A DNA stretch of 43,829 nt from Chrysochromulina tobinii (taxonomy: Eukaryota): positions 1 to 43,829 of the forward strand of contig JWZX01003238.1 of the NCBI GenBank assembly GCA_001275005.1, written 5' to 3'. The notes under the pieces are model-generated. The model searched no databases and was not told where the DNA came from. It was given only the letters and a program-made list of their open reading frames with translations. Of this stretch, positions 1-43,829 are shown in pieces (position 1 is the first letter of the stretch; each line of letters begins with the position of its first letter). The position numbers and the translations under genes are program-made.

Positions 1-431
1 TGGACACATTCCTATACCCCCCTATAAGGAAACGCGCCGTACCGAGCGCATCTGCCCTCCGTTCGTACACTTATTCGGATTTCACCTCAACCGGGCGGGG
101 CGGCGAGCTTTTTAGATCACCGGGGCACGTGGAACCCGTAACATGCTTGTTCTCCCTCATTGCTCGTTGTGGTCGCGGGGCTTTTCAACTGTCTGTGCTT
201 GTTTCCCAAGGGGTCTCTTCGCGGGGCGCCCGCCCCGACACCCCGGTGCCGGGGGCCATACAAACCGGCCGAGGGGCTCTCTCGAAAAAGGGTGCCGTCG
301 CTCGGGCCACTGCGGTGCACACGCTTCAATTCATCACGCTCCGAGACACATTCTCGAGCCAGTACTGCCAATCCATCCATGACCATTATGAAGCATAATC
401 CAAATGACCACCACGGCCTTTCTTTAGAACC

Positions 432-1520
432 TTAGTTGGGCGCGCCAGATTCCGAGCCGCCCAGCGCCGGTCCTCCCTCGGTGAATACAGCCATGGCGCC
501 CGATGGGCGATTGGCGAGTTTTCTCTTAGCTGCCTCTTCCGGCTTAAAGCCGAGCTCAGTCAGCTTCCGGAAGACGACGGCGAAGTCCTCGAAGAAACGG
601 CTCTCGTCCTTGGCGTACAACTCGACCCATCGCTTGAAGGCTGCATCCTCGATGAGGGCCAGATCAGATGGGAGCATCATGAGGGCACCACCGTCGGCCT
701 CGTACTGCTTTGGGCCCGTCCATGGCTTGCCCTCGTGTGTCTTCTTCACAGTCCACGTCTTCTCGAGCAGGAACTTGAAGTACTCGTTCGAGAAGGCATT
801 CTCGGCGTTCGTCCACGGTCCCCAGAAGCCTGAGCGATCCGTGTGGCACCGGCCAACGGCATGCGCGCCGGAGAGGCACACGATCTCGCGGTCATCAAAA
901 CCCATCCTGTAGAAGACGTCGCGCAGGTGGCTCTGCGTCTGCGCGGCGTCGGGCAGCCGGTCGTCGGGCGTGAACCGCTTGTCCTTGCTAGGCGCCACGT
1001 TGGGCGTCGGCGCGTCCGAACGGCCCGGTGTGAAGCCGATCACTGGACCGCCCATGGCCTCAATAGCGACAACGCCCGCGTAGATGATCAGGTCGGCCCA
1101 AGAAATCGATGGATAGTTCTCCTTGATGGGTGCGAGCACCCCGATCGCATGCTTCAGGCCAGCATTGCCACCGTGGTTAATTTCGGGCTGAAAGCGGATG
1201 GTGCCTCCCTGCGACCCGCCGTCATCGGTGGCCTTGGCATAGCTGCCAGATGAGTGCCACGCGAGGCGCACGAGCATCGGCGCGACGAAGCCACCGCCGC
1301 CGAGAGAACCTTTAGCAGCACCATCGACGCTCGGGTTGGGCAAGGTATCGTCCTCGCAGAGGACCATGAGGTCTGCCTTCAATTTTGGCCAGTCGGCCGC
1401 CGGCGGCGAAGAGCAGTGCGTCGCGTTGTAGTTGTACGATGCGAGGGCGGCAGCGCCCGAGAGCGCCGCCGCCTGCGACATCGTCGACGTACGCAGGCGC
1501 ATTGCAATGCGCGCAAACAT
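432..1520 (-). CDS. CCP1: Class I heme peroxidase (hybrid ascorbate/cytochrome c peroxidase) with probable mitochondrial targeting peptide
   Basis: 362 aa ORF. Distal motif APMLVRLAWHSSGSY, proximal motif LSGAHAVGRCHTDRSGFWGPWT, plus LMMLPSDLAL and GFDDREIV. The N-terminus is Arg/Ser/Ala-rich with no acidic residues (MFARIAMRLRTSTMS). Confidence 0.93.
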   Translation of the reverse strand: MFARIAMRLRTSTMSQAAALSGAAALASYNYNATHCSSPPAADWPKLKADLMVLCEDDTLPNPSVDGAAKGSLGGGGFVAPMLVRLAWHSSGSYAKATDDGGSQGGTIRFQPEINHGGNAGLKHAIGVLAPIKENYPSISWADLIIYAGVVAIEAMGGPVIGFTPGRSDAPTPNVAPSKDKRFTPDDRLPDAAQTQSHLRDVFYRMGFDDREIVCLSGAHAVGRCHTDRSGFWGPWTNAENAFSNEYFKFLLEKTWTVKKTHEGKPWTGPKQYEADGGALMMLPSDLALIEDAAFKRWVELYAKDESRFFEDFAVVFRKLTELGFKPEEAAKRKLANRPSGAMAVFTEGGPALGGSESGAPN

Positions 1521-1827
1521 TTGAAGTGCTCGCTATTTTGTATTTAATTGACGAATTTTTGATTTCGAGGTTCTTCACGAGGCTTCTTCTAGAGGCGTGA
1601 CTCACGATCATTAAGCTACAACTTGAAGGTCGAGGACTAGAAGATTTCAGCGCCGACGCGGCGGCACGACCACAAATTTAGACAATCGGACATTTCGATG
1701 AGGTTGCGGCGGCACCGCGGCATTGATGAGGGAGAGGAAGGCTATTTGGAAGGGGCGAAAGGGTGGATAGAAGAGCCCCGATCCGAGATAAACCATCCGG
1801 TCCTCGACGCCCACCGCTTTGCCCGGG

Positions 1828-2421
1828 TCAGGGCAGGTTGTCATGGATGCATCCCGTGCCAGCTGGGCAGCACATGTGTTGATCGGAGCCCGATGAGGCG
1901 GGCTGGCACTTGAAACCGCCGCAGCAATTTGACACGTTGGCCTGGCAATTTTCATAGTGGTAGGAGTCGCACTCCATGTCGACGACGGCATGCAGCGTCA
2001 CGGTCGGGATGCCGACTGCGTTTGTGAAGGTGCACGTCGCGCTCACAATCCTCCCACACTCGCGGTCGGTGCTTCCGGGGTATACATCGCACGACTTAAA
2101 GTCGGCGCGCCACGTGTTACAAGTAGTTCCAAGGTCGCCCGATGGCAGCCTCGTGCTGATGCCGCCACCGATAGCGTAGTAGTCGCACCCAGTGTCGCCG
2201 TGAAACTCCTCTGGACCCACGATTGTGTGTCCGTTGCAACTCTTGGGGATCTGGCATGAGCATGAGCCGGGTGCACCGAGTGTGAGGTTCAAGATCGAGG
2301 TGGCGTTGGCATCCAAGGCGTTGACAATCATCATCGGCGGTGGGGGATCCGCCATGGTGGCCGCGAGTAAGCAAAGTGTCGCGCTGGCCGCCGTGAACCT
2401 CTTCGCTCTCGCGACGTCCAT
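1828..2421 (-). CDS. Small secreted cysteine-rich protein (197 aa) with C-terminal knottin-like Cys pattern
   Basis: The in-frame ATG at 2421 gives MDVARAKRFTAASATLCLLAATMA-DPPPP, a signal peptide. The mature part has 16 Cys and several N-x-S/T sequons. The longer track ORF overlaps the divergent kinase start and is probably over-extended. Confidence 0.75.
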   Translation of the reverse strand: MDVARAKRFTAASATLCLLAATMADPPPPMMIVNALDANATSILNLTLGAPGSCSCQIPKSCNGHTIVGPEEFHGDTGCDYYAIGGGISTRLPSGDLGTTCNTWRADFKSCDVYPGSTDRECGRIVSATCTFTNAVGIPTVTLHAVVDMECDSYHYENCQANVSNCCGGFKCQPASSGSDQHMCCPAGTGCIHDNLP

Positions 2422-2613
2422 GTTGGAGGGATTTGCGCGAGTGCTGGAGTGCTCTTGTGAAACACTAAAAATTAGAGGTGTTCGCGGGCACACGCTCGCT
2501 TTCTCGTGCGGTTCCTCGCCGGGTGAGGAGGCAGGGCTCACACGCACATCGCCTCCCGTCTTCGGGCGTGGTGGGCAATCCATCAGCGCAGCGACAGTGC
2601 CGTGCCCTGCACC

Positions 2614-3831
2614 ATGAAGTTTGGCAATCACCTCTCCGTCGAGCACAACAAGACGAGCGGCAAGGTGACGATCGAGATGTCGGAGGATGTCGTGATGGGC
2701 GCATACCTGTCGGGCTGCGCCATGATGATCGGCACCGTTCTAGTCGGTTGCGCCGTGTGGCAGAAGAAAACGAAAAGCACGGAGGTCTGCGCATGCGCAT
2801 CGTGCCGTGGGCACTACGTCAACAAACATACGCTCGCGAAGGGCGGGTTCGGCGAGGCCATGCTGGCGACGCGCCAGGGCAAGCAATATGTGCTCAAGCG
2901 GGTCGGGTGCGACACGATCAACGCCGCGAACACGGCGCTCAAAGAGGCGTCGCTCCTGCAGAAGCTTGACCATCCCAACGTCGTAAAGTTCGAGGACGTC
3001 TTCTTGCATCGGCACGACAACGGCGGCTGCTCGGTGGCCATCGTGATGGAGTTTTGCGCGGGCGGCGACCTCATCGATCGGCTCGAGTGCTCTCGGAACG
3101 AGCGACCCCTGAGCGAGTTGACCACATTCGTCTTCCTCGAGTCCCTCTGCCACGCGCTCCACCACGTTCACTGCAACGGCGTGCTGCATCGCGACCTCAA
3201 GTCGTCCAACATCTTCGTAAGCCGTGGCGACAAGGCGGTCAAGCTCGGCGACTTCGGACTGGCGTGTTCGGGGCTGCCGCGCCGTCGGCTGACGGGGTCG
3301 CCGCGTCGCATGAGCCGTTGCGGCACCGCCATGTACATGTCACCCGAGGTAGCCGATTGCAAGCCGTACGGCGCCGCGTCGGACACGTACGGCCTCGGCT
3401 GCGTGCTGCTCGAGTTGCTGCTTCGACACCAGCTTCGCGAGCGTCGCCCCTTTGAAGAAAGAAAGGATTACATCAAGGAGGCGCTCGCCGCGGCCGCGGG
3501 GCACGGCTGGCACACCTTCGAACGCAGCTCCGATCTCGTGTGGCGCATGCTCGATGAGTCTCCCAAGAGTCGCATCGAGCTGCCCGCAGCCGCTGCAGTT
3601 GCTGCCGCGGCCATCAGCATAATGGCGCGACTGCAGCCGGTCGCGGGCACCGAGTCATCGTCGGGCGCCGGAGCTGAGCCGTTGGTGTCGACCGTCTCTG
3701 TTACGTCCGCGTCCGTGCACTCGGCGGCCGTCACGGAGCGGCAGCCTGAGCGGCATCGCACCAATCCGCCGAAGCGCGTGGCCGCCGAAGAGCGGTCGTC
3801 GCGCCGACGCAAGCTGTTGTACGCTGAATGA
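2614..3831 (+). CDS. Ser/Thr protein kinase, NEK/NIMA-like, with N-terminal hydrophobic (TM-like) segment
   Basis: LAKGGFG, YVLK, EASLLQKLDHPNVVKF, HRDLKSSNIF, KLGDFG, CGTAMYMSPE and KPYGAASDTYGLGCVLLEL. First ATG is at 2614. Confidence 0.9.
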   Translation: MKFGNHLSVEHNKTSGKVTIEMSEDVVMGAYLSGCAMMIGTVLVGCAVWQKKTKSTEVCACASCRGHYVNKHTLAKGGFGEAMLATRQGKQYVLKRVGCDTINAANTALKEASLLQKLDHPNVVKFEDVFLHRHDNGGCSVAIVMEFCAGGDLIDRLECSRNERPLSELTTFVFLESLCHALHHVHCNGVLHRDLKSSNIFVSRGDKAVKLGDFGLACSGLPRRRLTGSPRRMSRCGTAMYMSPEVADCKPYGAASDTYGLGCVLLELLLRHQLRERRPFEERKDYIKEALAAAAGHGWHTFERSSDLVWRMLDESPKSRIELPAAAAVAAAAISIMARLQPVAGTESSSGAGAEPLVSTVSVTSASVHSAAVTERQPERHRTNPPKRVAAEERSSRRRKLLYAE

Positions 3832-4022
3832 CGTTCGAGGATGACCGAATCCCAACATGAAATTCGGACAAACCCCGGATGAGTGTACAGAGACGGACAG
3901 GTGTGGGAGTCTCAGGTACATGTCATCTCAACAAAATCTCAACATAATTGCAATTGCAATCGGCTCGTGTTCTTAGGAAACCTTGATGTCATCAATACGC
4001 GAAGTCCGTCCACGAGGCAATC

Positions 4023-5033
4023 ATGAGTGTCCCGGGCAAGGCTCCCATCAAAGTGGTGCTGACTGGTGCTGCGGGCCAGATCGCCTACAGCCTGCTCCCG
4101 AAGCTGCTCGATGGGTCAGTTTTTGGCGCGGATCAACCCGTCTTCCTCGGGCTGCTCGACATCCAACCTTCGATGACGATGCTGGGTGGTGTCATCATGG
4201 AGCTTGAGGATCTCGCATACCCATGCTACGCAGGCAGCGTGGGGACCACCGATCCGGCGGTCGCCTTCAAGGATGCGGACGTGTGCGTCTTCCTTGGCGC
4301 CTTCCCCCGCAAGGAGGGCATGGAGCGCAAGGACGTCATGGGAATGAACGTCAAGATCTTCAATGAGCAGGGTGCTGCGGTCGCCGCTCACGCCAAGCCG
4401 ACCGTCAAGTGCCTCGTCGTGGGCAATCCGGCGAACACCAATGCGGCCATCCTGCTGTCCGCAATGGGGGGCAAGATACCGGCGAAGAATGTCACTGCGC
4501 TGACGCGGCTCGACCACAACCGCGCCACGTCGCAGCTGGCCATGAAAGCTGGCGTGGCGATGACCGACGTGGCAGGCGTCTTCATCTGGGGCAACCACTC
4601 GTCGACGCAGTACCCCGACGTGCGCCACGCGACGGTGAAAGGCACCCCGGCTCTCAGCGTCGTCGATGCTGCGTGGCTCGAGGGCGAGTTCATCACCAAG
4701 GTCCAAAAGCGCGGCGCGGCGATCATCGAAGCGCGCAAGCTCTCGTCGGCCATGTCGGCGGCCGTGGCGATCGCGGACCACCTGCGCGACTGGATCAAGG
4801 GCACCAACGGCCGAGCGGTCTCGATGGCCATCTTCCAGTCGGAGGGAGCGTACGGCGTCGACAGCGACATCTGCTACTCCTTCCCGGTCACGTGCGATCA
4901 AGGCGAGTGGACGATCGTTATGGGGCTGCCGATCGACGCCTTCTCGAAGACGCGCATGGACGCGACGCACAAGGAGCTCAAAGAGGAGCGGGCCCTGGCG
5001 GAGGAGCTCATCAAGCCAGTTGCTATCAACTGA
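4023..5033 (+). CDS. MDH1: Cytosolic NAD-dependent malate dehydrogenase
   Basis: VLTGAAGQIAYSL, GAFPRKEGMERKD, VVGNPANTNA, LTRLDHNRA, IWGNHSSTQYPD and RKLSSAMSAA; strong GC3 codon bias. Confidence 0.97.
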   Translation: MSVPGKAPIKVVLTGAAGQIAYSLLPKLLDGSVFGADQPVFLGLLDIQPSMTMLGGVIMELEDLAYPCYAGSVGTTDPAVAFKDADVCVFLGAFPRKEGMERKDVMGMNVKIFNEQGAAVAAHAKPTVKCLVVGNPANTNAAILLSAMGGKIPAKNVTALTRLDHNRATSQLAMKAGVAMTDVAGVFIWGNHSSTQYPDVRHATVKGTPALSVVDAAWLEGEFITKVQKRGAAIIEARKLSSAMSAAVAIADHLRDWIKGTNGRAVSMAIFQSEGAYGVDSDICYSFPVTCDQGEWTIVMGLPIDAFSKTRMDATHKELKEERALAEELIKPVAIN

Positions 5034-5626
5034 CTGTTTGCAAGACTCTAGAGGGCGAGAGTCTTCCAGTCTAGAGAAGGCGTCCAATGCGCATCTCCAT
5101 GAGATGACTTGTGACTGGTCTCTGGTCTCTGGTGGGTGGTGGCTGAGGCGTGGTGATCGCGTGCAGCATGCGTGGCAAGGCGCTGCATGTGCATGCTGCA
5201 TGTGACGCCCGGGTGCGGGGTGGGAGAGGCTTCCGTTCAGTAGTTACGCTGGGCGGGGGAGCACCCTGATGGGTGCCACGGGGTTGCCATCCACCGGATA
5301 CGTCGGTGTAGCGGCGCGTGTCACCGAATAATGTGTCACGGGCCCACCTCACGCGAGCGAGAGTTTGAGAGCGAGAAACAAGATGTCCATTCGAAGCATG
5401 GCACACGTCGTTTGTGGAACTGGGGACCTTGGCCTGGCTCACTCGAACTCACTCACGCACTTGACTCACTCACTGATGTGACTCACGCTGCATTTGTGAT
5501 TTGACACGTGAACGTGACAAGAGACGACCATACACACGCCCGGCAGACAGAGACACAAGACCATGCTGATAAAAGACCATGGTGCTGTATCAGTCCGCCG
5601 CATGGAAAAGGGTGCCCACGCGACTT

Positions 5627-6055
5627 CTAAAGGCATGAGCACACAACAGCAGGGGCCTCAACGCCCGTCAAGTACGAGTACGCGTAGCTGAGCTTGGTGA
5701 GCGTGGGGATGGCCGCCTCTGGGCTCGCGATGAAGGCCGAGGAATCCTTGACCTTGAATGTGATGCCCGCGTAGTCGACGGTGGAAGCGCCATCCTCGTC
5801 AAGAACTTTGAGAGCAGTGCAGGCGGTGCATGGCGGCAAGGGCAAGGGCAAGGGTACCAAGGACGCAGAGGAGAGTGCATTTGCGCCCCAGAAGGCAACG
5901 CCAGCGAGCATGAGTGCAAGCGCGAGCCCGAGTAGTGAGTTATGGGTCCTGACAGGCGTCAACGACGCGGATGGCGGAGTTTTACAATCCGCGATGACGG
6001 TGGCGGGCGACTGGGGCGCCGAGTTGACTTTCTTCGTGGACGTGGTCTTCGCCAT
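5627..6055 (-). CDS. Hypothetical single-pass membrane protein (~142 aa)
   Basis: ATG at 6055 (MAKTTSTKK). One strongly hydrophobic helix (LLGLALALMLAGVAFWGA), a Pro-Leu repeat, a CxxC and a C-terminal VVCSCL. Codon usage looks coding. No family recognised. Confidence 0.55.
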   Translation of the reverse strand: MAKTTSTKKVNSAPQSPATVIADCKTPPSASLTPVRTHNSLLGLALALMLAGVAFWGANALSSASLVPLPLPLPPCTACTALKVLDEDGASTVDYAGITFKVKDSSAFIASPEAAIPTLTKLSYAYSYLTGVEAPAVVCSCL

Positions 6056-6264
6056 GGCTTGTGATTGGACTGGCGCACGACGCACGCACCGCGTCGGCCG
6101 CGGTTCGTTTCGACGCGGTTCGTTTCAAAGTCTACCGCGAAACGAACTAGGAAACCACCCTTAACGAAACCTCGCAAACACTTTTCCCCCCGGCACAGCG
6201 TGACGCTTTCGTGGGGGGGACAGAGTATTAACCGCGAATTCACACCTGTGGAGGACGTCGCGCG

Positions 6265-8988
6265 ATGCAAGGAGCGCTTGGCGCCGCGTCCGAGCGCAAT
6301 CTCGACAGATTGATCACGGGAAATAAGCGGAGGCGCGCGGAAGACGAGGCCAATCCAGCACCTGCCACGCCGTCATCTCTTCCAGGACTTCCAGCTGCCG
6401 CCTGGTTGCGATCCAGAGAAGACGAGCACGTAGATGCTGCTGGCGACGACAACGAGGACGAGGACGAGTGGGAGGACGCTGTCGAGGCCGAACCCTCCCG
6501 TCATGCCGATGACGACGATGACGATGAAGACGAGTACGATGAGGGCGCTGCCTCCGCTGGCTTTTCGCTGGGCCTCGATGTTGATGTCACTGTGGACGCT
6601 GCAATACTGGGTGATGACGCCGACGACGACGACAAGGACGCTGCCCCGGCCGCGGTGGCGGAGCCCACTGCAAAGGAAACCGCCGCCGAGCAGGCCGAGC
6701 TGCGCCGACTCAAGCGAAAGCACAATGCGGACCGTCGGCAGCATTGCGAGCAGCTACATCGGGCCGGCGTGCTATGCTGGTTGGCTCATGGCCGGCTGCT
6801 GAGCGATCAAGCGGACGACCCCATGCTACAGAGCCACCTGCTCACGCTCCTGCCGCCGTCGCTGCACGCTAGTGCCGGCAGGCCACCAACGGCGGAGACG
6901 GTCCGTGCCATCGCGCAGAGTCTGCACGCGCGCATGGACGCACAGTCCGCCGGAGCAGGAGCCGCGGCTCGTCTTGACCGAGGTCGCGGCGCTGGCCGTG
7001 CAGCTGCGGCGGCGGCAGGCCGCGCACGAGGGCGCGGTCGAAGCCATGTATACGAGGGTCACGCAGACAATGACGACAGCATGTGGGGGGGCAGCAGTGG
7101 TGGCGGCGGCAGCGGAGATAGCAACAGCAGCGGCAGTACGGGTCACGGCGGCGATCGTCACGCGTCTGAGAACGCATGGCTGCTGGTTCGCCTCATCGAG
7201 CGCGCCGCTCGCCCCACGCCGTCGCCGTGCGTGGTCGCGGCGGCTCCGCTCGCCCAGCGGCTTCTCACAGCCCCTCGCACGTGCTCCTTGCCCACCCTCG
7301 CCGCCGTGGGCCTATCCATGCCTCGCGTGCTGCCGGTGGCAGGCCAGTTCCCTTTCCTCGAGCCTCCATCTGCGCGCTCGGGGAGGACGCGCGCGGCCGT
7401 TGAGGCGCTGGCGGCGCGCCTTCTCGAGGCGGACGCGACGGCCACGAGTGGGGCGTGCACCGCGGGCCCCGGCCAGGCAGCACACAGCGGCGACGTGCTG
7501 CTCGAGGCTCTACAGCGCGGCAGTGCCACACCGACTCAGATGGCTCTCCTGGTTCTCGCAGCCTTGCGTACGGCAGGCCTGCGCGCGCGCCTCGTGCTCG
7601 CGCTCCAGCCGCCGCCTCTCAAGCCATCCCCACCCGGAAAGCTCGATGCGACGCCCACCGAGCCACCGGCCGATGCTCCGCACGTGCCGTTGTGGCTCGA
7701 GGCCTTTTTGCCGGAGCCGCCGCGCTGGGTAGCCCTCGACGGTGCGCAGCCCGGCAGATTGCTGCTCGACCGTCGAGATCAGATCGTGAGCTCGCGGCTG
7801 CTGCTCCCAAAGGGTGCCCGCGCGCGTCCAGCGCATGCGATGGCTTACATCGTCGGTTTCAGTGCAGGCACAGCATCCGATGTAACCGCCCGGTACGCTA
7901 GCCAGCTCGCTGCCAGTAAGGCCGCTCGCACAGACGATACGTGGTGGGACGCTGCGCGTGCAGCCACATACGCCGACGCTTCTGCGCTTGCGGAGGGGAC
8001 GCCGGCGCGGGCGCTCCTGACGCCTTCGGCGGCCTCCGCGTCTCACTCTTCAGCTGGCCCATCCACCGCGGCAACGCGCGTCGTCATTGACCTCGACGAC
8101 ATCAACGACGAGCCCTTCCCCGCTCACCCGGCCACAGACACGGCCACGGCTGAAGCGGCGGAGCGTGCAGACGCTGACGAGCTGCGCCGGCGCGAGAGCA
8201 GCGAGCCAGTGCCCTCGACGCTCGCTGAGCTCAAGAAGCATCCGCTCTACGTACTCCATCGTGACCTCAAAGCATCTCAGTGCATCTGGCCTCCGTCCAC
8301 GCCGTCAGTTGGGCGAGTCAAGGGCCTAGCCGTCTTCCCGCGCTCGGCGCTCTTCGACCTGCGCTCCGAGCAGTCATGGTTCCGACGCGGGCGCGATCTG
8401 AAGCCCGACTCTGAGCCAGTCAAGATGGTCAAGGCCAGGCCGGGGCATGGTGCCGCAGCCAAGGACGGTCCGCGCACCGCCGCCGCCGCCGCCGCTGCCG
8501 CCGCTGAGGGCGAGGCGCCGCTCCCACCGCTTGACGGCGCGCCGAGCGCGCCCGAGACGGCGCTTTACGGCGAGTGGCAGACGGTTCCACACGCGCCCGG
8601 CTGCGCCGTAGGTGGCGTCGTGCCGCGCTCGAGGCACGGCCATGTCGAGTTGTGGACCGCTGCGCACCTGCCCCATGGCACGGTGCATCTGCGTGAGCCG
8701 CATGTGATGCTGGCAGCGCGTCAGCTCGGGCTTGACGCGGCACCCGCGATGGTGGGCTTCGACGTGCACGACGGGCGCGCGGTGCCCAAGATTGAGGGCG
8801 CCGTCGTGTGCATCGAGCACGCCCAGCTACTGCGCGAGGCGTCTGCGGCGATTCGCGACCAGGCCGAGGACCAGCAGGCGCACGAGTGCCACGAGGAGGC
8901 ACTCGCGCTCTGGCGTCAGCTGCTGCGCAGCATGGCGGTGCGCGAGCGCATCGAAAGGCAGTACGCGCATCTGGACGACGGATCGTAG
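6265..8988 (+). CDS. XPC: DNA damage recognition protein XPC/Rad4
   Basis: Acidic N-terminus (DEDEWED), LHRAGVLCWLAHG, GLRARLVLALQP, WLEAF...RWVALD, YIVGF...DVTARYA, EPVPSTLAELKKHPLYVL (BHD1), LRSEQSWFRRGR and LYGEWQT (BHD2), VPRSRHGHVE...APAMVGFD...GAVV (BHD3), and C-terminal ALALWRQLLRSMAVRERIERQY. Confidence 0.93.
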   Translation: MQGALGAASERNLDRLITGNKRRRAEDEANPAPATPSSLPGLPAAAWLRSREDEHVDAAGDDNEDEDEWEDAVEAEPSRHADDDDDDEDEYDEGAASAGFSLGLDVDVTVDAAILGDDADDDDKDAAPAAVAEPTAKETAAEQAELRRLKRKHNADRRQHCEQLHRAGVLCWLAHGRLLSDQADDPMLQSHLLTLLPPSLHASAGRPPTAETVRAIAQSLHARMDAQSAGAGAAARLDRGRGAGRAAAAAAGRARGRGRSHVYEGHADNDDSMWGGSSGGGGSGDSNSSGSTGHGGDRHASENAWLLVRLIERAARPTPSPCVVAAAPLAQRLLTAPRTCSLPTLAAVGLSMPRVLPVAGQFPFLEPPSARSGRTRAAVEALAARLLEADATATSGACTAGPGQAAHSGDVLLEALQRGSATPTQMALLVLAALRTAGLRARLVLALQPPPLKPSPPGKLDATPTEPPADAPHVPLWLEAFLPEPPRWVALDGAQPGRLLLDRRDQIVSSRLLLPKGARARPAHAMAYIVGFSAGTASDVTARYASQLAASKAARTDDTWWDAARAATYADASALAEGTPARALLTPSAASASHSSAGPSTAATRVVIDLDDINDEPFPAHPATDTATAEAAERADADELRRRESSEPVPSTLAELKKHPLYVLHRDLKASQCIWPPSTPSVGRVKGLAVFPRSALFDLRSEQSWFRRGRDLKPDSEPVKMVKARPGHGAAAKDGPRTAAAAAAAAAEGEAPLPPLDGAPSAPETALYGEWQTVPHAPGCAVGGVVPRSRHGHVELWTAAHLPHGTVHLREPHVMLAARQLGLDAAPAMVGFDVHDGRAVPKIEGAVVCIEHAQLLREASAAIRDQAEDQQAHECHEEALALWRQLLRSMAVRERIERQYAHLDDGS

Positions 8989-9076
8989 TTGAGGGTGTGA
9001 GCTCGGCGTCAGCTCGGCGCGGCTTTGCCGTGTTCTTGCTTGCATGCTTTTGTTACATGTCTACCTGTCCTCTTTT

Positions 9077-9104
9077 TTGCTTGCTTGCTTGCTTGCTTGC
9101 TTGC
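9077..9104. repeat. (TTGC)7 microsatellite flanked by a CTGTCCTCTTTTT direct repeat
   Basis: Read directly; lies between XPC and NOP16. Confidence 0.85.
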
Positions 9105-9225
9105 TGTCCTCTTTTTCTCACTTTCTGGAAAAAACGGGGAAAAACGACGGAACTTGATTTTGAGTCCGCAAGCCCGCACGAACGAGGGCCTCGTCGTCCA
9201 CACAACCGCGAACAACAAGCAAAGG

Positions 9226-9852
9226 ATGCCACGCTCGCAGAAGTCCAATCGGAGGCGCAGCACGATCGTGAAAGTAAAAAATAAGCCCAAGGGCATCGGC
9301 AAGGCGGTGGGGAAGCGCGTGGGTCGCTCGCAGCGCTTCCAGGGGTCTGCACTTGACTACAACGAGAAGGAGTCACAATTTGCCAACTACGCGCGGCTTG
9401 GTCTGATGGCGGATGCCAACCAGATTGGCGCGGTGAAGGAGACGATCACCGGCTTCAAACCGATCAAACACGTGCCCGCGGCGACCGGCGGCGCCGCAGC
9501 GGCGGTGGGCTCGACGGCTGGTGGCGTGCATCAGCTTGAGCTAGAGGTTCCGGAGGGCCTCGTGACGATTCGGCCGGTGCCAGCGGGCGAGCGCATCGTG
9601 CTGCTCAAGCTTATGGCAAAACACGGCACCGACTACGCAGCGATGGCGCGCGACACGCGCCTCAACGCGCTGCAGCACACGGCAGCGCACCTGCGCAAGC
9701 GCATCGCCAAGCTAACAGGCGAGGATGCAGAGGATGGGGTCGAAAGTACGTCCGCCGCCGCTGAACCGGCCGTGCCAGCGCCGAGGCATCGCCCGAAAGT
9801 GACCAAACAACCCAACAATGCGTTCCACAAGCGTTCGATGCACTTCAATTGA
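9226..9852 (+). CDS. NOP16: Ribosome biogenesis protein Nop16
   Basis: ATG at 9226 (MPRSQKSNRRR). Basic N-terminus, ESQFANYARLGL, and LMAKHGTDYAAMARDTRLNALQHTAAHLRKRI typical of Nop16. The upstream extension in the ORF track runs through a microsatellite. Confidence 0.85.
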   Translation: MPRSQKSNRRRSTIVKVKNKPKGIGKAVGKRVGRSQRFQGSALDYNEKESQFANYARLGLMADANQIGAVKETITGFKPIKHVPAATGGAAAAVGSTAGGVHQLELEVPEGLVTIRPVPAGERIVLLKLMAKHGTDYAAMARDTRLNALQHTAAHLRKRIAKLTGEDAEDGVESTSAAAEPAVPAPRHRPKVTKQPNNAFHKRSMHFN

Positions 9853-10049
9853 CCGATGGTGCAGGGCGCCGCGAGTGTGGTTCTGAGGATGCCCCGTAGA
9901 TGCCCCGGGGCTCTCCTGTCTCCACGCAAGAGAGAAGTTGTCTGGATGAATTTGACCTTTTCCCTACGGCCCACACACTTCCACGTCAAACCGATACCCG
10001 TACCGTGACTTGACTTGATTTGTCTTGCACGTGCGAACGACTCACACAC

Positions 10050-11180
10050 ATGGAAAGTGCGGACGGTCGCCGACGACTCGGCGCGATATCTCGCCAAGCG
10101 CTCGCGCTCGCGACCATCGCCGACGTGCCATCCGAGCAGCCAGAGAATGCTGTTTGCGGGATCACCAAGTGGTGTCTCAATGCCGCGGCCATGGCACGGC
10201 TGATGGGCTTCGGCCTTGCAGAGGTTGTCGTGCTCACCAACAATGTGAGCCTCGTGCGTGAAGAGTGCTCGGCCGTCGGCAAGCTCCTAAGAGTGTTACC
10301 ATTTGATGCGAACTTCTCGCAGCTCGTTGACCGCTGGCACGCATCGGCTCACCACAACATCCGAGATGGTGGCCTTGTCCGAAAGAATCGGGCAATGAAA
10401 ACGAATCTCATGAAGTGGCAGTACGTCGGAATGACTGAATATGCGGCAATCTACTCGTCCGACTTGGAAGTGGACCACTTCTTCAACAGGTCAGTCATGG
10501 AGTCGCATGCGAATCAATGGCCCCTCAAGCTTCACCGATTCCGCCACATGCCGTCGGATCTACTTGCCACTGGCGACTTCGAGTCGCCCTTCAATGGTTG
10601 CACCTTCTTGCTGAAGCCTAATCGGAGGCTCTTTCAGGTGGGCGTCCAGGTGCTCGAGACGCTTCGTTTCAACCTGACACATGGGTTCAACCTGAGCGGA
10701 CGACCGCACGACCTTTTGCTGGCGCGAGACCGAGTGCGCTTTCGCTTGGCCCGAGCGGTGCAGCGCAACACTTGGGACTTTGTCGGCGGCAACACCGACC
10801 AAGGGCTCTTTACGTACATCTACTTGATGAGGGAACGAGGAACCGACAGGGGCACAGGGCGCTTCGACCTGAGCATGCACTGCCCTTTCCTTCACGAGCA
10901 ATGCAATGCCCACGCTCACCTCAGTTGCCCGCTGCCAGTGTCCCGCTTCTGGCGCTTCAAGCCTTGGCTTGTTCAGCCTCAGAACCGTTGTCCCGAGTAC
11001 TTTGACTTCGGCCATCTCAATGCGTCCCTTGATGAAGTGGACGATGGCCATGCGGTTCTTCACACCACTTGCGCGGCACGGCTGCGCACAAACCGCGAGC
11101 GAGTGAGGACACAAAAGATGGATTCTGAGAATGTTCAACGAAGTACGGACTGTGGCCCGGTGACGCAGTGCATCTGGTGA
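10050..11180 (+). CDS. Glycosyltransferase family 8-like (glycogenin/GT-A fold), divergent
   Basis: MKWQYVGMTEYAAIYSSDLE resembles K-L-x-x-W-x-L-T-E-Y-x-x-I-x-x-x-D-x-D; FNGCTFLLKPN resembles FNSGVxVLKP; GGNTDQGLF resembles GxDQGxL. Start is uncertain (first ATG 10050). Confidence 0.65.
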   Translation: MESADGRRRLGAISRQALALATIADVPSEQPENAVCGITKWCLNAAAMARLMGFGLAEVVVLTNNVSLVREECSAVGKLLRVLPFDANFSQLVDRWHASAHHNIRDGGLVRKNRAMKTNLMKWQYVGMTEYAAIYSSDLEVDHFFNRSVMESHANQWPLKLHRFRHMPSDLLATGDFESPFNGCTFLLKPNRRLFQVGVQVLETLRFNLTHGFNLSGRPHDLLLARDRVRFRLARAVQRNTWDFVGGNTDQGLFTYIYLMRERGTDRGTGRFDLSMHCPFLHEQCNAHAHLSCPLPVSRFWRFKPWLVQPQNRCPEYFDFGHLNASLDEVDDGHAVLHTTCAARLRTNRERVRTQKMDSENVQRSTDCGPVTQCIW

Positions 11181-11545
11181 AGGGGCATGAAGGGGGCTCC
11201 GACATCATTCGTGTCCAAAACTTGAGAAAGGGTCAGTTGAATCGACACACAAGGTACCGGTACCGAGCTACCGGTACCGGTACCCGGACCAGCCACTACC
11301 AGTACCACGCGAAACACTGCCACGCAGTGGTCGCGTCGCTCGGTGGACTATCACACCGGCGAGGATTTTCAAGGATCCGGCCCCCAAAACTTTGCACCGA
11401 ACTTCCCCCCCTCTTCGAGTGTCCGTGGACTCGGTGTGGTGTGCGCGACAACGCGGCTTGCGGGTCTCGAAAAAGCGCGGACCGTCTCGCGGCGAGTTTT
11501 GCCAAAGCGAAGGGGTTGTAGGGGCGGCTACGACCCTGCCAAAGC

Positions 11546-12466
11546 ATGGAGACTGATGCATTGCGCCGTGCTGCGGAACACGAGGCGCTGCACGCCATCT
11601 ACGCGGACGCCCTAGAGGGCGACGCGGCTGGGCCATGGATCATCGATCTCGGAGTAAATGGCGCCATTCTCGAGTGCTTTCTGCCAGATGACTATCCGTC
11701 CACCTCACCGCCCACTCCAGTGTTGCACATACCAGCTCTCAGCGATGACGAGCGCGCAGCGTTGGTAGCCGAAATCACTTGGCTGTTTGATGGATGTGAG
11801 GTCGTCTACTCATGGGCTGAGCACCTACGGGAGGCTCTCACCGAGCGCGCAGAGTCGGAGGCCGCCGAAGCCGCCGCGGTCGCTGCTGTGGCCGATGCAG
11901 ACCAGCAGATTGACCAGCTGGCCTCTGCGATGGCCGATGCGAGCGGCTTCACATTCATGCCGGCCACCAGCCGCTACGGTCAACGTGTGCGCCACTTTGG
12001 CGCTGAATCCATCGACCCGTCATTTGCGGTCGAGGTCACCAGTGGTGCGTCCTTCCATCCGCCCAAGAGTGGGCCTTCGGAGGAGTTCCAGGCGCACGTC
12101 GCCACCGTGACGTCCATGGGGCACGTCAAATGGGCACTTGCTCGTCTGCTCTCCGATAAGCGCATTGCACGAGCTACGCACAACATGCTTGCCTACCGCT
12201 ACGTCGACGAGAGAGGCGTGCAGGTGTCGGACAATGACGACGACGGTGAGTCGAGTTCGGGCACCAAGCTGGCGGCGCTCCTTGAGCTGGCCAACGTGAA
12301 CAATGTGCTAGTGGTTGTCTCGCGCTGGTTTGGCGGAGTCCTGCTCGGTCCTGTTCGATTCAAGTACATTGCGAGCACCGCCCGAGCGCTGCTCGAGGAG
12401 ACGGGTAGATGCACCAGCGGCCCCGGAGGCGGGGATGGCGGCAAAGGGAAAGGTAAGAAGAGGTGA
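11546..12466 (+). CDS. IMPACT: IMPACT/Yih1 family protein (RWD domain + UPF0029 'ancient' domain)
   Basis: RWD: EHEALHAIY, LPDDYPSTSPP, VVYSWAEHLRE. UPF0029: FQAHVA, KRIARATHNMLAYRY, DNDDDGE, NVLVVVSRWFGGVLLGPVRFKYI. Confidence 0.93.
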   Translation: METDALRRAAEHEALHAIYADALEGDAAGPWIIDLGVNGAILECFLPDDYPSTSPPTPVLHIPALSDDERAALVAEITWLFDGCEVVYSWAEHLREALTERAESEAAEAAAVAAVADADQQIDQLASAMADASGFTFMPATSRYGQRVRHFGAESIDPSFAVEVTSGASFHPPKSGPSEEFQAHVATVTSMGHVKWALARLLSDKRIARATHNMLAYRYVDERGVQVSDNDDDGESSSGTKLAALLELANVNNVLVVVSRWFGGVLLGPVRFKYIASTARALLEETGRCTSGPGGGDGGKGKGKKR

Positions 12467-12564
12467 GATCCACGTACGTGTAAATGTTAGTACCACGAGC
12501 GTCTCCCTTCTCCGCGCTTCGAACGCAGAAGCCAGAACCGGGTTCCTCCCGTCCCAAAAGTCAA

Positions 12565-12811
12565 CCCAAGACACCCGATTGCGATTCACAGCGCAATGCG
12601 TTATAACTCGACACTCAAGACACCGGACCGGCGTACATACCGTACGGATGCGGGTATACTGTACCACTAGCTTGGGGACCCCCGTCACAGCCTATGTTTA
12701 TCATTCGACTTAATTCGACACCCTCACACCCAAGACACCGGACCAGCATACATACGTGTGCGGTTACAACTTGCTCTTGCTCGGGGACCCCTGGACCCCC
12801 TTATCACAGCC
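12565..12811. repeat. Degenerate tandem repeat, ~115-bp period (two copies plus a partial)
   Basis: The blocks TCGACAC, CAAGACACCGGACC (12616, 12731), TACATAC, GGGGACCCC (12674, 12783) and TCACAGCC (12685, 12804) recur in the same order. A partial CCCAAGACACC...TCACAGC copy starts at 12565. Confidence 0.75.
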
Positions 12812-12978
12812 ATACTCGATCAGCCGCCGGGCTGGGCCGCTTAACGCTTAGCCCCGCCCGGTCGCCTTAAGCGCGTCCTTGATACATGTAAGGCGCATCT
12901 TCATCTCGGTGATCTTCTTCCGGATCCCGACGGTGCTGTCATTCACACTCCTCCACACGCATCTTTTGTGCATGCACA

Positions 12979-14241
12979 ATGCCGCTGAGCTTTCGGGCAG
13001 CGCGCATGGCGCGCAAAGACTTGCCGCCACTTCTCCTGCTGATGTTTATCGCGCAGCCTTCGAGCGCGAAGGGCACGAAGCGCCCGCCAGCTGAAATCAT
13101 TCCCTCGTGTTTTCCGGACGGCGTCGCGCAGGCGGTCGGAGCGTCGGACGCCGCTGCAGAAGCCGCAGCTGCCTCTGCCGCCTCAGCCGCCTCAGCCACC
13201 TCCTTACCGATCGACATCGCCTTCTATGACACGCGGATGCGCCCAGATGCGGCCTCGATGATACGCGCCGCGAGCCGAATCACGAGCAGTGCGAGCAATA
13301 GCACTGCTGCTCGCGTGCGCTTTCACGCCATCATCAGTAAGCAGCTCGAGCCCTCACTCTTCCAGCAGAGCCTGCCGGGCTTCCGGCTCACGAAGCTGGT
13401 TATACCAGCACGCGCGCAGTGCCTGTATGATGGTATGAAACGCCTCTCGCACGGCCCCGGCCCGCAGTATCTCTATAAGCCGCTGTTGCACTACATCATG
13501 CCTGCCGATGTGCGCCGGCTCATCCTGCTCGACACGGATGTGGTCCTGGTGCGTGACGTGGCTGACTTGTACCATGAGTTCGATCAGTTCGGCACCGCGC
13601 TGCTCGGGATCGCGCGCGAGCAGAGCCGGCTGATGGAGCCGCTCACGGGCACCAACGGTGGCGTGCAGCTCCTCGACATCCAGAAGATGCGTGCCTCGGC
13701 AGAGTACAACGGGCTTCTCGACAAGCACGCAACTGGCAAGGACGGGCGGCGCATTGGTTATCTGGGCGACCAGACGCTGTACACGTACTTGCTCGCGGCG
13801 CGTCCCGATCTATTTGCATGGCTGCCGTGCGAGTGGAACCGCCAGATCTCCGCTCACTTTGGCTTCCACAACGCGACCGTGCACGAGTGCCCGCGCCGTT
13901 GCGGCATCCTGCATGCGAACTTCGGGCCCTTCAAGTGCATTGCGTGGAGCATGCAAGCCAACCCGTCTTGCTCCGAGTGGAAGGCGTTTGCGGAAGCGCT
14001 GGCCGAGCCGCTGAGCGCCACGCACAAGTGCCCCAAGGCTCAGCGATCCGAGCGTCTCAAGTTCAAGCCTGCACTGTACCGATTCTTTGCGGACTGCTGT
14101 ACGCCTGACGGCCTGGTCTTTGATGCGTATGGCTCACGCACGCTCGCCGAGGCAGAGGCGCAGAAGGCGCAAGCGCTGCTACGGCCCAGAGGCAAAAAGA
14201 GGACAAGCAAGCTATTTAGTCGAAACAACACAAGTACCTAA
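12979..14241 (+). CDS. Glycosyltransferase family 8, xylosyltransferase-like (XXYLT1/LARGE-type GT8 domain)
   Basis: Signal peptide (LPPLLLLMFIAQPSSA), YLYKPLLHYIMP...RLILLDTD (DxD), NGGVQLLDIQKMR, GYLGDQTLY...LF...LPCEWNRQI and ILHAN. Confidence 0.85.
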   Translation: MPLSFRAARMARKDLPPLLLLMFIAQPSSAKGTKRPPAEIIPSCFPDGVAQAVGASDAAAEAAAASAASAASATSLPIDIAFYDTRMRPDAASMIRAASRITSSASNSTAARVRFHAIISKQLEPSLFQQSLPGFRLTKLVIPARAQCLYDGMKRLSHGPGPQYLYKPLLHYIMPADVRRLILLDTDVVLVRDVADLYHEFDQFGTALLGIAREQSRLMEPLTGTNGGVQLLDIQKMRASAEYNGLLDKHATGKDGRRIGYLGDQTLYTYLLAARPDLFAWLPCEWNRQISAHFGFHNATVHECPRRCGILHANFGPFKCIAWSMQANPSCSEWKAFAEALAEPLSATHKCPKAQRSERLKFKPALYRFFADCCTPDGLVFDAYGSRTLAEAEAQKAQALLRPRGKKRTSKLFSRNNTST

Positions 14242-14616
14242 CGCCAGCGGTAGCCGGCTCGGCTGCCGAGAATGACGTGCCGAGTTGCTTGAAAGAGAGG
14301 GGGCGACCTCTGCTGGAAGCGTTCACTGGTCGGGGACGGGGCTCCACGGTGTCCACAGCAAAACCGAAACCCACTGCGTGTAAGCTGTCTCGTGCGGTCG
14401 TGGGCGCCGCCGATGCCGGCTTGCCCCGCGGTCGCGCGGTCGGCCGGGACTCCCGGGCGAAAAAGATCGCGAAGATACAGGTTAAAGTTCTGTACGACTT
14501 GACTACCCAAGCGAGACTTACGCGAACCCGCGGGCCGGCACGCGAAAATCTATCGACGTATCGGTTGAGAGCCTATATTATATTATAATAATTAATATGA
14601 TCTCGTAAGCAGCTAC

Positions 14617-15221
14617 CTATTTTTTTGCAGGTTCAGCTGCTAGAGCCGGTACTGACGTAGCAGCAGCCGATCTCAATGAAGGCAGCATAAGCCCTTGTGG
14701 TAAATTGGAGATACCGTAGCTCCGTGAGGGCGGCATCGTGCCAGCGTCGTGCGTCTTGTGTGGCGCATACTCGTAGGTGACGACCTGCACGATCTGGTCG
14801 TTGATGGAGCCGTTCTTAAAGTTGACATCTTTGAGCGTCAGCCCATACTCTTCTGATCGTAGGAGCGCGCTGTCGTCCACCTCGGTGCCGAGGTAGAGGT
14901 AGAGCCCATGCAAGCCTGAGACCTGGTGCTTGTCCATAATGAGCTGCGCGCAAAGCATTTCGATGTCTGTGAGTGTGTGAGGATGGGTTGGGCCAGCAAG
15001 CGCATTTGCGCGCGAATGTGTAAGTGGCTTTGAGCAGCTCGGCCGTGAGCCGGGCGCACCTGCACCAAGTGCGAGAGCTTGGTCGAGGTGCCAAGCAGCT
15101 GCGTGAAGCGCATGGACTGCCAGACCGAGTTGCGGATCTCCACCGTCACATATTTCTCGACATCGCGCGCTCCCCAGTCCTCGGGTCCCTTCTTTCCCTT
15201 TCCTTTGCCTTTTTTGCCCAT
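14617..15221 (-). CDS. Two-exon hypothetical protein (162 aa), possible ubiquitin-like beta-grasp fold
   Basis: Exon 1 15221-15060 (MGKKGKGKGKK...SHLVQ). Intron 15059-14944 (GTGCGC...GCGCAG, 116 nt, phase 0). Exon 2 14943-14617 (LIMDKHQ...PAKK*). Splicing joins two track ORFs in frame. Confidence 0.72.
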
Positions 15222-15458
15222 CTGAGACTCGGCTTTGCGGTACTAGTGGACGGTCACGGCCGCCGTCCGGACTGGGAAAAAACAATGGCGTCCTCCACAC
15301 AGAAAAACCTCCGCAAAGCGTCGTTCCGGGCAATTCGAAAGCGAACGTGGCGTCTAGATGGACACCAATATTCTGTCGACGAAACGCCTGTTCAAAAAGC
15401 TGAGATCCCACCGTTCGCGGATTCTCAAAGCCCCTTCCGTGAGGCGCATCGCGACGAA

Positions 15459-17915
15459 ATGTCACGCAACATCGTTGCGATCGCCGGCGCAGCCACGGCA
15501 GTGGCACTCGTGATTGAATGTGTTCGGCGGTTCAGACGGCAGCGTAGCATGCACACAGCCGTGCTCGATTATTGGTTTGCCGGCGATCTAGAGACTGCTT
15601 ACGAGACCAAGTGGTTTGTGCAAGCGGGTTCGGCGGCGCAGCTGGCCCTTGACGCAGACATTCGCACACGTTTCGGTGAGTTGCTCGCGAGTGCGGAGCG
15701 TGGCGAGCTCGATGGTGCGTGGTCTCGCACGCCGCAAGCTGCGCTCGCGCTCATTGTGCTTCTCGACCAGCTCTCACGGCACGTGCACCGCGGCGATGCA
15801 GCGGCAGTGGCCGCCAATGATGTGCGAGCGCTGCGCACGACGCGCATGCTGCTCGCACGTGGTTGGGATGGTGGGCTCGACACCGCGCAGCTCATTTTTG
15901 CGCTGATGCCGTTGCGCCATCAAGCCACGGTGGAGCGGCTGCGCGAGGTGCTCGAGCGAACGGCGCCGCGACTCGAGGACAGCAAGGCGAGCACCGAGCT
16001 CCTGCTGCGCTTCCGCCGACACACGCAGCTGCGCCTGTTGCACCTCGAGAACCGTGGCGACCCGCATGACATCCTCGAGCGGCCCGATCGCGAGCACGAG
16101 CTCGACCAGAGCGAGGCGCCCGAGGAGACGCTCAGCCAGACCGTGCTCGCTTTCCTCGAGGCGAATGGCCTTCTGGGGGCTGCTTGTAACGGGCAGCCGA
16201 CGGCGCGTGGGCGTGGGCGTGAAAGCCAGCCAAAGGCGAATGCCCGCCGGCGTGCGCTTCCGCAGGTGCGCGAGTGTGAGCACACAGCTGGCAGGGGCCA
16301 GGGCATGGCGGCCACCGGGAACACGGACAGGAAGCATAGCGCTGTGGCGAGCGCGGTCGACACGGCCCCTGCGGAGGGCGAGAGCGCCCACCACGGCGCC
16401 ACGAGCGCTGTGGCGAGCGCGGTCGACACGGCCCCTGCGGAGGGCGAGAGCGCCCACCACGGCGCCATCTTGGCGGAGGAGCCAGCGCTGATCGTGTCGC
16501 TGTCGGGCGGCGTGGACTCGATGGTGCTCACACACGTGCTGCTCGCGCTACGCAAGGCGCACGGGCTGCGTTATTCGGTCCATGCGGTGCATGTGGACTA
16601 TGCGAACCGCGTCGAGTCGGGCGCCGAGGCGACCTTCGTGGAGACTTGGTGCCGAGAGCGCGGTGTGGAGATCCGCGTGCGAACCGTAAGTGAGATGCAG
16701 CGCGCGACGTGCCAGCGGGATGAGTACGAGCGCGAAACCCGCCGGATTCGTTTCGACGCATACAAGGCGTGCCTGCAGGCCACCGGTGGCCGTGGCGTCT
16801 TCTTTGGTCATCACGAAGGGGATCTGCACGAGAACGTGCTCTGTAACGTCTTTAAGGGCGCGCAGCTGCTCAACGTGGCGGGCATCGCGGCCGCCTCGAC
16901 GGTGGGCGGCGTGCTCATCTACCGGCCGATGCTCCCACATCCCAAGAGCATCATCTACGAGTACGCTCACAAGTATGGCGTGCCGTACTTCAAGGACACC
17001 ACACCGAAATGGTCCAATCGCGGCAAGCTGCGCGATCAACTGTTTCCGCTCCTCCAAGACACGTTTGGCGAAGGCATCGGCGGGCACCTGAGCGCCCTCG
17101 CCAAGGACTCGGCGCAGTGTGCGGAGCTCGTCGAGGCACACATGCTGCGACCCTTCTGGGGCTCTGTCCACGTCTCGGCGGCGGCTGCTTGGGTTGACGT
17201 CGCGGCGTACGTGCAGATGCCCCTCTTCTTCTGGCGCGAGGCGCTCCGGCATATCTGCGAGCAGATGCTCGGCGTGGGCCTCGTCAAGGAACGTGCCGCG
17301 CTTCTCCTAATGGAGCGGCTTCAGCGCCCAGCACACAAGCGCAAAGATGGCTGGCTATCCCTCAAGCGTGAGATCCGCGCTTTACTTGTGGGCACTCGCT
17401 TGGTGCTCTTTGCGCCACACCTCTTCCCCGGCGAGCATCATGGGAGAGTCTGGGCAGCGCGTCCACATGCCGCCGAGGGGACTCGACTCGACCCACCAGC
17501 AGAGGGCACCGAGACGACCGAGAGCGTGTTTGGCCCCTGGCATGTGCGCCTGCGGCTGCTGCCAGCCGCCGGCACGGACGCCGACGCCACGGGCGATGCC
17601 TTCGCAGCTGGGGGCAGCTCCACGAGTGAAGTCGTGAGCGTACTAGGAAGCGAGCCCTCGGTGTTGTGGCGGCTCGCCGAGGGTCGTATTGCTTACATGC
17701 TACCTCGGCACCCGGAGTATGCCATCGGCTCAAGCACGCACGCACAGGTCGGGGCACTCGAGGGGCTTCGCGGTGAGGTCTGGGCCACGCTGCTAGCAGC
17801 ATTCCCACAGGTGATCGGCGTTGGCCAGCAGAGCTGCAGCGGCTGGGTGCGCGTGGAGCTCACCTGCCGCGCCGCAAAGGCGGACCTCGAGGGTGGCGAT
17901 GGGGGACCGCCCTAG
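15459..17915 (+). CDS. tilS: DUF924-like domain fused to tRNA(Ile)-lysidine synthase TilS-like PP-loop ATPase
   Basis: DUF924-like: VLDYWF..KWF..DADIRTRF..LALIVLLDQLSRH..FALMPLRH. TilS-like: VSLSGGVDSMVL, HVDYANR, RRIRF, GHHEGDLHEN, IYRPML, YFKDTT..RGKLR. Start is taken at ATG 15459; ATG 15285 is also possible. Confidence 0.82.
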   Translation: MSRNIVAIAGAATAVALVIECVRRFRRQRSMHTAVLDYWFAGDLETAYETKWFVQAGSAAQLALDADIRTRFGELLASAERGELDGAWSRTPQAALALIVLLDQLSRHVHRGDAAAVAANDVRALRTTRMLLARGWDGGLDTAQLIFALMPLRHQATVERLREVLERTAPRLEDSKASTELLLRFRRHTQLRLLHLENRGDPHDILERPDREHELDQSEAPEETLSQTVLAFLEANGLLGAACNGQPTARGRGRESQPKANARRRALPQVRECEHTAGRGQGMAATGNTDRKHSAVASAVDTAPAEGESAHHGATSAVASAVDTAPAEGESAHHGAILAEEPALIVSLSGGVDSMVLTHVLLALRKAHGLRYSVHAVHVDYANRVESGAEATFVETWCRERGVEIRVRTVSEMQRATCQRDEYERETRRIRFDAYKACLQATGGRGVFFGHHEGDLHENVLCNVFKGAQLLNVAGIAAASTVGGVLIYRPMLPHPKSIIYEYAHKYGVPYFKDTTPKWSNRGKLRDQLFPLLQDTFGEGIGGHLSALAKDSAQCAELVEAHMLRPFWGSVHVSAAAAWVDVAAYVQMPLFFWREALRHICEQMLGVGLVKERAALLLMERLQRPAHKRKDGWLSLKREIRALLVGTRLVLFAPHLFPGEHHGRVWAARPHAAEGTRLDPPAEGTETTESVFGPWHVRLRLLPAAGTDADATGDAFAAGGSSTSEVVSVLGSEPSVLWRLAEGRIAYMLPRHPEYAIGSSTHAQVGALEGLRGEVWATLLAAFPQVIGVGQQSCSGWVRVELTCRAAKADLEGGDGGPP
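16338..16467 (+). repeat. In-frame 66-bp tandem duplication (22 aa SAVASAVDTAPAEGESAHHGA[T/I]) in the DUF924-TilS linker
   Basis: 64 identical nt at 16338-16401 and 16404-16467. Confidence 0.95.
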
Positions 17916-17938
17916 CGTCAGTTCCGGTACATCCGGAA

Positions 17939-19390
17939 ATGTTCACACCCTGGTTCACACCTCTCTCGGCGCCCGAGCCGCAAAACATGTCATCTTTAGA
18001 ACAGGAGAAGCGCCGCAAGGCAGAGAAGCCTGTGATCAGCGCGGAGCGCGCGGTGCAGCTCGCCAAGGAGCTGTACGGCCTGGACGTGGTCGCCGGCTCG
18101 CTCAAAGAGCTCGACTCGTACGACGACCGTAACTTCTACCTGCGTGCGACGCACGCACGTCCGGATGCGCTGTCCGACCCCCGCGATTGCAACGGCACAC
18201 GCGACGGCGAGGTGCAGCATTTTGTGCTCAAGATCCACAACGGCGTCGAGTCGCTCGCTCCCGCCTTCATCGAATGCCAAAACCAGGCAATGATCTGTGT
18301 GCGCAGGGGCGCAGGCTGCTGGAGCCCACGCGCGCTGCCCTCAGTTCATGGTGAGACCATCGCGCGTGCTACCGCGCCGCTCGCGTCAGGCATCGAGCGT
18401 GAGCACGCAGTTCGGTTGCTGCCCTTTCGGCCGAGCGGACTTTTCGCGGACGTGCCGCTCACACTCACTCTGCTGCGCAACCTCGGCACGGCGACGGCGC
18501 GACTGAGCGCCTCGCTCGCGGACTTCGACCACCCGGCCGCGCACCGCGAGCATGTCTGGGACCTCGCGCACGCGCCTAACGTGCGCCCACTGCTAGTGCA
18601 CGCCCCCGCCGAGCGTCACGCGCTGCTAGCGGGCGTGCTCGACGAGTTCGAGAGCTCGGTGCGTCCTCTCGCGCCGCAGCTGCGCATGGCGGCTATCCAC
18701 GGCGACGTCAACGACCAAAATGTGCTCGTCGACGCGGGTGGAACGCAGGTGCTTGGCATCATCGATTTTGGCGACATGACGTACTCATGGCTCGTCAATG
18801 AGATTGCGATCGCGACGGCGTACGCTCTCATTGCGCTGCACTATAGCGCCCGCACGGCAGGCACGGCGGGCGTGGCGGCCCCGCCAGCTCTGAGCGAGCT
18901 CGAGGTGGCGATCGCGATGACAAGCAGCTACGCGGCCGAGATGACGGCGCTCGGCCAGCGCGGCCTCACCGTCGCCGAGTGGGCCGTGCTACCCACCCTC
19001 ATTGCCTGCCGCATCACCGTCTCACTCATCGTGGGTGCCTACTCGTCGGCGCAAGATCCAGCGAACGAGTACCTCAAGCTCACGCAGCTCCCCGGGTGGG
19101 AAGCCCTCAAGAGACTGCGCGCAGTCCCCGCGCCCGAGCTGGCCGCCCAGCTCAGTGCTGCCGCCGCCTTGCTAAGCACGCCCTTCTGGCAGCCGCCTCA
19201 CTGGAAGAAGAACAACGACGAAGACACAGTTGTGGACCTCCACACTTTGGAACACCGCGCGTACCTCGAGCATTTTGGCGTGCATGCAAAGCTCTCGATG
19301 GCCATCGCCACCGTGCTGAAGGAGCGCCCGGCCAACCCCTTACTAGCCGTCGCAGAGCTCCTCAGCCCACTCCTCAACAAGTCGAAGTGA
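17939..19390 (+). CDS. HYKK: Hydroxylysine kinase-like (APH/choline-kinase-like phosphotransferase) with C-terminal Dpy-30/RIIa-like dimerisation motif
   Basis: ELDSYDDRNF, FVLKIHN, HAVRLL, HPAAHREHVWDL, IHGDVNDQNVLV, GIIDFGD and DPANEY. C-terminal AYLEHFGVHAKLSMAIATVLKERPANPLLAVAELL. Start is 17939 or 17987. Confidence 0.85.
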   Translation: MFTPWFTPLSAPEPQNMSSLEQEKRRKAEKPVISAERAVQLAKELYGLDVVAGSLKELDSYDDRNFYLRATHARPDALSDPRDCNGTRDGEVQHFVLKIHNGVESLAPAFIECQNQAMICVRRGAGCWSPRALPSVHGETIARATAPLASGIEREHAVRLLPFRPSGLFADVPLTLTLLRNLGTATARLSASLADFDHPAAHREHVWDLAHAPNVRPLLVHAPAERHALLAGVLDEFESSVRPLAPQLRMAAIHGDVNDQNVLVDAGGTQVLGIIDFGDMTYSWLVNEIAIATAYALIALHYSARTAGTAGVAAPPALSELEVAIAMTSSYAAEMTALGQRGLTVAEWAVLPTLIACRITVSLIVGAYSSAQDPANEYLKLTQLPGWEALKRLRAVPAPELAAQLSAAAALLSTPFWQPPHWKKNNDEDTVVDLHTLEHRAYLEHFGVHAKLSMAIATVLKERPANPLLAVAELLSPLLNKSK

Positions 19391-19624
19391 GAGGAATGTG
19401 AGGTGGGTTGACTATTGAATGTGACTGACAGCGCGATGGAAACATTGAATGATTGTGCTGACGGCAGATGGGGTTATGGTAGGGTTATGGCGGGCGGTGT
19501 GAGTCGGTTTGTGACGTCATGCAAGCTCCCCTTTTTGCTGGTTGTGAATGTGCTGCTTACGTGTTGTGTGTATTAACATGAATGTGATGCAGATGTTTCA
19601 CATTCACGAGCTTTTTTGCACGCC

Positions 19625-20582
19625 ATGCAGCTCGACCCAGTACGCAGGCCCGAGCTGCCTGCCTGCGCCGAAGCCGACTTTGCTCGCACTGGCTTCATAG
19701 TGGCCGAAAACCTCCTCGGCGCAGCCACTTGCGCAGCTCTGAACGCACAGCTGGAGCTTGTGTTGCGTGGCGAGTGCGACGGTGCCTTCGGCTGTGCGGA
19801 CAAGGCACCCAAGTTCAGTGCAGAGCGCCGCTGTAAGCCGGGTAAGAAGCCGCCGCCACTCGGCGGTCCATCGAAGCAGACGCTGCAAGTGATCAACATA
19901 TGGAAGGCTGATGCCACATTTGCAAGCGTCGTGCTGAGCCCCACTCTCGGCCAATTGGTTGCTCAGCTTGGTGGCTGGGCGGCTGGGGCTCGCGTCGCGA
20001 ACGATCAGGTGTGGGCCAAGCCTCCTGGCGCGGCGCCCATCACCTTTCATCGCGACTCCGCCTACTTCGACTTCACACCCTCGGATGTGATCACCGTGTG
20101 GCTCGCACTCGATGATATGGAGCCTGAGCTCGGCCCCCTGCAGTACGTTGCCGGCTCCCACCAGTGGGCGGATGGGCGCGTCGGCTCGGCGCAGCAGTTC
20201 TTTGATTGCCGCAACCGGTTTGCTCTGCTGCACGACGCAGCGCGGCGTGAGGGCATCGAGGAGCCCGAGGCGGCTCTCGAGCTCACGACGCTCGGCGTGC
20301 GCATGGGCGGCTGCGGCATCCACAATGGTCGGCTCTGGCATGGGTCGGGTGCAAACGAAAGCCCGAATCGGCCGCGGCGAGGCCTAGGCATCCACTTTGT
20401 GCCGGCGGACGCGCAGTTCACGCACGCAATGGGCAGCACGCTGGCGCACAAGCTACGCCCACCGGAGCAAGTGAACGGCACGGTCATGTCTGAGGCGCTC
20501 TTCCCGATCACCTGGAGGCCTGATCATGCGGCATGTAGGATCCGTGGTGCAGATCCGTGTGCGGATCCGTCGCCCACAACTT

Positions 20583-20623
<41 letters not shown>

Positions 20624-20719
20624 CGAGTCCGGTTTTTCCCCTCTGCGGCGAGCCTGCTGCTGAAGGTGACCATACTCGCTGCCGACAAGGTTCAGATTTC
20701 GGTGGCGGTCAAATTATAA
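19625..20719 (+). CDS. Phytanoyl-CoA dioxygenase (PhyH)-family Fe(II)/2-oxoglutarate dioxygenase
   Basis: FARTGFIV, DQVWAKPPG..ITFHRD (HxD), ITVWLALDD..ELGPLQYVAGSH, and HNGRLWHGSGANES...RR (distal His, 2OG-binding Arg). The C-terminal tail past the poly-Gly is uncertain. Confidence 0.88.
20585..20623 (+). repeat. (GGC)13 trinucleotide microsatellite (poly-Gly in the PhyH ORF)
   Basis: Read directly. Confidence 0.95.
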
Positions 20720-21128
20720 TTGCGGCCCTGTTACGGCCCTGTGTAGTCAGAAAACGCGCCAATAGGAACTTTATACGATCTAGGTATTTTGAGGAGCAAA
20801 CGGACCCGCGTACACACTAGACGCACTTGTCGCACTTCAGAATCTAAATGCCGAATTTTGTCTAAAGTTTGTCTCACCGGTCAGTACTGTTTGACAGTAA
20901 CTAGTACAACTGTAGTTTATTACACGACACTTCTACTGTAACAGTTTAAACTGTACAACTGTAGCGCACTCGCGCCGCGCCGCACCGCCAAGTCCGAATC
21001 TAAAGTTGGTTTTGTGAAATCGTGCATGAATGTGAACGGCCCGCGGCCACGGTGCCTGTGAATGCTTTTTACGTGTCATAAATCACACATACACACATTC
21101 ACATTCACACCCGGAGGAAGGGGTTTGG

Positions 21129-22466
21129 ATGGCGCAAGCGACGCTTCTTGTGCGGAGCCTCGCCTCAATGCGCGTCAACGACTCCCAGCACTGCACTTGT
21201 AGACCTGTGTGCAGCACCCTTGAACCGACCACATCAGAGCTTTCAAGAATCTGGCAAGCCTTCTTCAACGAAATGGAAAGGCAAGGCCACTACCGATTTG
21301 AGCGGTTGCTATCTGTGATCCCTGCTGTCGAGACACTGGCTGTAAATCACGCAAGCATTTCAGCGGCACGATCAGCGGACCCTGCCAATGTGGGACTGTG
21401 CGTGTGGGAGACATTAGGGCCCGATGTTGTCACACACATCCTGAGCCTCGCCGGCATTGCTGCCACCGGTGCTGCTGCTGCTGTGAATCGAGCACTTCGA
21501 GAGAGCACGCTGCATGATGATGTGCTGTGGGAGCGGCACACCCGTACGCTCCTGGCAGTCGTGCGCACATCGACAAACACCCGATCAGTGTGGACAGCGC
21601 TGGCGCTCCAATTGCCAGTAGGCCCAGGGAAGCCTAACTGCGGCTGGCGCGCCCTGGCGAGATGCGTGCGCGACGGCGAGCGTTTGGAGCACTGGTCGCA
21701 CCAGGTCTCGCAGATCAAGGACCAAACGGTCTCGGCTGCGCTATCCGTGTCCGCTGAATCCACGGCGTATGTCCGAGGAGCTCGAAGCGACGAGGAGTGG
21801 GCGTTGATCCTCACGCAAAAGAGGCTAGAAGACGCGCGTCGGCGCTTGAGCCTGCTCGCTCTCAAAGACTTCCGAGAGGCACAACGCGTCGCCACGCCGC
21901 CGCAGTCACTGGCCATGGCGACGGTGCTGTTGCGGCTACTGCTTGAGGGCGTGGATGAGGTGTCCACGACCTACTCGAGCATCGAAAGCAGCAGTCGCAG
22001 TAGCAGCAGCAGCACTAGCGACCTCGAGACCAGCAGCATTGAGTGGTTTCGTCAGTCGATGCCTTCGCTCGGTGCGCGCTTTGGTGAGCAGGCGCAGGAG
22101 CACGTGGGCGCGCTGCTCTCCCGGATGCTCTCTTTCGAGCCAGCAGACACGCCTACAGAGCGCTTGGATGCTGTCGAGGCGGCGTTCCCTCGTGTCTGCA
22201 TGGCGCGCCTCGATCAGGCCATGCGCATCAGCATGCAGGCCAAGGGAGGCATCACCGATGAGTGCCGCGTGCTTCGCGTGGCATCGGCAGTGACTCGCTG
22301 GGTGGTGGCAATTGTCATGGACGTGAGAGTCCGCAGGCGCATGCGAGACTGCGCCACAGTCCTCGACGAGCTAGGCGACTGCCTCGAGGCGTTGTTCGCC
22401 CAGTTGTGGGGTGAGCTGGGCCCTGTGGGCGGGGTAGGCAGGCCGGGCGAATGGAAGCGAGCGTGA
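21129..22466 (+). CDS. Hypothetical protein: F-box-like motif + dynein stalk/microtubule-binding-domain-like region
   Basis: 445 aa ORF. WETLGPDVVTHILSLAG...AAVNRALRE...DDVLWERH is F-box-like. LEDARRRLSLLALKDFRE...PPQSL...LLSRMLSFE...ASAVTRWVVAIV is dynein-stalk-like. Confidence 0.7.
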   Translation: MAQATLLVRSLASMRVNDSQHCTCRPVCSTLEPTTSELSRIWQAFFNEMERQGHYRFERLLSVIPAVETLAVNHASISAARSADPANVGLCVWETLGPDVVTHILSLAGIAATGAAAAVNRALRESTLHDDVLWERHTRTLLAVVRTSTNTRSVWTALALQLPVGPGKPNCGWRALARCVRDGERLEHWSHQVSQIKDQTVSAALSVSAESTAYVRGARSDEEWALILTQKRLEDARRRLSLLALKDFREAQRVATPPQSLAMATVLLRLLLEGVDEVSTTYSSIESSSRSSSSSTSDLETSSIEWFRQSMPSLGARFGEQAQEHVGALLSRMLSFEPADTPTERLDAVEAAFPRVCMARLDQAMRISMQAKGGITDECRVLRVASAVTRWVVAIVMDVRVRRRMRDCATVLDELGDCLEALFAQLWGELGPVGGVGRPGEWKRA

Positions 22467-22516
22467 TGGTGTGAATTCACATGAATGTCGGCTGAAGTCG
22501 AATCGAGCCCGCAAAC

Positions 22517-23398
22517 ATGCCTGATGAGGACGAGGACACAGAGAAGGCTGAGCCCGTGGTTGACAATGCCAAGGCGGGACCCGAAGAGGACAGTGCCCGG
22601 GTCGAGCCTCCGGATCCGGAGCCTGCCTTCCGCCACGTATTCGAGAAGCGGGCAAGGCAATGGGCTGAGGGACGTGGCCTCATCTCATTGCTCTCATCGC
22701 TCGAAGCCTTTTGCCCTCACACGTTCACTCTCGCTGCAGCTGAGCTGAGCGATGAGGCACCGCGGCCATGGGTGCCCGCCGAAGGCGCAGAGGAACGTGA
22801 GGTGAAACTCGCATACCACAAGGCCACACGTTTGCTCCACCCCGACCGCCTCTCGAAGCGCGACCTCTCTGTGCGAATCGAAGCCGAGGAGGTTCTCAAG
22901 GTGCTCACGACGGCCTTTTCCACCAAAATCGACTGGTTCAAGGAAGCGGAGCCGACGTCGCCCTCGCTGCACGAGATTCCCTCGAAAACGGAGCCTACCG
23001 CGGCAAGGAGCAGCAGCGCTAAGGACATTCGGGACAGCATCTTTGGCAACGCGGCAAAGCCTGCGACACCCACGTCGCCCGGTGGAAGCTGGATGCCGCC
23101 GCCGCCGCCCACACGGACGAATTCGACGCCGTCCTCCGGAGGCACCGACCTGCGCGACTCCATCTTCGCCGGAGCCTTCGATGTCAAGCCGAAGCCGTCG
23201 CCACCAGTAACGGCCTCGTCGCCATTTGACGACCCACCTGGCGGCTCATCAAACCCTTTTGGAGCAGCACCGACCACTCGCGTCTCCGACGCCTCGCTCT
23301 CCGCGGCCACCGCGCTTTTCGGTGCGGCGGCTCCGTCCGAGACGGTGAATCCGTTCGGGCCGCCGTCAACAGCGCCCGCCGGCAACCCTTTCGAATAG
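22517..23398 (+). CDS. Auxilin-like J-domain protein with C-terminal NPF motifs
   Basis: RQWAEGRGLISLLSSL...W...EVKLAYHKATRLLHPDRL...AEEVLKVLTTAF is an auxilin/Swa2-type J domain. The low-complexity Pro/Ser tail carries three NPF motifs. Confidence 0.8.
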   Translation: MPDEDEDTEKAEPVVDNAKAGPEEDSARVEPPDPEPAFRHVFEKRARQWAEGRGLISLLSSLEAFCPHTFTLAAAELSDEAPRPWVPAEGAEEREVKLAYHKATRLLHPDRLSKRDLSVRIEAEEVLKVLTTAFSTKIDWFKEAEPTSPSLHEIPSKTEPTAARSSSAKDIRDSIFGNAAKPATPTSPGGSWMPPPPPTRTNSTPSSGGTDLRDSIFAGAFDVKPKPSPPVTASSPFDDPPGGSSNPFGAAPTTRVSDASLSAATALFGAAAPSETVNPFGPPSTAPAGNPFE

Positions 23399-23534
23399 CG
23401 GATCAGGAGGAGGAGGGGTAAGCGAGCACCATAGACCCCACCCAACACCAGTGTCATGCAGTGTGTTTGTGGAGTCCGGTAACTGTTGAGAACAATAGTA
23501 CTGTGGGGGGCGCTGGTACCGGTCTTGTGTCCCG

Positions 23535-23584
23535 GCTCCCCCGGTGTCTTAAAAAGACACCCGGTAAAATGACACCGGGGGAGC
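23535..23584. repeat. Perfect 14-bp inverted repeat (GCTCCCCCGGTGTC / GACACCGGGGGAGC) with 22-nt spacer
   Basis: Arms at 23535-23548 and 23571-23584. A 14-bp direct repeat, GTACAGTCGACCTC, follows at 23603 and 23622. Confidence 0.85.
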
Positions 23585-23724
23585 TGCGGTGCAAATGTAC
23601 CGGTACAGTCGACCTCGTACAGTACAGTCGACCTCTAAGTCGGGCGCGCTCGTGTTCTTGCATTCTTCGCGAGCTTGGAAAAAGACCGTGTGCGACTGCC
23701 GCGTGCCTTGCGTCTCGGGCAAAA

Positions 23725-25338
23725 ATGCCATCCCCCGCCCCTCCCCTGCATCTTGGATCTTTTTCGCTAGACAGGCTCGAGCCCCTCGGACAGGGGAACT
23801 ACGGGTGCTGTTACCTCTACGTCGATCGCGCCACTGGTGCGCAGAGGGTTGTGAAGAGCGTGGCCTCCGCGATCGGCATTTCAGACCCTCGGCGTGAGGC
23901 AGCAGCACTGGAGCGCATCCAGGCACATCCCCACCCCAACGTCGTCAAGTTTTTCGGGCACGAAACCGTTCCTGGTGGCAGCCTCCTCAGCTTCGAGTGC
24001 ATCAGCGGGGGAGAATTGTATGACAACGTGATTGAAGCACTTTCACAAGGCACGCCTGTGCCCACGGTGCGGGCACGCACGCTCTTCCACCAAATTGCGC
24101 GTGGCGTCGATCACCTGCACAAGCTGGGAATAGGGCACCTCGACATCAAGCTGGTGCGTCGTCGCTAGGAACGCCCGAACCCCTTGCCCGCAAGTCCCTG
24201 TAGCCGCACTGCCTCCTGAGTCGATGCGAGCGCCTTGCAGGAGAACTGCATGCTCCATGCCGACATGCAGACTGTGAGCGTCGTAGACCTCGGTCTGTGG
24301 CACGACCTCCAGCTCGGTCTGGTGAACCAAGATCTTTATCGCGGCTCGCCCGCCTACATGTCGCCCGAGGTGTTCGTCAACAAAGGCAGGCGAGAGCCTC
24401 CGACGATGCCGTACGATGCCGTGCCAGCGGACGTGTGGTCGCTCGGTGTGTGCCTCTTCGTGATGCTCATGGGCTTCTATCCGCTCGACGAGCACCCCAC
24501 CATCAGTGGGTACCAGCACCTCCAAGAGCAGCACACGCTCGGCTTAGGTACTCTCGAGGCCACCTGCGGACCTGTGTCCATTCAAGTCTTCCCCTTGCGG
24601 CGTATGTACGGACCGATGCGGCGCCACCAACTGCTCAGCAGCGCGCCCGAGGCGGCGGACCTCCTCGATGGCATGCTGGAGGCTGAGCCCGCGGAGCGTC
24701 TCTCCCTCCAGCAGATCCTAACGTCCGAGTTCGTGCACGACAGTGAGGCCCTGACCGAGAGTGAGGTCTACGCCGCTGCTGCTGAAGCCGAGAGAGCCGC
24801 CGCCGTGAGCGCCGCCGCCACCGCCGCCATCGCCGCCATCGCCGCCGCCTCCGACGGTGCCGAAGCCGACGCCGACGCCACAGCCGACGCCACAGCCGAT
24901 GCCACAGCCGATGCCTCTGGACTGCCGTTGCCGCTGCCGCCGCCGCCCCCGCCGCCCGTGCAAGGCATTGAAGAGCGCCCATCACGACGCCAGCGAGCCG
25001 TGCTCCGCTCCGTGAGCCAGCTCGCGGGCGAGCCGATGGAGGCGGATGGCGCTGAGGGCGCCGGCGTCGGCGGCGCCAGCCTTAGCCGATTGGGCAGTGC
25101 CCTTGCCGCGTGCGTCCTCGAAGAGGTGCCTTCTATGGAATGGCGCTCGCTTTCGTCTGGTCCGCCCCCCTTCCATGGCCAGTCAAGCGGCGGTTACGCG
25201 AGCATGGCGACGGGCTCATGGAACGACGTCGACGAGGACGAGAGCGTCGAGCAGCCCTCGTATCGCTCGATGGAAGCGGCGGGCCCACCCGAGGTGCCGC
25301 CGCCGCTCAAGCGTCAGCTCGCAGTGGCGGTGGCGTGA
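23725..25338 (+). CDS. Two-exon Ser/Thr protein kinase (CAMK-like, non-RD), ~508 aa
   Basis: Exon 1 23725-24153 (LGQGNYG, VVK, HPNVVKF, GGELYD, GHLDIKL). Intron 24154-24240 (GTGCGT...TTGCAG, 87 nt, contains the TAG). Exon 2 24241-25338 (ENCML, DLG, GSPAYMSPE, DVWSLG). Splicing restores the catalytic loop HLDIKLEN. Confidence 0.9.
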
Positions 25339-25653
25339 GAGGCGTCCCGGTGAAACGTGAGAGGGGGGGGGAGGCCGAGCGCGATCCAGCTCCTAAAGTC
25401 CTAATAATTACTATTTGTGTACAACAGTGTACATACCATGCTAATCCACGTCGCAACCGATAGCATAGCGCCGTGTTGTACAGTACTCGGGATCGATTCT
25501 TGAAATCAGCCGCACAGCCTACAGAAATCCTACTTGATTTGAGCTGGATTTAAAGCTCAATTTCACAAGTTGCGAAACCGCAAACCGGAAATCAGAAATT
25601 CGCTGCGACGAATCGGCTCTGCACGGTCTACAGGCCGTTTAGCCGGGATCGGT

Positions 25654-26862
25654 CTAGCTGCTCAGTTGACCGTCCACAGGCGCGACGACAAACTGCGCCG
25701 CGGCCGCGTCCCACACGTAGTATATGACCGGCTGGCTGCTGCTCGCGCTGCTTGCGGACCAGTAGAGGGAGGAACGAGGGTCGAAGTAGAGGCCCGACGA
25801 TGCGTTAAAGTACACGCGATGGGCGGCGTCGAGCACGAAGCCGCCCGCCACGGCGCCGGCGTGCACATGCGGCTCGATGCCGAGGGCTACAGCAGCTGCG
25901 GCCGAGGCCTCGTCGCCCTGTGCGGATGCGAGGCTGCTGGTAGCGGCGCCATCGGCCGCCCGGCGCAGCACTTCAACCTCATCGAGGAGCGCTTCACGCA
26001 GGCGGCTGTAGATGTCGAAGCGACCCGCGCGGAGCATCGCGTCAGCGGCGTCCGTCAGCTCCTCAAACTGCTGCTTGGCGAGTATCTCCTCGAGATTGCC
26101 GTCGTCGCCGTGGCCGTCAGCCGCACCTGCGGCCGACGCGGCACTTGGCGTGCCGGACCCGGCAGCCTGACGCTTGCCACCACTCGTAGCGTGCCTCTTG
26201 CTTAGGCGCCGGAGAGCTGCAGCCACCGTCTCGCCAGGTTTCACGACCGCGAGAATCTGCTGGAGCAGTGCCCCGCGGTCGGCCGCGGGCTCGTCAGGCT
26301 GCTGCTGCATCTCAATCTGCTGCTGCAGCAGACGCCGCCGCTTCTCGACCTTCTCGGCGCTCTCGCCCGTGGAGTCGACCTCGCCGAGCCAAGCGTCATT
26401 CGCATCGTCGGGGTCGTCGCCCTTGCGCTTCCACACGTAGTTGAAATCGTCGTCGAAGTGGCCCTCGCGACGCTCCGCGTCCATGTTGAAGGCCTCTATC
26501 TTAAAGCCTGCCTCAGAGCTGTCCATGGAAAGTTGCTGCTTCTCAAACCGCTCGGTCTCGCTCAGATCGAGCTCGCGAGAGTCGCCTGCATCACCCTCGA
26601 GCTTGCCGTCGGCTCCGAGCTTGAGCTTGTGCTCGTCCCCTGCGGTCTCAACGTCGGCAGCCGTCGCTTGCAGCTCAGCCGATGATCCAGCCCCCGCGGC
26701 GCCCGCTCCACGTGCACCACGGCCCTTGGGCAGGTCGGCAGGATCGGGCTTGGCGAAGCCACTCACGCCGCGTCCTCGGCCAGCAACGTAGCCCGGAGGC
26801 GGCGCAGTGTTGAAGCGGTCCGCGAGCTTCGCGAGCGACGGGCGCTGCTTGAGGCGATCCAT
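25654..26862 (-). CDS. CD2BP2: CD2BP2/Lin1/Snu40 (U5 snRNP 52K)-like protein with C-terminal OCRE-like domain
   Basis: GFKIEAFNMDAERREGHFDDDFNYV, DAWL, LLQQILAVVKPGETVAAALRRL and FEELTDAADAML..G.FDIY match CD2BP2 blocks. The C-terminus has aromatic octamer repeats (GFVLDAAHRVYFNASSGLYFDPRSSLYW...YYVWDAAAAQFV). Confidence 0.85.
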   Translation of the reverse strand: MDRLKQRPSLAKLADRFNTAPPPGYVAGRGRGVSGFAKPDPADLPKGRGARGAGAAGAGSSAELQATAADVETAGDEHKLKLGADGKLEGDAGDSRELDLSETERFEKQQLSMDSSEAGFKIEAFNMDAERREGHFDDDFNYVWKRKGDDPDDANDAWLGEVDSTGESAEKVEKRRRLLQQQIEMQQQPDEPAADRGALLQQILAVVKPGETVAAALRRLSKRHATSGGKRQAAGSGTPSAASAAGAADGHGDDGNLEEILAKQQFEELTDAADAMLRAGRFDIYSRLREALLDEVEVLRRAADGAATSSLASAQGDEASAAAAVALGIEPHVHAGAVAGGFVLDAAHRVYFNASSGLYFDPRSSLYWSASSASSSQPVIYYVWDAAAAQFVVAPVDGQLSS

Positions 26863-26970
26863 GCTAAGTTCCGGCTCTACAAGTCAAGTCGAGTCCAAGT
26901 GCAGTACCGTACATGCACAAGTTTCCTCGCCCATTCACGCCGATCTCCGTGAATTGAAAAACTCGCGTGA

Positions 26971-29859
26971 ATGCGATCCAATTTGATAGATTTCAGGGCT
27001 GCTGCAGGCTTGCCTGGCCACAAAGCGACGAGCGACGCCTTGGATATCATGCAGGCTACGTCGACTTCGACTCACCAAGTAAGCGGGCGCGTCGCATCGC
27101 CACCGGGCGCCCCTATTGCAGTGTCCATGGAGACGACGGCCGCAAACCTCAAGTGGGCTCCGCCTTCGTATTCAGGCGGCTCGGCGATCATCGGCTACCG
27201 CGTTGATGTGCGCACAGGCGGTCATGGCGAGTTCTGTGTGCTCGTGGCGAATACCAACGACCCCGAGCCGTGCGTGCATGCGGACGGCCTCGAGCCCATC
27301 ACGTGGCACGAGTTTAGGGTGGCCGCAATCACCCAGCCCATTACGTGGCTCGGCTCAAGGTGGCAGGAGGTCGCCGACCGCTCGAAACCGAAATCGGGGA
27401 CCGAGGTGCGTAGCTTTGCGCTCTCCACGGCCTTGCAGCGGGGCAGGATGAAGTTCACGCAGGCCGAGCTGATCTTGTTTGGCTTGGAGGCTCTGCGACC
27501 GGACTGCTACGTTGTGGCAGGCGGCCAGTACTTTGAGCCCGCGTACGAGCACTTGACGGGGCCCTCGGGCGAGCCGAGCGAGCCGCTGCTCACGCGCGCT
27601 GTGCCAAAGCGGAACGCCGTCGGCGAGGTGGGTTCGCGCCGGCGGCGCTCGAAGCAATCCTTCGGAGGCTCTCTATTGAGCGCCGAGCGTTCGGAATACG
27701 CGGCGTGCGTGGCACGCGAGGCGGAGATCGCGGCGGAGATCGAGCGCTCGCTCGCGTCGATCGCGTCCTGGGAGGCCGTCTTCCGCGTGCGCCACGGGCG
27801 CGTCGCGCACGACGAGGATCGCCTCGAGTCCACGGTCCTACGCGACGAGGCGCACACGCTACGTGTGCTGCGGCACGCACACGCGGTCGAGTCGCTCGCA
27901 GTATTAGAGGCCGATCGGCAGCTGGCGCTCAAGGAGCTGGCCGTCGCCAAGGCGGCGATCGCCAAATGGGAGAAGGAGCGTGAGGCGGCCTTCGGCACCG
28001 TGACATCCGAGGACAAGAAGGAGCCGCACTTCGTAGAGCTTCAGTCGCGGCGCGACGACGCGGCGGCGAGGCTCCAGCGCGGAGGGAAGCGAAGGGCGCG
28101 CGTGATGGCCAGGATCGATGTGGCGCGCGCCGAACTGCAAGCCGCCGCGCAGGATCCGCTCGCGAGTGCCGAGGTTTTGGATGCGGCCGGCGTCGCCAAC
28201 ATCGGAGGCGTCCCGATCACCACAGACGATGACGCGCAGCACGATCGTAGGGATGATGGCGGAGGCGGCGGAGGCGGCGGTAGTAGCGCCGGTAGTGGCG
28301 CCGGTGGCGGCGCCGGAAGTGGCGCCGGTGGCGGCGCCGGTGGCGGCGCCGGCGGCGGGGGCGACAACGCGGCTAGCTCCGGCGTGAGCCGCCGGTGGAC
28401 AGATGGGCTGCGGCGTGAGGTCAAGGGGCGTGACCAGCAATACCTGGATCTGCTGCTGGTGCGCTCAAACAGTCGGGAGTACGTGGACAGCATTGCAGGC
28501 ATGACCCAAGCGCAGGTACACCGCGCGGCGATGCTCTTCTGTAACGCGGACTTGGACGGCGATGGCGCCTTGCAGCTCGACGAGTTTCGTCGCCATCTGG
28601 TCGCTCGGTTCGGAGTGCGCTTTAGCGGCGACGTAGTCTTCGAGGCGTTGTGTCGTAAGGCTGACCTCAACCAGGATGGTCTCATTGACTTCAACGAGTG
28701 GCTCGTCTTTAATGAGACTCGCGTCGGCGGGATGACCTTCGGGCGCGTCAAGGACGGCCTTCTTGACGAGAGCGTCGCGGCGGACGCGATGGGCGCTCGC
28801 TCGTCCAGCTCCTTGGGCGACCTCGACTTGGGCGCAGGATGTTCTGGTGGGCTGGGCATGAATGAGACAGACGCGACCTCGACTCAGTCCGCCGCCTTGC
28901 AGCTTCAATCTAGGGGCGTCTATAGAGACCCGAGCCAACTGTCGGCCGCTTCGGTTGCACTTCCGCCGGCCGCTTCGGCCGCCGCGTTGCGCGTACTAGC
29001 GGTCGTCAAGCCCGCGGAGGCAGACGAAGAGCAGGCAGTGGCGCTCGCCAGAGCGGCGACACTCCCACCTCCGGTGCAGCCAGACTACTTGCGCATGCTG
29101 CTCGCGCGATCCTCGGGATCGCGCGCCGTGGTGGACGAGTTGCGAACCGAGCATGCCACCGAGCTGCCTGAGGACGTGCTCCAGGCGGCCGCTGCGTTTG
29201 TGGCGATGGAGGGCGATGAGCGCAACGCGCTGCTCACTCTTGACCAGTTCGAAACGGCGCTCGTCGGCCATTCGATGGCCGCCGGCGACGCCGAGGCCGC
29301 CACGGTGAAGCGCGTGCGTCAAATGTTTGCCAAGGCCGACCTGAACAAGGACGGCTTCGTCGACTTCAACGAGTTCGTGGCGATGCGCCGGCTCACGCAG
29401 GAGCACCACAGAAAGCTCGAAGGCAAACACTCGCACGAGCCTTCGCACAAGGCCAAAGGTACTGGCGGCACGAGCTTGCCGCAGGCGGAGGTGGGCTCGT
29501 GGGTCAAGTGCGTGCTCACCGAAAAGGAGGTGGAGGGCGCGAATGAACGCCGTGCCAAAGAGGCCCAAGCCCACACGCTCGCTCAGCGCGTTGCAGTGGA
29601 CGACTCGCTCCAGGATCTGTCGGCTGACGATCTGCAGACCCTGCGGGAGGAGATTCTCACTACGAGCGCTCGGCTCGACGCCGGAGCGTGCCGCGTCACG
29701 CTGGGCATGCTCGCGATGCGCGTTGGCAAGATGTTCACGCCTGCTGAGGTCGACAGTTTCGTCAACGAGCTTGTCCGCGCGAGGGGGGACGGCAGCGGGC
29801 GGATCGCGCCCGAGCAGCTCATCAATGGCCTGCGCGTGAACGTGCGCGCAAGCAAGTAA
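26971..29859 (+). CDS. Multidomain protein: FN3 (with insertion) + coiled coil + Gly-rich linker + EF-hands
   Basis: 962 aa. FN3: PPGAP..LKWAPPSYSGGSAIIGYRV..GLEPITWHEFRVAA....GPSGEPSEP. EF-hand loops: DLDGDGALQLDEF, DLNQDGLIDFNEW, DLNKDGFVDFNEF and GDGSGRIAPEQL. Confidence 0.85.
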   Translation: MRSNLIDFRAAAGLPGHKATSDALDIMQATSTSTHQVSGRVASPPGAPIAVSMETTAANLKWAPPSYSGGSAIIGYRVDVRTGGHGEFCVLVANTNDPEPCVHADGLEPITWHEFRVAAITQPITWLGSRWQEVADRSKPKSGTEVRSFALSTALQRGRMKFTQAELILFGLEALRPDCYVVAGGQYFEPAYEHLTGPSGEPSEPLLTRAVPKRNAVGEVGSRRRRSKQSFGGSLLSAERSEYAACVAREAEIAAEIERSLASIASWEAVFRVRHGRVAHDEDRLESTVLRDEAHTLRVLRHAHAVESLAVLEADRQLALKELAVAKAAIAKWEKEREAAFGTVTSEDKKEPHFVELQSRRDDAAARLQRGGKRRARVMARIDVARAELQAAAQDPLASAEVLDAAGVANIGGVPITTDDDAQHDRRDDGGGGGGGGSSAGSGAGGGAGSGAGGGAGGGAGGGGDNAASSGVSRRWTDGLRREVKGRDQQYLDLLLVRSNSREYVDSIAGMTQAQVHRAAMLFCNADLDGDGALQLDEFRRHLVARFGVRFSGDVVFEALCRKADLNQDGLIDFNEWLVFNETRVGGMTFGRVKDGLLDESVAADAMGARSSSSLGDLDLGAGCSGGLGMNETDATSTQSAALQLQSRGVYRDPSQLSAASVALPPAASAAALRVLAVVKPAEADEEQAVALARAATLPPPVQPDYLRMLLARSSGSRAVVDELRTEHATELPEDVLQAAAAFVAMEGDERNALLTLDQFETALVGHSMAAGDAEAATVKRVRQMFAKADLNKDGFVDFNEFVAMRRLTQEHHRKLEGKHSHEPSHKAKGTGGTSLPQAEVGSWVKCVLTEKEVEGANERRAKEAQAHTLAQRVAVDDSLQDLSADDLQTLREEILTTSARLDAGACRVTLGMLAMRVGKMFTPAEVDSFVNELVRARGDGSGRIAPEQLINGLRVNVRASK
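27349..27543 (+). other. Inserted ~65-aa protein module, copy A (within the FN3 F-G loop)
   Basis: LGSRWQEVADRSKPKSGTEVRSFALSTALQRGRMKFTQAELILFGLEALRPDCYVVAGGQYFEPA; aligns by eye with copy B at 36688-36891. Confidence 0.75.
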
Positions 29860-30080
29860 GTTTGTAGCAAAGGGCGTAAGGGGAGCTCAGGGGACGAGCT
29901 GTAGCAGAGATGAGAGAAGCAGTACCATAGTCATGTAGCGTAGCTTGATGTTAGGAAAACCTGGCCGGGGGAACAGTACTCAGTGTAACTCCCGTACAGA
30001 CGAGAACAATCAACCACGACGCACGACCGGCCGCGTTGGACCCGAGCGCCGGGGGGGAGATCAGTCCACAGTCGAGCTAT

Positions 30081-31077
30081 TTAGCCTTTAGCGCCAGCGG
30101 ATGTGGTGTAGCGTTCGGGCGCGGCAATCTCTACTTCGCGGGCACGCTTGCTCTTCCACAGCCGCATTGGCACCCTGCTGCCGTGACAGCTGCGGCATGT
30201 CGCGGCGTGTTTTGAGGAGCTATTAGCTCGCGAGTCGTACGATGCCGAGCCGAGGATGCCAACGCCGTCTTCGCCATGCAGATCCTCGGCCGCGAGCGTG
30301 TCGACTGTATCCTCTGATCGTCTGTAACGATAAGGTGAGCGCACGGAGCCACGCATTGGGAAGGGCGCACGCGCTGTGCAAGCGGAAGGCGGTGGCCGCG
30401 ACACGGCACTCGCTATCGGAACCTCTTTTGGAGCCGCTGCTGGCGAAAGCTCCTGCCTCGCATCGAAAAATACCGAGCCACAGCGCTCGCAGCACTGCGC
30501 CTCGTGCCAGAGGGCGTCTCGCTCCCTGGCCGCTGCCGTTAGCACGCGCAGCTCACAGCGAAGTACACGATTGTCACGTTCAAGCGCCTCCATCCGGGCT
30601 CGTGTTTCCGCAATGAAGCTCTGCATGAGCACGAATGGGCACGTCGATATATGCGCATCGAGCTGCCCGCGGGCGACGAGCGCACGGCAGCCCAGATCAT
30701 GGCGCGGGCATACCTGAGCGTCGGCACCGCTCATCATGCATCGTGGAGCTGGCGACATCGATTCCTTGTGCGTCGCCTCGTTGTACGCATTCGTCACCGG
30801 TTCGAGGTGGTAGCGGCGCTTGATGCCGATACTCCCTCGCGCAGCGCCCACAAGAACGGGCACGCCGTCCGGACGTGTCGCTGTGTCGGCAGGCTCGACG
30901 CTGACCCACATTGGAATTCGCGCCTCTTCGAGGCCCAATTGCTGTCATCATCAACACACTGCTGATAATGAAAATGCCTCAAGCCTGCTCTGAAACGTCT
31001 GTGGTCTGAACCCGGGCGGCACGGCCCACGGCGCGCGGTGGGCGGTTCGCGTCGGTTCGGCGCAACGGCGGAAGCAT
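30081..31077 (-). CDS. TRAF-type zinc finger + coiled-coil hypothetical protein
   Basis: CPRHDLGCRALVARGQLDAHISTCPF is a TRAF/Sina-type Zn finger, followed by coiled coil ETRARMEALERDNRVLRCELR and CxxC pairs. The main exon (30941-30081) is well supported. The 5' exon (31077-30985), joined by a 43-nt GC-AG intron, is tentative; the alternative start is ATG 30911. Confidence 0.62.
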
Positions 31078-31539
31078 GCTGGTGCCTGGTCCGCTACGTC
31101 CGAGCGTCCCCGCCCGCGACGCGAGCAATTCCGACAACGCCGGACGTCCGACGACCGCCAACGTTTTGCTTTTGGGGTTTTGGATTTTCGGTTATTCCTT
31201 AAATTCGCCGCAAGCGGAACCGCGCCGCGAGCGGTGGCGCGCGACTTTGAAATTTTGAATCGAAAGAATACTCTCCGATTTCGGACGTGTTCGGTGGAGA
31301 AACTGGAGGCAACACGGCACCGAACGCACTACAAGCGCCGAGGGCGCTCGCTCGCTCTCGCTCTGCTGCTCTCTGCTCTGTGACTGTGGTCTGTGCCGGG
31401 ACTCGGTGCGGGGGTGGCCCACGAGTCCCCTCTGCATGCTAAAATGCGCTCTGCATGCTAAAATGCGCGCGTTGGCCATGAACCAGAGATGTGCTTTCAC
31501 GTGTGGTCCTGGTCCAACCGCATCCGCCACTGCCGCCGC

Positions 31540-34394
31540 TCACTCTTCCTCCTCTTCGTTGCCGCCGTCCTTTTGGCCTGGCAGCGCGGGCGACTGCTGC
31601 GTGCGCGCCTGGCACAAGAGAAGGAGGCTCTCCTCGACCTGTGATACGAACTTGTTCTTGACTCTTGACATGTTGCGTTGCACTAATGAGAACGACTCAA
31701 ATTCTATCATCAGGTTGTGCAGCTCCTGCATGGCGCGGTTCGTCTCGCCCAACTGGCTCGGCAGGTAAAAGTAATCCTGCATTGCGCCGGCCACGGAAGC
31801 GACTGCGACGGTGATCGCAATCCAGTTGCTTTGGCCGAGGAAAGCCAGCACGGCGCCGGAACTGTTGGCGAGCATTTGCGCATATTCGAGCCGATTTAAG
31901 CGGTTGCTCAGCGCTGGAGCACGCTTTTCCAGAAGCTTACAGATCGATCTGACACGGCATTCAACGTAGGAATCGATGGCCATCTGAGAGACCAGGTCGT
32001 CGGAGTTGTTGTTCTTCTTCTCTTTCTCGTCAGCTTTATCGACGGCCCCTGTCACCTCATCGACGGCATCGTCGATAGCCTCAATGGCGTCCTCGATGGC
32101 ATCGCCAATGTCTTCCATCGCGTCTTCGATCTTGTCCCTGAGGAAGATGGATTTATGATCTTTCTTGGGCTTCCTGCGAATTCCATAGTAGAATTCGTCC
32201 ACGTGCACCCTGAGATGGTCCATGAAAATTGTGCGATCTGCCTCAGTCTGCACCTGGTATCTGGACATCCTGCCCATGTGCAGCGAGCCGCCCTTGCTGA
32301 TTTCGGAGGATATGACCGTTTTGTAAATCTCCGCGCATGTGCCGACGAAGAGCTCACGTGCCTTTATCTCCTTCCTCATCTTGGAGATGGGAACTGGGTC
32401 TTCTTGACCGGGCACTATCTCAGTTTGTGGGGCGGCCGTGTCGTATCCTACGGAAGTGGGCCAGGCCGCGCGCATGCGGTAGTAGTAGATCTGCGCGGCG
32501 ATCTGATTGGCTGCCATCAGGCAAGCGGCCCACTTCTCCCGCGGTCGCAACTTGGACCGGATGGTGCCGATAAGAGTGGCCACCATGGGAAGAATGATCA
32601 TCGTGAAGGAATATCCGCCGGTCAATCCGGCGTACAGTCCCTCTTCTCCCGGAGCGACGATCGGTGCGACCTCGGTAACATTCGAATCTGACTGCAGAAT
32701 GCGTGCACTCAAGGTCGACATAGCGAGCCTGCGCACGCCAGCAGGGACGAGACCAGCCGCTGCCGCGAGTGCCGCTGTCTGCTCTTCCTCGGCGACTGCT
32801 AGAGCGTAGACGACGGTGATAAACGTCGTCACGACGCTGAGAAGATACAGAGTCAACTGTAAAAAGTCGGCGACTCTCTCGAAGTAGCATGCATTCTCGT
32901 AGAGCGTAATGTGGCGCTTCCACGCGGTGAGGATGCAAATCATCTCCGCCTCACCCAGCCCGAGCTCCGGCACGCCGCCGCCGCCTGCGAAGCAGCAGGT
33001 CAGCGTGGCAAGCACATCCTCTGACGAATCGTTCAACGTGTCCACGGCCACGATCCCTGTCCGTAAGAGCATCGGAGCTCGTTGCTGCAACTCAATCATC
33101 ATGAGAATCTCGGGCAAGCCAAAGGTTTCCGTCCACGGTCTAGGTGAGGACATGTGCTCCTTCGTGTTCTTTAGGATCTCTTCCGGGTCAGGCGAGGGGA
33201 ACATTTTGAGCAGCTGTTCCCGAATCGCGGCATAAGCCTGAGTAAGGCCACCGGAGTGGTGTAGCATCACAATGTTCTCGCCGCGCTGGATGCGATAGGT
33301 GAGCGTGGGGACCATCCTGTCCTCGCCGTTTGCGTGTATGTAGCCGACTGGTCCAAGGCCCGACAAATCGATGCGATCGTGATCGTGGTCGACGAGGATG
33401 TAGTGCGTCGCTGAGGCAAATGCCATCGAGGTGTAGAAGTACTGCCACCTGGAGCGACTTGTGACTGGTACGTCCGGGTCCTCCGGGCGAGGGAGAGGTT
33501 GATCGAAATATGGCGAGTAGGGGTCCAAGAAACCTGTATCAGGGTCCGCGACATCATAGAATCGGTGCACAGGAGTCTTCAGACCGGCATCCTCTATTCC
33601 GAGCTCTTGCCCCGCGGCTATGGCCATCTTGAAAGTATTCAGGCAGTTCTGCGTCTGCTCGACCAGCTCTCCTTCACCCGTCTCGCCCCTAAAAACGTCG
33701 AACCGATCCAAGTAGTCGATGTACATGATGTACGGTCTGGAGCTGGTCTTCATCATGGCCATCTCGATCAGCAGCTCGGCAGCAGGCGCCTTGTATTGGG
33801 TGCGATCGATGACAAGCCAGTTGCCCCCCGATGGCTGGTCACACATGTCAAGGAGTGCTGCAAAGATGATGGCCATCTTGGCCAGGATCACTTCGCACTG
33901 TCACGGTCGGGGAGAGAGGAGCACGCGATCAGTCACGGGTATAGACGGGGCCCGAGACTCAAGGCGTCGGTGACGGAGCCCGAGGAGCATGGCATCGGTG
34001 AGGGGGTGCAAATGCTCACGATGCAATTTAGAGCATACTCTTCCGCCTCGGGACCCTCCTTCTTCTGATTGAACCTGGCTTGCATGAGCGCATCGTCCCA
34101 GAAGGTCTTGAAGTGTGACGATTTGCACAGCACGTTCGTCGCGAACACCTTCGGATGGATTGCGCCAGCATCACAGTGAATCATGCAGTTAGGATCGCCC
34201 TTGTCGAAACACCAGCCCCACTTGTCATCCATAACGATGCTCTCCAGCTTTTGCGCACTGAACCCTGATCTCGCCCCTTCTGGAACGTACAACAACTTGG
34301 CCGTCTTTCCGTTCTCTTTGAAGGTGAACGAAGAGTAGACAGCGGCATTGCCCCCCTGGATGCGCGCAAACGCCTTTTCTGCCGATGGATCCAT
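31540..34394 (-). CDS. Two-exon SLOG (TRPM/LSDAT-like) + tandem SLATT (DUF4231-like 2TM) membrane protein, ~910 aa
   Basis: Exon 1 34394-34020. Intron 34019-33898 (GTGAGC...GACAG, 122 nt, phase 0). Exon 2 33897-31540. SLOG-like: THYILVD...VGYIHANG...RGENIVMLHHSGGLTQA. SLATT-1: AWKRH..YENA..TM..TM..PREKWAACLMAANQI..IYYYRMR. SLATT-2: YVECRV..LEKRAP..TM..TM..TNRAMQELHNL..FVSQVE. Confidence 0.8.
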
Positions 34395-34718
34395 GTTGAG
34401 GTGGAGCTATCTGCAGCCGCCGTGCAAGCGACGCCAACCGTTCGACCACGCCGGTCGCCCACGCCGTGCAGGCTTACCGGTATTCCGAACGGCTCTGTAC
34501 GGTGTACAGAACTTCACGGTTCAGTACAGTAAATGCGGCTGTCTTGATTAGCCTCAGATGTATCTCGGGCTTCGGGGACGGGGGGCGAAACCGCGTTCGT
34601 GAAAAGATACTGTCCCAGTGCGCGTCCAGATTTCGATTTTCATCAGAGCGGCCTGAACATTCCTTCTCCGCGGACGGGCCCAAACCACACATCCACACTC
34701 ACCTGGACTCGCGGCATC

Positions 34719-36006
34719 ATGCCTGTGCCTGCTGTCAGTGCGAATCGTTCACGCGACGTGGATGAAGAACAGGCCATAAAAGCTCGCGCAGCTGTTACAT
34801 TGCAAGAGGCCACAAAGCCGAAAGCCAAAAGCAGCAAGATGGGCAACAAGTCACGTGGGCAAGCAGTGCTGGCGGGACGTGCCGCTCGACGTGCTGCTGG
34901 GAAGGATATCAACGCCGAGGAGAGTGAGAGAGTGAGGATGGAACAAGAGAGGCAGCGACAGGAGCAGAGGGCGAAAGATGCACTGTTAGTTCAAGGTGCG
35001 CAGCTTCGTAAGGCGGCGGCTATGGGCAACGCGGACGAATGTCGCAGGCTCATTGGTGAAGGCTTTCCCTTGGACGCGTGCGATATCCTTGGACGATCGG
35101 CACTGCATGTGGCGGCCCTTGGGGACCACACCGAGGCGATGCTCGTTCTCCTGGACGCAGGCATTGACATCGACGCGCAAGACCAGCGAGGGATGACAGC
35201 GCTCGCCCTTGCCGCCGAGGCTGGCCGTTGTGATGCCTTGTGCACTCTCATCGACGATGGCGCGGACGTATATATTGCTGCGGTGCCCTTGACGCACTGC
35301 TGGACCCCAATCATGCACGCTGCTGCTCGTGGCCACGACGAAATCCTCGGTTCGCCTCTCTTGTGCACCGCAGCCCAATTCACACCGCTTTTTGCTGTGT
35401 GCTTACCACAGTCCTCGCTGATGCGCAGGTGTTCTCCTGAATGCTGCACCCGCCCTGATCGACTCGAAGGACTCTAAGGGCCGTACTGCGATGGACATCG
35501 CTCGCGAGAACGGTCACCAAGAGGCTGAGGATGTGCTCTTTTTGGCTGCGGACTCACGCTCTGTCGATGATGCAAAGAGGGACGCTGCCAACGCACGACA
35601 GCGCGTGCTGCGCCGAGGCGACAGTAAGGCAGATCTACTCCGAATCCAGAGCGCACGATCGCTCGGGGGATCCAGGTCAGCGAGCTTCAAGTCGACGGAT
35701 CGCGGCTCTCCGCCAGCGAGCTTCAAGTCGACGAATCGTGAGACGGATCGCGGCTCTCTGCCATGGTCGCAGCCGCCTTCGCCAGATAGTCAGATGCAAG
35801 ATGGGTTCCGCTCGGTCGCATACGCAAGACAATTTCTCGCGAGGCTCACAGGCTCCAAAGGAACCCCAAAGAGTCAATCACTCCCGAGCTCGCCGGAAAA
35901 ATTTAGCCTCAAGCGCGGCCTAACCCAGTTCTTCTCGAAGTGGCCTGTGAGTTCTGACGTGATGTTGGACGCCGCCGCTGGCGACGAGCCGAGGCAGGTT
36001 GTTTGA
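34719..36006 (+). CDS. Two-exon ankyrin-repeat protein (~402 aa)
   Basis: ANK repeats GRSALHVAA, GMTALALAA and WTPIMHAAARGH. Intron 35350-35428 (GTTCGC...GCGCAG, 79 nt, phase 1) restores DEILGVLLNAAPALIDSKDSKGRTAMDIARENGH. Exon 2 is 35429-36006. Confidence 0.88.
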
Positions 36007-36441
36007 CAACTTGAATCTCTAGCATCTCTCTGATTCCAAACTACGGGGAGCATCAGAGACGAGACTCAGACTGATCAAACATCTCACGAATCTCAATTCT
36101 CATTTCGATTTTGTGATGGCACAGCGCAGCGCCCCGGCCGCCGCGGCGCGCCGGGGCTACGCGCCGGGGCGTACGCGTATCCGGAAGAGCCTGGTACGTA
36201 GTATCTAAAATATGAATCGTTTGCAGAAATTAAACTCCTAAAGCTAGATGGCCATGGCCTACTCTCGCGCCCTCTGTCACACACACAGGAGGGAGAGGCC
36301 GGGCCTTGCGACGACGCAACAGGCATCGAATCGCGCACCACCACGGTGGGTCCACGCGGCACTGCAGATCGTGCCCGAGTAGACGTCGGATCCCTGTCTG
36401 AAAACATACCTGGTCGATCCCCTTCCGTTCGGCAAACGAGA

Positions 36442-39360
36442 TCACGGACTCGAACTCGTTCGCCCAAACGTCGTTCGGGAGTTCGGGTTGGTGCGGATTG
36501 CTTCGCCATCCTCGACGATCTCCGCATCGAAGGTCTTCTTGATCGACTTGAGCCGTTTGGCCATGCGTCTCTTCTTCTCCGGGCTCGCCGTGCACTCTTC
36601 GTCAACTTTCTTTTTCGCCGCCGCCATGGTTCGCGGATAGAAGAGTGTCTCGATCCACAGCTCGAGTGGATGCTCAAAGCCTGGTTCCTCAGGCTTGAAG
36701 TAGCGCTTCCCGACTTGAACAAAGCTGTCTGGGAGCACAGGGTTAGGTCCATCTGGTTCAAGCCCAAAGGTCTCAAACAGGTCCTTGGGTACCACAAGCG
36801 CGCTACACAGTGCCTCCTCGAGGCGCGAATGCTGCAGCCGCTTGCCATTCCTGGGCGTGCTGGTGCCCACCTCGGTCCAGCGCAGCCCGAGCAGCGGTGG
36901 TGGGCCCATCTGGCTTGTGAGCTCCGGGTGGGCGCGGAGCTTTGCATCGCACACCCGCGCGGCCACCTCGAGGAACTCATCAAGGGTGAGCTCGAGCGAG
37001 TTGTCCGTGGTATGCTTGCCGCCCGCCGCCTCGAAAAGTTCGTCGTCGAGGTTGACGATAGCAAAGAAGTTGGTGATATCTCGCCGCGTGCAGAGCTCGT
37101 CGTCGATGAAGCCTGAGTCGCGGAAGAGCGCGAGCATCTCCGTTAGGTTCATGAGTAGCATCGAGCCCTCGTCGTCGAGGATCGAATACACTGTGTACGG
37201 GAAGGCGAGCCTGTCGCGCCACTTTTCGAGGACCCATTGCACCTTGCGATCCTTTAGGGTGGCACCCATAGCATCGCCCAGGCTTAGGTCGCAATGCGGG
37301 ATCACTTGCAGCTGCACAAACTCTGACAGCGCAAGACCGAGCGAGCCGCACGACGCCGCGTCCGTCTTGAAAGCCGCAGCGCGGAAGGCGGCAAGACGAA
37401 CCATCGCGCCTACAAATTTGGCCTGCGAGAGCTTCTTTTCGTCCGAGTTGCTCTCGAGGGCGGCGAGAGCGTCCCCCTGCGCGGCAATCGACACGCGCGT
37501 CGATTCTTGTGGCACTAGTAGTGAAGGGCTCGGCGTTGCCAAGGAAGGGACCTCAGACGCCGTCCAGAACTCATTGCGAGGTCCTTTTCGCGACCACGCC
37601 GGACGCGAAGGCGGACGTGAAGGCGGACGCGAAGGCGGGCGCATCGGAGGCGAAGGCGAAGGCGATGCGGTTGACGGTGAGAGGCTCGTCTCTGCAGGGG
37701 ACATCGCATTATTACTGTCGGCCGCGAATATCACATTGGGGGCACCCTTTGACGGCAGTGCGAGCATTGGCGGCGGGCTAATCGAGCGGCGCACTTCGTT
37801 CGCCAAGTCCATACTAGGGGGCGGGCTCACGCGGCCAGGGAGGGGGCTATTAGATTTGGGGGGCGGGCTCAAGCGGCCAGGGGGGGGGCTGTTCGACTTC
37901 GTGGGAGACGTCTTGGGGCTGATCTTGAGTTGGCACGATCGCAAGAAGATCATATCCATGTCGGACTGAGGGTACTCCTTGCCAGTGAGCTTCAAGTCGG
38001 TCAGGCACTTGCGGAACTGGAGCATCGACACATTCACTGGCTCATCGTCGATGGCACCCGCGAGCGTATACACGCGGAAGCACTGCTTGAGAACAGACAC
38101 GCTATTCTGCAGCTCGACCAGCAGATCATCCCACATGAGATCGATGGGCAGCTCATCAGCCGCCCCCTGGGCCGGCCCCTTGTACACCTTACGGTATGCA
38201 TCTTCGAGGTCATCCTTGAGCGAGTTCCACGACTCAGGGATCTCGTTGATCGCCTTTCGGTAGCCTTCGGGCACCGGCGCAGTCCTGGCGCGCGAGTACC
38301 CTGACCAGAGCGATTCACCGACGGTGTTGCTCGCCTGCACACGGAAGCAGTACTCGGTGTCTGAAAGCAGATCCGCAAGTAACACTCCGAATTTGCGGAT
38401 ACCGCGGTAGGCGGTGCGCCAATGGCTAACATCGGCTGTGATCGGGTCGACCGGCGTATACTGCAGCTCGTACTGGAAGCACTCGTCGCCACCGTCGTCG
38501 TTGACCACTTCCCACGCGACGCGAATGGTACTGTGCGACTCAGCCTGGACCTTGGCCGGAGCGGGTGGACATGGGCGAGTTGCGTCTGCTGGGCGAAACT
38601 CAGTTCGGTTCTCGAGCACCTTGTCGAACGTCGGGTTGGGCTTCTCGGGCCGGGGCTTCCAGTATGAGCGGGTTCGTCGGATCGTGCTGAGCACTTCGCC
38701 AAGAAGCTCCGCCGAGGGTTCGTGCGTCGGATCGCACTCGAGCGACTGCACGAGCTGCTCTGCAGCCTCCGAGTATTGCTGCTGGTACATCTTCCCGAGG
38801 GCCACCTGCGAGTAGCCTTTCGCACTGAACGGGTTAACTTCGAGAACACGCTGGGCATCAGCGATGGAGTCGGTAATCTTGCGCTGCCGCAGTCGCGCGA
38901 CCGAGCGTTCGCACAGCAGCTGCTCATCATCGGGCTGGATCTCGAGCGCCTGTGTCAAATGTTGCTCGAGCGGGGGCCAATCGGATCTCCTGCGAACCTG
39001 CCGGATCTTCTCACGCACCAGCAGTGCCTGGCCTCGCTTCTCCAGCGCCTCTCCAGCGTTCGCAGCAAGCGGGCGTGAACTTTCTTTACGAAGACGCGCG
39101 AGCACAGGCGCATGCGCGCGCCTCCATTTGGCGCCCACGCGTTCAGTTTGCGCACCTCCCGCTCGCAGCTTTGTTGCAAGGCTAGATGCAGCTGCATCCA
39201 GCGTCGAGGTGCCTCGCGGCGTGGCCGAGATGGCGGGCAACGTCAGCTTGAATAACTCGGGCTCTGTAGAAGGCCCTTCTTCAGGTGCGTTGGGCAGCGG
39301 TGAAGACCGGCTATGCAACCCGGCCTGACCTTCAAGTAGTCGCACCGTGGCGGAGTCCAT
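36442..39360 (-). CDS. Multidomain protein: TPR + FN3 + Pro/Ser-rich linker + EF-hand-like helical region
   Basis: ATG at 39360 (MDSATV). TPRs: LTQALEIQPDD..RSVARL..AQRVLEVNP..SLECDP. FN3: PCPP..IRVAW..DDGG..YELQ..LLSDTEYCFRVQASNTVGESLWS. EF-like segments: VSMLQFRKCLTD, MNLTEMLALFRDSG and LTLDEFLEVAAR. Confidence 0.82.
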   Translation of the reverse strand: MDSATVRLLEGQAGLHSRSSPLPNAPEEGPSTEPELFKLTLPAISATPRGTSTLDAAASSLATKLRAGGAQTERVGAKWRRAHAPVLARLRKESSRPLAANAGEALEKRGQALLVREKIRQVRRRSDWPPLEQHLTQALEIQPDDEQLLCERSVARLRQRKITDSIADAQRVLEVNPFSAKGYSQVALGKMYQQQYSEAAEQLVQSLECDPTHEPSAELLGEVLSTIRRTRSYWKPRPEKPNPTFDKVLENRTEFRPADATRPCPPAPAKVQAESHSTIRVAWEVVNDDGGDECFQYELQYTPVDPITADVSHWRTAYRGIRKFGVLLADLLSDTEYCFRVQASNTVGESLWSGYSRARTAPVPEGYRKAINEIPESWNSLKDDLEDAYRKVYKGPAQGAADELPIDLMWDDLLVELQNSVSVLKQCFRVYTLAGAIDDEPVNVSMLQFRKCLTDLKLTGKEYPQSDMDMIFLRSCQLKISPKTSPTKSNSPPPGRLSPPPKSNSPLPGRVSPPPSMDLANEVRRSISPPPMLALPSKGAPNVIFAADSNNAMSPAETSLSPSTASPSPSPPMRPPSRPPSRPPSRPAWSRKGPRNEFWTASEVPSLATPSPSLLVPQESTRVSIAAQGDALAALESNSDEKKLSQAKFVGAMVRLAAFRAAAFKTDAASCGSLGLALSEFVQLQVIPHCDLSLGDAMGATLKDRKVQWVLEKWRDRLAFPYTVYSILDDEGSMLLMNLTEMLALFRDSGFIDDELCTRRDITNFFAIVNLDDELFEAAGGKHTTDNSLELTLDEFLEVAARVCDAKLRAHPELTSQMGPPPLLGLRWTEVGTSTPRNGKRLQHSRLEEALCSALVVPKDLFETFGLEPDGPNPVLPDSFVQVGKRYFKPEEPGFEHPLELWIETLFYPRTMAAAKKKVDEECTASPEKKRRMAKRLKSIKKTFDAEIVEDGEAIRTNPNSRTTFGRTSSSP
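36688..36891 (-). other. Inserted ~68-aa protein module, copy B
   Basis: LGLRWTEVGTSTPRNGKRLQHSRLEEALCSALVVPKDLFETFGLEPDGPNPVLPDSFVQVGKRYFKPE; aligns by eye with copy A at 27349-27543. Confidence 0.75.
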
Positions 39361-39653
39361 CTCCGGAAAGTTCTGGTCCCCCGCGCGCGCCGCCGCACCG
39401 CGCCCCCGACGCCGCACACTCTCGCACAACTGTTTCGAAACTTGAGTACTAAGAGAAACTTACTTGTACTGAACCGGTAACAGGTCTGGAAATTACTTAA
39501 AAGGGAAAGTTATGAATATGAAACCACACAACAACAACGGTGCGCGAAGCAAAGCGAAATATATAAATTCAAAGAAGACGCAAAGTGATGGCCATTGCAT
39601 GCGTTTGTGCATGTAGTTTTTAGGAATCCTATCCAAGTTAATAAACTACGGCT

Positions 39654-40880
39654 ATGCACGAACAGTCGGGCCGTCCCACTCCGATACCACTCCGACCGCC
39701 CTCTCACGCCGGACGAAAGTCGACCCCAACAGCTGCCTTGAACATGGCGAGCGGAGCCCCTGGCAGCACGCTTGATGTCACACGCGATACGCCTACTGAA
39801 GATTGGACCGTCTCTTGTGTATGCCGCGTCAATAAGCGCTGCCATCCACCCGCAGTCTGCGGGCGGCCGCCTCAGCTCCAAAGCGAGCTTGCAGCTGCAG
39901 TCAAGTTAACGCAGGCACGCGAGGTGAGCTGCGACGAGGCCAGCCATGCGAGGGTGCTCTTTCTGGCGCAGCTGTTGTCTCGCGACCTTCAGCGCAGCCA
40001 TCCTGCGTACACGACGCACGGTCTGATGGGCATTTTTGCCGACGGGGCTCCCATCAACCGCTACGCCAACGGTACTGCCAGGGTGCATCTTGTTCGTTCT
40101 GCGCACCGCGGCCTTGGGCTTGTGAATAGGCTTCGTGCAAACTACCTGGACTACAAGCACCTGAAGACGCGCTTCCTTCATCAAAGGACCTGCGAGCGAG
40201 CCGCGTGGCTGTCACAAGGCACGAGGCGCCCCATACACATCTGCGAGATCGGCTTCAACGCGGGTCTCTCCTCGTTGCTGCTACTCGAGGCCAGCGCGTC
40301 CCGACGGATGCAGGGACGCGCTGCATCGCCCGCTGCATCCGGCGCGCGAGTACGCTCGTTTGATATCGACGCGTTCCCATACACGCGCACCGCGAGCGCA
40401 CTGCTTACGCGCGCGTATGCCGAGCGCTTCGACGTCAGCTTTGGTGATGCAGATGCGCTGCTCGCATTACCGAGCATGAATGTAAGCGGCCGCCACACGC
40501 GACAAGCGTGTGATATCACCTTCGTCGACGGCCAGAAATCGGTGCTTGGTAAGCTTGGGCATCTCAAGGTGCTTGTAAAACACTCGGCGCAGGCAGGCGC
40601 CTGGATATTCGTCGACGATGTCAAGAATGGGTCCTGGTGCGGCCGAAGAACCGTCGAGCCCGATGGGCACACTCTTTGTATTGGAACACGCGGCACGATC
40701 GTCAGCAAGGCGGCGGCAGCTAGCGAGGGGCTTGCGGCCGCGGTGCAGCTTGGAATCGTTCACCTGATCGAGTGCCGCTGGCCATCGGTGCGGCCGCACG
40801 AAGGTTGGAGAATGGATGGCGAGGGCCTCTGCCTCGCCGAGGTTTCACAAGAGGCGAGGTCGTTGCTTGAATCGCTTTGA
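39654..40880 (+). CDS. Class I SAM-dependent methyltransferase (Methyltransf_24-like)
   Basis: HICEIGFNAGLSSLLLL (motif I), VRSFDI, FGDA, CDITFVDG and IFVDDV. Start is uncertain (39654 or 39744). Confidence 0.75.
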   Translation: MHEQSGRPTPIPLRPPSHAGRKSTPTAALNMASGAPGSTLDVTRDTPTEDWTVSCVCRVNKRCHPPAVCGRPPQLQSELAAAVKLTQAREVSCDEASHARVLFLAQLLSRDLQRSHPAYTTHGLMGIFADGAPINRYANGTARVHLVRSAHRGLGLVNRLRANYLDYKHLKTRFLHQRTCERAAWLSQGTRRPIHICEIGFNAGLSSLLLLEASASRRMQGRAASPAASGARVRSFDIDAFPYTRTASALLTRAYAERFDVSFGDADALLALPSMNVSGRHTRQACDITFVDGQKSVLGKLGHLKVLVKHSAQAGAWIFVDDVKNGSWCGRRTVEPDGHTLCIGTRGTIVSKAAAASEGLAAAVQLGIVHLIECRWPSVRPHEGWRMDGEGLCLAEVSQEARSLLESL

Positions 40881-41096
40881 AAAGCGGACGCGGTCACGGC
40901 ATGTTGTTGTCGGTGTGCCGTCGGTACCGGTAGTCGTGGCCCATGGAAGTGACCAATAGCCTCGCCTTCGAGCTCAATCAAGCATGCAATCAAGAGCAAT
41001 TACCGAAACGGACGGCCGATGAAACTTGCACATTCATGTTCGGCCCTGCACATCCACACAGCTCGCGTGGGGAAACGCGCGGAGAGGCCACACTAC

Positions 41097-42515
41097 ATGA
41101 TTGCCGTGCTGATCGTGCTCCACGACTCTTCCGACGAGAACCTTAACGGCGGGGCTGCAATGCTGCGCAGAGTCAAAGAAGCTGCAGTCGCTGCCTTGCG
41201 AGAGGCAGGGCTGGCAAGTGCAGCCGCAAGTACCTTGTTCGGTGAAGGCGTACTGATGCGCTGTGCACATTGGGAGCCGGCCTGGGCGTCAGCACGCAGC
41301 AAGGCAGGTGCGCCGCCACCACCAGATGGTTACACCGGAGAGCGCAGCTCACTGTGGTCTTTGCTAGCCTGGCGCCGAAGCTATCATGGTCCTTCAGACC
41401 CAGTGTCTGGCCGAGCACATTATGCGATCGCACAGGCACTGGCTGAGCTGGCTGAGGCCGCGCCCACGGCGCCGCTTGTGGTGGTTGCCCAAGGTCTCGG
41501 CTGCTTGGTTGCAGAGGCACATTTTGCTTGCCTCGTCGAGCAAAGGGCTCTCCCACCCACGTGGGCCGATGCGCTGCTTACGAGCGATCATGCGACGCCA
41601 CTGGAGCGCGGTGCCACATTGCATTCGTTCTGGGCTCTCGGCAGCCCGATCGCCATGTGGTTGGATACTCTTAAGGTGCGCGGCGAGCCCGCGGGTGGTA
41701 GTCGTGGAGGTGGCGGTGTCGGCGACGATGCTGAAGACACCTCCTCGCAATGCTCCTCGCAACTGCCATCCACAAGAGCTCCGCGCTACCATGAGCGGCT
41801 TGAGCGCGCGCGAAAGGCCAACAGTTCAACGCCTGATGGGGCCTCGCTCATCCTAGCACGCCATCTATCGGAGGATGCGCCAAGTCCCGCGCCCGTCGCA
41901 GGCAACGCAATCGAGCAGCACACGAAGGAGGCGGTTCCTCGTTCCATTCGGGAGCAAGGGCTCGTGTCAGTGCCCTCGCCACAGATGAGCTCGTCCATGC
42001 CCGTGGCCGTCTTGCAACTGGGCGGCCGGCACCACTTTTGGCACCGGCACGACCCGTTATGCTCGATCCCCATCACCCAAGAGTATGGGCTGGGCTCCGC
42101 CGCTAAAGATGTCGAGGTGCGCCTCGGCGGCTCCTCACCACCCGCACCGAGCGATTACTTGAAGGCGATCGACTACGAGAAGCGGAGCGGCAGGACGAAA
42201 AAAGAGGTGGTCGTCCCCCTTGGGCGTCACCTTGCCTCGATCCTCCTCGGCCTGCGCAGCCAAGAGACTCAATTCGACCGAATCGTCGAGCGGCGTCCGA
42301 CCTCGGCGGCGGAGCAACAAGCGATGGCAGACATGCTCAGATATTCGGAGCAACAAGCGATGGCAGACATACTCAGATATTCGTCGCTCGTGGGCAAGCC
42401 TTCGCCGAGCGCACCCGCACGAGAGCCCGCTGCCGAGCCTTTGGCTGTTCCGGTGGTGCCGGCCAGCCTTGTCCATGCTCTGGCTGGCACACTCGTCGAC
42501 CCGAGCTTGGATTGA
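41097..42515 (+). CDS. Alpha/beta-hydrolase-fold (DDHD/PA-PLA1-like) protein lacking the catalytic Ser
   Basis: MIAVLIVLHD.., PLVVVAQGLGCLVA (position of the usual I-A-H-S-L-G elbow), TLHSFWALGSPIAMW and HFWHRHDPL. Start is taken at ATG 41097; 41019 is also possible. Confidence 0.65.
   Translation: MIAVLIVLHDSSDENLNGGAAMLRRVKEAAVAALREAGLASAAASTLFGEGVLMRCAHWEPAWASARSKAGAPPPPDGYTGERSSLWSLLAWRRSYHGPSDPVSGRAHYAIAQALAELAEAAPTAPLVVVAQGLGCLVAEAHFACLVEQRALPPTWADALLTSDHATPLERGATLHSFWALGSPIAMWLDTLKVRGEPAGGSRGGGGVGDDAEDTSSQCSSQLPSTRAPRYHERLERARKANSSTPDGASLILARHLSEDAPSPAPVAGNAIEQHTKEAVPRSIREQGLVSVPSPQMSSSMPVAVLQLGGRHHFWHRHDPLCSIPITQEYGLGSAAKDVEVRLGGSSPPAPSDYLKAIDYEKRSGRTKKEVVVPLGRHLASILLGLRSQETQFDRIVERRPTSAAEQQAMADMLRYSEQQAMADILRYSSLVGKPSPSAPAREPAAEPLAVPVVPASLVHALAGTLVDPSLD
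42310..42381 (+). repeat. In-frame 36-bp tandem duplication (EQQAMAD[M/I]LRYS x2)
   Basis: CGGAGCAACAAGCGATGGCAGACAT[G/A]CTCAGATATT twice, with one mismatch. Confidence 0.93.
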
Positions 42516-43320
42516 CTAGGATTGACACGTGTGTGCTAACGAGAGGACCTCCGGCGTCCACGCAGCGCGCCATGGACCGTGGACGGGACGAAAGGGTTTA
42601 GATCGGATGCGTTACCGTAAATTTGAGAATTACTGCAGTGCAAGCCGGTCCCTCTCATCCGTGGCACTCGCGGACTGGTTTACCCAGCGGCTGTCGGCGG
42701 CGCACAGTCCACAGTCGTCATAAGCCGCTATGGGGCATGCTATGGGGTTAAATATACCTGCCCGGTAGTGCGGTGGGAAGGTCCCCCTAGGTCAAAAAAG
42801 TGCGCCGGTCGGCGACGTCGACTGGGATCCCCGCTGAGTTGCGTGTGCGACCGGCTCGCGACATGTAATTTACACGTCTGCCGTCGGCATTTTTCATGCA
42901 TCGACGCGGTGGCACATACACGCTAGGTTATGGTTTCCCGGGCCCCATGAGGCCATGTTGCCGAGAGCGCCTTGCGGCGGGACCCACAGGTCGGGTCACA
43001 TCGCATCTATCCGACCTCGCGCACACCGCACGGTGTCCATAGGTGTCCATTCCGCAGCTGCCAGCTCGCCTCACAACATCAACATGCACCCATTTAGCAA
43101 ACCGCTCTCACATTGCAGTCACATTGCAGCTTCCGTCCTCCGCATCCAGGATCACATCCAGAAACCAAGAGAACTCGGTCTCGATGCCGGCGCAAATGGC
43201 GTAATGGCCCACAATGATCAGGCCTAAAGCGCTCGGAGCCTGCCGGCAAGCACCGCCGCCCCGTCTTCTGCGCGACCAGTTGTGCGCTACCAGTCAGTCG
43301 CAGCAGACCACGCCTCCTGC

Positions 43321-43829
43321 TCAGGCCAGCTTGACCAGCTTGAAGTTCGATAGCGAGAGCACGCCGTGGCGCACGCCATGTGCCAGCACGATCTTGTCGC
43401 CAGACTTTGCCAGCTTCGCTTGCTTGGCAATGGTGATGGCGGCAGCGAAGCGCTCGTCCTCATGGCCGTGAATGGGAACACCCTCGGGAACCGCAAAGGG
43501 TATGCACCCGCGGTGCAGGTTGCACGCCGCCCCCACGTTCGGATCGCTCGCGAGTACGAGGATAGGGCAGCGCGGCCGATGCTTGGAGATGAGGCGTGCC
43601 GAGGTGCCCCCGACCGTGAGTGTGACGATGAGCACTGCACCCGAGCAGGTGGCCGCCTCGACCACAGCTTTGGCGACCGAGTCCGAAGGCTCGAGAGGCA
43701 GCGGCATCACAGCCTCCATGTCGGACACAATCGAGCTGTAAAAGATCGCCGCCTCAGCCTCGCGGCAGACGGAAGCCATGACGGTGACCGCCTCTTTCGG
43801 GTATGCACCCTTGGCCGTCTCGCCCGAAA
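43321..43829 (-). CDS. PYK: Pyruvate kinase, 3' part (5' end lies beyond the window)
   Basis: The frame stays open to the window edge: ..SGETAKGAYPKEAVTVMASVCREAEAAI..., then IVTLTVGGTSARLISKHRPRCPIL, NLHRGCIP and GDKIVLAHG. Confidence 0.93.
   Translation of the reverse strand, partial: SGETAKGAYPKEAVTVMASVCREAEAAIFYSSIVSDMEAVMPLPLEPSDSVAKAVVEAATCSGAVLIVTLTVGGTSARLISKHRPRCPILVLASDPNVGAACNLHRGCIPFAVPEGVPIHGHEDERFAAAITIAKQAKLAKSGDKIVLAHGVRHGVLSLSNFKLVKLA

Follow-up and report, generated by a model that had tools for sequence, protein, structure and literature searches.

The gene at positions 21129-22466 (+) of the window, the 43,829-nucleotide stretch of DNA analyzed here, encodes a 445-residue protein in which an atypical F-box is joined to a diverged dynein microtubule-binding domain (MTBD). 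This combination is real and conserved, and apparently has not been described before. The gene is real and conserved in a family; its product has a two-part architecture and contains no motor. The two folds are predictions from structural models. In the original prediction the architecture was not recognized as a described one, and in keeping with this, a search of openly available papers yielded no description of a dynein MTBD in an F-box protein, nor of a motor-less MTBD family.

Locus, transcription and protein family

The window consists of gene-dense eukaryotic DNA with a G+C content of ∼60%; proteins encoded next to the gene fall into 90%-identity clusters with named proteins of Chrysochromulina tobinii and C. 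parva. The open reading frame at 21129-22466 (+) is complete, intron-free and transcribed; its assignment as a single-exon gene of 445 aa is based on the reading frame, on RNA contigs without joints and on homologue P0002. The latter begins at the position of Met14 (21168), which is a candidate for an alternative start. A single DNA contig covers 20700-23492 with 0 differences, and a poly(A) RNA contig from a separate study spans 21127-22044 in one ungapped piece, which links the F-box to the N-terminal half of the MTBD-like domain. Five further RNA runs gave scattered coverage of the gene as far as 22452, with no joints listed. RNA depth over the gene was low in the culture runs, and gaps in RNA coverage inside the gene, which occur in low-depth runs, do not indicate introns. 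The upstream spacer at 20700-21075 had zero depth in six of the six RNA runs examined. A scan of metagenome contigs matched a single locus, identical to the window gene. Its two neighbors are unrelated to it, one belonging to the PhyH family and the other being J-domain-like, and no dynein motor part was found in the 27 other window reading frames scanned.

Several features of the surrounding DNA were recorded in passing. The PhyH-family reading frame at 19625-20719 carries a (GGC)n run (20582-20624) near its 3' end; because its exact 364-aa product is absent from the protein collection, an assembly error or splicing may affect the end of the gene. The short protein encoded at 22517-23398 (+) contains a J-domain-like HPD segment (PF00226, E 0.0035) and three NPF motifs near its end, a composition like that of auxilin; its cluster includes an NCBI model named partial kinase, and this model may connect it with the kinase reading frames at 23569-25338. 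An 876-aa reading frame at 15285-17915 (+) fuses DUF924 to a PP-loop domain of the TilS/TtcA type, and a 778-aa reading frame at 31540-33876 (-) has a weak C-terminal match to SLATT_1 (E 0.0007, below cut-off), which is associated with SLOG/SMODS systems.

Searched against 1.84 billion representatives, a profile restricted to the C-terminal region retrieved 24 clusters of proteins of 110-540 aa at E 0.001 or better; three earlier word-seeded searches had returned only 3, 3 and 5 proteins. The F-box columns are also filled in 15 of the 24 clusters, and the fusion of F-box and MTBD-like domain recurs in each of these 15, which share <50% identity. The remaining nine clusters comprise proteins of 110-282 aa, and for two of them a longer member of the cluster carries the F-box region. 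Across 16 homologues the two halves are about equally conserved, with identities of 27-54% for the F-box and 25-61% for the MTBD. As claimed in the original prediction there is no AAA ring: a Walker-A motif is absent from all 17 full-length family rows, and the longest profile match is 540 aa. Arg239, Asp247, Trp306 and Trp391 are invariant in these rows. The N-terminus carries a family-specific segment (21192-21317, +) composed of a CxCxPxC motif (aa 22-28; 21192-21212) and, in the model, helices at aa 35-51 and 58-63. Cys22 and Cys24 are kept in 13 of the 17 full-length rows and Cys28 in nine, and Cys357 (22197-22199) is near-invariant (16/17). To judge from this conservation pattern, the family cysteines of the motif and Cys357 could possibly form a metal site.

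The dynein MTBD-like half

The region comprising aa 223-406 (21795-22346, +) is predicted to fold as a dynein MTBD with short CC1 and CC2 stubs. An AlphaFold2 model of aa 16-424, calculated from 40 family sequences with no dynein rows and no templates, had a pLDDT of 80.1 and a pTM of 0.77. Because AlphaFold was trained on dynein MTBD structures, the fold is a prediction, albeit one made from input without dynein. Exhaustive structural alignment of the model with 48,161 chains gave human inner-arm dynein d (8I3J) as the best match over aa 223-406 (Z 14.3, rmsd 2.3 Å for 137 residues, 15% identity), followed by 3ERR (Z 12.7), 5AYH (12.2), 6L4P (11.8) and 2RR7 (11.2); the predicted fold is also common to 6RZA and 6RZB. 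The top five of the 48,161 chains are thus dynein stalk or MTBD structures, and the first clearly unrelated fold, Dps, appears at Z 8.6; in a second look at the matches, dynein MTBD or stalk structures filled each of the first 11 rows. Kinship with ferritin/Dps (Z up to 8.6) was rejected, the resemblance being read as a common four-helix arrangement. The Foldseek comparison advocated in the original prediction agreed: dynein chains or MTBD constructs take up the first 18 rows listed (one was assigned from its length only), with 3ERR as the best (probability 1.00, E 0.01) and no match at E 0.001 or better. A single-sequence fold of aa 221-424 (pLDDT 39.5) was discarded, as the fold search with it gave only generic helices. 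The structural match to the dynein MTBD on which the original prediction hinged therefore exists. Its description of a stand-alone dynein stalk applies to the stalk tip, consisting of the MTBD and short CC1/CC2 stubs; a full stalk is not present, and the tip does not stand alone but is fused into a larger protein.

At the sequence level, likeness to dynein is consistent with this assignment but weak. The proposed dynein motifs LEDARRRL (21825), DFREAQR (21867), TPP (21894), IEWF (22038), SRMLSF (22119) and VTRWVVA (22290) are found in the expected order, and all are colinear with real dynein MTBDs in an alignment of 29 dyneins; the elements shared are the ordered L-x2-A-x3-L, D-x2-E, PP, W, FL and WV-x-A, together with a variable insert at the flap position. 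The Pfam MT profile (PF12777), by which the original prediction was to be checked, matched neither the protein nor any homologue scanned (0/1, 0/5, 0/22 and 0/18 family proteins). A dynein MTBD reference set was assembled from eukaryotic contigs inside MAGs (54 loci) and gave 28 Pfam matches, 27 of them above the cut-off. The 54 contigs matching the dynein motif (L002-L055) lie in prokaryotic MAGs; PF12777 scored above cut-off in five of the five genomes checked, which shows that these MAGs are contaminated with eukaryotic DNA. Against an 18-segment dynein MTBD profile the protein scored 2.9 bits, a value reached by 2 of 2000 shuffles, and its frame ranked first among 191 window frames; homologue P0003 reached 6.5 bits (0/2000 shuffles). 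With a 29-sequence dynein profile the scores were 3.5 bits (3/2000) for the protein and 5.5 bits (0/2000) for P0003, and homologue P0093 scored 12.9 bits against a dynein-only profile.

Profile-profile comparison of the family with dynein yielded a score of 18.7 over 111 of 127 template columns; none of 100 column shuffles scored above 13.0, and the reversed profile gave 8.4. The HHalign probability was low (2%). In the reverse search of the family profile against 9,721 six-frame pieces, the first dynein MTBD came at rank 8 and was not separated from background, and PDB sequence searches with the protein or small alignments returned no dynein; matches to PduA (E 0.4-1.4) in the PDB sequence search were read as chance. 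In the language-model Atlas, clusters of PF12777 account for 27 of 30 hits, at 0.90-0.91, and share 139-148 features with the protein, where close family members typically share 170. The 'MTBD-like' motif of TTLL11 is unrelated, as far as the available text describes it (PMC12366701). Collectively, homology to the dynein MTBD is very probable, with a dynein-like case that is carried by the predicted structure and sequence scores that are weak in absolute terms.

The anatomy of the domain departs from that of dynein in several respects. Because both stalk prolines, each found in 27 of 29 dyneins, are missing from the protein in the alignment, and because the CC1 helix is 21 residues long in the model, the domain has no long sliding stalk. 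A long helix following the F-box (aa 173-206; 21645-21746, +) is likely one element of a bundle of helices by which the short stalk is closed. Matches to four-helix-bundle (ferritin-like) folds span model residues 8-409, which suggests that CC2 packs together with the N-terminal and post-F-box helices in the predicted bundle. H2 is separated from the conserved Trp by a variable Ser-rich loop (∼aa 275-303; 21951-22037, +) that ranges from 12 to 104 residues across homologues, has low pLDDT and occupies the position of the axonemal dynein flap, which is located between H2 and H3 (PMC6629372). Compared with dynein MTBDs, the stretch from H3 to H4 contains additional residues and CC2 is preceded by an extra helix; the score for Pfam MT is sub-threshold.

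In Dictyostelium dynein, Glu3390 in H1 and Arg3469/Lys3472 in H6 and the H6-CC2 loop form key salt bridges with α-tubulin (PMC4298687). In one dynein of the reference set (L057), the H1 Glu is 76 residues away from a Lys that itself lies eleven positions ahead of the CC2 Trp. Chain 27PT_A, which we take to be the Dictyostelium protein, has three more residues in the same H1-to-CC2 segment, giving 79 as from 3390 to 3469. By alignment and spacing, the counterparts in the protein are Glu250 (acidic in 14 of 17 rows), Arg380 (14/17) and Arg383 (15/17), so that, on this residue-by-residue correspondence, charged residues at the dynein tubulin-contact positions appear to be kept. Other positions have changed: the conserved dynein H1 lysine (Lys or Arg in 25/29) is Gln252, and the serine preceding CC2 in 20 of 29 dyneins is lost. 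In the model, Arg380 and Arg383 are situated at the start of one long CC2-like C-terminal helix (aa 377-423; 22257-22397, +), which also contains Arg390 and Trp391; an extra helix (aa 358-371) precedes it and the H6 region is remodelled. As the model places the two arginines in CC2 after this extra helix, their equivalence to the H6 residues is one of sequence spacing only.

The F-box half

The N-terminal half contains an atypical F-box (aa 92-140; 21402-21548, +) that ends in W-x-x-H. The F-box-like motif noted in the original prediction is matched by PF12937 at aa 98-139 (14.8 bits, E 0.025; below the cut-off of 24.3), and the segment alone gave E 0.0033. Of 22 homologues, 11 match PF12937 with E <1 and two exceed the cut-off, P0094 (25.9 bits) and P0101 (26.4 bits); P0101 also passed PF00646 (21.0 vs cut-off 20.5). 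A PDB sequence search with the family profile placed FBXO3, GID2 and FBXL3 in five of the top six positions, with FBXO3 the best (E 0.025), and when the Atlas was searched with aa 80-215, the ten highest-ranking named hits all belonged to the F-box family or clan. The three-helix F-box fold is present in the model (aa 88-188), and this region superposes on SKP1-bound F-box structures with Z 6.3-7.0, which is moderate for a small helical motif (over aa 88-184: 5VZT, Z 7.0; 8ZUH, 6.9; 9KBF, 6.8). The chains matched are FBXO31, Fbs2, FBXO3, β-TrCP and FBXW11. With support from the family profile, language-model neighbors and fold, the F-box assignment stands, and we consider homology to F-boxes to be quite probable.

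The arrangement resembles that of FBXO-type proteins (FBXO3, FBXO31, Fbs2, GID2; PF12937/PF00646), with an N-terminal F-box, the W-x-x-H end and a helix following it. Unlike in these proteins, the usual Leu-Pro start is not found, Leu96 (16 of 17 rows) being followed by Gly97 in 12 of 17, and the core residues are small: Ala108, Thr113 and Gly114 replace the bulky Leu, Leu and Ile of FBXO3. The small residues of F-box helix 2 are a family-wide feature (Thr113 and Gly114, each in 14 of 17 rows). SKP1 binding is putative. SKP1 was not found in sets of 5 and 35 eukaryote-contaminated MAGs; intact SKP1 genes were seen on viral-collection contigs (L086:1147-1674, L092:1348-1833 and L098:1210-1671), two of which derive from giant-virus MAGs.

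Possible function and related microtubule proteins

Because an MTBD-like C-terminal half is joined to a diverged F-box N-terminal half, the protein may well be an adaptor that docks SCF on microtubules. The best explanation of the data, which we put forward tentatively, is a static, motor-less SCF adaptor with a dynein-tip-like C-terminal half; microtubule docking is implied, with nothing specific to the axoneme. The F-box would bind SKP1, while the MTBD-like domain would grip the surface of the tubulin dimer through Glu250 together with Arg238/Arg239, Arg249, Arg253, Arg380 and Arg383. With the short stalk clamped by the protein's own helices, affinity would be fixed rather than ATP-cycled, and tubulin or neighboring microtubule proteins would be ubiquitylated, for example during remodelling of flagella, haptonema or spindle. 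Animal SCF ligases are reported to act on centriole and cilium proteins (PMC4696186). In contrast to a dynein heavy chain, the protein has neither AAA ring nor tail, and lacks the long stalk with its two prolines; in contrast to FBXO-type proteins, its C-terminal module is dynein-derived and not an LRR, WD40, kelch or lectin domain.

F-box proteins carry their substrate-binding module on the C-terminal side, which is where the MTBD-like domain sits. The protein could thus be a true SCF adaptor whose dynein-derived domain works off the lattice and recognizes a soluble substrate, either free tubulin dimers or an LC1-type MTBD-binding protein. We regard this as somewhat unlikely. It would account for the MTBD-like domain taking the place of a substrate-binding module, for the family-specific additions near H3-H6 and for the changes at H1 and the start of CC2, and 6L4P, an LC1-MTBD complex, illustrates that an MTBD can bind a partner other than tubulin. 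Against it, few positions are better kept than the acidic residue of H1 and the basic pair ahead of CC2. Continued use of the tubulin face would lead one to expect this, although the argument does not separate the lattice from the free dimer.

The protein may instead be a structural microtubule-associated protein whose MTBD-like domain grips the lattice of an axoneme, flagellar root or haptonema and whose F-box is a packing element that recruits no active ligase; this we judge unlikely. The small helix 2 residues would fit tight packing on an unusual partner, and haptonemal microtubules are described as coated with unidentified proteins and devoid of a motor (PMC6398456). In addition, a non-motor chain of the Toxoplasma intraconoid microtubules, 9YA2_L, matches the model over its residues 211-389 (Z 8.4, rmsd 4.6, 137 of 162 residues; PDB chain residues 1207-1457 against window positions 21795-22346). 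Speaking for a working F-box, and against this reading, are its conservation at about the level of the MTBD, its passing of the Pfam cut-off in two of 22 homologues and its superposition on SKP1-bound F-boxes.

To judge from its 162 modelled residues, 9YA2_L is most likely the globular domain of ICMAP2, which makes up 10% of the 1,678-aa protein and attaches to the outside of the microtubule at 8-nm intervals (PMC12819142). The chain may be a motor-less MTBD whose structure on a microtubule is already solved, although the Z-score alone is no proof of kinship. The available text of that study does not term the globular domain an MTBD, reports no F-box and, unlike what is considered here, describes binding as a dimer between two protofilaments (PMC12819142); in the accessible part of an earlier study, ICMAP2 is without a recognizable domain (PMC10774369). 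Other non-dynein or unnamed chains match the same region, namely 9FQR_Xl (residues 1187-1496, Z 9.2), 7JTK_C (434-608, Z 8.8) and 9E5C_2e (113-425, Z 7.1); these are axonemal or radial spoke chains and may be generic helical matches.

It seems very improbable that the C-terminal domain has a helical fold of other origin, which resembles an MTBD by chance or through an AlphaFold bias toward known structures. The low sequence scores (2.9-3.5 bits for the protein; HHalign probability 2-4%) would be compatible with it, and Z-scores below ∼13 are common among helical bundles. Yet the motifs are colinear across the domain, none of 100 shuffled profiles came near the real score, P0093 scores 12.9 bits against dynein alone, the Atlas neighbors are PF12777 clusters, and the best structural match has Z 14.3 at 2.3 Å over 137 residues. 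Almost no likelihood is left for the view that the gene is the decayed remnant of a dynein, an assembly error or two genes joined by chance: the exact protein is missing from NCBI records, whereas three neighbors are there, but the DNA contig shows no difference over 20700-23492, the RNA contig bridges both halves, and the recurrence of the fusion in 15 clusters already refutes such a reading.

Returning to the microtubule-docked adaptor, a bolder version of it, which we hold to be doubtful, would make the protein a ubiquitin-ligase receptor built from dynein's foot, which reads the tubulin surface where motors step and, while flagella or the haptonema are being remodelled, marks tubulin or lattice proteins for destruction. 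Such a protein would belong to a wide, undescribed class of motor-less MTBDs with a solved example perhaps on the Toxoplasma intraconoid microtubules. Viewed thus, the protein would be dynein-foot-like in its working without being a dynein, and an F-box relative with putative SCF membership.

The dynein MTBD has been studied as part of a motor in which the stalk switches its affinity. Reuse of an MTBD without a motor or a long stalk would provide a natural MTBD of fixed affinity, and its coupling to an F-box would offer a concrete route for aiming ubiquitin at microtubules. The haptophyte Chrysochromulina bears two flagella as well as a haptonema (PMC4580454), and the protein is a candidate for the unidentified non-motor proteins reported to coat the haptonema (PMC6398456). 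Even if its F-box were inactive, it would still represent a new kind of microtubule-associated protein.
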